Assembly: GCF_006345805.1 (NCBI RefSeq)
Contig: NC_043001.1
Span: 79,112,001-79,176,000 of the forward strand
Reading direction: 5' to 3'
Origin: Octopus sinensis
Taxonomy: Eukaryota
Length of the DNA: 64,000 bases
Both the position numbers and the translations under genes were made by a program. Of the stretch, positions 1 through 64,000 are shown piece after piece (positions within the stretch are counted from its first letter, which is position 1; each line of letters starts with the position of its first letter). Under the pieces are notes generated by a model. It had not been told where the DNA came from and did not search any database. It was given only the letters and a program-made list of their open reading frames with translations.

Positions 1-35
1 GATTATTATTATTCGACTTGGGAACGATTTTTTTA

Positions 36-237
36 AGGCGCTGAGCTGGTAGAATCTATAGCATCCCGGGCGAAATGGTTAGCGATATTTCGACCGTTGT
101 TATGTTCTGAGTTCAAATTCTACCGAGGTCTACTCTCCTTTCATTCTTTAGGAGAAAAGTACCAGCTCAGTACTGGGGTCAGGGTAAGCGACTTTCCACT
201 CCCCAAAATTTCAAGCATTATGCCTATTGTAGAAAGG

Positions 238-284
<47 letters not shown>

Positions 285-303
285 CATTATTAATATTATT
301 ATT
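36..303 (+). mobile_element. SINE family A, (ATT)n-tailed variant (A2)
   Basis: tRNA-like head with A-box-like GCTGGTAGAATC and B-box-like GAGTTCAAATTC; shared body; tail CCCCAAAATTTCA...TGCCTATTGTAGAAAGG followed by (ATT)n at 238-303. Homologous to many copies in the window. Confidence 0.85.
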
Positions 304-708
304 AAGGCGGCGAGCCACAAGAATCGCTTGTACACTGAACGAAATACTTAGCGGTATTTCGCCTGCCGTTACCTTCTGAGTTCAAATTCCACCGGAGTCG
401 ACTTTGCCTTTCATCCTTTCGGGGTCGATTAAATAAGTACCAGTTACTCATTGGGGTCGATATAATCGACTTAATCCGTTTGTCTGTCCTTCTTTATCCT
501 CTCTGTGTTTAGCCCCTTGTGGATAGTAAAGAAATAGGTATTTCGCCCGTCGCTACGTTCTGAGTTCAAATTCCGCCGAGCTCGACTTTGCCTTTCATAG
601 TATTAGGTTCGATAAATTAAATACATATTGCGCACTGGAGTCGATATAATCGACTGGGCCTCTTCCCCAAAATTTCAGGCCTTGTGCCTATAGTAGAAAT
701 GATTATTA
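304..708 (+). mobile_element. SINE A dimer: full A1 copy (304-536, LINE-type tail) followed by a headless A2 copy (537-708)
   Basis: First unit ends TCTGTGTTTAGCCCCTTGTGGATAGTAAAGAAATA. Second unit restarts at GGTATTTCGCC (537-547), which duplicates 353-363, and ends AGGCCTTGTGCCTATAGTAGAAATGATTATT. Confidence 0.85.
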
Positions 709-1585
709 AGGAGATGGAGTGGTACAATCGTTAACAGGCAGAGCAAATTTCTTAGCACCAGTTCGTCCGTGTTTGCGTTCTCGGTTCAAAATTTAACTGA
801 CGTCGACTTTGCCTTTCATTCTTTCGGAGCCGACAGAATAAGTACCACTTGCTCATGGGGTCGATGTAATCAATTAGACCTCTCTCCCAATACTTCAGAT
901 TTTGTACATATAGTAGAGTTGATAATTAGTGACGCTAGTTCAGTACGACAGACAAAATGCTTAACGGCATTTTTTCCTCTTTACATTCTGAGTACAAATC
1001 CCATCGATGTCGACTTTGTCTTTCATATTTCCAGGTCGATAAAAAAGGGTACCAATTGATTCTTGAGGTTGGAATAATCGGAAAGGCCCCTCCACAGAAA
1101 AAATTTCAGAACTTTTAACATTTTTATTACCCACAAGGGGCTAAACACAGAGGAGACAAACAAGGACAGCAAACGGATTAAGTCGGTTACATCGACCCAA
1201 GGGCGTAACTGGTACCTAACTTATCGACCCCGAAAGGATGAAAGGCAAAGTCGACCTCGGCGGAATTTTAACACAGAATGTAACGACAAACGAAATACCT
1301 ACTTCTTTACTACCCACAAGGGGCTAAACACAGAGAGGACAAACAAGGACAGACACACGGATTAATCGATTATATCGATCCCAGTGCGTAACTGATACTT
1401 ATTTAATCGACACCGAAAGGATGAATGGCAAAGTCGTCATCGGCGGAATTTGAACTCAGAACGAATCGGCAGACAAAATACCGCTAAGCATTTCACCCGG
1501 CGTGCTAACAATTCTGAGCAGCTCACCGCCTTCAGAAAGTTCAGAAAAAATTTCAGAACTCGTGCCAAGAACAGAAATGATTATT
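709..1585 (+). mobile_element. Two older, diverged SINE A copies in tandem; the second is split by the minus-strand insertion at 1114-1541
   Basis: Degenerate GTCGACTTTGCCTTTCAT body motifs near 815 and 1010. The tail of the second copy resumes at 1542-1585 after the duplicated target. Confidence 0.7.
1114..1541 (-). mobile_element. SINE A1 dimer (full copy plus headless copy) with a 19-bp target-site duplication
   Basis: CAGAAAAAATTTCAGAACT is identical at 1095-1113 and 1542-1560. Both units end in the TAGCCCCTTGTGGGTA tail. The internal junction reads AAAGAAGTA|GGTATTTCG on the minus strand. Confidence 0.85.
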
Positions 1586-2138
1586 GGTAGTGGTGATGTT
1601 GGTCAGACAATCAACCGGCACAATCGTTAGTATATCGGACAAAATACTGAGTAGCATTTATTCCGGTTTTTTAATTTCTGAGTTCAAAAGGTTAACTTTG
1701 CCTTTCATCATTACGGGATTGTTAAGGTTAGGTACATTTCAAGTACTGGTGATGACGTATTCGAATTGCTCCCCTCCATCTCATCTCACATCTGGTGGCT
1801 TTATGTCAAAAATTAGAAATATTCAGGGTGTCGGTAGTGGTTCAAGGTGGTGTTTTAAGTTCGTGATGTTTGCGACAATGTTGCCGCTAGCAGTGCAGTG
1901 TTCGTGATACAGGTTGTATTCTTGGCGGTAGTGGTTGTGTTGTGGGGGTGATTGTGTTAATGGTGAAGGTGATGGTGGATGGTCTGTTAGTGGTGAAGTT
2001 ATTGTTATTGTTGGCAGTGGTTTTGGTCAATACGAGTCAAGGAGGTGTTGGTGTATGTGGTAAACATGTGACTCTTGTAGTTATGGTGTTACCAAGCAAT
2101 ACTTTTTCAAGAAATTGGTATTGTCAATCTTGTTTATG

Positions 2139-2141
2139 AAA

Positions 2142-2200
<59 letters not shown>

Positions 2201-2232
2201 ATACTACTACTACTACTACTGCTACTACTACC
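2139..2232. repeat. (TAC)n microsatellite after a GT/GGT-rich low-complexity tract
   Basis: Visible directly; accounts for the poly-Ser ORF. Confidence 0.9.
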
Positions 2233-2519
2233 CAGAATGAACAAACCGGAATAGGAGGAGATACGTGGGAGGGAGAGAGACAGGAGAGACCAGAGCATGT
2301 GTGACGAAAGATTTTCAGACAAAGAACACTAAAATAAGAATAATAATAAATCTGAAGTGTAGAACAAATCTATAGAGTGCGTGTTTCTTTGGCAAAAACA
2401 AACAAGCAAAAATTCCATCACAAAATATAACAATAAATATTTCAAGACACGATTTCACTGTAAGAATCTGACAAATCTCATAAAGTCGAAAAATCCACAT
2501 TAGAACTTACCTTTTAACT

Positions 2520-2875
2520 CTAGTACTTACTCTTTGTTCTGTTTTGCCGAAGCGGTAAGTTACGAGGAAACAAACACAGCAACACTGGTTGTCAAGCGGT
2601 GACGGGGGACAGACACAGACACAAATATATACGCACATGCAAACACACATGCACACGAACACATAGAAATACACACATGAACACACACTGAGACACATAT
2701 ATATGTATATACGACGGGCTTCTTTAGGTTTCCGTCTACCAAACTCAACCCACAAGGTTTTGGTCGGCCCGAGGCTATAGTAGAAGATACCTGCTCAAGA
2801 TGGTACACAGAGAGACTGAATCAGGAACCACCTTCTTCGGAAGCAAGATTCCAACCAAACAGCCACACCTGCGCC
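2520..2875 (-). mobile_element. SINE family B copy
   Basis: Reverse complement of the family B head (GGCGCAGGTGTGGCTG...), body GGTAGACGGAAAC..AAGAAGCCCGTCG, and an internal CA/TA tract. Confidence 0.75.
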
Positions 2876-3002
2876 TGTATGTATATATATATATATATAT
2901 ATATGTCTTTTAACTCCATTTACGCAAAACGTTTGTGAATATGAATATAAAACCTGCAAATTTATTTGGCCGGTTTCAACATAATGATGCCACCTGACAA
3001 AA

Positions 3003-3404
3003 ATTGTTTACGTAGGATATGTGCGATGTCTAGTAGTGCAATTTTCTGTATGTTGTATATATTTGTAAGTCCTGGTGTTTTGGTTACGTATTTGTCTGAA
3101 TGTTTTTTTTATCATACCCAATGCGTCTACTACAATAGGAATTGTTTCTGTTTTTGGGCTCCACACTCACGGTCCCTCTAGTTCAAGATCTTTGTATTTT
3201 GAATTTTACTCCATTTCTTTAAGAGAAACGTTATCATCTCTTGGTACTGGTACATCGATGAGAAAGCATTTTCTTCTCTTGGTGATCTCTGATACTTATA
3301 TCCGACTTTTTTATCCCTAAATTTCTCTATCTGTTTGTATTGGTATTACCCAGAGTAGGATTGCTTTCTCATTTTCTGTGACCTTTTCTCGGATATGCCA
3401 ATAC
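3003..3404 (-). pseudogene. C-terminal restriction-like endonuclease (RLE) fragment of an R4/Dong-type non-LTR retrotransposon, decayed
   Basis: Manual translation across stops and frameshifts gives KCFLIDVPVPRDDNVSLKEME*NSKYKDLELE, TETIPIVVDALGMIKK and IQKIALLDIAHILRKQ. These match the PD..D/KExEK..KY/IPI.VGALG/IQK.ALLGTAHILR pattern of R4/Dong RLE domains. Confidence 0.8.
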
Positions 3405-3516
3405 AATTTATTATTATTATTATTATTAAAATCATTATGATTAATATTATTATGATTATTATTATCATCTCGTATCTATATATGCATATCTAAACATACA
3501 TACATACATACATACA

Positions 3517-3589
<73 letters not shown>

Positions 3590-3835
3590 TGATCTATTTC
3601 TCGTGTAATGTCCCGATAATGTATATTATTCATAATGTACGAAACTCTAGGCCAATTCCTCGACATTACATAGTAATGAACCAATATATTGGCAATTATT
3701 TAATCATAGTATGTTCCATCATTGCATTAAATAATACTTTTGGGTGATAAATCATAAAAATCAAAATAGAGAAAATGATAATGAAAATCCAATCTGTGTG
3801 AGATATGGCAGATGTTTTGGGAGATAGATAGATAG

Positions 3836-3918
<83 letters not shown>

Positions 3919-4054
3919 GAGAGAGAGGCAAAGAGAGAGAGAACATATACGAATAGTTTTACAAAGGAGAATCAGTAACTGAATTTCAATATGCCCACAT
4001 ATTTCAACATATCACATAATATATATATATGTATTATGTATGTATGTGGTTATG

Positions 4055-4110
<56 letters not shown>

Positions 4111-5676
4111 ACGGAGATGGACTTGCATAGCATGTGACTTGATCTGAGATCGTGTGCTGGAACGAAAACAATTGCAGCGTGGAAGGTGTTTGTAAGCCAT
4201 TTAAGAAACACACAAAAGCCGTTCGATTCACTTCAACTTTAAGTTTAAGTTGTCAAAATATTTCCGTCGCTATAAGACCGTGACCTGTTCACTGACAAAA
4301 ATCCATGCTGCATCTGAGAAAGTAACAGTTAGTTCGACATATATATGTACGTATGTATGTGTGTATGTATGTATACACGCATGTATGCATGCATGCATGT
4401 ATGTATGTATGAACGTACATACGCCTGTGTGTATGTATGTATGTATGTATGTATGTATGTATATATGTATGTATGTGTGTGTATATGCACGCACATACAC
4501 ACTATAAACTTAAAGCTATAAACCTGTAGTGATGGATAGATGTAGACTGACCACTCATCACAACAATATCAAATTTCAACCTCCCCCGCCGAAACTAGAA
4601 GTGATTTACGACCCTCACCCCCAAAACAAAACTCTCTAAAACCTATTATCAGACATTTATCTCTATATCACAAAACTGTTTTACTATTACTCATCTTTTT
4701 ATTTCTTTTTAACTTTTTTTCTCCCTTACATCTAGTTAGTTCAGGTTAAATATACATACGTATGTATGTATGTATGTATGTATGTGTGTATGCACGTACG
4801 TACGCATGTGCGTATGTATGTATACGCGCACGTACGCATGTGCCCATGTGTTTGTGCGTACATGTACGTGAGTATGTACGTGTGTATGTCCATACGTAGG
4901 TATGTATGTTTGTACTTATGTGCTATGTATGTATGTGAGTATCTAGGAGAATGGGCAGGCACGTCTGTGTGTGTGTGTCCATGTGTATGTGCATGTGAAC
5001 GTATGTCCGTGTACTGGTATGTGTCCGTCCAAGTTGTGTACATGACTGTTACTTTGTTGAAGGTTGTATATATACACACATATATGTTTGTATAGACGCA
5101 CACACCTATATATATGTGTGGGTGTGTGTTTGTTGCTCTCATCATCGTCTAACTGTGAATGGATACAACGTTTAGGTGCAACAGTGCTCATATAACCATA
5201 TACATATACACAAGTACACACAATCATATAGACACACTCATAAATATACATATAATCTTAAATTATGTACCCATATATTCTTATCCACTTCTACATACAT
5301 ATGTCCTATTACACACATACACACATACACATATACACACGCGCACACACAAACGCACACACACACGCACAAACATACTTACGCACACACACGCACACAT
5401 ACATGCAAAATACGACACAGTATACAAGGGCAACGGTTAAAAATCGAACATGGATTATATTTTATATATGCATAAACGCATACATATACAATACATCCAT
5501 ACATCCATACATGCTCATATGTGCATGCATGTGCATTTTTTATAGCACCACAAATGCACATACGTATCAAACAAGGTACGCTCATACAGTTATATATAAC
5601 TGCACATAAGTGTTTTAGCACCACGCATTGCAACATGTACGTAAGGATTACATGTAAACGAGAGAAAGAGGGGTGG

Positions 5677-6106
5677 TTATAGAATGGTCCTCCTGAATGG
5701 GATCTGGATGTTACTCCATTCGGATTTTCGGTTGAGAGTAGGTTTGTATTCTTGTATACAAACAGCTTCTGTGACCTGTCTCAACATTGCATCGGTGGGA
5801 TGTGTTGATAAGATGTTTAACTTAAGTTTCCCTAGGGATCCCTTGTGGCAGTCTACAGCATGTTGGTAGAAGATGGAGTTTGGCTTCCTTTCAATGAAGT
5901 TGTCCAGGTGTTCTTTGAACCTATCATTGATACTCCTAGAAGTCTCACCTATGTATGACTCTGGTTTAGTCGCGCAAGCTCCTTCTTGGCACTCAATTTG
6001 GTATACAGTGCCCTTAGTCTTGCAGTTCACATGTGGGTTTGTCGAACATACTGCACAATTACTTTGACACAATTACTTTGAAATGGATATGATCTGCATA
6101 ACGCCG
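5677..6106 (-). pseudogene. Penelope-like element 3' fragment encoding a GIY-YIG endonuclease
   Basis: ORF 5677-6072 has C..C...NC...VYQIEC...YIGETSRSINDRFKEH...RQVTEAVCI...LNRKSEW. Upstream LCRSYPF is reached across a 14-nt tandem duplication. Same family as the element at 26090-27722. Confidence 0.9.
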
Positions 6107-7159
6107 TAGAAAAGACAGGTAGGACTATCAAATCGGCGTTATGCAGATCATATCCATTTGATGTCTATATTAAATGTCTATATTAAATTTAATATAGAAA
6201 ACAAACCGTTTACCTATATTCGAATGCCCATCATGTATCTTATATTATTCACACATGATTTTTGACTTTCGCGCCAATTAGAAAAGTTATTAATTCTGAT
6301 ATAGAGGAAAAACAAAATTAGGTCATGCGAATGGCAATGTTTTTGATACTCTCTACTTTTAAATATATTTGAAGTCATCTTTTAAGTAATTATATGGTTT
6401 CTAGGAAAGTTACAGGGCTCTATTGTTGCAACGTAGATAACAAGTATGACACATATTAAATTTGATAAACGTCATACATATTTTCATTACACCGCTTCAT
6501 TGCTCTGCTTACAGACTAAAATTGTAATGTGCGCTTTACATGACGGATACTTTTTTTCTGAAGATCTTAGTTTAATGGATTTTCTTTCCTAAAACAAATT
6601 GTACTAATTATTATTTGCATAAATGTGAATTTATAATTTGTGTAGAGAAGATGAAGTTTTCGAAGCATTTGTTCATAGTTATCCTTTTCCACTTTGGTTT
6701 TCGAAGGCAACTCACCCTTGTGCTTGCCCAATTTTTCGTCTTTTCTGTATTATAGTATGTGTGCGTATGTACGTTTTATTTTTCTCTTTTTAATTTAGTG
6801 ATAACTTTGACCGAACAATTGCTTCGTTGCAATGTTTTGCATGAAAGCATTTATTTCGTTTATCAGCTTTTAAAATATTAAGGAGACCATGCAGAATTGT
6901 ATAATCTCAGTTACCATTATTAATTGTAGCATATGAATTAATGGGCAGCATTCTCTCTCCAAGAATCCAAGTTCAACGATATTTTACTCCATGTGGTTTA
7001 GTACGTATCGTCTCGCTCCAATAACAATAGATATTTGGTGCTGGCGAATATAAATGGTCCATGGACGGTTTACTTCTGTATTTTCTAGAGGGCAGCTGAT
7101 TTAAAATACCAACATACTGTTTCCCGTGGTCCCTATGTCTCTATGTGTGTCTGTATGTA

Positions 7160-7575
7160 CGAGGTAGGTGCTAAAACATTTCCTGGCTTTAAGGGTATCG
7201 CAAAAGGCTTAGTTGGAAGCACAATCTTCCCCGTTTTTATACAGGGCTTAGAAAAAGTTTGAGTTAAAAGAGTTTCCTATGTTTCCTCGGTGTTTGTAAA
7301 TATGTAGTAGAGGCGGTGTGTTAGTTGAGCTGTCGATTTATACACCGTAGCATCTTTTCACATACATGGGCGAGCCGAAATGTTCCTGGCTTTGAATGAA
7401 AGAAAATACGGGAAGATCAGTTAATTATGATTTTATTCAACATATTCCTCTCTCAGAGTCACACATATTGCTGCAATCCTTCAGTTTTTCTAATCCCTGA
7501 AAAACCACTCGGACGTTTGGGCCTGCGACAAGGTCTTTGATGACACTCTTAAAAGGCCAGGAACTTTTCACCACT
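7160..7575. mobile_element. Mariner-derived MITE: partial forward copy (~7160-7258) and a reverse copy (~7372-7575)
   Basis: TA|CGAGG..GGTGCTAAAA..TTCCTGGCTTT terminus and the reciprocal AGGCCAGGAACTTTTCACCAC. The interior resembles a decayed mariner C-terminus (G L.KL..R..KC....G.YVE). Confidence 0.6.
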
Positions 7576-7880
7576 TTATCATAAGAATCTTAAATGAAGC
7601 AATTTTGAAATGTCTTCCTAATCTTCTTTGTGCCACTAACAGATTAGATTTGGAGAATTCGCGATAATCTCTTATGCTCTCTCTGCGCGAAATCGAGTAC
7701 ATAATGCACATATGATCATAAGTACAGATGAGATATTATATCTATGGTACAAGAGCTTTAAGTTTCGCACGAATTCTTTGTAAATAAGTATATGTGCACG
7801 TGTGTGTGTTTGTATATGTACATGTTCGTGTATGTGCTTACCGTTCTATATATGTTAGTCTTTTACACGGGTACGTGTAT

Positions 7881-8075
7881 ACTCTTTTACTCTTTTACTT
7901 GTTTCAGTCATTTGACTGTGGCCATGCTGGAGCACCGCCTTTAGTCGAGCCAATCGACCCCAAGACTTATTCTTTGTAAGTCTAGCACTTCTTTTGGCGA
8001 ACTGTTTACAGGGACGTAAACACACCAGCATCGTTTGTCAAGCGATGTTGGGTGGACAAACGCACACACACACAT

Positions 8076-8112
<37 letters not shown>

Positions 8113-8270
8113 CATATACATATACATATATACGACGGGTTTCTTTCAGTTTCCATCTACCAAATCCGCTCACAAGGCTTTGGTCGGCCCGTGGCTGTAG
8201 TGGAAGACACCCCGCAGTAGGACTGAACCTGGAACCATGTGGTTGGTAAGCAAACTACTTACCACACAGC
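7881..8270 (-). mobile_element. SINE family B copy
   Basis: Tail ACTCTTTTACTCTTTTACTTGTTTCAGTCATTTGACTGTGGCCATGCTGGAGCACCGCC, internal (CA)n(TA)n tract, tRNA-like head. Confidence 0.85.
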
Positions 8271-8836
8271 CTGTGTACGTATGCGATAATACGTACCTTT
8301 CTATATATATTTGCCTTTTACACACAAACTTTTCTTTAGCTAACAATGGATGGGTTTCTAATTAATATACATCATGATTTCGTAGAAATTAAAACAAACA
8401 CAACAGAACAACATCAAAGAGAGTCTCAAACTTGTGTCGATTTAAATATTCAATTTCCTGAGAACTAATTAATCTATGTAGCGCTATACTAATTTTCGTA
8501 TTTTTGGTTTCCCTTTATGATCTGTTTCTTATTACCGTCTTTTTTTTTCTGTATTATCATAAATTCTTCATCTCAAGGTTATTGCGTAAGAAAATGCTTA
8601 ACGTTATTAAGTGCAACAATAGAAATCCATAGAAAGTTTTAAACTGCAATCACTCTGACACAGTCTTCAGGGTTAGAAGTAATAAGTCGATACATCCTTT
8701 ACTGATTTCAAGTGAGATTTTAACAATACCCAGCAGATAATTTTAGCAACATTCCATAAAGTTTTCTTTTGAAATAACGAGGGCAGTTATTTTCATGGCC
8801 CTTTCGCAAAAATGTCATATAGCAATATATATATAT

Positions 8837-8923
<87 letters not shown>

Positions 8924-9488
8924 CATACATATATACATATATATCTATATATATAAATCAATATATCAATCTCTCTCATTGCACACACACAGACACACAC
9001 ACACACACACATATATAAATTTATATGTATGAATATGCGTGTATATATGTATATATAAACATATGCATATATATATATATATATATATATACGCATATGA
9101 TTATATATGTATATGTGTATGTATCTGCCTGTGTGTCTTTCTATCTTTGTATGTATTTATCTATCGAACCATCTCTTTCTATATAATGCATACATACACA
9201 GACACACATACATACATACATACATACATACATACATGCGCACGCGCACTTACGGATGTCTATGAGTTTCGGCTCTTTATATTTTAAGTGGATGTCGCTT
9301 TGTGAAATCGACATAATGCACGGTGCATGCATCACCTTTGCTATGTAAGATCTGACACATACAAACACAAACACGCACAAACACAGAAACGCAGGTACAT
9401 ATGCATCTATAGAGAAAGCAGTACATCTGTAATTTTACACGCGTATATAAGTATTTATTGTTGATTTCGGATGTGTGTTGTTCATGTA

Positions 9489-9872
9489 TCTCTCTCTACA
9501 TAAACGGCAGTTTGTCTGTGCGTGTTTCTGTGTGTCTGTTTTCTCGTACCCTCACCCTGACCACGGCTTTCAACCGATTCTGATGAAACTTGACACACGC
9601 ATAGCCCAATGTCATAATTCAAAACTAACGCAGCGAAAATTTTGAAAAGTTGCCCCAGTTCTGAAAAAAATCGATAAATTCGACATGGGGTCGAGAATCA
9701 GAAACCCAAACCACAGACCGTCTAGGGGACGCAACTCCACCTTTTTTAACTCTCAAAAAAATTTACCATCATTTTTTTCCAATTTTTTTGCTATTTTTTG
9801 GCTATAACTCTCTAAAAATGCTTTATAGTTATTTCCCTTACAAACCTGAGCAACGCCGGGCGATACTGCTAG
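9489..9872 (+). mobile_element. Non-autonomous Helitron
   Basis: A|TC start and GAGCAACGCCGGGCGATACTGCTAG|T end. The 3' ~90 bp is shared with the copies at 33596-34150 and 34284-34788, while the 5' part differs. Confidence 0.75.
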
Positions 9873-10143
9873 TTGTAAATATATGTAGAATTTAATCTGT
9901 AAATCCTAAATAAATGGTGAGAATGCTGCCTTTATTCAAAGCAACCAACTCTTTTCTTTCAGTCACAGTCACATTTCTCAGGCGTACTAGAGTCCAACAG
10001 CAAAACGCTCTAATACCACCTCACACAGAATATGATATCGTTAGATCTGCGCTCGAAACAAACTATAAACGATTTGTAAAATTGGAGACAAAAACTGATA
10101 AGCAACTAAAATTTGGACACAGCTGCATATTGAATATGTATGT

Positions 10144-10306
10144 AGGTGCAGGAGTGGCTGTGTGGTAAGTAGCTTGTTTACCAACCACATGGCTCCGGGT
10201 TCAGTCCCAATACGGGAAACCTTGGGCAAGTGTCTTCTACTATATCCTCGGGCCGACCAAAGCCTTGTGAGGCGATATGGTAGACGGTAGCTGAAAGAAG
10301 CCCGTC

Positions 10307-10371
<65 letters not shown>

Positions 10372-10596
10372 TGTGTGTTTTAGTGTGTCTGTGTTTGTAC
10401 CCCTAGCATTGCTTGACAACCGATGCTGGTGTGTTTATGTCCCCGTTACTTAGCGGTTCGGCAAAAAAGACCGATAGAATAAGTACTGAGCTTACAAAAG
10501 AATAAGTCCCGGGTCGAGTTGCTCGATTAAAAGCGGTGCTCCAGCATGGCCGCAGTCAATTGACTGAAATAAGTAAAAGAGTAAAAGAGTAAGAGT
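10144..10596 (+). mobile_element. SINE family B, full-length (tRNA head, CORE-like segment, internal microsatellite, CR1-type tail)
   Basis: A box TGGCTGTGTGG and B box GGTTCAGTCCC. ACCTTGGGCAAGTGTCTT resembles the CORE motif (from memory, needs checking). (TA)n at ~10308-10368. Tail GCGGTGCTCCAGCATGGCCGCAGTCAATTGACTGAAATAAG(TAAAAGAG)n. Confidence 0.88.
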
Positions 10597-11453
10597 ATAT
10601 ATATATATAGTGAAGAATGGTAAGTTCTGTATACATGTGGTATAGGTATATAAGAAAGAAATGAAAGTGAAGAGTCACAGGAAGATTGTGCAGTAAAATT
10701 TATTATGATATTAGGATCATATTACCTCGTTACATTTTCGCAAATTATATATGTACCGGTTTCATGTTAAAAAGGATTGTTAACTTATATAGAGAAAACT
10801 TTTTTACAGTCAGTAGGACGCCATCTTTGAAAAACGTGAACAGAGATGAAGCAATAGGTCAAGGGGAGCAACTCTTATTTTTTCATGAAGCACTTCAGTG
10901 TTTTTGCGGTACATCACGTAGTTGAGACAGTCGGTCTTCGACAATGGAGCTGTGATGAGCTGTCAAAACGAAGATCGTTTAGGGACTGCCTTGACGTCAG
11001 CCCGAATGACGGTGTCAGAATACCTTCAGCCTACGGTTTCGAGGTTTCTCACAGGCGTTCATGGCTGAGGTAATGGTACAGGGCCAACGATCATCATAAA
11101 AAAAGTGTCCAACTTGCTAGATGAACTGCAGTATTCTTGGAGTCACTGAACAATTTGAATGATTTTATTTTCCCCTTGATGCAGCTGAAACATTAATCCC
11201 AGAGGTTTCCAATACAACTTCATCTCTGTGCACAAAAGAGCTTGCAACGTATAGAATGTTTGTAATTTGCACATGGCTCTGTACCGTACACGTACCCAAA
11301 ACAACCGCTAATCTTTTCATTTCTTGTGTCAATATTCTATCTGTCATGGAGATCTGAAAGAAACTGAAACTGTTTCATTGCTTTGGAAACAGTAATGTAT
11401 ATATATAATTCAAACCCAGTGAACAGCAATGACGATACCGGTTTGACTTTGAA

Positions 11454-11685
11454 AATGCGGCGAGCTGGCAGAATCGTTAGAACGTCGGGCGAAATGCTTA
11501 GCGGTATTTCGGCTGCCGTTACGTTGTGAGTTCAAATTCCGCCGAGGTCGACTTTGCCTTTCATCCTTTCGGGGTCGATAAATTAAGTACCAGTTAGCAC
11601 TGGGGTCGATATAATCGACTTAATACCTATGTCTGTCCATGTTTGTCCCCTCTATGTTTAGCCCCTTGTGGGTAATAAAGAATTA
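11454..11685 (+). mobile_element. SINE A1, full-length, with a 14-bp TSD
   Basis: GGTTTGACTTTGAA at 11440-11453 and 11686-11699. Confidence 0.9.
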
Positions 11686-12158
11686 GGTTTGACTTTGAAT
11701 CTCCCTAACAATTCAAAATAATGAATTCAATTATTCTTAATTTTACCACAGTTCATCTAATTGTATTAATTTATCACTACTTTTCATAAAAAAATAGCGC
11801 CTTTACTTTTTTGATATTCAATGTGCATTTTCGCTCTTTTTCTTCTTACATTCCCCATATCTTTTCCACGTGTAGTTTCAATTTTCTTTTACCTTTACCT
11901 TTACCTACACTCACTCTTGCACACATATATATGTATCCGTGTAATATCGATTTCAAATTTTGGCACAAGGCCAGCAATTCCGAAGGAAACGACTCTAGTG
12001 CGTAACCTAAGTGGAATTTGACCTCAGAATGTTAAGACGGACGAAATGCTGCTATGTATTAGGACCTGTGGGCTAACGATTTTACCAGCTCGCCGCCGTT
12101 GTATTAGTTGTAATATCAAGAAAGAATTGCACGATGTGCTAAGTCTAAATTGACGCAA

Positions 12159-12195
<37 letters not shown>

Positions 12196-12544
12196 ACACA
12201 CACACGGATATACAAGCACGCATACGCACCCATGCGAGCGTATACAAACCCATTCACACACGTATAAAATGAAAGAAGAGCCCATGAGCTTACTGGAGAT
12301 GAAATATGTTGTAAGATGTTTGAAATTAGATTAATTCGTTAGCTTCTTGAAGAAATCTCTTGAAGTTATGGTATAATGGAGACTAAGCTCCTAAATTAAC
12401 TCTTACATCTAAAAGACTATAACCTCCTACCCCTTCTTTTCTTCTTCATATTACTCTTCTTTCTTTCTTTTACATCTTTCTCTTCTTTTCATTTTCATTT
12501 GTTCTCTTCTCCTTTTCGCCTTTTACTTTTCCGTCCTCTTCCTC

Positions 12545-13013
12545 CTTCTCCTTCTTCTTCTTCTTCTTCTTCTTCTTCTTCTTCTTCTTCTTCTTCTTCT
12601 TCTTCTTCTTCTTCTTCTTCTTCTTCTCTTCTTCTTCTTCTTCTTCTTCTTCTTCTTCTTCTTTTACTTCCCGCCCCTCCTACTCCTGTTTCTCCTCCAA
12701 CCCTTACTCTTACTACCTCTTTTGTGCCCTTAATCTGTGTGTATGTGTGAGTGTGTGTTTGTGTTTGTCAGTTTATATGCAAAAATATATACGTGTACTT
12801 TTCGCTGTACATTTTAATCACGTAAAAGCAGACAAACGCACACATATACACACACCTATACACACATACACGCACACAAAGACACAAGCACACACACTCA
12901 AAGAGATAGAGGGATATTGGCAGAGAGGTGGACCGAGCGAAAGACAGAGTGTGAAAAACAGCAGGATAGCTAGACAGACAGACAGATAGATAGTTAGATA
13001 AATAGATAGATAA

Positions 13014-13111
<98 letters not shown>

Positions 13112-13135
13112 CGATAGAGACAGACAGGCAGACAG
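12545..13135. repeat. (TTC)n array (12545-12662) and (GATA)n array (~12975-13135)
   Basis: Visible directly. Confidence 0.9.
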
Positions 13136-13704
13136 AAAGAGATGAAGTGAGAGAAAAAAGAGAGTGAGAGAAAGGAAGATTGAGAGAGGGAGAGAGTCCC
13201 ACGCATTCTTATTTCGTATATACCCTGTGGTCCTGTTTTCTTTTCATCCTGCATTTACGAAGAAATTTGTGAGATATGATTGACTCCTATGCACTATATT
13301 TCTATTCAAGTTTGTGATGATTTAATATTACAATTACTTTCCTAGTGATTTACAATTATATTCACGAAATAATATGTTATATCATTTCAACAATATCGCT
13401 ATAAGAACGATGTAAATAACTGCATAATAAAAGATGCATGTGCATCTTTCTTCGTTCTCCTGATATTTATTAATATTGTTATTTTTTCTACGGAAACAAT
13501 ACAGACTTATGAGGATATTCGGATTTACCAAGTGAGGAAAAACTGAGTAGAATAAATTTTAACTAACGTGAGTTGCGCAACACTCACTGTGACTAGCCGC
13601 CATTAAAAACCGGTTAGAATTCGCCAGGATTATATATCCCTCAAAAACCTTTTTTGGAAATACTTTGGAAATAACATTTTGGGAAATAACCAAGATGTAT
13701 CAAA

Positions 13705-14470
13705 ATTGATATCCCCTTCAACCTTGCAAGAAGGATTTGCATCATGGTATCCGAAACAATTACTTTAAAAAGTACTCCCGGACTGGCACTACCCAGCTCA
13801 ATTCATAAATGAAGCAATTAAACGCGCAAAATCGATTAATATTAAAGCATTAAGTAAAACCAAATACAATAACACATTTCCCATCAAAGAATTAACGTAT
13901 ATCTCGACATAAAACCACAGAAACAAAGAATCATTCAATATCATCGTCCAAAATCTTCCAATACTCTATAGGGACCCCACACTTAAGGAGATTCTATGTA
14001 ACCATTCAGAGCAGCAAAAAGCCTAAAACATTGAAGAACATTCTCACCAATGCCAAAGTACTCTCTAGAACAACGAACGCCAGAGTCGTAAAGTGTGGTC
14101 GCCCTCATTGCGGATCATGTCCCAATCTGTTGGAAGGATCGGAATTCCATTTCAGACAAGGACAAATATTCAAGTTCAAATCTAACTTCACTTGCGCCTC
14201 CCAAAACCCCATTTACATACTGCTGTCGAAAATATATTAGATCTACATGAAATTCGGTCCGAAAGAGATGTACGGTCCAGAGACAACAAATTTCCTACCC
14301 ACAATATCGCGAAATATGCCTCAGTCAACACATCGACGAATGTACAGAACGATTACGACCACAATTCAAAATTTTCCCATTTTGTCAACTTGCCACCTGG
14401 ACATCAACACGAGTAAGACCGAATAAAGAAGCCTCATTTATCCAAAAATATAAACCATAATTAAATACGA
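13705..14470 (+). pseudogene. Penelope-like element 3' fragment (RT thumb to GIY-YIG), decayed
   Basis: DIPFNLARRICIMVSE, YPAQFINEAIKRAK, KCGRPHCGSC...NFTCASQNPIYILL and EASFIQKYKP*LNT, read across frameshifts. Confidence 0.8.
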
Positions 14471-14666
14471 AATCAAATTAAAAATAAAGAACTTACCCCA
14501 AGCTAATGGTAGATGTAAGCCAGAATACAGCAGAGAACACACACACAACAAAAACATTAAATTAAATTACAGATTTACCTCCCCTGTACTGCAAAACAAA
14601 TGAATGAACAATTATCTTCCCTAGCAATATTTTTTCCCTAGCATTTTATCTTTTTCAGCTCTCAGT

Positions 14667-14690
14667 TTGATGAGCATAGCGAAACCGGTC
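14667..14690 (+). ncRNA. Degenerate minimal type I hammerhead motif in the PLE 3' region
   Basis: TTGATGA-GC(ATA)GC-GAAA-CCGG-TC, about 200 bp after the GIY-YIG end. Carries C3U, and stem I no longer pairs. Confidence 0.5.
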
Positions 14691-14802
14691 TTTACTTCAA
14701 TTACGTTGAAAGAACAAAACCTTATTGTGTACAAAAGTGTATAATATCTTTATTATCATGACTCTAATATACTCTTAAATCCTGTAAAACAAATCTTCTG
14801 TG

Positions 14803-15263
14803 AGCATAATTAAATCTCAGAATGAGATTGAAACAGTAATCGCTCGATAATGTAAAATATAGAAGCCATCTTATCATGGCTAACCACAGTGGGGAGGGGT
14901 GTTACTGTAGCTTTATAGCCCCAAGAGATCTTCGTCTCAAGCTGGCTTTAGACACAATATCAGTGTCCTTGGAGTATTTGCAAAGGGAGGCCATCCCTTC
15001 CTCGCAAGCCTGAGTGATACGCTCGAACTAGTTTCGGCATTGTTGTCCCTCGTCAACGGGCGGTAACCAGCTGATAGCGATGAAAGTGAAGGCTTCTTTG
15101 CAAATTATATATAAGTTTTTCTAATGGCGTCTGCCACTGATGTCGAAAAACGAACAGTAAGCATAATTAAATCTCAGAATGAGATTGAAACAGTAATCGC
15201 TCGATAATGTAAAGTATAGAGCCATCTTATCATGGCTAACCACATTGGGGAGGGGGTGTTACT
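14803..15263 (-). mobile_element. Retrozyme-like or pLTR-like 357-nt unit with 104-bp terminal direct repeats and an internal hammerhead motif
   Basis: Near-identical repeats at 14803-14906 and 15160-15263; hammerhead-like core at 15020-15062 on the minus strand. Confidence 0.55.
15020..15062 (-). ncRNA. Minimal type I hammerhead-like motif
   Basis: Minus strand reads CGCCCG-TTGACGA-GGGACAACAATGCC-GAAA-CTAG-TT-CGAGCG. Stem I pairs 5 of 6, loop CTAG is palindromic, and the core has C3U. Confidence 0.55.
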
Positions 15264-15301
15264 TTTATCTCTTTCTCTCTCGCTCTCTATCTCTCTCTCT
15301 G

Positions 15302-15337
<36 letters not shown>

Positions 15338-15859
15338 TATATATATATATGCACACACACATATATATATCAATATATATATGTGTGTGTTTGTATATAA
15401 ATGTGTGTGTTTGTGTCTGTGATCGACCGCACGTGCTCAATGTTGGGGTTCAGCTTGTTCGATGGTTCACAGTGGTATAACGCTTTGGTGAAGAATCCCC
15501 CATAGCATTGGGTTTTAAAAGACCAGACTCTCACAGATATGCCAAACGACTCAGACCAATCCCATTCAGGAATGTTGGATAACGATATTGTGATCGGTGG
15601 GGGTGGAACGACTTGTCTAGTTTGTCTATGTTTTTCAAGCGTTTGCACATCGGGTGCTATGAGGTAGTCACTGCTATGCCGCAGTTAAGCAGCAAACAAG
15701 AAGAACACACAGATCGAGTATGTGGGGTTGATAATGTTTACAACACTAGCTCTGATTTTAAATCCTAATTGAGTTATAACTGGATGTTGAAACACTTAAT
15801 GAATCGCTCAGGCCTTTATTACGGTCTATCACTGGATGAGATGTCACAAGCTACAGAGA

Positions 15860-16995
15860 TTCTGCATAATCATAAATATGGGTTAGTGGTTGCAAGACTT
15901 CTTAAAAGACAGAAGCTAGTCATTGGCAATGTGACAGCCAAAGGGGCCCTTTCCAAGGAGAGAGTAGTAGAGACTACTGTCCCTCAGGGAACAATATTGG
16001 GGACGCTGCTGTTGATAGTGTCTCTTTCAGACGAGACATCAGTTACACAGACATCCACACTAACTAACTCGTCTGACGACACAAAAGCAGTACGAGCAGT
16101 CAAGGAACCTTATGATGCTAATTTTCTAGACAAAGACCTCGATGCCATATATAAATGGTACTGGAGAAAGCAACATGCAATTTAATGCTGGTAAATTCCA
16201 AACCCTCCGCTACCAGCTACCAGTCAATTGGTGCTGAGAAGCTGAAACAATCATAATGTAGAACAAAAGAGACGGCAATTCCAGAGTCACGTACAGTGTG
16301 TAATCTGGGAAGTGATATGAGCAACGTTGCCTCGTTTCACGTACACATAACCAAGACGGTGACAGTGTGACGGCTAGTGGCCGTATGGATTCTGAGAAGC
16401 TATACTGGCTTTATATAGGACATTTGAACACAGGCGTCTGGACTACTGTCCTCAACTGTGGTCACCTTATAGTGTCAAATTAATAGAAGAATTTGTGGCA
16501 GTTCAGCGGTGCAGTACCAGAAAGAGTGCATCAATAGAACAACTGAACTACTTGGAGAGACTGATAGAGCTACAACTTTACTCTTTGGAGCGAACACCAG
16601 AGTGGTATGCAGTGATATATGTATGGAAGATCCTGGAGAGGCCGGCACAAAACTTTGGTATCACGAGCTATGCCAGCCTTCAACTGAATGTCACATTATT
16701 GTTCCAAAGGTCCCAGCTATTCCGTCTTGTTATTCAAGGGCCCACAGTTGTTTCATGCCTTTGCCAAAGCATCTGAGGGAAGTTCATGGTGCAGAAGTAG
16801 ATGTTTTCAAAACACAACTTGACCTACTGTTATTCAAGATCCTTGATGAATTTATATCAAGCAGGAAACTCAAAAGATGGCAGCAGTGTCGAAGTCGCTC
16901 CCTCACCAAATCCAAGCACATAAGATTTGTCATTGACAAGGTTACGCTGGTGGTGCTCCATCCGACATGGACGCCGCGTGATGGCTAAAACGTAT
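15860..16995 (+). pseudogene. CR1-type LINE, decayed RT and 3' end
   Basis: VPQGTILGTLL, SDDTK (F/YADD equivalent), LDKDLDAIYKW, MQFNAGKFQTLRY, LDYCPQLWSPY, LYSLER, VIYVWKILE and LPKHLREVHGAEVDVFKTQLD in shifting frames. Confidence 0.85.
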
Positions 16996-17036
16996 GAAAG
17001 AATGAAATCATATATATAAATATATATATATATATA

Positions 17037-17886
17037 CGAGGTCTGATGAATAAGCATCCGGACTGTTGCTATGGTAACGAAGCTAAAGCACGCGAAGTAA
17101 AGCCGCTTGGCACACATGATCTTCAACTCTGCTGTGCAAGACGTGCTTGCAAAGAAGGTGTGTAGCGTGTGATCGTCGCATTGACCATGACAGAGACAGT
17201 TGCCATAGCAATACCTGCTCACAGGCCTACGCAAAGTTGCAGAAAGTGTATGTAGAGGAATGCATAAGCTGCACACAAGTGTACGAGTGTTTCAGACGCT
17301 CTCAAGACGGTCGAAAAAATTTCGATAGTGAAGAACGTTCTGGAAGACCCACAACCAGCAGAACTAAGAAAAACATCACAGATGTGCGTGCAGCTGTGAG
17401 GGAAAATCGTCAAATCACCATCAATGAGTTATCAGAGGAAGTGCAAATTAGTTACGGCTCACTTCAGTCCATTATCAATGAAGATTTGGGTATGAGATCC
17501 GTGTGTCCCAAATTTGTGCCGAAACTGCTTTCAGTTGACCAAATAGACACTTGGGTTTCAGTGGCACATGATCGCTTGATTGTGTAGAGATCGATGAAAA
17601 CTTTTTGAAAAATTTGCGTAGGCCTCTGAGCAGGCATCGCCAAGCTTCCAGCAAAATTTGATGCAAATTCTCTGCTCAACTTTCTCTGTCATGATCAATG
17701 CGACAAGTACATGCTGCACGCGTTTCTTCCAAGCACGGGTGTAAACAGCTGAAGTGAATTAGAATTTTAAAAATGAAAGCGTATGCACAGCAGAGTTCAA
17801 GGTCAATTTATGCCAAGCGGTTACACTCTCCGTGCTTTAACTTCATTACTCTGGCAACAGTCTGGATAATTATTGATCACACCACG
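17037..17886 (+). mobile_element. Internally deleted mariner transposon (850 bp) with TIRs and TA TSD
   Basis: Left end TA|CGAGGTCTGATGAATAAGCATCCGGACTGTTGC and right end GCAACAGTCTGGATAATTATTGATCACACCACG|TA. ORF 17147-17587 encodes the HTH region, RSGRP and the FVPKLL linker. The DDD domain is missing. Confidence 0.9.
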
Positions 17887-17889
17887 TAT

Positions 17890-19130
17890 ATAAATATATA
17901 CTCGTGGTGCCAATATCATTGACATTCTGAAAAATATTTCTGATAACGATTTCATTGATATACTGTCTCAACCCTGTTATAAAATATTTTGCTATATAGT
18001 CTTTTAATGCTTTTTCAACTAGGCATTTTTTAAGGGAAATTCTTTGATGTTTTAAAAACTTTTTGGAAGCTATGAATAGGAGTATTCAGTTTTTTCCTCG
18101 TCTTTAGTTGTTAGTAATTATCTACCTTTTCGTAATTGGTCTTATCTTTTAGTTAATATCATATAGCAGTTTTTTAGTGTTCAACATTCATGATAATTAC
18201 AGCTCTTCCCTTAATTATAATGTCATAATTTTTTTGAGCTCTTGTATAAATTTTCATTCCTTTCAACTAGTATCTGGATTTAAGTTTGGGGTTTTTGAAT
18301 GTTTTTTTATGGGAAGGTGGATGAAAAAATCTCAAAATTTATACAATACTTCATTCCTAACTTTCGTAGGTTTGTAACTGCTTGCTTCTTACAACTGATA
18401 CCTGCCTATTTTCCTTATCAGATAATTCTTCTGCTTGGCGCAATTTTCTGTGAAATATTGTCCTGTATTTCATTACAGTTACAGGATTTTGTTATTGGTG
18501 AAAAAGTTTAGGTGTTTTGAGAGACTATCAATTTCTTGTACTGAAATATTTCTATTTTTGTGTGTAGGTTCATTAACTTTGATCTTTCGGCTTCGGTTTG
18601 TACCGCCAGGTCTCGAGAATTGTGTCAGCAAGGTCTAAAACACGATCTTTCAAATTAGTCCTTATATTTATGCATCCATTGATAATTTCTGTATTATTAT
18701 TATATCTTTTGTAGTGATTGTGTACATTTGTTGGTCTGGATTTTGGTTGTCTGTCTTTGTAATTGTTTACCATTTTTGTTATATTGGCTGTGTATTTTGT
18801 AGACTCGGTTCCGGAAAAAATTGCAGTCTAGAAGGAGTTAAAACTTAGATAATTTTCGTTTGATTATTTTACTTCCAGAGTATTCTGGAATGGTTCTTAT
18901 GGATTTGGTGAATATAACTCACTTTTTGCTAATTGTTTAGTCGTTTCAGAATGAAATTTTTGAATTTTGATTTTTTTCAGGAATGGGTTATCTGTACTAT
19001 ATTCGTTTTTGAAATTAAATTTGTAAGTGGTGAACCAAAGAGCACTTCTCGTCTATTGTTGAGGAGATGTTAAATCTTCCTTTTTCCACTTCTCTTTCTC
19101 TAAACTTTGATTGTATTTTCCTGAAGTAGG
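17890..19130 (-). pseudogene. Penelope-like element, N-terminal half of the ORF, heavily decayed
   Basis: Minus strand near 18170-18213 gives KGRAVIIMNVEH*KTA, the ADKG.AVVIM motif at the start of PLE RT, in A-rich coding-like sequence. Confidence 0.55.
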
Positions 19131-19589
19131 CCTTCACATATGCTTCAAATGTCTATTTTTGCATTTGTGCTCACACAACTATATATATATATATATATAT
19201 ATGCGTGTGTGTGTGTGTGTGTATGTGTATGCGTCTGTGTCATTGTGTGTGTGTATTTTGTACGTGTTATTGTGTTTGTGTGTGTGTGTGTGTGTGTTTA
19301 TGTGTTGTGTGCGTATCTGTGCGTGTGTATGTGTATACAAGTGTGTGTGTGTATATGTGTGTTTGTGCATGTGTGATCTTCGCATCTATATACCCCAACA
19401 CCGCTTGACAACCGGTGTTGATGTTTTTACCTTAACATCGGCTGTCAACCGATTCGGTAATAGGTAATAATAGAGGGACGGACTTGAAACAAAAACAAAA
19501 AAGCAAGTACTAGAGTCAATTTGTTTGACTAAGTTTCGTCAAGGTGGTGCCCCTTTATGGCCGTAATCTAATGACTGAATCAAGGAAAA

Positions 19590-19830
19590 GGAAGCAGATA
19601 AGGGAAGAGCTGTAAATATCACGGATGTTGAACACTACAAAACTGCTATAAGAACTAAACTAATAGACAAGACCTATTACGAAAAGGTAGATAATTACCA
19701 ACAACTAAAGACGATGAAAACAGAGAACACTCCCATTTATAGCTACCAAAAAATCTTTAAAATTCAAAGAATTCTACTTAAAACAATGCCTAGTTGATTC
19801 AATCTCTATAAAATTCAATTTCTATAAACT
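19590..19830 (+). pseudogene. Diverged inverted copy of the same PLE RT N-terminal segment
   Basis: EADKGRAVNITDVEHYKTAIR...TYYEKVDNYQQLK; roughly 75-80% identical by eye to the reverse complement of ~17990-18213. Confidence 0.6.
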
Positions 19831-20385
19831 GCTTACGTCAATTTTCAGCTTTCCGTCCGGAAATATTACTATCTTGAAAGCGTTCAATGACTTCGCATCA
19901 AACACTAGGCATGTTATATGTAATATAATCACAAATAACGTAGATATTAGTAAACAAAAACTGGATTCACACTGGGAATTGAACTCGTGTTGCTGAGTTT
20001 CAAGTAATGTCAAGTTATAGATATTTGTGTTTGTAGGAACTTGACTTCTTCAGTACACATATAAACACACACACACACACACACACACGCATACACACAC
20101 ACACACACATATACGCATATATAAACATGTATACGTGCGTATATATACATATGTTCACATATACATATATATATATATATATAGTTATTTCTGTATCTAC
20201 ATATAAATATGCATAAATAAATATATATGTACACATATACATATATATAAATGAATAAATATTTGGATATGCAATAGATATATATATATCTGTATACACA
20301 CACACACGCACACTATTATATATATAATTATGTATTTATATATATGTATATATTTATATTTATATATATTTGTATATCTATAGAC

Positions 20386-20428
<43 letters not shown>

Positions 20429-20433
20429 GCATG

Positions 20434-20477
<44 letters not shown>

Positions 20478-21731
20478 ATATAAATACAAGTATGCATGCA
20501 TGCATAAATGTGTACATACATACATACATCATACATACAAACAAACATACCTACCTACCTACATACATACGTACATACATACAGACATACATGCATACAT
20601 ACACACAGACATGCTGCGCTTGCGTAAATTTCTTCTCTCCATTAATATCATATATGTCTTTCTTTCAAAGTCCGTCCGTTCACTTTGGCTCACGAACACT
20701 AACCACCCTACTGTATACCTCAGCTGATTTGCACTATTTACATTTTAGCGATGCTGCCATTTTTATGTATATTTTATCTCTAGATGATAATTAATCATAA
20801 TAATAAGAGACATCTATTTTTTTCCTATGTATTGCTTTCTCTTTTTGAAGTCGAATTATTGTTAGTTCGTATTTGCCATTGTTTTCTCTGTATTTTACGT
20901 TTATAAACACTCAATACTCTTGTCCGTTTGTGTTTGTTATTTTTTTCTTTTCGATAATGAATCAGCAATCAAATTGATTTTATATATATTTTTATTTATT
21001 TGTAAATAGAAATATACTGAATTACCCAATCAAAATAATATGCTCCCTTGTGAATGAATTATATCTCTTTTTTTCTTTTCCACCCGAAAGAAATGAGTGA
21101 ATAAAGCTGTTGTTAATAGAATGACTGATCACCTCGTGAAATTATTTTTGCTGAGCGTTGAAACTCTTTCGTTGAAAATTTCCAAATCTGTTAAAATTTA
21201 AAATCTGTTTTCTATTTTCTTCTTGTAATATATATTTGCGTGTCAGTGTGCGTGTGCGTGTGCGCACGTGTGTGTGTGTATGTGTGGTGAGTGTATTCTA
21301 ATTTAATTTATCAACTAGGACATTTTACATTTAAAATCTATTTAAACATGATTGGGCTGATATTATTTATTTCTTCTGGACATAAAATGGGGTAATTAAT
21401 ACGTTATACTAGTTCAACTAGTATTACGTATTACATTTTATCTTTTATTTATTCAAGTCATTTACCGGCATCTATCCGGCCATGCTAGGGCACTAGATAT
21501 CAGGTTTTAGTCGGTCAAATCTGCCCCTGTACTTAATATTATAGCGAGTGGTAATGCTTCCATCTATTCCTTTATGGAACCGCTAAGTTAAGGGGACATA
21601 AACAAGCCAATAAGAGTTGTCATGCGGTGTAGAGGTCCAGCACAAGCACAAAGACATATACAAATTACCATCCATGCACCTGCCCATCGTTCCGTCCATC
21701 CATCCATCCATCCATCCATCCATCCATCCAT

Positions 21732-21770
<39 letters not shown>

Positions 21771-21854
21771 TCCTTCTATACATCTGCCTATCCAATCATC
21801 CGTCCAACCAATCATACATACGCGGGTGTGTGTGTGTGTGTGTATCTTTTATCT

Positions 21855-22170
21855 GTTATCTTTTACTTGTATCACTCTTTAGACTGAGCCCAAGGTGGAG
21901 TACCGCACTGAAGAGAAGAATTTTAGTTCAACGAATCGACCCAAGTATTATTTGGTCATCTACTTTGCCGCAAATACGCCAACGACGGTTGTCGAGTTGT
22001 GGTGGTGGACAAACACAGACGCAAATAAACACACACATACACACACACACATATAGATATTTACGACGAGCTTCTATCAGTTTCAGCTTACCAAATCCAC
22101 TCACAAATGCCACACAGTGGGACTGAACCCGAAACCAAGTGATTAGGAAGCACATGCCTCCACAGTGTAT
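21855..22170 (-). mobile_element. SINE family B copy, diverged
   Basis: GGTGGAGTACCGC tail remnant, GGTTGTCGAG..GGACAAACAC, internal CA tract, GGGACTGAACCC head. Confidence 0.65.
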
Positions 22171-22275
22171 ATATGAGTTTTCTTTTATTTTCCAAATTTT
22201 AGGCGAAACTTAACCTTTATTTCGTTTTGGATTTGGTTTGCAAGATTCTTTATATGAGTTCCTGTGTTGAAGCAT

Positions 22276-22493
22276 ATTCTGTTGTGTCTGGGGTAAGTCA
22301 TTCTCTTTTAGTGCCTTATTATTTAACACACTCACCGGTAAAATTTCCACTTATTTCTTATTTTTATTTTCTAAAATTTTCGTTGCGTCTTGCATGCTTT
22401 CCAATAGTCTTGACTATAGTGGAAATTTTACCGGTGAGTGTGTTAAATATTAAGGCACTAAAAGAGAATGACTCTCCCCAGACACAACAGAAT
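22276..22493. repeat. 76-bp inverted repeat (3 mismatches) with a 66-nt spacer
   Basis: 22276-22351 is the reverse complement of 22418-22493. Confidence 0.9.
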
Positions 22494-22593
22494 TAACCTT
22501 TATTCTTTTATTCTTTTATCTATTCCAGCCATTTGATTGCGGCCATACTTCATACTCGAACACAAACACAAAGGAGAGTATATCCACTAAGAG

Positions 22594-22823
22594 GCGGCGA
22601 GCTGGCAGAAACGTTAGCGCGCCGGGCGAAATGCTTGGTGGTATTTCGTCTGCCGTTACGTTCTGAGTTCAGATTCTGCCGAGGTCGACTTTGCCTTTCA
22701 TCCTTTCGGGGTCGATAAATTAAGTACCAGTTACGCACTGGGGTCGATATAATCGACTTAATCTGTTTGCCTGTCCTTGTTTGTCCCCTCTGTGTGTAGC
22801 CCCTTGTGGATAGTAAAGAAATA
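22594..22823 (+). mobile_element. SINE A1, full-length, with a 15-bp TSD
   Basis: TATATCCACTAAGAG at 22579-22593 and 22824-22838. Confidence 0.92.
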
Positions 22824-23166
22824 TATATCCACTAAGAGTTTTTTCCTATGTTCAAAAATCCCCCCACCCACTTTTTCCGTGACAAGGTCAGAGTTTGGAA
22901 TCTTTTAAACAGATGGATGACATATCATTTAACCGAATTAGCCCTTCATTTACTCCCCAAATGTCTTGCCACTAATGCTGCATTTGGCCGTATCACACGA
23001 TTCAACTTAACTGCAGCATATACAAAAACTATGCCATTTAAATCCCGAGCAGTGCCTGGATTTCCTATTTTATATGTCATACATACATATACATACATAC
23101 ATATATATATATAATATATTAAATATATATATATATATATTATATATATAGATAATTATATTAATC

Positions 23167-23197
<31 letters not shown>

Positions 23198-24839
23198 TAA
23201 TATATATATATTACTCAATCAGATTCCAACTTAGTCTCATGTTGATGTTTTATTATTTTCAATTTTTACAATTTTACAATATAGAAATAAACTAGTACTT
23301 TCATGCGTTACTTAAACATCAAGTTTATGTAGGGGCAGTCATGTTCTACAAGTGAAAACTGTGGGCCAAGACTGTCACTACATAAAGATGATTGTGTAAC
23401 GTATGAAGTGCGATTTAATTTCAATATTGTAAAATTGTTACAATTGCAGATAATAGAACGTGAAAATCAGAGTTGGAATTTCATTGATCGACTTATTCTT
23501 CTATACACAGTCATACAAACTCACATATATGTCTACACACACACATACATACATGTATATATGGTGGGGTACATAAACATAATAGATTTATCTAAACAAT
23601 AGTCACACACACTTATATATGTATATATATGCATACACACACATATATATACATACATGCATATATGAATATATGCATGCAAATATATATGTTGCTTTCA
23701 ATTCTATGAGTGATATTCGTCATACGCCTCATAGAGTAATGTTATTCATGTTTGCACACGCATATACACATGTGTACACTGAGGCATACATACATGACAG
23801 AGATAGATAGATAGATAGATGGATAGATAGATAGTAGATGGATATATATATATATATATATATCTTCTAAGTACGCGTTTACAGAGAAGGTTTTTGTGTA
23901 TGCATATAAAGCTCCGGTTTTATGCCGGCTACAACCAAATGATGCCAAGTAGCAATAGCAGTTTTATGAGATTGCACCAAACTATGTCGCTATAATGTAG
24001 GATAAATATGGTAATAATGATAATAATAATCCATTATAATAATCGTAAGAAACATATTAATTGTAGAAATGCGCGTAGTGATGCATCAAAACATTTAGAA
24101 ATTTCATCCGTGGATTATTATTTTTATAATTATTATTATTAATAAAGTGTGTGTGTGTTTACATGTACGTACAAATGTACATGCATACGATGCATACGCG
24201 TGCAGAGATATGGATGAGGTGGGAAACAAAGAGATACTAAGATCTCGTGGTATATTTGTATGGAAATTACAAAGAGATACTATTGTCTGAAACCGGCAAA
24301 AGGACTCATTGAGGAAAATAGAGTTTTGCATAGGTGTAATTAAAACGGGATATTAGAAGTGCACTTTCTATAACCTATGAAAGGTGAACGACAAAATCGT
24401 TCCCAGCGGAATTTTACTCTTAATAATCTAAAAGAGCGTTACTAAATGCTGCAATGATGTTGTTGTTGTGGTTACTCCGAAAGGGGAAGGGATAAATTTG
24501 CAGAATGTTTTTAATTGGAATTGACTTAAGATTTGAAATATCCACGGAGAAGTCGACCATGAAGTGTTTACCCCAGGGGCATATTTTGTAGAAATTGTTT
24601 ACATTCCATTGAAATTACGTTTCAACGTCGAAAATGCTGATCTGAGGGAACGGATTATGCCGCATCATATCTTCTGGTGCTCTGCTGGTAATGTCATCTA
24701 CTGTATATGTACAATTATGCGTAAGTGTAGCATTGAGGAAGAAGAAAACTTTCGTATACATAATCCTCTTTTCTTGACTGGTATATGATTTCTCAAACCT
24801 TGGATGAAAGAAATTAGAAATTTGATTCTGCCATACTTG

Positions 24840-25225
24840 TGAAGTTTAGAATCCTGCTATGCAACTATATGGTTTGAACTGAGTTCCACAGTGTAGTATC
24901 TTGGTCAAGAACATGTACTATAATTCCATAGAGACATAAATGCAGGAAAGCATGTAGTATGCATGTGTTTATGTGTTTGTGTGCGTGTGTATGTGTGTGC
25001 GTCTGCATTTTTGTATCTATGTTTTTTTCTCCCAACAATACGTGACAACCAGAGTTGGTTTGTTTACATCCCCTTTGTTATGCTTTACGCCAAAAGGTCC
25101 AATAGAATAAGCAGTAGACTTTAAAAGAGTGTAATTACTAGGGTCGAGCTGTTCGACTAAATCACATCAAGGCCGTGCTCCAGCACAGCCACAATACAAT
25201 GACTGAAATATGTAAATGATAAAAG
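24840..25225 (+). mobile_element. SINE family B copy, diverged
   Basis: Decayed head, internal GT tract, TGACAACCAG, and tail GGCCGTGCTCCAGCACAGCCACAATACAATGACTGAAA. Confidence 0.6.
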
Positions 25226-26089
25226 ATAGATGAAAATAAATATCACATACAGATTTGTTTGTAGTTCAGCTGATATTAATGTTTCCTTTGGGTAAATTTC
25301 AAATAACCGCTAATATTTATTATTTGATCAATACTAGAGCTTTAAAATATTGTGGAGAACCATTTCTCCTCGTACTAAGAGCAATGGTACTAACATATAT
25401 AGCTCTAAAGGAAGTTGGTAATTAATAAAATAATTATTTATATACTTACAAATTCATTACCGTTTCATGTAATACCTACTCGTATATATATTCTTTAATA
25501 AAGTAAATTAGTATACATAGCGTTTAAAGTTGGAAACTAATTCTAGATCGGATGTTTAAGTGAAAGATAAATGAAATGAACGTAACGTGAGAGGTATTTA
25601 TAAGAATTTATATCACGTTTTGTTATCCTGCTATGTACACATTATTTAGTTGTATGTTTTAAACATTTGTTTTGCAATAAAGAACCATATAATTTGTAAA
25701 AGTACATTCCCGATTTACTGGCTTTCTTTCATAGTACTGAAAAACAAATATGTATGTATGTATATATGTATATACATACGTATATATATATATAACAATT
25801 TAATAAATAAAACATACATACATATATGTACATACCTACATCTATATGTATATATACATGCATATATGAGTACAGGACACCACAAATAAACGTAGAGCAC
25901 AACGAGAAACCAAAACATAAAAGGAAACGGACTTTTTTAACAACGAAAAAACAGAGTACAAGACAAACAATACAAGGAATATTCCCCTTCTTCAGCTGCC
26001 CCTGTTTCGACTCAATGCGTGTTTCGAATTTCTTCTTCTCCAAGTAAGTTTTATATATATATATCATGGATGCCCACGACCTGACGGGA

Positions 26090-27722
26090 TGCATAATAGG
26101 TAGAAAGGGTGTAATGTTCCTATACACATCCATTGATCTTTATTTTGCTGTGGAAAAATGTGTGGAGGCGATGAGCGCGAGTGATGTGGCTTTTCTTAGT
26201 GTCGACACTGAAGAACTAGATCTCCTCCTGAGACTGACATGCGAAAATGAGTACTTAGATAAACATGACCTTAGTTGTTTCTGCCCCATTAGATCAGTAA
26301 GAGGTAGAAAGCCCACTATAACTTCTATACTCCGCCCAAAGGGAGATGGAACGGGTGGACCAGAATTATGCGAACCCCCGAAAATAGTGTTCAGGTTAAA
26401 AGGATGGGCTTGGTACTCGCGTGTACCAAGAACACACTCGAAGTCCATATATTTACGTTTAATAGCAAGATACACCTTCCAAGAGGAAGGTGCAGACGTA
26501 GGTGTGAGTATTGCCGACGATGTGGCATGGTGGATAGGAGACTTAAAGAGAAGTTAGCAGAGAACTCCATTAACCTAACCATGAACTCCCGCTACGTGGA
26601 CGATATGAACACAGCAACCAGAGCATTCCTACAAGGCAATGTTGATGATCTCGAAACTAACACCATGGAGAGCATTTAGCAAATATCTATCTCCATCTAC
26701 CGGAGTATAGAAATAACGATAGACTACCCTAGTAAGCACCCTAACTCTTGATTACCCGTTTTACACACTGATCTCTGGCTAGAAACGAAGAACGATAAGG
26801 TTCAGATCCTTCATTCTCATTATGCCAAACCCATGGCCTCTAAGTAGCCTGTTCAAAAGAACGCAGTGATTGTGGACAACGCTAACTTCAACATTCTGAT
26901 AGCTGACTTGATGAGAGTGATGAGGAATGTGTCTCGCATGTGCAGCCCTATGGAATTGGAAAGAAACACACAACACTTCATCCGCCGCATGCAGTTCTCT
27001 GGCTACAACAAAAGAAACAGGATTAGAGTGTACAAAGGAGCCAGGACTAAGTACAAAGCCATCATAGACATTGATGCTAAGGTGATCTGCCCGCTGCACA
27101 GGAGCAGATCCTAGAAGAGCACAGAAAAGACCAGTGATAAGATAAATAAAGTCAACACTTGGTATGACAACAAATCATAGCAGGGTGTCATGTTCGTTGA
27201 TGCTACCCCTGGCGGCGAACTAGGAGACCTTTTAAGAAAAACATTAAGGCTAATCTATGAATTAAAGTAGTGGAGGGGTCTGGTGCCCCTTTAAAATCAC
27301 TGATCTGCAATACCTATCCCTTTGATAAGTCTCCCTGTGCGGAGTACAATTCTGTTGTATGTAAGATGAACCCATAGGTTAACTGTATGGTTACAAATGT
27401 AGTGTATAGCTTACGATGTACTGAGGGACGATGCAGAAATATGAGAACTACCTACCTTGGAGAAACTGCACGCAGCTTAGGAGATCGTATTGGTGGATAT
27501 TGGCGAGAGCTCAAAGAAGAGAAAAGCTCGTCAATGTTCTGCCAACATGCTCAGGTAGAACATGGAAGCTCGATTAATAGCATAGATGTTAAAGTACTAT
27601 TGACACATAGAACTGACACAACACGTAGACAGATTATAGAAGCTACACACTTAACTGTAGACAGATGGAGTTTCAATAGAAAACATGAATGGAAGAGTAA
27701 CACCCACCACCACACCACATGA
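26090..27722 (+). pseudogene. Penelope-like element (RT plus GIY-YIG), 5'-truncated and decayed
   Basis: IIG..V.FLYTSID, FQEEGADVGVSIA, RYVDDMN (RT catalytic motif), ADLMRVMRNVSRMC, NCMVTNVVYSLRC..YLGETARSLGDRI...RRQIIEA...NRKHEW. Confidence 0.9.
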
Positions 27723-28757
27723 CTAAAGAGAGTAGGGATGTGTAGAGAAAGGGATAGGGAAAAGAAAAAGAAAAACCCATAAATAATACACAGACACATA
27801 CAGAGTAATACACTCACAATAGACATATATGCACTTACCTGTGATATTTATAAGAATAGAGATAGATGTATAAAAAAAATAAATACGTAATATAATATAT
27901 ATATATATATATATTATCTATATATATATATTATATAATATATATATATATAATTTCTTCATGGGTTATTTATAATTTTTAAATACAAGTACGCTGGTCG
28001 CTAAGAAAGTAAGAAAAAAAGACGTGGAAAAAACATGGTACAAAAAAACCGGAACACGAAAAAGAACGAAATCAAGAATTATAATCTTCATCTTCCTTGA
28101 TTGAAGAACTGTTATTAAGTACAACTGGTTTAGAACACAATAACGGAAGATATGTCTATATATACGTTCACGCGCAAACACATGAATATGTGCATAGATA
28201 TATATGATATATATGTGTGTGTCTTTGTGCATGCATACATAAGACAAATAGACACACAGACACACAGACGCACACACATATATATTTACATTACTGACAT
28301 TATAAGTATGAAAAACTTTCGAGAGAATGTAAAATAATTCATATATATATATTTCTTTTAATTGATTCACGAAGCACAGCAATGCTGCATGTAAACATCG
28401 GGTGAAAAAGTCGAAGGCTGTCTGTAGGACTGGGTGCCATGCCTGGAGAAGATGTGGGTTCGAATCAAGTTCCATTGGCTGCCGTTGAGTATTTTTATCC
28501 CAAACATTTCTACAACTCAAGATCTACATCCTATTATTCATAGTATTCAGGTTCCCCGAGAACTAATTCCAAAAGAAATATATATAGCTGAAATAGAGGG
28601 ATAGGTAAAATCTAGGCTAAATATATTTCCTTATCAGCAGATCTGATGAAATAATTACTCAATGAGGGGTACTCAGCTGGCTTATTACATGCAGGTTACT
28701 TGCCAGAACAGATAAAACAGAAACAAATATTTGAAAAATATAGTGGTCAATAAGTGC

Positions 28758-28803
<46 letters not shown>

Positions 28804-29148
28804 GCACGTGCATAAATCCACATACAGGTGCAGACCATGTATAGGGTGGGTTATTTCGATATATATATATATATATATATGTGTTGTGTGTGTGTGTGTG
28901 TAAAATATATATAAATTAGAGAAAAACCACTATTATATAATTCAAACAATGATGGACGTAAACCAAATCATAAAGAAAAAATAAAATATATTATATATTA
29001 TAAAACATTACTAGATCACAAAATGTTCAAAAAATGAATAAGCAATATATAATAAATAAAAATATATTCTATATTTATATTGTGAAATTTGATTTAATAC
29101 TAAATTGAATTTTTCCCTGTAAGTTTGGAGTTATACTCTCTAATATTA

Positions 29149-29254
<106 letters not shown>

Positions 29255-29536
29255 TATAATATTTTCGTTGCCATCATAAAATGAAACTCAAGCGCTCCAG
29301 TCGTGAACTGAGAAATTCTCTCGGATTATCTATAATCCGTTCGAAGTATGTCCTCTTCCTTTCCCTTTCTAAAATGAATATGCCGTTTCTATTACATGTT
29401 CTAGTTGTTGATGTGTAGCTTAGTGTAATCCCTATCGATCAGTCCAGTGATTAGGAACTTTACAACTGTAGAAATTTCATCTTGATATAATTTCTACCTC
29501 TTTATATTATTAGTACCTAATACGTTGCTAGCATAC

Positions 29537-29749
29537 AAGGTGGCGTGTTGGCAGAATCCTTAGCACGCGAGGCAGAATACTTAACGGTGTTTCGTCCATA
29601 TATCCTTTCTGAATTCAAATTCCGCCGACATCGCTTTCGCCTTTTTTTTTTCGAGGTCGATAAAATAAGTACCAGTCGAGTACAGTAGTCGATATAATAG
29701 ACACACTCCTTTCCTTGAATTTTCTGGCTTTGTGCCAAAATCTGAAACT
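29537..29749 (+). mobile_element. SINE A with the third tail variant (A3, TGGC-TTTGT-GCCA AAATCTGAAA)
   Basis: Family A head and body followed by CTGGCTTTGTGCCAAAATCTGAAAC. Confidence 0.7.
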
Positions 29750-29989
29750 TATGTTGCTAACATGTTTTAAAGACTACGATATGATTCCAGACAGGTTTCC
29801 TTGTCCTAAGGGAGACAAATGTATGACTCAGTTACTTGCGCATTTTATCATTTATCTCTTGCTTATGGTATTCATTGGGATGCAGTTTCGCTGGGGAACA
29901 TCCTTGAAGGGTGTATCGAACAAATGGAATCCATTACATTCATTATTTTTTTTGTTACATATGTACTTATTCAATCAGTTTCTATTGCC

Positions 29990-30290
29990 AACGTGCTAAG
30001 TTACTGGGACATAAAGAAACTCAACAGTCCATCAAGCGGTAAAGGAGAACAGATACAATACAAAGATACACGTGAAACACACGCTCACACGCGCTCACGT
30101 CATTTCACATTCACACACACATATACACACGATGGGCTTCTTTTAGTTTATATCTACAAAATCCGCTCACAAGACTTTGGTCCACCCGAAGTAATTGTAG
30201 AAGACACTTTCCCAATGTTACTGCGCTGAGGGTGTGAACGCAAGACCACGCGATTGGAAAGTATGCTACTGCATTACGCAACCGCAGCTG
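29990..30290 (-). mobile_element. SINE family B copy, diverged
   Basis: GCTAAGTTACTGGGACATAAA, internal CA tract, ATGGGCTTCTTTTAGTT..CTACAAAATCCGCTCACAAG. Confidence 0.6.
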
Positions 30291-31104
30291 TTATCGATGA
30301 TGGCAGTGTCTGTTGGAAAGTTATTGGAGGAAGACGAAAGAAATCCTGAAATCTATATGTGTCAGAACGAGAGAGAGAGAAGCGGGGTGAGAGAGAGAGA
30401 CAGATAAGACAAAAATAGACAGAAAGACAATGAGAGAGAGTGTGTGAGACAGAAACACCGCGACAGAGACAGAGACAGGGGGTAAGAGAGAGAGAGGAAA
30501 GAGAGAGAGAGAGAGGAAAGAGAGAGAGAGAGAGGAAAGAGAGAGAGGAAAGAGAGAGAGGAAAGAGACAGAGAGAGAGGAAAGAGATTGAGAGAGAGAG
30601 ACAAACAGACAAATTACTGGTTCTTCAGAATTTGAGTTTATGAAGGCTTCTGTTTGAAGATAATTTTGAACATTCACATCAATTTAGATTAGACAAATCG
30701 TAGATATGTAGCAATTTTTTGCAGTGTTCCTTATCGTTTTCGTCATTATACATGCAACAAAGCGTCTAAAGGACTACAAGGGTGTTTCGAGATAATGATC
30801 ATTACTTCAATGATGGAGTTGAAAGGACATATCGAAGGTTCAGATATGGTCTCCAGTCAAACTGGTAAAACGATCTTGTATGATAAATTTGTTGACGAAG
30901 ATAGTGGATATAAAATTTCACGGATATGGTTCCTGCTTGTTTACTTGATGTTTTAAACGTTTTAGGATGAGGGTGGGCAAATACTTTCCTTTGATTAAGC
31001 GCGAATCAGATTGACCAATCGTCACTGATGCAGAGTGCGCTAATTGAAAGCGGAATTTTGAAGTCCGAGCAGGATTATTTAGGATGTCAAAAATATAACA
31101 AGAT

Positions 31105-31380
31105 TGTATCATCATCATCATCATCATCATAAGCAGCAGCATCGTCGTCGTCGTCGACGGCGTCGTTGTCGTCGTCTTTGTCGTTGTCGTCATTACCATC
31201 ATCATCGTCTTTACCATCATCATCGTCATTATCATCGTCATCATCATCATCATCATCATCACCACCACCATCATCATCATCATCATCATAATCATCATCA
31301 TCAACATCATCATCATCATCATCATCATCGTCGTCATCATTATCATCAACATCATCAATGCAGTCGTCGTCGTCGTCGTT
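31105..31380. repeat. Compound (CAT)n/(CGT)n trinucleotide array
   Basis: Visible directly; accounts for the poly-His, poly-Asp and poly-Met ORFs. Confidence 0.9.
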
Positions 31381-31419
31381 GGGCTTACAATCGTGATCTT
31401 GTATGTTCCCTTCCCGAAC

Positions 31420-31700
31420 CGATCTGTGTGTTGTGATCTTGAGCAAGACACTTTATTTCTCGTTGCTGCAGTTCACTGATATGTAGAAATGAAATGCGAC
31501 ATCACTGGTACCAAGCTGTATCGGCCCTTGCCTTTCTCTCGGATAACATCGGTGGCATGGAGAAGAGAGGCTGGTGTATATGGCCGACTGCTGATCTTCA
31601 ATGAAAAAAAAAAAAACTAGCCCTAACTTGTGTTTCGGATGGGGACATTCTAGGTGCAATCCTATGGTAATTTGAGACTGAAGGGAGTCTAAGAAGGTGA
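31420..31700 (+). mobile_element. SINE family C copy
   Basis: Homologous to the reverse complement of 47730-48003 (TTGAGCAAG.CACTTTATTTC.CGTTGCT.CAGTTCACT...TTCTAGGTGCAATCC.ATGGT). Confidence 0.7.
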
Positions 31701-31847
31701 TTGCGCAGAATCGTTATCGCGTCTGCAAGAATATTTAACACTATTTTGTCCATGTTTACTTTCTTCAAATTCCACAGCGGCTAACCCCTTTCGTTCTTTT
31801 CAGGTCGATTATATACGTACCAGTCAAATACTGGTGTCGATGTATTT

Positions 31848-32052
31848 GAGCTGGCAGAATCGTTAGCACACCGAGCAAAATGGTAATCGGCATTACGTTC
31901 GTCGCTACGTTCTGAGTTTCAAATTCCACCGAGGTCGACGTTGCCATTTATCCTTCGGGGTGGGTAATTAAATACCAGTGAAATGCTGGGATCAATATAA
32001 TCGACTAGTACCCTCCCCCACATGTTCAGGCCTTGTGCCTATAATAGAAAGG

Positions 32053-32125
<73 letters not shown>
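31848..32125 (+). mobile_element. SINE A2 with a long (ATT)n tail
   Basis: Head GAGCTGGCAGAATCGTTAGCAC and tail AGGCCTTGTGCCTATAATAGAAAGG(ATT)n. Confidence 0.85.
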
Positions 32126-32126
<1 letters not shown>

Positions 32127-32810
32127 GTAATTCCGCCCATGTCGACTTTGAATTTTATCATTACGTGGTCGATAAAATAAGTACCATTTGAATACTGGGG
32201 TCGATGCAATCGACTATGCAACTTCACTCAAGTTGCTGGGCGTAACACCAAAATTTGAAATCATTACATCATCATCATCGTCGTCGTTGTCGTCGTCGTC
32301 ATCATCACCATCATCATCAGTAATGGCGGCTGAAACACCAGTAGTTGCGGTAGTTTTGAGGATGGTGATTCTAGTAGCATCATCATCATCATCAGCAGCA
32401 GCAGCAGCAACAGCAGCAGTTCAGTGTAAATTGTGCATTTGACACCTGACCTTCATTCTAGGCTCTTGAATATTATTCGGTGCTCCTGAATGCAAAGATT
32501 ATCAACGTTTGTCAACTAGAACATTATATATGTAAAAAAATAATTAAAAAAAACTAAAGACACAAAACAAAAACTAAACTCTGAAAAAGTGAAAAGGCAA
32601 ACAACTCAGCGAACGATATTTATACGCGATAAATTCGAATAACGAAGATACATTTAAGTATACTTAGTTCGTGAAAACATAACCAAATGTTTCCTGATGT
32701 TTAAGAGAAATGCAAACAGCTATAACCTCAATATTTACGACATTAATATCAAACAAATAAGTAAGAGCTATACCAACAATGTTAATAAAGAAATGCAAAA
32801 CAATATATAT

Positions 32811-32842
<32 letters not shown>

Positions 32843-33029
32843 GGGGATGTGATGACATCAAATGTGGAGCAATAATATGTAATGTTGAAACAACGGTTTT
32901 ATGACCTCATAACACGAACATACACTACATTGCTTAACAGGCAGTTCATCTGTAATACAGTAATAACGGAGCAGTAATACTGGACTTATATAACAAATAA
33001 TAATGATGATGATGATGATGATGTTGATC

Positions 33030-33089
<60 letters not shown>

Positions 33090-33595
33090 GCAACATATGT
33101 GAATTAATAAACAGAATATCTGAGCCGGATAGATGCAATAATGTTAAGAATTGAAATTACAGGTAGGAACAGCTGAAAGACCAACATATGGAAGTAAATA
33201 AGAATACTAACAACAGTAAGTGTGAGTCACATTATATAACTATTTGAATATAAATTCAATGTGAATAAGAATGAAGTGCAGAATAGTATCCAGGAAGTAC
33301 AAACGCAGTAGTTCAAAAACAAATTTACTGAGACATGGTGAATAACTTCAGATTATATTTACTAAATGGTGCATTTTATATGTGTACACATACATAGACA
33401 CAAACCCAAGGAACTGGACATTTTTCTTAAACAACAAAAAAATAGAGTACAGGACAAATAACACAAGGAAAAAAACACTTCTTCAGTCGCCATGGTTTCA
33501 TCTATTCTACGTTCGAAGGTGATAGTATATATATATATATTATATTATTATATATATTATATATATATATATATATATTATATAATATATATATA

Positions 33596-34150
33596 CTAGC
33601 AGTATCGCCGGCGTTGCTCGGGTTTGTAAGGGAAATAACTATATACATTTTTAGAGAGTTATAGCCAAAAAATAGCAAAAAAAATGCATTAATACTGGAA
33701 AAAAAAATTATGTAAATTTTTTTTTAAATCGTTGAGTCATCGTAGACATTTTCTGTTTTGGTGTCTTCAAGCCATGAAGTCGTTGTTCTAAAGAACGCTG
33801 GTTTCCTTCACAAGCATTACGACGTTCATTTCTTACACTCCCTTCCCCACAGCTTCACGAGGGAGGAAGGGGGAGAAGCAAACAGGTGCAGCTGTGAGCG
33901 TGGACGCCAACTCCGCCGCCATCGCCACACGATGCATTTATGCATTAAAATGGAATAAAAAATGATGTTAAATTATTTTTAAAATCGTAGACTCATCGTT
34001 GACGCGCGCTAATAGTCAGCCGGGCTCGATATGAATCACGACTATAAGATACCCGAATTTGGTTAAACTGCACCGCAAAATGTGGGAGGAGTTAGGAATC
34101 TAAATCGAAGGGGACAGACACTCACACAACTAGAGTTTTATATATATAGA
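33596..34150 (-). mobile_element. Non-autonomous Helitron
   Basis: Minus strand reads A|TC...GAGCAACGCCGGCGATACTGCTAG|T and is homologous to the plus copy at 34284-34788. Confidence 0.8.
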
Positions 34151-34283
34151 TATAGGGAGGAAAAATTTGTCAACAAACAGCCATGGGCCACGAATTCACA
34201 GAGACTCCGGCTGAGAGCATCACTGTTAAGCTAAACTACCTGCTAACAAATTTAGCTATTAAAAAGCTAAATACACAACAATA

Positions 34284-34788
34284 TCTATATATATAAAACT
34301 CTAGTTGTGTGAGTGTCTGTCCCCTTCGATTTAGATTCCTAACTCCTCCCACATTTTGCGGTGCAGTTTAACCAAATTCGGGTATCTTATAGTCGTGATT
34401 CATATCGAGCCCGTCTGAGTATTAGCGCGCGTCAACGATGAGTCTCCGATTTTAAAAATAATTTAACATCATTTTTTATTCCACTTTAATGCATAAAATG
34501 CATCGTATGTCGATGGCGGCGGAGGTCTTGGCGTCCACGCTCACAGCTGCACCTGTTTGCTTCTCCCCTTCCCTCCCTCGTGAAGCTGTGGGGAAGGGAG
34601 TGTAAAGAAATGAACTCGTAATGCGTTGTGAAGGAAACAGCGTTCTTTTAGAACAACGACTTCATGGCTTGAAGACACCAAAACAAAATGGTTAAGAAAG
34701 CCCGAATTTATAAGGGAAGTAACTCTCTAAAAATGCTTATATAGTTATTTCACTTACAAACCCGAGCAACGCCGGGCGATACTGCTAG
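34284..34788 (+). mobile_element. Non-autonomous Helitron
   Basis: A|TCTATATATATAAAACTCTAG...GAGCAACGCCGGGCGATACTGCTAG|T. Confidence 0.82.
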
Positions 34789-34884
34789 TATATATATAAA
34801 ATATAAATATAAGCAAACATTTGCTTTTATAAACGTCAAAATTGAGTATTGTACGATACAAATAAAATTTGTATATATACCAAT

Positions 34885-35188
34885 GCCTTGTGAGTGGATT
34901 TGGTAGACGGAAACTGAAAGAAGCCCGTCGTATATATGTATATATATTATATATGTATGTGTGTGTGTTTGTGTGTCGGTGTTTGTCCCCTAGAATTGCT
35001 TGACAACCGATGCTGGTGTTTTTACGTCCCCGTCACTTAGCGGTTCGGCAAAAAGAGACCGATAGAATAAGTACTGGGCTTACAAAGAATAAGTCCCGGG
35101 GTCGATTTGCTCAACTAAAGGCGGTGCTCCAGCATGGCCGCAGTCAAATGACTGAAACAAGTAAAAGAGTAAAAGAGAGTAAAAGAGT
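34885..35188 (+). mobile_element. SINE family B, 5'-truncated and well conserved
   Basis: Body, internal TA/GT tract, and tail GGCGGTGCTCCAGCATGGCCGCAGTCAAATGACTGAAACAAG(TAAAAGAG)n. Confidence 0.88.
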
Positions 35189-35285
35189 ATATATATATAA
35201 AATATATATATACTGTACTTCGTTACATACATGCATACATACATATATATATATAAGTATATATATATATATATATATTATATAT

Positions 35286-35345
<60 letters not shown>

Positions 35346-36202
35346 CCACTTGGTGCCGCTCTGATAAAATTCCACTCAATCATAATCAACTGCAAATATT
35401 GCGTATGTCTTCACATGAAATTGTTTACGAGCAACGGCATCAGAAACTGGATGGTACCGCGATTATTGTAACTGATAATAAAGATATTGTACTTAATTGA
35501 ATCTTTGCGTTCTTGCATGTATCATATGTGGTGGGTAGAGACACTTGGCCAAGAGGCTATGGTGTTACGTTACACTCATGATCGCAAGGCTCTTGTTTCA
35601 ACTCTCCGACCGGTTGCCATGTTGTGTAATTAAACAAAACACTTAATCCCTCGTTCCTCTGAGATCATTTCGACACCTGACGTGTAGTACACGAAGAACC
35701 TAGTCAGGCAACGTCAATTTGATGGAGGCAAGGAGCTAAAGAATAGCACAAAAATTTGGTCACTATAAACAAATCACTTGTGGATGATACTCAGTAAAAT
35801 ATTGTAGAACTCTGTTTTTGGAACCAAGAGAGGCTACCCAGTATAGCACACACACACACACATACACACACACATATGTAGATAGATTATTTTATTTTTT
35901 ACTTGTTTCAGTCATTTCACTGCGGCCGTGCTCGAGCACTGTCTCAAAGGATTTTAGCCGACTAAATCGACCCCAGGGATTATTCGATCGGTATCTGTGG
36001 CCTCACCGCTACGTTACGGGGATATAAGCACACCAGTATCAATAGTCAACCGATGACGGAGGATAAACACAGACAGACAGACAGACAGACACAGACACAC
36101 AGACACACAAACACATACACACACAAATGCGGATTTTCAGTTGTATAAATATATATATATATATACGGTGACAAACATATATTTATACACACACACGCAC
36201 AT

Positions 36203-36264
<62 letters not shown>

Positions 36265-37848
36265 CTGTATGTGTGTATATATAAATGAGTAATATGTATG
36301 GAAATATGCGTTCAATATGAGTGTATTACTGTCGCTCTTGTAATGTGGAAGCTGAGATCACTAGGCGAATAGGTAAATATTGATCTTTTCTGGAATATGT
36401 GTTGCAAAAGTCAACTATGTTGTTAAATGAACATTTAGGCCAGCATCGTAGGGTAATATGAAACTTTGGTGTTTCTTGGTTAAAATTAAATATAGTTTCA
36501 GTGAATGAGATGTTAGTATTATCTTTCAGTATTTGTTGAAGTGGCGGCATTTACTAAATATATCTCATCTAAAATTCTTTTGTATTGTCAGTATAAGGCT
36601 CCTCTTAGCTATAGAAAACTCGCGTTTTTAATTCTCTGTGTTATGTGTTCTTGTAACTTCTACTTGATAATAGATTTAACAATATATTTTTACAAACACC
36701 ATCTGCAGTATATATTGTCTGATGAACCAGCGAACACACAGCAGAAATCCAGAATAAAAATACACTGATTCGACCAACACAGACATATTTGATTATATTA
36801 TATTTTTGTACTCCTTCTATATATTTCTTTAAATGATTATTTAAGTATTCACTATTGAAATATGCATCCATCTCTAGTATAAACATTTTTTACGTTTGCC
36901 GTTAATCCTTTCCACATCTAAAGTTTTTTGATAAGTTTGCCCTAATCATCTATGATTGTTTTCAGACATTTAGTTATCTCTTGCTTCATTAGTTCCCAAT
37001 AATATAAAGTTTTCCTTTCAAAAACGCTAGTTACACTGGTGATAAAAAAAGTAGGAAAGTGTATCGTGTGAAACACAGAAGAGGAAAGGTGTTAAAGCCT
37101 GTTAACATGAAAATATCTGTTTCATAAATAATAGCTTCGTTATTGCATGAATTGTGTTTCTGCATGAGGATTTAACTTAATTTTAATATTGCCACATATT
37201 TCATGGACCTCTTGACAAACTGGTACTCTGAAACGAGAGCTGATTTCAAAGGCCTATATCTGGAATCTGAAAATTGATTTGCACTATTAGACTGACTGTT
37301 ATAGAATGATATGTGCGGCAGATTTTCTATCAGAAAGCACGCCGTTAAAAATGTATGTAAAGATATTTTCTCGTCCGCTAACTTATAACGTTTTATTATA
37401 GTAGGAAGCTAATTTAATGCAGGGTTGTGGGGGAATGTATGGACGGGGGATGTGTGGAAATCTACCTGAGAAGGATAAACGATTGAAAATGGGGAAAAAT
37501 AATGAAACGAAGAGGAACAAATTGCATCCTTTTTTAAAATGCTATTCACGATATGATAGCGGTATATACATATTACACACATGATAACAATATTTACATA
37601 TATGTGTGTGTGTGTGTGAAAGAGACAGATAGAGAGAGAGAATGTGAGTGTGTGTGCTTGTGTGTGTGAGTGAGTGTCTATGTGTGTGGGTTGAGTGTGT
37701 ATGTATATGTAAAAGTACTACATTATATGTGTGTGTGTGTGTGAATATACATATATATATAAATATATAGCAATATTGATTATTATACATCGATACACAC
37801 AGACACACACGCATATAAGAAAGAAAATGGAATTCGCGAGATTATTAT

Positions 37849-37951
37849 TCACTACAATCGTTTCGACACCTCGTTCACTTGTGCCTCAAGTTTGAGATGC
37901 TGTACGAACAGTTTTACTGCCTCATAGTTGTGGATGTCTCTCATCAGGTGA
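37849..37951 (-). ncRNA. Type I hammerhead ribozyme candidate
   Basis: Minus strand reads TCAC-CTGATGA-(GA)GACATC...GGTGTC-GAAA-CGATTG-TA-GTGA. Stem I has 4 bp, stem II has 6 bp, and the cleavage triplet is GUA. Confidence 0.65.
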
Positions 37952-38193
37952 CTTGTCAAAAAGTACATCGTTAAAGTACATCATTATTTATATCTCCGTT
38001 TTGCTTATTTGTATTAGAATACATTCTGGTAGTTGTCATGAGCTACACGTCTACACGAAGCACTGGGTTATAACGCATAACAGAAGTTCTATGTATCAGA
38101 AAGCACGTTGTAAAAATGTATATAGATTGATAGGTAGGTAGGTAGGTAGTAGATAGGTATGTATGTATGTTATGTATGTATGTATGTATGTAA

Positions 38194-38241
<48 letters not shown>

Positions 38242-38504
38242 ATGCATTTTAGAAGGGCTACAACGGCACAGATTTATTATACATACAAGCATTCACAGAT
38301 ACACACACACATACAGAGATAAATAAATAGATACATGCATACATACATGCATAGATACATACACACACATATACATACGTACATACATTCTCGCATTCCC
38401 GAGCATCAAACTAAAACATCTGCTTGTTGTTTATACACCTGTCTTCGTATTTTGTTTTTCTGTAAATTTCAAATTGATAAATAGGTACATAGATAATTAA
38501 ATAG

Positions 38505-38865
<361 letters not shown>

Positions 38866-39159
38866 ACTTTTTATTGTAGCCACACAGGGCTAAACACAGA
38901 ATAAAAATGGACGAAATACAATGTAGAATTTTTTCTTTTCGAGGTGGGATGGGTGGGGCAAAAAAAAAAAAAACGTTTGATCAATAGGAATCTGTGGGTT
39001 GTGTGGTGTATAAAAAAGCAATATATATATATATATATATAAGGTTCACAGTTTAGGTGTAGCCTTGGAAAGAAAAACCTACAAAAAAGACCAAGGTCTC
39101 CTCAGACAATTCGAAAAAAAACATGAGTAAGTCGCCTTACTTCGCGTTGTCTCTTTTGG

Positions 39160-42100
39160 TTACAGATTTATGCTTAAAATAGTGTCGTCTTTCATACTGA
39201 CCATTTTTGCCACTTTTACCCACTTTTTATTAAAACATTCGTTCGATAAAGCCTCCCTCTCTATTCTCATCCTCCTTTTCAAGTGGTACTTGAAAAAGTT
39301 GACGAGAGACTGACCAGAGAGGAAGGTGTTTGTTTGCAGTCCTTTCAAACGTGTCCATCACACATTCTTTCGCCATAGCCATCAGCGTAACGAAAACCGT
39401 TTTCCCTTCCCGTTTAAAGGAAGGTGGTGGAACAATACTCACGATAGACTCGGACGATAGGCGAGCCCGACCTACACGTGACAACAGCTGTTCGACGAAG
39501 GACCACAGCTCTGAAATATCTGGACACTGCACGAGTGCGTGCAGAACGGCTTCGTCGCTCTGACCGCATCTCGAGCAGGTCGGTCCGGTGATGGTTTTCG
39601 AACCGTGTCTGTAGCTCTTCTCTCGAACAGGTAGTGCGTCTCGATAGCACTGCCAAGCCAGGGATTTCTGGAAGTTATCCATAGGCCCCGGCCCGAACAT
39701 GGTCCTGAACAGGCGGGTTAGGAATTTCTCGTCGACGCCCAGGTTTGCCCCGAGTGTGTCGTCGGACCTCCCCTCCACTAGTCCTCTATAGAACGCTTTA
39801 GTCGTTTGTAAGTTGCACAAGTTTAACCCCGGTCGGCAGAGCTTCTGTAGAGCTTGGCGACACTCTCGGTGCCAATCGCCCAGTTTCGGTCTCTTTTTGA
39901 TCCACGTTTGCAGTTCGGTCAGTGAGACGAGCTGCGGGAAGTCGCGCCTCACAAACGGCGCCCACACCTGTTCACCGTCGTTGACGAAGTTCCAGAGATG
40001 TCGCAGTCTCAGCGCATGTCTGCGCATCATCAACCACGGCATGCCCAGTCCTCCATTCAACGGATGTTGACAGCAAATGGACTTCCTCACCATCGGAACG
40101 CCACCCTTCCACAGGAAGCGGAAGAGTATGCGTTCCAGTTTGTTGATGGTGGCGTCGGGACAAGGTACGACGGTCAGGCGGTAATCGATGACGGATGCGA
40201 TGTACGCGTTCGCCACCTCCGCCCGGCCTTTTAGAGACAGCTTTCTCTCGGCCCATGTTTGGCTGAGAGCGACCACTCTACTCGTGATCTCGTCCCAGTT
40301 CTTATCCATTTGGAGGTCCGGACTGAACCAGACCCCGAGCAATTTAACCGGTCCGTCCGTCCAGCGTCCCACTACTGAGCCGCAGTCGGACGGCATGGGC
40401 TTGCTTCTCCAGGTGCCGAGTAGCAAACCCACTGACTTTTCCGGGTTAATCTTTGCTCCCGTCACCGCTTCGTATTTTCTTAGTGTCTCGCCTATCATCT
40501 GGATGTGTTTGTCGCTCGACACTATGACGGTGACATCGTCCGCATATGCCGACACGCTCGTCCCGCAACCCAGTTCCCGTGGGATGCCCCTCAGTGTCGC
40601 CAGCTTCCGCAGTAGCGGCTCGAGAGTCAATACATACAGAAGCGCCGACAGGGGACACCCCTGACGGACCGAACGCGTGATGTCAAACGGTTTCGACAGG
40701 TGACCGTTCACCCGAATCACCGATCGGATGCCGCTATACAAGGCAGCGATCCAACCGCGGAAGATGGGACCGAAGCCAGCCGCCCTGAGGACGGCCGCTA
40801 AGGACCGATGGTCGACCCGATCGAAGGCTTTAGACTGATCCAAATTTATCAGCGCCCCACCCATGCCAGGATCCTTAACTACCCTGTCCACAATGTAGCG
40901 CATCAGATGGAGGTTGTCATGTATGGTTCTGCCCGGCACGGCGCATGTTTGCGCCTTGTCAACTAGTTTCTTGATGACAAGCGCCAACCCCTCGGCTAGC
41001 ACCTTGGCCAAAATTTTCAAATCTGCGTTGAGCAGAGTGATGGGCCTGAAATTATCTATGACGTCCCCCTTGTTTGGGTCTTTCTTAATCAGTGCCACTG
41101 CTCCTCGCTTTACAAAAGCAGGGATACTCCCGTTTTGCTGCGAGTTGCAGTAGACAGCTGCCAAGAGGCCTCCAAACAAGTCTGGCATATGACAATAAAT
41201 TTAGTAGGGCAGACCATTGAAGCCTGGTGACTTGTCTCTCGCGCAGGCCTCCATCGCATCCTGTACGTCCGCAGCTGTGATAGGCCTTTCACAAGTCTAC
41301 ACCTCTCTTGCTGAGAGTCGTGGAAAGGCATGCAGGTAGGCACTAAAGTCTACTCTGCGTTCTGACCCACCGCTTGACCCAAACAGTTGGGTGAAGTGTT
41401 GTTGAAAAGCCCCACACATCCTTTTAGGCTCGAGCAATTCGGGCACCTGTTCATCTGTAAGAGACTTGATGGTGGCTCTGTTGCCTCGTTGCGTCTCCAC
41501 CACTCGGGCCTCTTGGGCGGCTCCAACTCCTTCGTTATTCAGAGCACGCATCCTGGCTCTGACAACGCATCCTTCGTGTTTGGCGCTGAGGTGTTGGTCG
41601 AGGGCCAATCTCGCTGCCAGTACGTTGGACGCGATGCCAGTTCTAAGTGCCTCTTCTAAAACCTTAACTAAGTCTCCCTCTATTCTATTTCGGTCTAATG
41701 CTAGGGCTTTACTGTATCTGACTGATTCTGCTTTAATTGCTTTTTTTTAGGGCATACCACCATCTGTTGTTGATGATGGTACCCGTCAAAGCTCTCTTAA
41801 CTAATGTGCTGATCCGGTCTCTGTAAACCTGTCGTCCTGTAAAAGACGCGTTCAGTTTCCAGTAACCAGGACCCTGCCTATGTGTCTTATCTAAGTCAAG
41901 TGTACAAGTCACAAACTTGTGAACTGTGTAACTGACTATATGAAATTGTGGACAACCTACACTATTTTTATCTATTGTCCTACAGAATACTCTATCTAAG
42001 TATGATCTGGACGACCCGATACGGTTCCTCCATGTCCACATTGGCACATTCGGGTGGTCCAGTCGGTACCTGTCAGACAGTTGGAAACGTCTGAGCAGGT

Positions 42101-42599
42101 CTTTGAGGCATTTGCATCCCCTTCTATTGCTATCTCTGCCCACGTAGTCTAGATGCGTGTCCAGGGTGGCATTCCAATCCCCCACTAAAAGTAAAGGACG
42201 AGACGTTCCCATGAAAGACTCTAGACGTCGAAAGAAATCTGGTCGGCCTGTTAAGGACGGTGCATAAACTGTTATCAGTCGAAAAGCACACTCATTGCTG
42301 CCATCGACATCCAAAACGACCAGCCTACCCTCCGGGTCTAGGAAAATTGCTCTTACTTTGAGGTCCAGACTCTTCCGGAGAAGCACCGCGGTGCCACCTC
42401 CGCCCATTCTCGGTAGACATGGAGAAAAATAAATGTTGAAATGTGTGCCGAACATGTGCTGGAGTGCCCACGAGCTGTGGAGTTTGGTCTCACTGATGGC
42501 TATGATATGCAGATTTAGTGACTTGATATCATTTAACAGGTAGCCTTGTTTCCAAGGCGACCCCAAGCCACGTACATTTATACTGCCTATTTTGAGCAT
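39160..42599 (-). pseudogene. Tx1 ORF2: APE endonuclease, reverse transcriptase and C-terminal zinc finger (~1,146 aa when reconstructed)
   Basis: IGSINVRGL, ISETK, LVGDWNA, SYLDR (APE); KSPG.NGLPY*IY, FRPITLLNADLKILAK, LDQSKAFDRV, VRQGCPLS, AYADD (RT); CSRC...H...C. Lesions: +1 in the A8 run at 41741-41748, TAG at 41297-41299, TAA at 41201-41203, and a frameshift near 39358. Confidence 0.93.
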
Positions 42600-42665
42600 G
42601 TTCCTATAAAAAATTGTTTTACACACGAAAAGAAAGTGCAAAAAAAGAAAGAGAGAGAGAAAAGG

Positions 42666-44795
42666 TTACTTGTTGTCCGAAAGTCCTTTGTTTTTTACCT
42701 CACAGTCTTCTCCCATGAGGTTTTTATACAGTTTCTTTGATAAATATTTTTGAAATCTCCCTACTGCATCAGGGTAGAGAGATTTCAGGGTGCTGTGTGT
42801 ATTCTGTGTTACATGTATTATTTTAATGTGTTGTGGTGGTGTTGTGCGTGGGTGGTTATTTGTTTTTATGTCGTTTTCAGTTATGTTGGTGTTTGACCTA
42901 ATGTATTCCATTAGGTCGTGGTTGTTTGTGTTCATGGCTATCAACATTGTTGGGGGGTTTGATGATGGTGTGTTTGTGTTGATGTGTTCGTTTTCTGTGG
43001 ATGTTTTTGTTTCGGGAGTGGTGAATCTTCCTGCTTTGTCTGTTATCTTTTGTATTCTTTTTTCCCCCTTTTCTCCTCCCCCCTGTGGCTATTTGCCAAT
43101 CTTCTGTGTCTTCTTCATCTAATGACAAGTCAGAGGAATCTGAGAGTGGGAGGGGAAAAGTATTGGGATCTATTTTAGACTGTGTTGATTTTGTTGTTGG
43201 TGTTGGTTGGTGAGCGTTAGGTTGTGGTGCATGGGGTTTTGGAGGTGGGGTGTGGGTATTTTGTGTTTGAGGGATTGTAGGTATTGTTGTGTTGTTTGGG
43301 GTGTCAGTTTTGTGGGGATTTGGAGTGGTATTGTTTCTTCATTTTCGATGCTTGTCTTTTTGGTAGATATTCTTGGTTTGGGAGTTGGTTTATTCTTGAT
43401 TGTTGTTGTTGGTGATCTTTCTATTCTTGCTGCAGTTGGTGGTGTTGTTTGGTTGGTTGGGTAGGTTTGTTTTTTGTTAATTTTCTGTGATTAGTCCTGT
43501 TAGTGCAAACTGTGGTGTTGGTAGTAAAGCTGGCTTTTTTGTTTTTTCCGGCAGCTGTTGTTGTTGCTGTTGTTTTCTTGCGGCAGATTTGCAATCTTTT
43601 TTTTAGACGTTGCTCACTGCCGCATATGTAGCAACGTGGTCTTCTGCCATCGACGACCACATACAACATGTGGTTTTCTGATACACATATCTGGGTGGGT
43701 ATTTTCTTGATAACATCTTGGTTGATGTGTAGTAGAAATTCTACTCTTTTTCCCACCCAGTTTTTGTGTTCCGTGACCGTAGTTTGTAAAATTGTGAAAT
43801 CTTCTATTTCCACACATATGGCTGTTGCTAGCCATAGATTATTCGCTATTTTTGGAACATTGTTTAAAGTGATCTTAGTCACTTTCTGTCCACGATAGCT
43901 TGGTATTAATGTGAGTCCATCTGAATGAAGAGTTAGCGTTGAGAAACGTTTTGCTAACTCTTCAGTGTGGAAAACCACTTGTATATGCGCGAACTTGTTC
44001 CACCATTTCACATACTCTTTGAAATTCCAGATGGGTTTCAAGCATTTTTCGATTTAGCTTGTGTTAGCCTTCTCTGGACTTTTTGTTTTCTTATTAATTA
44101 TTTTATATATAATAGTTCATTTTTTTCATTTTCTAATATTTGTTGTGGTATGTTTATTTTTACCATGCCATCTTCTTTTGTTATTAAAACTTTGGTATCT
44201 TTTATCTGTTGTGCACTAATAGATACTGTTGTCTTTTTTCTTTTATCACCTCGGCGAAATTTGTTGTTGTTTTGTTATTGTTGTTGCTGGTGGTGATGTT
44301 GTTGTTGGCTGCAGTTGGTAAAGTCGGTGAATTTGGTTTGATTGTGCAAGTAGGAAGGGGTGGAAAAATACTTGCATAGTTTGTCCCTGCGTTTGAGCAG
44401 CTTTCGTCAATTTGTTTGGTGGTCACAGTCTTTTGTTTATCTCCTTCAGTTCTTGGTGTTGGAGGAAACAAGGTCTGAACGGAATTGTTGTTGTTGTTGT
44501 TGTTTTTGTTGTTGGTGTTGGCGGTGGTGTCAGTGGCAGAAGAGACAGCCGTGGCAGCAGATATCGAAATGGTGGGGCAATTGTTGTTATTCTTGTTGTC
44601 ATTGTTATTGTTGTTGTTGTTGGTAGTTGAAGTAGTGGATGTGGTGGTGGTGGTGGTGGTGGTGGTGGTGGAGGCGGTGGTGGTAGCAGTAGTAGTCTCG
44701 TTGTTGTTGTTGTTAGTGGTGGTGGTGGTGACATGACTGTTACCGCAAGTGGTTGCAGCGTTCACCACCACGTCACTCAGGTTTGTCTTTGTCAA
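42666..44795 (-). pseudogene. Tx1 ORF1 (gag-like), fragmented
   Basis: Low-complexity Thr/Asn N-terminus; HIQVVFHTEELAKRF (RRM-like); CYICGSEQRLKKDC after removing one A from the A8 run at 43597-43604 (CX2CX4[H>R]X4C knuckle); Lys/Asn/Thr-rich C-terminus. Confidence 0.75.
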
Positions 44796-45101
44796 ATGTG
44801 TGTGCGGGCATAAGTTCTTTTTTCTCCTAGCGTTTCAAGTCTAGGAAAATGCTGGACCATAAAGGAACGCGACCAGCGTTCTACAATAACATTTCTCGAC
44901 ATTTTTTAATGTCGAGAAGAAAAATACGCAAATTAAATAGGGTTGAAACTGCCCCTAGGGGCGAATTCCTCCCTTGGAAAAGCACTCAAACGAAAGTTGG
45001 GTGCCTTACACACCTTATTTACAAAAATGTACACAAAATATGGGCTATAAATAGTCAAAATAAACGATTACCTTCGGAGCCGAGGCAACAACACGTCAGT
45101 C

Positions 45102-45147
<46 letters not shown>

Positions 45148-45177
45148 CAGATAGATAGATAGATAGATAGATAAAAG

Positions 45178-45260
<83 letters not shown>

Positions 45261-45284
45261 GGATAGATAGATAGATAGATAAAC

Positions 45285-45370
<86 letters not shown>

Positions 45371-45380
45371 ATAGATAGAT
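45102..45380. repeat. (GATA)n array, 5' flank of the Tx1 element
   Basis: Visible directly. Confidence 0.95.
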
Positions 45381-47466
45381 TAAGCTGATCGTTTTATAGA
45401 AGTTTTTATTATTAATAATTTCAAATCCAGACATTCAATATTGATTACTATGTCGAAACGCGGGATGTACCAGGATAAATTTGAGCTTCAATGGAATGCT
45501 TGTTTTAAATGAAATCTTTACACCAAATTAAATAGCTTTAATAATTGGTTTTGAAGAATCATTTTCCAACTTGTAGAGTAGTTTATGAGCAAATAAAGTT
45601 ATCTCGTTTCTCATATGTCTCGAGTTTGTCTGAAACATTTTATAAACATGAATGGTGCTCCAGCATGACCACATGGCTGAAACGAGTAAAGGAGTAAAAG
45701 AGTAAATTAGAAAAGATGTATTGCATCTTTGGCAAAACTCAGATATATTGTTTTTTGGTTTCTTTTCACCGCCTGCCTATATTTAATCACAGTTTAGCAT
45801 ATAGTGTTGGAGATAATTGCAATGATTTTTAATTAGATGGATGGACAGGAATACATATTACTTATTATGAGATTTACATATAAAGTTTATGTTAATGTTA
45901 GTGTGTTTGTTAATAAGAAGGTGTAACTGAAAAGCAATTAGCTGTGATAAAGTTCTTGGCAATTTATATTTATTATACCAGGCCGCAAGCTGGGAGAATC
46001 GTTAGCACACCGGGTACAATGCTTAGCGACACTTCGTCTGTTCTGAATTCAAATTCTAGTCGTGGTCGACTTTGCTTTCGTCCAACTGGAATCGATAAAG
46101 TAAGTGCCAGTTCGCTGAAGAGGCCACTGCATAAGTGACGAAAGAACTTTGACAAAGAAAATAAAAATAATTGTAATAAAACTAAAATGAAGATCAAATG
46201 AATAGTGCGAGTGGTTAATTGGCAAATGATGATGACTCCCAAGTATAATATTTATTTCAACACACGGTTTCACATCAAGAATCTTGCAGCGCAATTGTAT
46301 AAATGTAATATCTTACATCAGTTACTTGTTAATTTCTTGGATTGCAGTCATGCTGGAGCACCGACTTAAGGGATCTTGTCGAACAAATATTCCTCAGGTG
46401 CGGTACTTATACAAGCAGACTCTTTACGAGAACTGAAATTTACCGGGACGTAAGCGGACTTACACCAGTTGTCAAACAATAGTGTGGTTAAACACAAAGA
46501 CACATACACACAGATACTCACATACGCATGCACAAAATACGATTATATACATGGCAGACTTCTACACAGCTTTCGTCTACCAAATTCACTCACACAGCAT
46601 TAGTTGCTTCTCGGCTACAGTAAATCAACCCAAAGCACGTAATTTGCTTTGCTTTGCTTTGTCTTAATATATCCAAACTTTGCTGTGCTTTGCTTTGTCT
46701 TAATGTATCGAAACCAATCTATGTATGTCACAAAATATTTATTCGCTTAAACATTGTGTCATGTATACCTAGGATACGTAGAATATCTCTGTTATTCCTG
46801 CCGCGGGACTCATTATTGCCGATGAATGACCTTCACATGACTGAGTTTTCGTTCCAGACAAAAAGGTAGCGTTATTCAATCGCGCATAATATGCCTCCTA
46901 CGAGCTGAAATAGACGTGTCCTTTGTGCTCACAAATCTTTAGCCATCTAATGTTGAGTTAAACTTAAAATTTTATATTTATAGGAATTTTTTGCGTAATA
47001 AGATAAAAATCCAAGGCTGTGTAGATATTAGAGCATTTATAGATAGAAAGTCTTACAGCTGATTTTAGGATATTAAATCCCTTCATCGGAGACGGTGCGG
47101 TATGAGAGTATAGTTACGTCATAGTTAGCTTAGATGTGATACAAAATAAAGAGTGAGGTGGAGGAAATAATATAAATGCAAGATATGTATGGGTATTGAA
47201 GTTGTAAGTCCATTTCTTAGGCATAATGGTATATATGTAAAATTCCAATATCCTATGAGTAAAGTCCAAAAGTCCAACAGAGTTTAAAATGAGTCCTTCC
47301 AAATATAGAGTTTATAAGCAATGTAAGATTCCCTTATGAGTGAGAATCAGCAGATTTTTAAACTTGGTCATTAGAGTTTATATACAGTGTTGCAGAGTCA
47401 AAGGTTTTTATTTAAATAATATATATGTCTGTATGTGTATATATACATATATATACATACACATAC

Positions 47467-47559
<93 letters not shown>

Positions 47560-47561
<2 letters not shown>

Positions 47562-48238
47562 CGCAGGCGTGGCTGTGTGGTAGGAAGCTTGCTTTCAGGC
47601 ACATGGTTCCGGGTTCAGTCCAACTGTATGTTGCCTTGGGTAAATGTTTTATACTATAGCCCCAGACTCGACCAACGCCTGGTGAAGCGATTTGGTAGAC
47701 GGAAATTGAAAGCAGCCTGTCGTATGATTGTAAAGGGTAAAGACCCCCTTCGGTCATGAATGACCATGGGATTGCACCTAGAAAGTTACCCTCCTAGACA
47801 CAAGTCCGGGCAAGGTTGTTTATGGAAGACCAGCAGTCGCCCATGCATACCAGCCTCCCCTCTCCACGCCACCAGTGTTATCCAAGGGAAAGACAAAGGT
47901 CGATACAGCTTGGCACCAGTGACGTCGCAACTCATTTCTACAGCTGAGTGAACTGGAGCAACGTGAAATAAAGTGCCTTGCTCAAGAACACAACACGCAG
48001 CCGTGTATGTGTGAGTGTTTGTGTTCTTGTGTCGATGATTGCCTCGCACCAGCACTGCCGTTTGACAACTGGTACTGTTATGTTTAAGTCCCTGTAACTT
48101 AGCGGCTCGACATAAAAGACAGTTAGAATAAGTCGTAGGTCTCAAACAATAAGTATTGTGGTTGATACACCATGATGGCTAGAGGATAGCTGCAGGATGC
48201 CCCAGGATCGCTGCAGTCACGTGATTGACAAAAGTAGA
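47560..48238 (+). mobile_element. SINE B interrupted at its internal microsatellite position by an antisense SINE C (47730-48003)
   Basis: The family B head runs to GCCTGTCGTA (47724), family C follows on the minus strand, and the family B 3' half resumes at 48004. Confidence 0.75.
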
Positions 48239-48245
48239 TGATATA

Positions 48246-48283
<38 letters not shown>

Positions 48284-48298
48284 TATATATAATATATA

Positions 48299-48339
<41 letters not shown>

Positions 48340-48469
48340 TAACACATAAGTACATGCATAAATACAGCGCCACATATCCACATTTATGTGCCTAATAGAA
48401 GTTTTAAGATGTAGAGTCTGATATCTATCTGTCTATCTGTCTGTCTGTCTCTCTCACTCTGTCTCTCTG

Positions 48470-48957
<488 letters not shown>

Positions 48958-49915
48958 GCACAGAGACATTCACACACACTTATTCGTGTCAGTCTGCGAG
49001 TTCTCCTGCAATACTTTGGTCTGAAAACGAATTTGATAGATATTCCGCCAATTTCCATCAAAAGGAATTGTATATTACACAATACCGTTATCAAAGATGT
49101 TAAGCAATTCAGCATTGCTAAAAATAAACAAAAATCTAATAAAATTAGACGTCGAATCGGATTAAATGTCTATTAGGTAACTCTACAGAGTGAGTAACAA
49201 TCCTTTGTTTTAGAAGTCACCACAGCAGTGAATTAACTCATGAATGACAAACTTTCAAGTGAAAGAGGAGTGTGCAGATTTAATTAATGGCCAAATAATC
49301 GTTGTAAAATTAGTATCATTGAACTGAGTTAGACACATACACACACACACACATTCATACACGCAGGTACAAAAATACGCACAGGCATATATGTGTGTGT
49401 GTTTCTAGATATTTATGTGTGTAGAGGCACATGGCTTAGTGGTTAGCGTGTTATGGACTCATGTTCGTATGATTGTGGATTCGATTCCTCGATCAGGTAA
49501 CACATTTTGTTCTAGAGCAAAAGTTTTTTATTTCGTGTAGCTCCGGTCCACTGTACTGACAAACATCAGTTCAGACTACGACGAAGAGGCGTTCCGTCCT
49601 ACGGGAAATTTTGCGCCAAGGAAACCGGAAAACCAGCCCCAGATGCCTATATGACTCAGCAAGGTTCTTTATACTTTTATCCTATATACATATATATATA
49701 TACATGCGTATATATATCTTATATACATATATATATATACATGCGTATAATAATACATATATATATATACATACGTATACTAAGTGGATATCCAATATGT
49801 TAGAAAAAGATCATCTACGATCTAACTACGAAGAAATGAATGTTCTCTAGAGAAATTCAGCAAACACGAGAACAACAGCGGGTAAGACAGATGAAAATAT
49901 ACAAAATACAGAATT

Positions 49916-49987
49916 AATCCTAGACCGGTTTCGCTATCAACGATATTTACTCACGTAATTCTCGTCCGTGGACTCTTCAATAAGATC
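49916..49987 (-). ncRNA. Type I hammerhead-like motif
   Basis: Minus strand reads GATCTTA-TTGAAGA-G...C-GAAA-CCGG-TC-TAGGATT. Stem I has 7 bp with two G-U pairs; the core has C3U; stem II is weak. Confidence 0.5.
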
Positions 49988-50536
49988 GTTCCAATTAAAT
50001 ATAATTTATACAACTGTACACGAGCTGTCCTCATAAAACTAGACGTGTGTATAGTTTAAATTTTAAGTATAAACATTTATAAATTTCACACGCACACACA
50101 TACACACACACACACACACACGCACACACATGTATATATATATGTACATTTATACTATATATATATATATATGTACGAGCTGTACAAGAGTCTCCAAATA
50201 ATTAGCTCGAAAATAATATAGAGGAGATTGAGGTTAGCTGAACAAGTATCACCGTCAATCAGAGTTGATGATTCACTCAGAGCTCCTGTCGGAATTCCTA
50301 CACGTACACACTAGTAGAGGGAGACCGACGATGACATATTATTTTAGTCAGTCATTTGATTGCGACCATGCTGGAGCGCCGCCCTTAGTCGAGCACATCG
50401 ACCACTGGACTTATTCGTTGTAATCCTAGTATTTATTCTATCGGTTGTCTTTCGCCGAACCGCGAAGTTACGGGGACGTAAACAGACCAGCATCGGTTGT
50501 CAAGCGATGGTGGGGGACAAGCACATATTTATATAC

Positions 50537-50567
<31 letters not shown>

Positions 50568-50666
50568 CATATTATATATATATATACATACATACATGCG
50601 TATACATACATATATATATGTATATATATATGCATATATATACATATATGTATATAACATATATAT

Positions 50667-50722
<56 letters not shown>

Positions 50723-50802
50723 TATATATTTATATATATATACATATATATGTATATATATTATATATATATGTATATGTATATATATATATAACATACA
50801 TA

Positions 50803-50946
50803 TAAGTGGGTTGACCACTAAGTGGACATCCATTATACTAGAAGTAGACCGCCAAATTTTCTTGAGAACAATCCTTTTTTAGTGGTAAGACCATAGGGGG
50901 TCTACTTCTTGCATAATTGATGTCCACCTATTGGTCATCCCTCTGA
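50803..50946. mobile_element. Small fold-back MITE-like element in a TA tract
   Basis: 42-bp arms at 50809-50850 and 50899-50940 (6 mismatches), 48-nt loop, TA-rich flanks. Confidence 0.6.
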
Positions 50947-51112
50947 TATATATGTAGTATAATTTTTCTGAATCTTCAGATTTTTGAATATGCTAAACCA
51001 CTGATTTTAAATTGATATTAATCAAATTAATATTCAATTTTTCACCCTTATTATGTTATATTTCTATATCTATCTATGTATCTATCAATCTATCTATCTA
51101 TCTATCTCTCTC

Positions 51113-51181
<69 letters not shown>

Positions 51182-51264
51182 TCATCTATCTATCTATCTG
51201 TCTGTCTATCTATATATATATATATAAATATATGAAAGAATGGAGTTGAACGACGAATTAACAA

Positions 51265-51367
51265 AATTCCTTTATTTTCGACATATGTTTCGAAGGCTGC
51301 ATATTCCTAATTGCGAAGAAATAAGGAGTATATTATGCCGCTTTCTCATCAGGAAATGCAAGGAACT
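51265..51367 (-). ncRNA. Type I hammerhead ribozyme (inverted pLTR copy)
   Basis: Reverse complement of the copy at 53227-53329, with an intact core. Confidence 0.8.
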
Positions 51368-51394
51368 TATGTCAACATCAAGATGCACAAAAAA

Positions 51395-51941
51395 GCGGAA
51401 TTTTATAATACCGCCCTGTCAAAAGCCGGTTATAGGAATAAGGTATCATATATCGCCCCGGCCCATTCTAAACTAATATTTACCTCTCAGGATAAGAAAA
51501 CTGATAACAATAGAAATAATGTAATTACTGATTTCAACCCTAGCAACGTCGACACTAATATAATTAACAAAAATAATGTACGGACCAGGGGAGGCAATCG
51601 AAAACCAACACCAATTCTACAACACAGAAATACTCCCTTTAATGTAAATGTTAGCACTCTGAGCTATTCTAAGTCCAAAAAAAACTATATCTGGTTTGTC
51701 ATTCCTTTCGGGAAACAAATCAGGTCTAACCTCCCTTTACAATTCCGTGAAGCCGTAGCTAGGAACTTTCCCAGGAATTCTAGGTATTACTCTACCATCA
51801 ATTCGCATAAGGTGAGGATTGCATTTTCCAACCCTAGAAACGAAACCTATCGCAGTTAATTGCCTCCCATAATAATACGCTGTTAAATAAGGATTCATCA
51901 CCCAGGAGTAGCGACACTGCCCTTACCAATTCCAACCTAAC

Positions 51942-52001
<60 letters not shown>

Positions 52002-52656
52002 GATAAACAGTATTGATATTAGCAACATTCATAGCAGCACTGGCGTTAACAATAGTAATAATGATAATAATATTAGCCAGATTATTAACAGTGGTGGTGT
52101 TAGTGGTAATAATAACAGCATTTCTAATAACAGTTGTAAAATTGATGATAACAGTCCCAGCATTCCTATAGTCAGAGAAATTGCCGACGATATTACAATT
52201 AATAGTAATGATAATAAGATGAATAGTATCGTGGCCAATGCTAGCAACATTAAAGTTCTAGCAACTATTAAAGTTTCTATCCAAAAATTCCAAAATTAGA
52301 AACACCATTTACCAGTGCAAAATTTCTTCGAGAACCGATGTCTTCTTCTACATTGGAGCAACTTCTTCTAAATTAGCCCAAACCATTACTCAACTTTCAG
52401 AGATAAGAGAAAACAACACAGCACGGAACTAAGTAAATTAGTTTGGCGTCTGAAGGACAGCAATACAACTTTTAAACTGGAATGGTCTATATTGTCGGTA
52501 TCCTTCCCGTTTGGCAAGGGCAGAAAACATTGCGGCGTCTGTAATTCCGAACTTTTCCATATTTTGTTCGCCAAAGTCCCTTTAATAAATACAATCATCG
52601 AGAGGTCCTACAGATGCATGTGCTGGCAAAAACACACCTTCCAATCATATGAATAA
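51395..52656 (+). pseudogene. PLE ORF 3' part (thumb, Asn-rich linker, GIY-YIG), frameshifted
   Basis: FYNTALSKAGY, KKNYIWFVIPFGKQIRSN...NFP...INSHKVRIAFS, IYQC..FFYIGAT, HSTELSKLVWRLK...LEWSIL, CGVCNSE and RCMCWQKH. These motifs fit my recollection of Naiad/Chlamys PLEs. Confidence 0.8.
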
Positions 52657-53226
52657 TGATTAATATAGATAGCCCCTTGAATTTTAATTAATATAACTCT
52701 TTTTTATATATTTCACCCCCCCATAGTCAAAAAATTCTTTTTATACTTTCAAAGAACTACTACTCAATCCAGTGAGTATGTGTTACCTTTGTCCCTATAC
52801 CTCGCCCTCTTCTTTTTCTCTCTTTTTCCCTCTATCTATAGTAAGCACATTTAAACACACAGACACAAACCGTTCACCTCAACACTGTCTGTTTTCTGAC
52901 ACCCACCCATCCACAAACACAATCACGCACACACATACACACACACACATTTATGCCGTTATATACAGTCACACACACAGACACTCACTCACAAAAGAAA
53001 ATTCACCATTCATTTGAACTGCACCCTTTCACCTTCCTATTCTTATGCCTCTCTTCTGCTACTTCGTTTGAACCCTTGAACCTTTAGAACCTTCTAGATT
53101 ATTCTACATCAAACCATTTTGACGTCACTCCTTATAAAGGAATTTTTTAAAGAGACACCCATTTTCACTATGGGCTCCGTGTGAGCAGTCATCTAAAAGT
53201 TTTTTGTGCATCTTGATGTTGACATA

Positions 53227-53329
53227 AGTTCCTTGCTTTTCCTGATGAGAAAGCGGCATAATATACTCCTTATTCCTTCGCAATTAGGAATATGCAGCCT
53301 TCGAAACATATGTCGAAAATAAAGGAATT
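53227..53329 (+). ncRNA. Type I hammerhead ribozyme (3' pLTR)
   Basis: CTGATGA at 53242-53248; stem II GAAAGCGGCATA/TATGCAGCCTTC (10 of 12 pairs); GAAA at 53303-53306; palindromic CATATG; TC cleavage site after 53314; stem I of 15 positions with 2 mismatches. Confidence 0.85.
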
Positions 53330-53504
53330 TTGTTAATTCGTTGTTCAACTCCGTTCTTTCATATATTTATATTTAAAAAAAAAAACATACAAATTTCCAC
53401 ACGAAAGCACGTAACTTCAAACGTGTCTTCTCTGATGTGAATTTGCTACCCATGGATCGGTTAACCGAATTATCCATAACAAGATAATTCATTCAACTAC
53501 TCAA

Positions 53505-53536
<32 letters not shown>

Positions 53537-53547
53537 TATATATGTAT

Positions 53548-53683
53548 TCCGCCGAGGTCGACTTTGCCTTTCATCCTTTCGGGGTCGATAAATTAAGTAC
53601 CAGTTACACACTGGGTCGATATAATCGACTTAATCCGTTTGTTTGTCCTGTCTGTGTTTAGCCCCTTGTGGGTAGTAAAGAAA

Positions 53684-53685
<2 letters not shown>
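53548..53685 (+). mobile_element. 5'-truncated SINE A1 with a probable 11-bp TSD
   Basis: TATATATGTAT at 53537-53547 and 53686-53696. The context is low-complexity, so the TSD is less certain. Confidence 0.8.
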
Positions 53686-53749
<64 letters not shown>

Positions 53750-53807
53750 ACTATCTATCTATCTCTCTATTTGTCTGTCTCTCTCTCTCTCTGTATATAT
53801 ATATATA

Positions 53808-53850
53808 CAGTAATCCCTCGCCATATCGCGGTTTACCTATCACGGTTTAT
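53808..53850 (+). mobile_element. Possible pogo/Tigger-type TIR remnant
   Basis: TA|CAGTAATCCCTCGCCATATCGCGGTT; I could not find the second end. Confidence 0.3.
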
Positions 53851-54254
53851 TAACCTTTTTATTGTTGAGTGAGTGTGTTTCACAGTTTCCAAGTCAAATC
53901 ATAGAAATGAAAAAAAATCGATGTTATCAATATCTCAGTTTTTGTACCTAATACTCCCGCGGGAGCATCTGTCTTGGCGTTTGTTGATGGTCCTTTTTTC
54001 TCGCTTTGAAATATTTTAAAAGAGTTTAGCTAATACGCGAGTATGCAGGCACATTGACCTAGTGGTTAGGGCAGCGGACTCGCGGTCGATGGATCATGGG
54101 CTCGAATCTCAGACCGGGCAAAGTGTTTATGAGCGTAACACTTAAGCTCCACCTTTCTCCAGTAGATGATGATGTCGAACTTATGTTGGCTCTTTCGTCA
54201 TGGCTCGAGAAGGAACAAACAACAACAGATCTATACACAACGGGATTCTTTTAG

Positions 54255-54400
54255 CTTCTGTCTACAAAATTCACTCACAAAATTATTGTTGGCCAAGGCT
54301 ATAGTAGAAGAGACTTACCTAGGTTGCCATGCAGTGAACTGAGCCTAAATCCATGTGGGTGGGAAGCAAGCGTCTTACCACACAGCCACTCCTGCGCATG
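54255..54400 (-). mobile_element. SINE family B 5' half
   Basis: CTACAAAATTCACTCACAA...GGCTATAGTAGAAGA...ACCACACAGCCACTCCTGCGC. Confidence 0.7.
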
Positions 54401-54835
54401 TATAGGTAATATCTTTTGGCAAAGTGGTACCAGGCTTAAAGACATAAAGTCGCCATATTCTAGTCTTTGTAGTAAAGTTATCATGTCTCAAGTCTCGTCT
54501 AGAAAGGGATCACCTTTGATTCTCAACACATTTCTCTCACAATTTAAGTGTATGAGTCTGAATATATTAGTTTCTGTTCTTGCTGCTTCTGCTGCTGCGG
54601 CCAAACTTGGTGCCTCTGTTGCTATGTTACTGTTGTTACTATTTTGCATTCATTTTCTACACTTAGTGAATTTAGATGTGCAATATCATGTGATGTTGTA
54701 TTTACACACACACACACACACACATATGTATATATATATACTGAGAGAGAGAGATGGATTGAAAGATGGACAGATACGTAGATAGACAGAAAGATAGATG
54801 TAATACGTATCTGTATGCTTATATAAATATATATG

Positions 54836-54866
<31 letters not shown>

Positions 54867-55031
54867 ATATATATATATATATTATATGCATGCATATATG
54901 TATATATCTGTCTATTTGTCTGTCTGTCTCTCTCTCTTTGTCTACACACACATACATACATATATATACATATGTGTGTATGCGTGTCTGTGTATGTGGA
55001 AGTGTGTGTGTGTGTGTGTGTGGTGTGTGTT

Positions 55032-55077
<46 letters not shown>

Positions 55078-55895
55078 CGTGCGTGTGTGTTGTGTGTGTG
55101 TGTGCGTGTGTGTGCGTGCGTGTGTGTGTGTGTACAGATATTCAGTCGAGAAAAATGTTCTGCTCTGTTCCATAATATTTTTACGCCTTGTTTGACATAA
55201 ATATTTTACTGTATGAGAAAAATGAAAGTATCAAAAATAAACAATCATTGTTCTCCTGGCCGGATTAAGGATAGCTGAGTATTAATTTTATTTCCGAACA
55301 TTTTTGTTGTTCTATTTTCGTAAATATTCCGGCTTTTGTTGTATGTTTATTGTGGCGTATTTTCACCATTGTTGCTGTAGTCACATATATGTTTTGTTAT
55401 TTTCCTTTATTTCCGCTGGTGTTGGTGTTTTACTTTTCAACAAGATCCTGATCTAGCAGTGTACACAAACAAAAATTGTTTCTTGTCGTAGTGGAAAATG
55501 AATATTTATGAGCAGAAACTTACACAGATCCACAAATATAACAATATATAACAATATATATATAACAATAAGGGTTTAGCAATAAGTTGCTTGACCCCAT
55601 ACTGAAAAATTTATAAATAGCAGCCAAAGGACTACTATTTCCTTTTTCTACAAAAATATATCTCCACAGACAACAATATCTGTTACTCACATGTGGCAAA
55701 AAAAGAAGAAAAACAATGAAATCAAACAGTCTTCGAGTAATTATGGACGTACGTTTCTTATATATATAAGTTCAGCAAAAATTTAGATTCAAATGAATAT
55801 GGTACTTAATTTAGATGCACCAGAATTTTGTGTTGTGTTATCCATATAAATCCGTGGGGTGATTATAATCAAAATAAGCAACAAGAATGACTCCG

Positions 55896-55990
55896 GTAAT
55901 TTGGTACGATAATTTCGTACCACATCATCTTATTAAATGTTGTAAGTATTACAACAGTTTTAAAATGCTGAGCACTCATCAGCCAATTAC
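55896..55990 (-). ncRNA. Type I hammerhead ribozyme candidate
   Basis: Minus strand reads GTAATTGG-CTGATGA-GTGCT...GGTAC-GAAA-TTATCG-TA-CCAAATTAC. Stem I has 8 bp plus a 1-nt bulge, stem II has 5 bp, and the triplet is GUA. Confidence 0.7.
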
Positions 55991-57424
55991 AGTGGTTTTC
56001 CATTAATACAAAAATTTTCATATCACGTGGCAACATTATAGAGAAGATAGATATATAGACAAAGATGTGGATTTTAATTTTAAGAGCATTTGAGGTAGTG
56101 GACCCCATCAATTGACTGACTAAGATTCAGCTGTTCCAGACTACTGTAAGGTTCTGAGAGGGAAGAACAAATGAAAGGAGACAATAAAGATTTTCTATTT
56201 ATAGAAATGGGGTAAAGTGGGTGGGGCAGAGCTACATATAAAGGAATTTACGTAGAAAACAGGATTGTCACAACTAAATGCCAATTACTACTCTTTGATG
56301 AACAGATTTGGCGTTAGGAGAACTAGGTCAATGTCAAGTGGTCACAATACCATTCACAGAGAATGCAGAGACCTTACAAACCCTATGCACATCATCACAA
56401 CAGTTGGTCTATAAGTTCCAAGTACTTTGACACATTAGAATAAAGGAAAAAATATAAATCTAAAATTTATTCAATTTGGAGAAAAAGACTATCACTTATT
56501 ATGAGTAGGCATAGTACTTATATATATATATTTCCACTCGTCGGTACTCTATACACGAATTCCCACAGAAACGAATTTATATCACTGGTTTGAGGTAGAC
56601 GTGAATATAGCGTAAAATCTATCTGTTGATGTGCAGCAGCGACACAAAGTATAGATATTACACACACACACACAACGGGCTTCTTTCGGTTTCCGTCCAC
56701 CGAATCGACTCACAAGGCTATGATCGGTCGGCGGCGATAACAGAAGACACTTGTTGAAGTTCAAAGTGCTACGCAGCAGGACGGAATCATGGGTTTGGGA
56801 ATTTAAGTATATATATATATATATACACACACGCAATCGACAAGTATAGTACAATGAGGTGAGTGACGTGATAGAGGAAGGGGTACATAACATTACAGAG
56901 ATGATCCTTCGTCTTGGAAAAGAGAATAATTGTGCAACTGAAAAATTGAATCTAACAATCTTCATCTTCCCTCCACACTCTCCCTCTCTCTCTCCTTTTC
57001 TCCCCCTCTCCCCCATCTCTCTTTCTCTCTCTCTCTCCTCTCTCTCTCTCTCCATATCTGTGTGTTTCACTTTGTTTCCCTCTTTCCGACAACGAGTCGA
57101 CCCGCAACTTCTCTTCTCAACGGCATACGATCAAATTCACTGTCACAAATTTCCCTGTCTTTTCCTATAATATTGTGTAATGTAACTTCAAATACACAAC
57201 CGTCCGAAATACTCCACACTTTGGAACGTATTCAAAATCTTTCAATTCTTTATCGAATCAAATGAATTCTATTTTCGCTTGAATTCTTTATTCTTCTGCA
57301 TACGCATTACTCTCTGATATATTCCATCCATTAACTTTTATTTAAACCCAATTCTAGAAACATTACCATTCTTATATGTCCAACTTAGAGCTATATTGAT
57401 TTATAAAAGAATTTTATTAATACT

Positions 57425-58250
57425 ATTAAGGCGGTTATCTGGTTGAATCGTCAGTACGTTGGGCAAAATGCTTAGCAGCGTTTCGTCCGCCTTTACGCCC
57501 TGAGTTTGGTTTCGGAGACCAACATTTCAGGCCTTGTGCCTATTGTTGACAGGATTATTGAGGTGGCTAGCAGGCAGAATGGTTAGCACACCTTGCAAAA
57601 TGCGTAGCGGCATTTCGTCCGTCTTTCCATTCTGAGTTCAAATTCTGAATCATTAATGTGCCCTAAAAATTGGTTAGCGACGTTTCTTCCAACTTTGCGT
57701 TCTGAGTTCAAATATCACCGTGGCCGACTTTGCTTTTTATCCTTTTGGAGTCGATAAAACAAGTAGCAGTTAAGTGCTAGGGTTGATAGTATCGACCTAC
57801 CCTCTCATCCGAACTTGCTGGACTTGTGTCAAAATTTAAAGGCAAAGTTTATTTAAATTCAAGAGACATTACCTATAATATATATGACCAACATTTAACT
57901 GTATCGATATATAAAGGGATTATATTGATAGTACCAAGATGGTTAACTGGCAGAATGCTTAGTGCATCGGATAAACTTCTTTGCGGTAGTTCTTTCGGTT
58001 AATTACATTTCTGAGTTCAAATCTTTCCGCGATCGACTCCATCTTTCATCCTCAAGAACATAAATTACATGTTGATCACTAGGATCTATATAATCGATTA
58101 TCCCCGCTCGACAAAATTCCTGGAAATGTGCTTATAGTTGAAAGAAAATTTATTCTGTTTCTTTACGTCTTGGTTTAAATCTTACTGAGGTCTGCATTGC
58201 CCCTCATTATTTCGGGGGTCAATAAAAAGATCACCAATTTAAAGTTGCGG
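57425..58250 (+). mobile_element. Cluster of 4-5 tandem diverged SINE A copies
   Basis: Repeated head (GCAGAATGGTTAG/AAATGCTTAGC) and B-box (TCTGAGTTCAAAT) motifs with A2 and A3 tails. Confidence 0.7.
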
Positions 58251-59514
58251 ATTGGCGTAAGTGTAATTAGGTCGAACTGAATGCGGTATTCCTTCAGGAA
58301 CTTTGCGTTAGGAGTTCAAAATTCCATTGTTTTATTTGGGCGAAAGATTTAAGATGTCACCTGGTTTAACATGATCACATGGACAAGGTGCCAGTTTGAG
58401 GATAAATACCAGTTGACCTATAGTTATAAAAATTCAACCGCATCATCAACGCCAAACCGTGACCTGATTGTTATATTACGGAATTCTTTCTTCGAATTTT
58501 GTGATTTTTCATAAACAATTTTTTCCGATTAACTGATGATATTAACGTTTACTAATTTCTCAATGTCATTCCTCGCCACAAGATATTGAGTGTTTGGGAA
58601 GAAAATCTTGCGAGAACAGAACAGAGAAGTCTCCTTCGTGCAATCTTTACGCACTAAGAAGGCCCGCACCGCATCCAGATCATCAATCGTAGGTATTTCT
58701 AGATTGCCAGATTTTATGCTATTGTCGTGATTGCAATACACCTGGGAAGCTATGGTGCTCCACATCCAAAATATCATAGGTATTGTAACTAGAATAAACT
58801 GTAGTGTAAATCATTCCTTTCAAAATACATTTCCATTAAGCTTTTTTCCACTGTGGTGCTCTAAAATGACCGCAGATAAAACAGCAGATAAACTCCAAGT
58901 TGTGAGCTTGGCTTATGCTTTTATTTCACCAAATAATGTGGAGATTACAAGGCTAAAACAACTGGGTTGGCGTAAATTGAATGTTGATTACAAAGAATAT
59001 TTATGGAATGACTTTAGAATGTAAGTCCTTCAGGGCAGTGGTTTGTATTATTACACAAACATACATAATATATCATAGCACTTACACACAAACTCACTCA
59101 AGCACACACACAAACACTAACTCAAACAATGGAAACATGAAAGCTGCATATACAGAATCAATCAAGAGAAACAATGATGTAATATATATATATATGTCTA
59201 TACGTATACCTACGTATACTTATATATATACACATATACATACAGATACACAGGCACACACACACACACACACACACACACCACACACACACACACACAG
59301 CGACACAGACTCACTCATATGCATACATATATATATTATTTTGGCAAGCAATCATGAAAAGTGTAGAGAAAATGAACGAAATGGGAAATTTAGTAAAATA
59401 ATAATAATATTGATATTATTAAACCACTTTAAAATCTGCAAAAGAAAACACACACACACACACACACACGCACGTACACACACACATACTCACACACACA
59501 CACACACACACACA

Positions 59515-59561
<47 letters not shown>

Positions 59562-59639
59562 TAGATATAATTGAAAATTTCATTAACTAAAAAGGTGGGT
59601 ACAGAGAAGAGAATAATGACGACGCTACACCAGTTGATG

Positions 59640-59758
59640 ATAATGGTAATTGATGACGATGATGATGATGATGATGATGATGATAACAGTTGGGTTGTTG
59701 TTGGTGTTTTTGTTGTTGGTGGTGGTGTTGTTGGCTGTTGTGCTGGAGACGAGTGTGT

Positions 59759-59792
<34 letters not shown>

Positions 59793-60406
59793 GGTGATGA
59801 TCGTGTTGGTGATAATTATGACGACGACAACAACTACGACGATGATTAAAATAATTAACTAATAATAACCTAATCTAACGATGACGGTCATGAGTAGGTA
59901 GAGGGTGGGGGGCTAGTGGTCGATCGGGTGTCTGTTGGTACAAGAGCTAATGAGGGCGTTGTTGGTGGTGATTTTAATGATGACTATAAAGATTATGATG
60001 ATTGTGATCAATAAGTTTATGATCATTATGATTGTGATGATGAAAATAATTAACTAATAATAACCTAATCTAATGATGAGTATGATGAGGATGAATGGCT
60101 ATCGTGATGATAATAATATTGATACTACTACTACTAACGTTAAAAATAATAATATTAATAATGATAATAATAATAACAACAATATTAAGAATATTAATAA
60201 AGATAATAAGAGTCATTTCCTTAGTTTATAATAAAAATAATGACAATAATGTTGATAATTATAACAATAACTACAAGAAAAATAACAACAAAAAACAAAT
60301 TTAATAATGATGATGATGATGATGATGATGATTGGTGGTGGTGGTGGTGGTGGGTATGGTGGTGGTGGTGATGGTGGTGATGATGATGATGATGGTGATG
60401 GCGATG

Positions 60407-60470
<64 letters not shown>

Positions 60471-60966
60471 TGATGATGATGATAATAGGAGAAAAAAGAT
60501 GGCGGAATGTACGAAGAAATAAAATAAGTGGAAGGTGAAAAATGGAGAAGGAGAAGGAGGGAATAAAAACAAATAAATAACTAAATATTGGGAGAGATAA
60601 AACGAAATGAGTGAATTTAAATTCCATCTCCATTATGAAAAGTCTTTGAAGAGCTCTGGAGTACGGTTTGTGGAGACAATTAAAAAAGTGAGAGCAAATC
60701 GTGATTGAAAATTGTTTCTTCAAAGAGGAAATTAACTTAAGGGTGTATATGAAAACGGTGAGAGTGTCTGAGTGAGAGAGAGAGAGAAAGAGAGTGAGAG
60801 AGAGAAGGCGGGAGAGAGAGACGTAGAGAGAGGTGAGAGTGTATGTGCGTGTATTTGTGTGTGTGCGTGTATATGTGCGTGCGTGTGTGTGTGTGTGAAT
60901 GTGCGCGCCCGTGCGTGCATGTGTGCATGTTTGCGTGTGCGCGCATGTGCGAGCGTGTGTGTGTGT

Positions 60967-61002
<36 letters not shown>

Positions 61003-61876
61003 CTGTGTGTGATGCTGGAGTGGAGAGAAAGCGTAACAGATAGATTGAAGAGATGTGTTAGAGGAGACGATAATGAATCGATAAGAGAGACTGAGAAAAA
61101 GATGGTGGGTAGGTGAATGAGAGAGAGAGAGAAAAAGAGAGATAGATAGATAGAGAGAGAGAAACAGAGGGAGGTATATAGATAGACAGATAGCTAGATA
61201 GAAAGAGAGAGATAGATAGAAAGTGATAGAGAGTGAGAGGTAGAGAGAGAGTGATAGTAAGAGAGAAATAGAGAAACAGAGTTGATGAGAGAAGTAGCCT
61301 TCTTGTGAAAGAAGGAACAGTTAAATGAATGTAAAGTATAAAGTTTGAGTTTGATAAATAATGAGAGACAACGACAATTAGTGAGTGAAAATAGATTTAC
61401 AGAGAGGGGGAGAAGGGGGAGAAAGAGGGGAGAGAGAGGAGAGGAAGAAAGAGAGAAACAATGAGAGAGAGAAAACGAGAGTGGCAGAGATTGAAAGAGA
61501 GAGAGAGAGAGAAGGAGCAAGAGAGAAACAGATGTACGATGATGTTGAATGAGACGAGATAGAGACATAGTCAAGGAGAGAGAGGAAAGAGGAGTGATAG
61601 TGTGTGTGAGTAAGATGGTGAGTTATTATGTGTATGTGGTAGACTGTGAGTGTTTGTGTGTGTGTGTGTGTGTGTGTGAATGTGTGTCTGTGGGTAAGTA
61701 GGTGGGTGAGAGAAAGAATGAAGGCTAGTAGTGGGGAGAGAAGATGGAGAATGAAATATGCAGGGAGATCATAGAGAATTTGATAGAGCGAGTGAGGTCT
61801 GAAGTGTAAATAGATAGGTGTAAAGAGATGATGTAAAGAAAGGTTTGAAACTAGATGTACTAAGTAACATGTTGAA

Positions 61877-61927
<51 letters not shown>

Positions 61928-62301
61928 TGGGGAGAGAAGGGTGCGAAGTACGAGAAGGGAAGAGAAAGAGAGAGAGAGAGGGAAAGAGAAAAAGAGAGAG
62001 AGGGAAAGAGAAAGAGAGCAGACGGACTGACAAATAAACAAATAATGTGGAGAAGGAAAAAAAATATGTAAAAGGGTGTACAGAAGTTTTCTCAAAACAA
62101 CTTGTGAAACAAAGGAAATGATAAACGTGATTTACGGACAAATGAATCGAGAGAGAGAGAGAGAGAGGGGGAGAGAGGGAGAGACAGACTAATACACTGG
62201 AGATTGGGTGATGTATAAGTTTTAACCAGCACATGCTGTAGTTATTGAAAAAACGTAGAAATAGATAGATAGACAAACAGAAAGACAGACAGATAGTCAG
62301 C

Positions 62302-62387
<86 letters not shown>

Positions 62388-62390
62388 AGA
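59640..62390. repeat. Microsatellite-dense block: (GAT/GGT/AAT)n, (GT)n, (GA)n, (GATA)n
   Basis: Visible directly; accounts for all ORFs listed in this interval. Confidence 0.9.
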
Positions 62391-62477
62391 TACATAGGGA
62401 GAAACATACAAGAATTTAGGTAGTGTCCTGTTACCGTATTATACCGTTTACAGATCGAAAGTTTTAAACAAAAATTT

Positions 62478-62874
62478 TAGCAAAAGTTGGTATGTCCAAG
62501 TGAAACAGCAGAATTTGGAAAGATGGTGCCAAGGACTCCAAATTTGCCATCAAGATGTAGGACAAGATACTGTGATAGCCTGGGCTTCCGAGGCCCACAG
62601 CTCTTCAATATCCTCCCGATGAATCTAAGAGACCTGCATGGGGTGGATGCAGATGTCTTTAAAATGAAACTGGATCTCTTCTTGTCAGGTATCCCAGATG
62701 AACCAACTTCACGGCAGGAGGTGCAGATGAGGGCAGCTGCATCGAACTCTCTCATGCACCAAATGGCAGTTGCTAAAAAGCATTCTTGAAGTAAAACCAT
62801 GTAGCAACACCAAATGGCGGTGCCCCAGCATGGCCACAGCTCGTGAGCTGAAACTAGAATCAATCAATCAATCA
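62478..62874 (+). mobile_element. CR1-type LINE 3' fragment with intact ORF end, 3' UTR stem-loop and (CAAT)n tail
   Basis: RTRYCDSLGFRGPQLFNILPMNLRDLHGVDADVFKMKLDLFLSGIPDEP...RAAASNSL*, homologous to 16720-16900; tail GGCGGTGCCCCAGCATGGCCACAGCTCGTGAGCTGAAACTAG(AATC)4. Confidence 0.88.
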
Positions 62875-63343
62875 TGGTGAGAATTTTAGAAGGTTAACAT
62901 TACATGTCTATGCTAAGTACGATATAGACTTTTACGCCAGAAAATGCATTATTAGCGTTAGATTGACACTGACAGATCAGACATCTACTAAGAAGCGCTC
63001 CAAACGTAACCATCACATTTTAAAATGTATTTAGTAATATAGCAATATGTTTAACGTGTCCTTACTTTTTAAAGAGAAAGGATGTGATTGGGATGCCCAG
63101 GCTAATAGGTCTTGAACAGTAAATTAAAACAGCTTTGTAATGCATGAACAGTGAGGGATAACGTGTGAAAAAACAAGAGAAAGAGACACATACACACACA
63201 CTCACACACTCACATACATACGCACACTCACACTCACACAAACACACACGTATGTGAACAGTCCATATGTGACATTCCTGTTGTCCAACATATACTTACG
63301 CACATACGTCTATCTATCTATCTTTCTATCTATCTATCTATCG

Positions 63344-63418
<75 letters not shown>

Positions 63419-63485
63419 CCTCCGTCTGTCAGCCTTTCTGTCTGTCTGTCTGGCTGTCTGTATGTGTATCTATCTGTCTATCTAT

Positions 63486-63552
<67 letters not shown>

Positions 63553-63918
63553 CCTATCTATATATCTCTTTCGCTCTCTCTCGATATATATATAGACAAA
63601 GAAATATCGAAATATATAAAAATACACACATACATATATATTATATTCTATATGTGTCATTTTATGTGTGCCGCGTGCGCGCGTATGATTAAAATCGGTG
63701 GACCGACACTAAACTGGTTGAAACCACAAAAACTTCAATCGGCCATTTTTGCTGAAGGGCATACTAAGAAAAGTGTCTAACTGAGGGTTCGGACCTATTT
63801 ATGTCTGAAGAAACTTATATTCTCAGCCACTTTGTTTCCAGCTTATTACATTCAAATATTTCTACTCTACGGCCATATAGAGTACTAAATGTACTAGATA
63901 GCAATAATGTACGTACCA

Positions 63919-63984
<66 letters not shown>

Positions 63985-64000
63985 ATGTGTATAAATATAT

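What the first reader, a model, noticed from the sequence alone, without database searches (positions are those of the whole stretch)
38866..38900. A Tx1 (L1-clade) LINE and the dominant SINE A1 family share the same 3' tail, suggesting a stringent LINE-SINE partnership
Seen: the Tx1 3' terminus (minus strand) reads TCTGTGTT-TAGCC-CTGTGT-GGCTA-CAATAAAAAGT. SINE A1 ends TCTGTGTT-TAGCC-CCTTGT-GGGTA-G/ATAAAGAAATA (e.g. 22790-22823, 11655-11685, 1121-1150 minus). 14 consecutive nt are identical (GGGCTAAACACAGA on +), and the stem-loop sits at the same position just before the end. A1 copies carry 11-19 bp TSDs, which fits APE-type target-primed insertion. Known: shared 3' tails are the hallmark of stringent LINE-SINE pairs, best documented for CR1/L2/RTE, whereas mammalian L1 relies on poly(A). 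Inference: this Tx1 family, or a relative, mobilises the most abundant SINE here by recognising a 3' stem-loop. I do not know of this pair being described, but I cannot check.
Basis: partly seen in the sequence, partly recalled or inferred. Interest (0 to 1): 0.85.

Follow-up and report, generated by a model that had tools for sequence, protein, structure and literature searches.

The report
Octopus LINE and SINEs share tail
A decayed L1-type jumping gene in this octopod sequence ends with the same roughly 35-base hairpin-containing tail as the commonest short repeat (SINE) around it, and related copies in other cephalopods show the same tail, so this LINE lineage is the likely engine that copied the octopus SINEs.

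Summary
The minus-strand LINE (window 45100 to 38866) ends TCTGTGTT-TAGCC-CTGTGT-GGCTA-CAATAAAAAGT. It shares an exact 14-mer and about 27 of 35 terminal bases with six SINE A1 tails, which carry 14-19 bp target-site duplications and no poly(A).

Four other LINE copies of this family (two in Argonauta hians, two octopod-like contigs in metagenome assemblies) end the same way, with no SINE body upstream. The Argonauta LINE tail matches the local Argonauta CORE-SINE tail at 33 of 36 bases.

The tail holds a 4-bp GC-rich stem closed by an invariant CTTGT loop.
- Three SINE tail classes in the window, the Argonauta elements and distant cuttlefish-type LINEs (37-44% ORF2 identity) keep the loop.
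- They swap stem bases in a compensatory way: 91% of cells paired against 65% in shuffles.

This fits a stringent LINE-SINE partnership.

Caveats:
- The LINE belongs to the L1 group by domain architecture and best solved-structure match, but the Tx1 label could not be tested.
- This copy is dead and is not the exact source of the A1 tail.
- A genome-wide check against other LINE clades was not possible.
- I found no prior description of the pair.

Verdict: a new member of a known kind.

The parts
38866..45100 (-). Full-length but decayed L1-group LINE (6235 nt), lying between two (GATA)n arrays.
   Evidence: tblastn of relatives' ORF1 and ORF2 maps along it. Junctions read. No other fragment of this family is in the window.
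38866..38903 (-). LINE 3' tail shared with SINE A1: TTCTGTGTTTAGCCCTGTGTGGCTACAATAAAAAGT.
   Evidence: nhmmer tail profile hit at 38903-38865, E=5.8e-7. Alignments A2 and A3.
38877..38892 (-). LINE hairpin. 5' arm TAGCC (38892->38888), loop CTGTGT (38887->38882), 3' arm GGCTA (38881->38877).
   Evidence: Minimum-free-energy and centroid folds contain this stem. It is homologous to the GGCC-CTTGT-GGCY hairpin of the other LINE copies.
38887..38900 (+). The 14-mer GGGCTAAACACAGA, identical in the LINE and in A1 tails.
38866..39229 (-). LINE 3' UTR (364 nt). It is homologous to the 3' UTRs of L002a, L002b, L003, L005 and L006, including the CCCCCCTAYTGGGGATTTCT-like box.
   Evidence: Alignment A3.
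39230..41188 (-). Open part of ORF2: reverse transcriptase plus the C-terminal CCHC motif (CSRCGQSDEAVLHALVQC). In-frame stops lie just upstream, at 41203-41201 and 41299-41297.
   Evidence: Pfam RVT_1 3.5e-31 and zf-RVT 2.6e-5. Human L1 ORF2p is the best solved-structure match, 4e-34. Stops located.
41745..42596 (-). ORF2 apurinic/apyrimidinic-type endonuclease domain. It is separated from the RT frame by a frameshift near 41746.
   Evidence: Pfam Exo_endo_phos 3e-14. Frames from tblastn and translation.
43421..44041 (-). ORF1 remnant. An RRM-like region plus a degenerate zinc knuckle (RCYICGSEQRLKKRL) lies at about 43993-43580.
   Evidence: tblastn with the ORF1 of relative L007, E=1e-6. That ORF1 has weak, sub-threshold RRM_1 and zf-CCHC hits.
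38476..38865 (.). (GATA)n / (GACA)n array abutting the LINE 3' end.
   Evidence: Tandem Repeats Finder. Sequence read.
45102..45380 (.). (GATA)n array abutting the LINE 5' end, same orientation.
   Evidence: Tandem Repeats Finder. Sequence read.
22593..22823 (+). SINE A1, full length, 15-bp target-site duplication. Tail at 22783-22823.
11454..11685 (+). SINE A1, full length, 14-bp target-site duplication. Tail at 11645-11685.
1114..1530 (-). Dimeric SINE: a full A1 (1530->1300) plus a second monomer starting at position ~49 (1299->1114). Both carry A1 tails, and a 19-bp target-site duplication flanks the whole unit.
306..703 (+). Dimeric SINE: A1 (306-536, A1 tail at 497-536) plus a second monomer starting at position ~49, which ends in an A2-class tail (hairpin at 677-689).
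53546..53685 (+). 5'-truncated SINE A1 with an A1 tail.
32028..32052 (+). A2-class SINE tail: AGGC-CTTGT-GCCT ATAATAGAAAGG, followed by (ATT)n. Other A2 tails are at 677 and 57529.
29725..29748 (+). A3-class SINE tail: TGGC-TTTGT-GCCA AAATCTGAAAC. Another A3 tail is on the minus strand, starting at 11973.

Best explanation
The window is octopod DNA. An L1-group LINE lineage, of the kind repeat annotators label L1-Tx1 in octopus, carries a recognition module at the very 3' end of its RNA.

The module has three parts:
- a short GC-rich stem closed by a CUUGU loop;
- about 10-12 A-rich bases containing AAUAAA;
- a defined terminus, ...GAAAU(A/C).

The octopod tRNA/CORE-type SINEs carry the same module as their last ~35 nt; weaker similarity may extend it to ~45.

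Proposed mechanism:
1. The SINE is transcribed from internal pol III boxes.
2. Its tail is bound in trans by the LINE ORF2 protein, which normally binds the same hairpin on its own RNA.
3. The APE-type endonuclease nicks the target.
4. Reverse transcription starts at the defined terminus rather than in a poly(A) tract.
5. The result is an insertion with a 10-19 bp target-site duplication and no poly(A).

Different stem variants (A1 GCCC/GGGT, A2 AGGC/GCCT, A3 TGGC/GCCA, Argonauta GGCC/GGCY) probably pair different SINE classes with different LINE subfamilies.

Shown here:
- the shared tail;
- that the tail is intrinsic to the LINE family;
- that LINE and SINE tails track each other between species;
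- stem covariation with an invariant loop;
- target-site duplications and the absence of poly(A).

Inferred:
- protein binding;
- trans-mobilisation;
- which living LINE subfamily drives A1;
- pol III transcription of the SINE.
For: 1. Exact 14-mer and 27 of 35-36 terminal matches between the window LINE and A1.

2. Four further LINE copies of the family (74-77% nt identity for L001 and L003-L005, 64-74% aa identity overall) end with yCTGTGTyrGCC-CTTGT-GGCY-AATAAAGAAAT. The tail lies about 240-360 nt after the stop codon and has no SINE body upstream.

3. In Argonauta locus L002 the LINE tail ATTCTGTGTCGGCCCTTGTGGCTAATAAAGAAATC and the local CORE-SINE tail TTCTGTGTTCGGCCCTTGTGGCTAATAGAGAAATC match at 33/36. 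That is better than either matches the window's A1 tail (28-29 of 35-36).

4. A 4-bp GC-rich stem with a YTTGT loop occurs 10 times in the window against 1.1 in shuffles. Nine of the ten are SINE 3' tails, falling into three classes with different but complementary stems.

5. Covariation on 23 individual tails: 91.3% of cells paired against 65.1% in shuffles (0/500), covariation score 0.545 against 0.148 (0/500), and slid controls at most 43.5% paired. Three of the four pairs show double changes, and the loop TTGT plus the following G is invariant (the earlier hand-picked set gave 87.5% against 72.3%).

6. Distant LINE families keep TCGGC-CTTGT-GCC near their 3' ends although the rest of the 3' UTR is unalignable. 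These are L128 (cuttlefish Acanthosepion pharaonis, 37% aa identity), L008 (44%) and L129 (43%). Decapodiformes have very few SINEs (PMC8967140), so the motif is LINE-borne.

7. L1-group architecture: N-terminal APE, RT and C-terminal CCHC. zf-RVT passes its cut-off in relative P0005. The ORF1 of a relative has sub-threshold RRM_1 and zf-CCHC hits. Human L1 ORF2p is the best solved match at 4e-34, against about 1e-15 for R2.

8. Target-site duplications of 14-19 bp and no poly(A) on any copy.
Against: - No LINE copy seen has exactly the A1 stem (GCCC/GGGT).
- The window LINE has a 6-nt loop (CTGTGT) instead of CTTGT, and it is inactive.
- Only five octopod LINE tails and three distant ones were available. 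The host genome could not be searched, so a better-matching LINE of another clade cannot be excluded.
- The hairpin is short. Single-sequence folding z-scores are weak, from +0.5 to -3.3.
- Copies within a SINE class are not independent, so the covariation rests on about 3-4 independent stem variants.
- Part of the conserved tail is AATAAA, which could be conserved as a polyadenylation signal rather than for RT recognition.
- ARAGORN and Rfam detect no tRNA in the SINE head. Pol III transcription is inferred only from A/B-box-like motifs.
Confidence: 0.75

Rival explanations
1. The real partner of SINE A1 is a LINE of another clade (RTE, CR1, L2 or similar) with the same or a better tail. The L1-group LINE only shares, or has borrowed, a short terminal motif.
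For: The shared region is short, about 35 nt and perhaps up to ~45. CORE-SINEs elsewhere pair with L2, CR1 and RTE (PMC3747384, PMC5786205). RTE, CR1 and Dong-R4 are abundant and recently active in Octopus vulgaris (PMC13282606). The host genome could not be scanned.
Against: The only autonomous element recognisable in the window is the L1-group LINE. Every LINE copy of this group that could be retrieved, including families at 37-44% aa identity, carries the hairpin. The Argonauta LINE and SINE tails are 33/36 identical.
Confidence: 0.1
2. The tail on this LINE copy is a SINE remnant, or the similarity is chance or low-complexity.
For: SINE copies are dense in this window (18 blastn segments to an A1 copy), so secondary insertions into LINE ends are plausible a priori.
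Against: Independent LINE copies in other species end the same way, with no CORE or head sequence upstream. The 14-mer is expected 0.3 times at up to 2 mismatches and is found 9 times, 7 of them at element 3' ends. The 3' half of the window LINE tail (GGCTACAATAAAAAGT) resembles other LINE tails more than it resembles A1.
Confidence: 0.03
3. The tails are homologous, but they are conserved for a reason other than reverse-transcriptase recognition, such as 3'-end formation (AATAAA plus an upstream hairpin) or RNA stability. SINE mobilisation would then not depend on the tail.
For: AATAAA lies inside the conserved segment of all LINE tails. Several A1 copies have AGTAAA instead, as if the signal were dispensable for a pol III transcript.
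Against: No LINE or SINE copy carries poly(A); insertions end at a defined ...GAAAT(A/C). The SINEs would have no reason to keep a pol II processing hairpin, yet three SINE classes keep the stem by compensatory change and keep the loop invariant.
Confidence: 0.08

Closest known systems
Maize LINE1-1_ZM with ZmSINE2/ZmSINE3, and Chlamydomonas L1-1_CR with SINEX-3_CR (stringent L1-clade pairs; Ohshima 2012, PMC3472496)
   Same: An L1-clade LINE whose conserved last ~45-80 nt form a hairpin with compensatory stem changes and conserved loop or flank bases, shared with SINEs.
   Different: Those are in plants and green algae and end in poly(A). Here the host is an animal (a cephalopod), there is no poly(A), the loop is CUUGU, and several SINE classes carry different stem variants. 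[quoted passage not shown]
Eel UnaL2/UnaSINE1 and zebrafish ZfL2-1/ZfL2-2 (L2 clade; PMC4176376 and work cited there)
   Same: The experimentally established model of stringent recognition. ORF2 protein binds a 3' stem-loop, the SINE shares the tail, and there is no poly(A).
   Different: A different LINE clade (L2). Those tails end in short terminal repeats such as (TGTAA)n. In the present case nothing has been tested experimentally.
Mammalian L1 with Alu/B1 (relaxed type)
   Same: An L1-group LINE with APE, RT and CCHC in ORF2. Insertions have 7-20 bp target-site duplications.
   Different: Mammalian L1 relies on poly(A) and shares no 3' sequence with its SINEs.
CORE-SINEs (MIR with L2, MIR3 with CR1/L3, Mar-1 with RTE; octopus OR1/OR2 of Ohshima and Okada 1994)
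   Same: A1 has a central segment (...TTTGCCTTTCATCCTTTCGGGGTCGATAAATTAAGTACCAG...) that resembles the CORE domain as I recall it. Octopus SINEs are annotated tRNA-Core or tRNA-Deu (PMC8967140). OR1 and OR2 are cited as octopus CORE-SINEs (PMC4824008, PMC4758252).
   Different: Known CORE-SINE partners are L2, CR1 and RTE. An L1-group tail on a CORE-SINE would be a new combination. I could not compare A1 with the OR1/OR2 sequences, so identity with them is untested.
Tx1 clade of site-specific LINEs (Xenopus Tx1L; microsatellite- and snRNA-gene-specific relatives, Kojima and Fujiwara 2004, as cited in PMC3472496 and PMC13295347)
   Same: Membership of the L1 group. This copy lies inside a (GATA)n array, and relative L008 is arranged head-to-tail in tandem.
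   Different: The SINE partners are dispersed at unrelated sites with ordinary target-site duplications, so the machinery is not strictly site-specific. Clade membership was not tested.

Membership tests
Stringent-type LINE-SINE pair (shared 3' tail) | The SINE 3' end is homologous to the LINE 3' end. | tested here: met
   Exact 14-mer; 27 of 35-36 matches for the window LINE against A1; 33/36 for the Argonauta LINE against the Argonauta SINE.
Stringent-type LINE-SINE pair (shared 3' tail) | The tail is an intrinsic, conserved part of the LINE family, not an accident of one copy. | tested here: met
   Five octopod LINE 3' ends and three distant LINE 3' ends (L008, L128, L129; L008 resembles the cuttlefish L128) carry the hairpin.
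Stringent-type LINE-SINE pair (shared 3' tail) | A conserved stem-loop with compensatory substitutions. | tested here: met
   91.3% paired against 65.1% in shuffles (0/500), 3 of 4 pairs with double changes, loop invariant. There are only about 3-4 independent stem variants.
Stringent-type LINE-SINE pair (shared 3' tail) | A defined 3' terminus without poly(A). | tested here: met
   Copies end ...GAAAT(A/C) directly at the target-site duplication or at a microsatellite.
Stringent-type LINE-SINE pair (shared 3' tail) | Tail-dependent trans-mobilisation of the SINE by the LINE protein. | not testable with these tools
   Needs a retrotransposition assay.
L1 group of non-LTR retrotransposons | ORF2 with an N-terminal APE-type endonuclease, an RT and a C-terminal CCHC motif, plus a separate ORF1. 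| tested here: met
   Pfam Exo_endo_phos, RVT_1 and zf-RVT. CCHC read. ORF1 remnant. Human L1 ORF2p is the best solved match.
Tx1 clade (within the L1 group) | The RT domain groups with Tx1 references in a phylogeny. | not testable with these tools
   No named Tx1, L1, CR1 or RTE reference proteins were available. The inference rests on elimination among the LINE clades listed among recently active insertions in O. vulgaris: RTE, Dong-R4, CR1, L1-Tx1, Hero, R2 (PMC13282606).
Tx1 clade (within the L1 group) | Target-site-specific insertion. | tested here: inconclusive
   The window copy is flanked on both sides by (GATA)n and L008 is in tandem. Against this, the Argonauta copies and all SINE partners sit at unrelated sites.
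tRNA-derived CORE-SINE | A tRNA-related head with pol III A and B boxes. | tested here: inconclusive
   A-box-like TGGCAGAATCG and B-box-like GAGTTCAAATTCC are visible. ARAGORN and Rfam find no tRNA.
tRNA-derived CORE-SINE | A central CORE domain. | not tested
   The resemblance to the MIR CORE is judged from memory only. The literature labels octopus SINEs tRNA-Core (PMC8967140).

The most novel reading that the evidence does not exclude
One ancient L1-group LINE lineage of coleoid cephalopods uses stringent recognition of a GC-stem/CUUGU-loop hairpin. Co-evolving stem variants of this single module underlie all the major octopod SINE classes (A1, A2, A3 and the Argonauta SINEs). If so, the SINE expansion that makes up about a tenth of octopus genomes was driven by L1/Tx1-type elements. 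It would also be the first stringent L1-group LINE-SINE system described in animals.
Probability: 0.4. Interest if true: 0.7.

Novelty: new member of a known kind. Interest (0 to 1): 0.55.

Why it matters
Octopus genomes are notable for a lineage-specific SINE expansion: SINEs make up about 11.6% of the O. vulgaris genome (PMC13282606) and about 40% of octopus repeat content (PMC8967140). The papers I could search name no autonomous partner for them.

Tying these SINEs to an L1-group LINE through a defined hairpin would do three things.
- It would name the likely engine of the expansion.
- It would add an animal example to the few L1-clade LINEs thought to recognise their RNA stringently. [quoted passage not shown] This bears on whether stringent recognition was ancestral in the L1 group.
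- It would provide a compact, testable RNA element (4-bp stem, CUUGU loop, defined terminus) for retrotransposition and RNA-binding experiments.

Tried and rejected
- **Protein-pattern scan of metagenome contigs** with an ORF2 C-terminal alignment: no confirmed relative.
- **DNA scan of metagenome contigs** with the LINE-biased 15-mer TTCTGTGTTTAGCCC: 119 stretches, none carrying the tail by nhmmer, so all are chance matches. That collection holds no octopod DNA.
- **Look-up of the window's own ORF2** to identify the assembly: not on record. P0006 was not on record either. The contigs of L001, L004 and L005 end before the LINE tail.
- **Rfam and ARAGORN.** Rfam at gathering threshold on the window and four loci, Rfam by E-value on one SINE copy, and ARAGORN on the window found nothing.
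- **Other autonomous elements in the window:** ten further ORFs of at least 150 aa have no Pfam hit, and there is no second fragment of this LINE.
- **Literature:**
  - No paper links octopus SINEs to a LINE partner.
  - A text search for the tail sequence returned only unrelated primer hits.
  - The supplements of the SINEBase and Ohshima 2012 papers, and the Albertin 2015 paper, are not held.
  - 'TX1' in PMC4176376 is a mutant-protein name, not the clade.
- **Microsatellite targeting as a general property:** not supported by the flanks of the Argonauta copies.
- **Single-sequence folding energies:** too weak to stand alone as evidence.

Full report
**1. The observation**

The minus strand at 38900-38866 reads TCTGTGTT-TAGCC-CTGTGT-GGCTA-CAATAAAAAGT and then runs into (TATC)n.

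The 14-mer GGGCTAAACACAGA (38887-38900) recurs exactly at four SINE tails and with one mismatch at two more. With up to two mismatches there are 9 hits against 0.3 expected.

blastn with one SINE copy finds 18 SINE-related segments in the window. Six of them carry the A1 tail. Their alignment gives a consensus of about 231 nt ending CTCTGTGTTTAGCCCCTTGTGGGTARTAAAGAAATA. Four of the copies differ from that consensus by about 5-10% and a fifth by 11.5%; the figure for the 5'-truncated sixth is inflated by misaligned flank.

Target-site duplications of 15, 14 and 19 bp are readable.

One detail needs changing. The SINE hairpin is GCCC-CTTGT-GGGT, not TAGCC/GGGTA.

**2. The LINE**

The element spans 45100 to 38866 on the minus strand, 6235 nt.

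- ORF1 is a remnant, homologous to the ORF1 of relative L007 at E=1e-6. It has a degenerate zinc knuckle, read. The L007 ORF1 itself gives only sub-threshold RRM_1 and zf-CCHC hits.
- ORF2 has an N-terminal APE endonuclease (Exo_endo_phos, 3e-14), an RT (RVT_1, 3.5e-31) and a C-terminal CCHC motif (zf-RVT).
- ORF2 is broken by a frameshift near 41746 and by in-frame stops at 41299 and 41203.

Among solved structures, human L1 ORF2p is by far the best match: 4e-34, against about 1e-15 for R2 proteins. The element therefore belongs to the L1 group.

Of the LINE clades listed among recently active insertions in O. vulgaris (RTE, Dong-R4, CR1, L1-Tx1, Hero, R2; PMC13282606), only L1-Tx1 fits this architecture. 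That is an argument by elimination. I had no Tx1 reference sequence, so the Tx1 label stays untested.

The best protein relatives are from Argonauta hians and from octopod-like contigs in metagenome assemblies, at 64-74% aa identity. The window is therefore octopod DNA, but the species could not be identified.

**3. Is the tail intrinsic to the LINE?**

I retrieved the DNA downstream of the ORF2 stop for every close relative that was on record.

- Argonauta locus L002 holds one long copy ending ...TTCTGTGTCAGCCAGGTGGCTAAGAAAGAAAT. It also holds a 5'-truncated copy, 3' UTR only, ending ...ATTCTGTGTCGGCCCTTGTGGCTAATAAAGAAATC.
- L003 ends ...GGGCCCTTGTGGCCAATAAAAGAAATC, followed by (ATT)n.
- L006 has a degenerate version.

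The 3' UTRs align from the stop codon, through a shared CCCCCCTAYTGGGGATTTCT box, to the tail. There is no SINE head or CORE sequence upstream. The tail therefore belongs to the LINE family and is not a fused SINE remnant.

**4. LINE and SINE tails track each other**

A profile of the tail finds at least six more tails in the 12-kb Argonauta locus. Three of them end SINEs with a CORE-like body; one of these has a target-site duplication. The other three sit on a different, less clear SINE-like body.

The Argonauta SINE tail TTCTGTGTTCGGCCCTTGTGGCTAATAGAGAAATC matches the Argonauta LINE tail at 33/36. The window LINE against window A1 gives 27 of 35-36, and cross-species LINE-SINE comparisons give 28-29 of 34-36.

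The window LINE shares the 5' half (TTTAGCC) with A1. Its 3' half resembles the other LINE tails. This is what descent of the A1 tail from an octopus-lineage LINE subfamily would predict.

**5. The hairpin**

A 4-bp GC-rich stem with a YTTGT loop occurs 10 times in the window against 1.1 in shuffles. Nine of the ten are SINE 3' tails. They fall into three classes:

| Class | Stem-loop | Following sequence |
|---|---|---|
| A1 | GCCC-CTTGT-GGGT | ARTAAAGAAATA |
| A2 | AGGC-CTTGT-GCCT | ATAATAGAAAGG(ATT)n |
| A3 | TGGC-YTTGT-GCCA | AAATYTGAAAY |

The Argonauta elements and L003 have GGCC-CTTGT-GGCY.

On 23 individual tails:
- 91.3% of stem cells pair, against 65.1% in shuffles (0/500);
- the covariation score is 0.545 against 0.148 (0/500);
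- sliding the 3' partner by one to three columns drops pairing to 43.5% or less;
- three of the four pairs show changes on both sides;
- TTGT and the following G are invariant.

An earlier set of 16 hand-picked tails gave 87.5% paired against 72.3%.

Copies within a class are related, so this amounts to about three or four independent compensatory variants. Single-sequence folding energies are not significant on their own.

**6. Depth of conservation**

Three more distant LINE loci keep TCGGC-CTTGT-GCC(A) near the end of 3' UTRs that are otherwise unalignable. In each it is followed by a longer spacer and then AATAAA.

- L128: cuttlefish Acanthosepion pharaonis, 37% aa identity.
- L008: 44% aa identity; it resembles L128.
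- L129: 43% aa identity.

Decapodiformes have almost no SINEs (PMC8967140), so the motif is carried by the LINEs. It is probably old within coleoids.

The L129 tail (TTTTTCGGCCTTGTGCCAAATTTTTC) resembles the A3 SINE tail. The (ATT)n end of L003 resembles the A2 end. Several LINE subfamily and SINE class pairings may therefore exist.

**7. Mechanism**

The data fit the stringent model established for L2-clade LINEs, in which ORF2 protein binds a 3' stem-loop (PMC4176376). The same model has been proposed for one maize/sorghum L1 lineage and for a Chlamydomonas L1 (PMC3472496). Under it, ORF2 protein recognises the hairpin and starts target-primed reverse transcription at a defined terminus, and SINE RNAs with the same tail are copied in trans.

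The target-site duplications and the absence of poly(A), despite an AATAAA in the tail, agree with this. Protein binding and mobilisation are inferred, not shown.

**8. Rivals**

- Chance similarity or a SINE remnant is excluded by sections 1 and 3.
- A better-matching LINE of another clade cannot be excluded without the genome. Nothing points to one, though. The L1-group element is the only autonomous element detectable in the window.
- Conservation of the tail for 3'-end processing rather than for RT recognition may explain the AATAAA. It does not explain why pol III-type SINEs keep the stem by compensatory change.

**9. Novelty**

Shared LINE-SINE tails are a classic phenomenon. L1-clade examples were limited to three plant or algal SINEs among 58 pairs in 2012 (PMC3472496). 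The 2013 review lists no octopus pair (PMC3747384). Recent octopus repeat papers list L1-Tx1 LINEs and tRNA-Core, tRNA-Deu or unclassified SINEs without naming a partner (PMC13282606, PMC8967140, PMC9115989).

I could not consult Repbase, Dfam or SINEBase entries, nor the 1994 OR1/OR2/OK sequences, so prior annotation there cannot be ruled out.

I rate this a new member of a known kind. It has added interest because it names the probable driver of the octopus SINE expansion and gives an animal case of stringent recognition in the L1 group.

Noticed in passing
window 38476-38865 and 45102-45380: The LINE sits exactly between two (GATA)n arrays of the same orientation. (GATA)n-type arrays cover only about 2% of the window. 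This suggests either insertion into a microsatellite, which would be a Tx1-like trait, or priming on 3' repeats. The Argonauta copies do not show it.
   Followed up: partly
window 677, 32028, 57529 (A2); 29725, 11973 minus (A3): Two further SINE tail classes have the same CTTGT loop but different, internally complementary stems. A2 ends in (ATT)n, like the L003 LINE. A3 resembles the tail of the distant LINE L129. Several LINE-subfamily/SINE-class pairs may exist.
   Followed up: partly
window 306-703 (+) and 1530-1114 (-): Two dimeric SINEs, each a full A1 (tail included) followed by a second monomer starting at the same internal position (~49, GGTATTTCG). Each is flanked as a unit by a duplication (19 bp, and an ambiguous 10 bp). 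One ends in an A1 tail and the other in an A2 tail, so a dimeric family appears to exchange tails.
   Followed up: partly
L008 337-10169: The related LINE, which resembles the cuttlefish LINE of L128, is arranged head-to-tail with a period of 7547 nt. No RNA gene was detected between copies by Rfam.
   Followed up: partly
protein P0006: A 466-aa protein 63% identical to the window ORF2 is deposited as 'MAG: zinc-binding domain-containing protein [Herbaspirillum sp.]'. This is probably a cephalopod LINE fragment binned into a bacterial genome. Several JGI and ENA metagenome contigs (L003-L006) are likewise octopod LINE DNA.
   Followed up: no
window 38866-38876 and all LINE tails in L002, L003, L128, L129: A canonical AATAAA lies inside the conserved tail, yet no LINE or SINE copy has a poly(A) tract. 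Several A1 copies carry AGTAAA instead.
   Followed up: no
window 44250-44740 (-): The 5' part of the LINE's ORF1 region is a long (ACC/AAC)n-type low-complexity stretch coding for T- and N-rich sequence.
   Followed up: no
whole window: The window is extremely rich in microsatellites (56 Tandem Repeats Finder rows at score 100 or more). No tRNA or other Rfam family was detected, not even in the SINE heads.
   Followed up: yes

What the first reader, a model, noticed from the sequence alone, without database searches (positions are those of the whole stretch)
51222..53372. Naiad-type Penelope element bracketed by inverted pLTRs, each carrying an intact hammerhead ribozyme with an extended stem II
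Seen: the last 173 bp of the element (53200-53372) recur inverted at its truncated 5' end (51222-51394) with only 4 mismatches. Each copy folds as a type I hammerhead: full CUGAUGA/GAAA/UC core, palindromic CAUAUG loop III, 12-bp stem II with a further UUCCU/AGGAA hairpin, and a long stem I. Known: PLE pLTRs carry hammerheads with minimal palindromic stem III thought to act as dimers, and inverted pLTR arrangements are typical of Penelope. Inference: a fairly recent insertion whose two ribozymes would cut transcripts of both strands. The 173-bp inverted repeat could also form dsRNA in a host pre-mRNA, a possible ADAR substrate in a coleoid.
Basis: partly seen in the sequence, partly recalled or inferred. 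Interest (0 to 1): 0.8.

Follow-up and report, generated by a model that had tools for sequence, protein, structure and literature searches.

The report
Dead octopus Penelope element, long-stemmed hammerheads
This is a dead, front-truncated copy of a Penelope-like jumping gene of the 'Hydra' clade (not 'Naiad'), bracketed by an inverted copy of its own tail end; both ends carry a hammerhead ribozyme motif whose second stem is unusually long, a design that a second, distantly related octopus family also keeps.

Summary
51222-51394 is the reverse complement of 53200-53372 (173 nt, 4 mismatches). Each arm carries a complete type-I hammerhead core (CUGAUGA / GAAA / UC, palindromic CAUAUG stem III, cleavage after 53314).

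The element is not Naiad-type. An almost intact relative in Octopus sinensis (L001) has the order RT, linker, GIY-YIG, 3' UTR, hammerhead arm. The protein family shows every diagnostic of the C-terminal-EN 'Hydra' clade of Penelope-like elements. The window copy lacks most of the RT and has at least three frameshifts, so it is dead. It also runs on past 53372 into an optional 132-bp tail, ending at (AT)n.

The interesting part is the ribozyme. Helix II is a 12-position stem (10 pairs plus A.C and G.A) with a side hairpin, 54 nt in all, against 4-8 bp in known animal and PLE hammerheads. Cnidarian relatives have the normal short form. A second, highly diverged octopus Hydra-type remnant keeps the same design in different sequence, giving 12 compensatory pairs.

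Rfam does not detect the motif, and catalysis is untested. Overall this is a known kind of element carrying a probably undescribed hammerhead variant. Interest is moderate.

The parts
51212..51225 (.). (TA)n at the end of a (TATC)n array: upstream target microsatellite
   Evidence: Sequence. TRF finds a TATC array at 51067-51225. Hydra-clade PLEs insert into (TA)n (PMC8557442).
51222..51394 (-). Inverted copy of the tail-less 3' end (inverted pLTR arm). It carries a hammerhead motif on the minus strand: CUGAUGA at 51352-51346, with C17 at 51280.
   Evidence: 173 nt with 4 mismatches to the reverse complement of 53200-53372. The covariance model scores it 140.7 bits. An A.A mismatch in stem I at 51357 lowers the ribozyme fold to -16.9 kcal/mol.
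51394..51395 (+). Junction between the inverted arm and the 5'-truncated body, with a short microhomology (GCA.AAA)
   Evidence: Alignment of the junction with the intact L001 ORF and with the inner flank of the 3' arm.
51395..51900 (+). Decayed ORF, from the post-RT region into the linker (AEFYNTALSKAGY ... KKNYIWFVIPFGKQ ... NLSQLIASHNNTLLNK). The frame shifts near 51845-51860.
   Evidence: Translations. 59% identity to P0001. tblastn with the L001 protein gives 85% over 51686-51841. The copy starts at about residue 393 of the L001 ORF.
51900..52290 (+). Asn-rich low-complexity stretch, including (ATA)19 at 51944-52001 and an 18-bp tandem duplication at 52241-52275. It replaces the CxCX5C linker found in other members of the clade and contains a stop and a frameshift.
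   Evidence: TRF, translations, and the gap opposite CNCxxxxxCPL in alignment A2.
52290..52656 (+). GIY-YIG endonuclease remnant (IYQCK...YIGATSSKL / frameshift near 52378 / NHYSTFRDKRKQH...CGVCNSE...N...CMC)
   Evidence: tblastn with L001 gives 61%. In the family, Pfam GIY-YIG matches 10 of 23 members, best E 5e-7. hhalign against a PLE-type GIY-YIG gives E 1e-6.
52657..53199 (+). 3' UTR, partly CA/CT-rich low complexity
   Evidence: Sequence. BLASTN colinear with L003.
53200..53372 (+). 3' arm (pLTR segment) with the sense-strand hammerhead. Stem I 53226-53241/53315-53330; CUGAUGA 53242-53248; extended helix II domain 53249-53302, including the hairpin 53273-53277/53286-53290; GAAA 53303-53306; stem III 53306-53313; cleavage after C17 at 53314.
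   Evidence: Covariance model 145.3 bits. Covariation.
53373..53504 (+). Optional 3' 'tail' of the element. It is absent from the inverted arm and from relative L003.
   Evidence: Alignment A4. BLASTN to L001 8376-8430 gives 80%, E 1e-8; the inverted match to L001 8470-8504 gives 86%, E 2e-6. The tail concept comes from PMC11167929.
53505..53547 (.). (AT)22: downstream target microsatellite
   Evidence: TRF.

Best explanation
The locus is a dead, 5'-truncated insertion of a Hydra-clade Penelope-like retroelement (RT followed by a C-terminal GIY-YIG) in a (TA)n microsatellite. It spans about 51222-53504.

How it arose (inferred). The element's protein cut both DNA strands and primed reverse transcription on both. 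On one strand cDNA synthesis started at the distal site, so that copy includes the 132-bp tail, and it stopped inside the ORF. On the other strand it started at the proximal, tail-less site, equivalent to 53372, and stopped after 173 nt. The two cDNAs were joined at a short microhomology. The result is [inverted 173 bp][truncated body][173 bp][tail].

The ribozyme. The 173-bp segment holds the family's type-I hammerhead. It has a canonical core and a minimal palindromic stem III, which implies dimer-dependent folding. Its helix II is extended and branched (54 nt).

Likely function in active elements (inferred). In source elements arranged in tandem, this ribozyme most likely trims multimeric or read-through transcripts at the pLTR. 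Published in vitro work says cleavage is not needed for insertion itself.

What is shown: the repeat, the homology, the domain order, the clade motifs, the conservation and covariation of the motif, and the energetics. What is inferred: the twin-priming origin, any self-cleavage, and any present-day activity. This particular copy is most likely inert.
For: Repeat.

Domain order and 5' truncation:
- L001 carries a 667-aa RT ORF, then the linker, then a 161-aa GIY-YIG ORF, then the arm.
- The window copy begins at about residue 393 of that ORF.
- L003 is truncated at a different point.

PLE identity:
- An AlphaFold model of family member P0009 (pLDDT 90.8) matches TERT best (3du5_A, E 1.4e-8).
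- The EN is GIY-YIG.

Hydra clade:
- RWK, DKT, CxCX5C, and CxxC..E..N..CxH with no CCHH, in alignments A2 and A3, compared with the published description.
- 448 relatives of about 700 aa on contigs of about 2.5 kb, including a coral.
- (TA)n on both flanks.

Inverted 3'-end fragments recur. L001 copy 1 has a 42-bp inverted arm end at 100% identity. L001 copy 2 has an inverted tail end. L005 and L006 have inverted pLTRs.

Mechanistic precedent: a PLE protein cleaves and extends both strands and starts reverse transcription at two sites, which produces an optional tail (PMC11167929).

Hammerhead:
- Core intact in both arms and in L003.
- Chance expectation 0.013 per window.
- 89% of cells paired against 38-52% in slid controls.
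- 12 compensatory pairs, reached by 0 of 500 shuffles, once the divergent L003 2391-2529(-) copy is added.
- RNAalifold recovers stems I and II.
- The helix II domain folds as proposed on its own.
Against: - Rfam detects no hammerhead here even at E<=10.
- The ribozyme fold lies 5 kcal/mol above the monomer MFE and makes up about 0.06% of the ensemble. The cnidarian control hammerheads behave the same way.
- Helix II has two non-canonical pairs.
- G10.1-C11.1 is G.G in L001 and in the divergent L003 copy. That copy also has U4 changed to C.
- Only five sequences from three or four lineages were available, and the 5-sequence alignment was fitted to the model, which biases the pair counts.
- Published PLE hammerheads cleave poorly in vitro and are dispensable for insertion in vitro (PMC4209133, PMC11167929).
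- Clade assignment rests on diagnostic motifs, not on a phylogeny with Repbase references.
- The octopus copies lack the CxCX5C cysteines, and the unit is about 3.4 kb rather than under 3 kb.
- The 132-bp tail is much longer than the published 30-40 bp.
Confidence: 0.8

Rival explanations
1. Naiad-type PLE: an element with an N-terminal GIY-YIG, whose GIY-YIG is followed by a lost RT.
For: A GIY-YIG domain and a (TA)n target are present. Naiads also prefer (TA)n.
Against: - In the intact relative the RT lies upstream of the GIY-YIG, and the 3' UTR and arm follow the GIY-YIG directly.
- The window ORF begins in the post-RT thumb/linker region, upstream of the EN.
- There is no CCHH motif. The family has RWK and DKT, with CxxC and CxH flanking E and N.
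- Naiads lack canonical hammerheads, and cephalopod Naiads are described as old remnants.
Confidence: 0.03
2. A TIR-type DNA transposon or MITE-like element: the 173-bp terminal inverted repeats are transposase substrates, and the GIY-YIG protein is the nuclease.
For: The inverted repeats are near-perfect at 173 bp, and the interior has no RT.
Against: - Relatives have the same 3' arm but no matching 5' arm. L003 has none, and L001 has only 42 bp.
- The 5' ends differ from copy to copy, as expected of abortive reverse transcription.
- The interior is colinear with the 3' half of an RT-encoding ORF.
- The arm is 3'-UTR sequence, and the copy is asymmetric because the tail is present on one side only.
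Confidence: 0.02
3. The hammerhead-like motif is real as sequence but is not a working ribozyme. The long 'helix II' would then be a conserved structured RNA element with another role, such as a recognition or priming site for the RT/EN protein near the RT start sites, and the core would be a decaying relic.
For: - Helix II is far outside the 4-8 bp range.
- The usual loop-loop tertiary contacts cannot be recognised.
- The ribozyme fold is disfavoured thermodynamically.
- 10.1-11.1 is broken in 2 of 5 copies.
- PLE hammerhead cleavage is weak and dispensable in vitro, and reverse transcription starts close to this region in another PLE.
Against: - All invariant core positions are kept in three of five copies despite 16-25% divergence. 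The changes seen in L001 within the core fall on the free positions N7 and H17.
- Stem I proximal pairs covary.
- The palindromic stem III is preserved in all copies (CAUAUG, CAUGUG, CAAUUG).
- Cnidarian relatives have an ordinary compact hammerhead at the same position.
Confidence: 0.3
4. The inverted arm arose after insertion, by a local inverted duplication or an assembly artefact, rather than during integration.
For: Craig et al. note that complex PLE insertions cause assembly problems.
Against: - The same kind of inverted 3'-end fragment is seen at three other independent copies and in cnidarian relatives.
- The arms differ at 4 sites, two derived in each arm relative to L001 and L003. 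That fits two real copies ageing in parallel rather than a collapsed or duplicated assembly.
- The junction has microhomology.
Confidence: 0.05

Closest known systems
Hydra clade of C-terminal EN+ Penelope-like elements (Craig et al. 2021, PMC8557442)
   Same: Domain order RT then GIY-YIG. RWK and DKT motifs. No CCHH. CxxC and CxH flank the catalytic E and N. Inserts into (TA)n. Hammerhead in the pLTR. Partial-tandem and inverted arrangements. Short single-ORF units. Reported hosts include Mollusca.
   Different: The octopus copies have lost the CxCX5C linker cysteines and carry an Asn-rich low-complexity insert in their place. The unit is about 3.4 kb. The hammerhead helix II is 54-76 nt, not a 6-bp stem with a tetraloop as in the cnidarian members I examined (L005, L006). 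The tail is 132 bp.
PLE minimal type-I hammerheads (Cervera and de la Pena 2014, PMC4209133)
   Same: Located in the pLTR. Type-I topology. CUGANGA/GAAA/UH core. G10.1-C11.1 in the window copies. A 1-2 bp helix III with a palindromic loop, implying dimeric action. Helix II longer than in canonical animal hammerheads. The ribozyme fold is not the monomer MFE.
   Different: Helix II has 12 positions plus a branched insert, against 6-8 bp. Helix I is long (5 + 9 bp with an internal loop), against 4-5 bp. There is no unpaired nucleotide between A9 and 10.1.
Naiad/Chlamys N-terminal EN+ PLEs
   Same: PLE family, GIY-YIG, (TA)n preference, pLTRs. Some Naiads have 'HHR_half_core' halves 35-50 nt apart, which resembles the wide spacing seen here.
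   Different: Opposite domain order. A CxC domain sits between EN and RT. The EN has CCHH. The RT has an IFD. No canonical hammerhead.
L1 'twin priming' inversions, and the two-strand cleavage and extension shown for the Poseidon PLE of Anolis (Frangieh et al. 2024, PMC11167929)
   Same: An inverted 5'-truncated segment joined to a 5'-truncated body at a microhomology. Two alternative RT start sites give an optional tail.
   Different: The mechanism has not been demonstrated for this clade, and the tail here is about four times longer.

Membership tests
Penelope-like elements (EN+) | Reverse transcriptase of the TERT-like lineage | tested here: met
   Tested on the family, not on the window copy, which has lost the RT. 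The L001 ORF has RT motifs (FIQFDIASFYPS, YRDDCLF). The AlphaFold model of P0009 (pLDDT 90.8) has TERT as its top Foldseek PDB hits (3du5_A, E 1.4e-8). Pfam RVT_1 and a PDB sequence profile gave no hit.
Penelope-like elements (EN+) | GIY-YIG endonuclease domain | tested here: met
   Pfam PF01541 matches 10 of 23 family EN domains, best E 5e-7. The best PDB sequence hit is I-TevI, on the YIG..R..H motif. hhalign against a PLE-type GIY-YIG in the window gives E 1e-6. The window copy keeps IYQC...YIG...NH...E...N, with one frameshift.
Penelope-like elements (EN+) | pLTRs from partial-tandem insertion, often with an inverted 5'-truncated copy upstream | tested here: met
   Window inverted arm. L001 has two copies in succession plus inverted 3'-end fragments. 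L005 and L006 have direct and inverted pLTRs.
Penelope-like elements (EN+) | Optional 3' tail | tested here: met
   53373-53504 is shared with L001 but absent from L003 and from the inverted arm. At 132 bp it is longer than the published 30-40 bp.
Hydra clade of PLEs | C-terminal position of the EN | tested here: met
   L001: the RT ORF at 5053-7056 precedes the EN ORF at 7074-7559. All 44 full-length relatives are colinear.
Hydra clade of PLEs | RWK motif, and DKG changed to DKT | tested here: met
   A2 and A3 consensus: RMRWKAFF and ADKT. L001 has SDKTRNTYKL and RIRWLAFF, that is RW-L rather than RWK.
Hydra clade of PLEs | CxCX5C linker motif | tested here: not met
   Present and invariant in non-octopus family members (CNCxxxxxCPL). 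Absent from the window copy, L001 and P0002, where Asn-rich low complexity takes its place. This could be loss in a sub-lineage or decay; I could not tell which.
Hydra clade of PLEs | EN without CCHH; CxxC before the catalytic E and CxH after the N | tested here: met
   L001 has CNLCNSE...N...CPH. The window has CGVCNSE...N...CMC, with H replaced by C. The family has these C, C, E, N, C, H columns invariant or nearly invariant.
Hydra clade of PLEs | Short unit (<3 kb) inserted in (TA)n | tested here: inconclusive
   (TA)n flanks are present in the window, L001 and L003. Relatives sit on contigs of about 2.5 kb. The octopus unit, however, is about 3.4 kb (L001 about 4843-8310).
Hydra clade of PLEs | Phylogenetic grouping with Repbase Hydra references | not testable with these tools
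   No reference sequences were available, and the paper's supplements are not held.
Naiad clade of PLEs | N-terminal GIY-YIG, then a CxC domain, then the RT | tested here: not met
   The order is RT, linker, EN.
Naiad clade of PLEs | CCHH motif in the EN; no canonical hammerhead | tested here: not met
   No CCHH. A full hammerhead core is present.
Type-I hammerhead ribozyme | Conserved core: C3 U4 G5 A6 N7 G8 A9, G12 A13 A14, A15.1-U16.1, H17 | tested here: met
   Both window arms and L003 have it exactly. L001 differs only at N7 and H17. The divergent L003 2391-2529(-) copy has U4 changed to C.
Type-I hammerhead ribozyme | G10.1-C11.1 pair | tested here: met
   Met in both window arms and in L003. 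It is G.G in L001 and in the divergent L003 copy.
Type-I hammerhead ribozyme | Three helices supported by covariation | tested here: met
   Helices I and II have 12 compensatory pairs, reached by 0 of 500 shuffles, with 88.6% of cells paired against 38-48% in slid controls. RNAalifold finds 11. Helix III never varies in its pairs. Caveats: only 5 sequences, and the alignment was fitted to the model.
Type-I hammerhead ribozyme | Match to the Rfam hammerhead covariance models | tested here: not met
   No hit at gathering score or at E<=10. The models also missed the compact hammerheads of L005 and L006, so the test has low power for PLE-type motifs.
Type-I hammerhead ribozyme | Helix I / helix II tertiary contacts, and self-cleavage | not testable with these tools
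   This needs biochemistry. Energy models place the active fold at 6e-4 of the ensemble, which is similar to the control PLE hammerheads.

The most novel reading that the evidence does not exclude
Octopus Hydra-clade PLEs carry a class of hammerhead that has not been recognised. Its two core halves are separated by a long, branched helix II of 54-76 nt, and the design has been conserved by selection across deeply diverged families. Standard descriptors and Rfam models miss such motifs. The 'missing' hammerheads of other PLEs, such as the Naiad 'HHR_half_core' cases, could therefore be of this type. The helix II extension may also serve as a protein-recognition or priming element next to the RT start sites.
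Probability: 0.3. Interest if true: 0.5.

Novelty: new variant of a known kind. Interest (0 to 1): 0.35.

Why it matters
As a transposon copy this locus is ordinary: a dead Penelope-like element in a repeat-rich octopus region. It matters in two modest ways.

First, it corrects the classification. The element is Hydra-clade, not Naiad, and it documents a cephalopod sub-lineage of that little-studied clade with an altered linker.

Second, it shows that a hammerhead can keep a canonical core while helix II grows to 54-76 nt with a side branch, and that this form is conserved with compensatory changes in two diverged families. Helix II length sets the geometry of the loop-loop contact that makes natural hammerheads fast, so such a variant would be an informative natural test case. 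It also warns that descriptor and Rfam searches under-count PLE ribozymes.

The copy also gives a clean genomic footprint, with a tail-less inverted arm and a tailed direct arm. That footprint matches the two-strand, two-start-site integration mechanism recently shown in vitro for another PLE clade.

Tried and rejected
- Rfam at gathering score and at E<=10 found no hammerhead. The only hits were microsatellite look-alikes of mir-297 and similar, which I take as artefacts.
- Pfam on the decayed window translation and on whole family proteins gave nothing useful. Only the trimmed EN domains hit GIY-YIG.
- A PDB sequence profile of the full-length family gave no hit, so I used structure prediction and a fold search instead.
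- A strict hammerhead descriptor requiring at least 4 contiguous helix II pairs missed the window motif because of the A.C mismatch. I relaxed the descriptor and calibrated it by simulation.
- A metagenome scan for more arms gave 0 hits.
- An exact look-up of the window's 182-aa ORF found nothing on record. The source species and any orthologous locus were therefore not established.
- The hammerhead-like candidate at 37947(-) was rejected. Stem I is only 4 bp, the fold z-score is 0.29, and only microsatellites lie upstream. The candidate at 46115(+) was rejected because it has no stem I.
- The TIR DNA-transposon reading and the post-insertion duplication reading were considered and rejected; see the rival explanations.
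- No host gene or exon could be recognised near the element from ORFs, so the intron/ADAR idea could not be examined.
Full report
OBSERVATION

The claimed repeat is exact. Window 51222-51394 is the reverse complement of 53200-53372 over 173 nt, with four mismatches at 51241, 51252, 51319 and 51357 (BLAST E 1.8e-81; the repeat finder I1).

The 3' arm reads, 5' to 3':
- a long stem I 5' strand;
- CUGAUGA (53242-53248);
- a 54-nt helix II domain (53249-53302);
- GAAA;
- C-AUAU-G;
- U, then C17 (53314);
- the stem I 3' strand.

Three details need correcting:
- The '12-bp' helix II is ten standard pairs plus an A.C and a G.A.
- The 5' arm copy has an A.A in stem I.
- This copy does not end at 53372.

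Rfam finds no hammerhead at gathering score or at E<=10. It also failed on the plain hammerheads of related cnidarian elements, so this negative result is weak. A relaxed descriptor that accepts the motif yields 0.013 hits per simulated window, against three hits in the real one.

WHAT THE ELEMENT IS

The interior has no RT. Stitched across frames, it encodes the back half of a protein: 'AEFYNTALSKAGY...KKNYIWFVIPFG...', an Asn-rich low-complexity stretch, and then a GIY-YIG-like domain.

The only close database relatives are two Octopus sinensis proteins, and their loci are informative. L001 holds a nearly intact copy. A 667-aa ORF carries RT motifs and a DKT motif and runs into the same linker. 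A 161-aa GIY-YIG ORF follows, then a 3' UTR, then the same hammerhead-bearing arm. The GIY-YIG is therefore C-terminal to the RT, and the window copy starts at about residue 393 of that ORF. L003 is truncated at a different point.

Searching with the L001 protein gave 448 full-length relatives of about 700 aa. Most lie on contigs of about 2.5 kb, and one is from a coral. Their alignment shows RWK, DKT, a CxCX5C linker, no CCHH, and CxxC and CxH flanking the catalytic E and N. That is the motif set Craig et al. give for the Hydra clade, together with (TA)n targeting and canonical hammerheads.

Sequence methods could not name the RT. A confident AlphaFold model of a family member (pLDDT 90.8) has telomerase catalytic subunits as its best PDB fold matches, as expected of a PLE. 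The nuclease is GIY-YIG.

Naiad is excluded. Naiads have the opposite domain order, have CCHH, and lack canonical hammerheads.

One Hydra feature is not met. The octopus copies lack the CxCX5C cysteines and have low-complexity sequence in their place.

ANATOMY AND ORIGIN OF THE INVERTED REPEAT

The 132 bp after the 3' arm (53373-53504) is homologous to the sequence after the arm in L001 and ends at (AT)n. L003 and the window's own inverted arm stop at the position equivalent to 53372, followed by (TA)n. There are therefore two alternative 3' termini, which is the 'optional tail' signature of PLEs.

Every copy I could examine has a short inverted piece of its own 3' terminus at its 5' junction:
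- 173 bp in the window;
- 42 bp at 100% identity in L001 copy 1;
- about 35-45 bp of tail end in L001 copy 2.

The cnidarian relatives show inverted pLTRs too. The window junction (CACAAAAAA|GCGG) has a short microhomology.

Frangieh et al. showed that a PLE protein cleaves and extends both DNA strands and starts reverse transcription at two internal sites. The simplest account is priming on both strands: the distal start site gave the main cDNA, and the proximal start site gave the short inverted one. This account is inferred, not shown.

The arms differ by 2.3%, with two derived changes in each relative to L001 and L003. The ORF has a 5' truncation, at least three frameshifts, and stops. The copy is dead.

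THE HAMMERHEAD

Published animal type-I hammerheads have a helix II of about 4 bp. PLE minimal forms have 6-8 bp, with a 1-2 bp palindromic helix III and presumed dimeric action. Cnidarian Hydra-clade relatives fit this range, with CUGAUGA, a 6-bp stem, a tetraloop and GAAA (L005, L006). The octopus arms instead have 54 nt: a 12-position stem, a 12-nt bulge, and a UUCCU/AGGAA hairpin.

Among the four arms, 89% of cells pair against 38-52% in slid controls. Two pairs are compensatory, and two mismatches are 'repaired' in other copies.

A covariance model built from these arms found a fifth instance at L003 2391-2529(-), with E about 0.005. It lies about 430 nt downstream of a much more diverged Hydra-type linker/EN remnant and just before a microsatellite. 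Its stems have different sequence but the same layout:
- stem I: UAUCAC/GUGAUU;
- an 11-position helix II with 9 positions paired;
- a 54-nt branched insert;
- a palindromic CAAUUG.

With this copy included, 12 of 33 pairs show compensatory change, a value reached by 0 of 500 shuffles. Six of those pairs are in helix II. RNAalifold recovers stems I and II on its own. Both helix II domains fold as proposed in isolation.

Caveats:
- There are only five sequences, and the alignment was fitted to the model.
- This fifth copy has U4 changed to C.
- Two copies have G.G at 10.1-11.1.

Energetically, the active fold (-20.6 kcal/mol) lies 5 kcal/mol above the monomer MFE. The control PLE hammerheads are at least as disfavoured, which is consistent with dimer-dependent or assisted folding. 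I found no description of such a long helix II in PLE hammerheads. Craig et al. do mention Naiad 'half cores' 35-50 nt apart that fit no descriptor.

FUNCTION

In active, tandemly arranged source elements, the ribozyme most plausibly trims multimeric or read-through transcripts at the pLTR. This is inferred from the literature. Cleavage is weak in vitro and is not needed for insertion in vitro.

At this locus a plus-strand transcript spanning both arms would pair them into a 170-bp duplex of -287 kcal/mol. That duplex would pre-empt the ribozyme. Only transcripts that contain one arm could fold it.

VERDICT

The element is a known kind: a Hydra-clade PLE, dead and truncated. Its hammerhead appears to be an undescribed long-helix-II variant, conserved across two octopus families. 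Interest is moderate, at 0.35.

Noticed in passing
window 55905-55982 (minus strand): A third hammerhead-like motif: CUGAUGA, a 59-nt helix II region with an internal hairpin, GAAA, UUAUCG, UA, and an 8-bp stem I (GUAAUUGG/CCAAAUUAC). The chance expectation for such hits is 0.013 per window. There is no PLE coding remnant nearby and no sequence similarity to the arms. Stem III is not palindromic, and a GGUACGA/UCGUACC hairpin competes with the ribozyme fold.
   Followed up: partly
L003 2391-3760 (minus strand): A second, highly diverged Hydra-type PLE remnant in O. sinensis. Its linker reads VLWFNSIFGSHVSTKIAGKLLDKGFP..., its EN is about 25% identical to the L001 EN, and it carries the long-helix-II hammerhead design (core CCGAUGA). 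I used it as the independent lineage for the covariation test.
   Followed up: yes
L001 4757-4798, 8300-8520 and 8502-9443: L001 holds two copies in succession. Copy 1 has a 42-bp inverted copy of its own arm end, 100% identical. The 135-bp tail and its inverted end form a palindrome around a (TA)n, just upstream of the ORF start of copy 2.
   Followed up: partly
window 5677-6072 (minus strand): A 131-aa ORF with a canonical GIY-YIG domain (Pfam E 3e-5) of the usual PLE type. It is unrelated by BLASTP to the family studied here, but homologous at profile level over the GIY..YIG..R..H half.
   Followed up: partly
window 27387-27722 (plus strand): A 111-aa ORF that looks GIY-YIG-like (VVYSLRC...YLGETARSLGDR...). 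It has no Pfam hit and may be another PLE remnant.
   Followed up: no
window 39230-42641 (minus strand): A non-LTR retrotransposon: a 652-aa RT ORF (Pfam RVT_1, E 3.5e-31, plus zf-RVT) preceded by a 302-aa ORF that looks like an AP-type endonuclease.
   Followed up: partly
window 53548-53685, with copies at 388, 1123, 1300, 11538, 22675 and elsewhere: A dispersed SINE-like repeat of about 140 bp with at least 10 copies in the window (76-88% identity). One copy abuts the (AT)n that bounds the element.
   Followed up: partly
L005 5334-5366: The coral locus has an additional compact hammerhead (CUGAAGA, GUGA-GCAA-UCAC, GAAA, CAGGCUUG, UA) about 300 bp beyond the element's own pLTR hammerhead, between (TA)n tracts. 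It may belong to a retrozyme-like repeat.
   Followed up: no
window 51188-51253; L001 and L003 microsatellites: The Rfam sub-threshold 'mir-297', 'mir-3149' and 'mir-1277' hits all fall on (TA)n/(TG)n microsatellites. I take them as artefacts of low-complexity sequence.
   Followed up: yes
L004 and L007 (Logan contigs ERR12716832 and ERR12716959): These are the closest non-octopus relatives (P0003 and P0004, 34-42% identity). P0003 also has an Asn-rich insert before the CxC linker, but both keep the cysteines. The contigs end before any hammerhead could be seen, and the source organisms are unknown.
   Followed up: no
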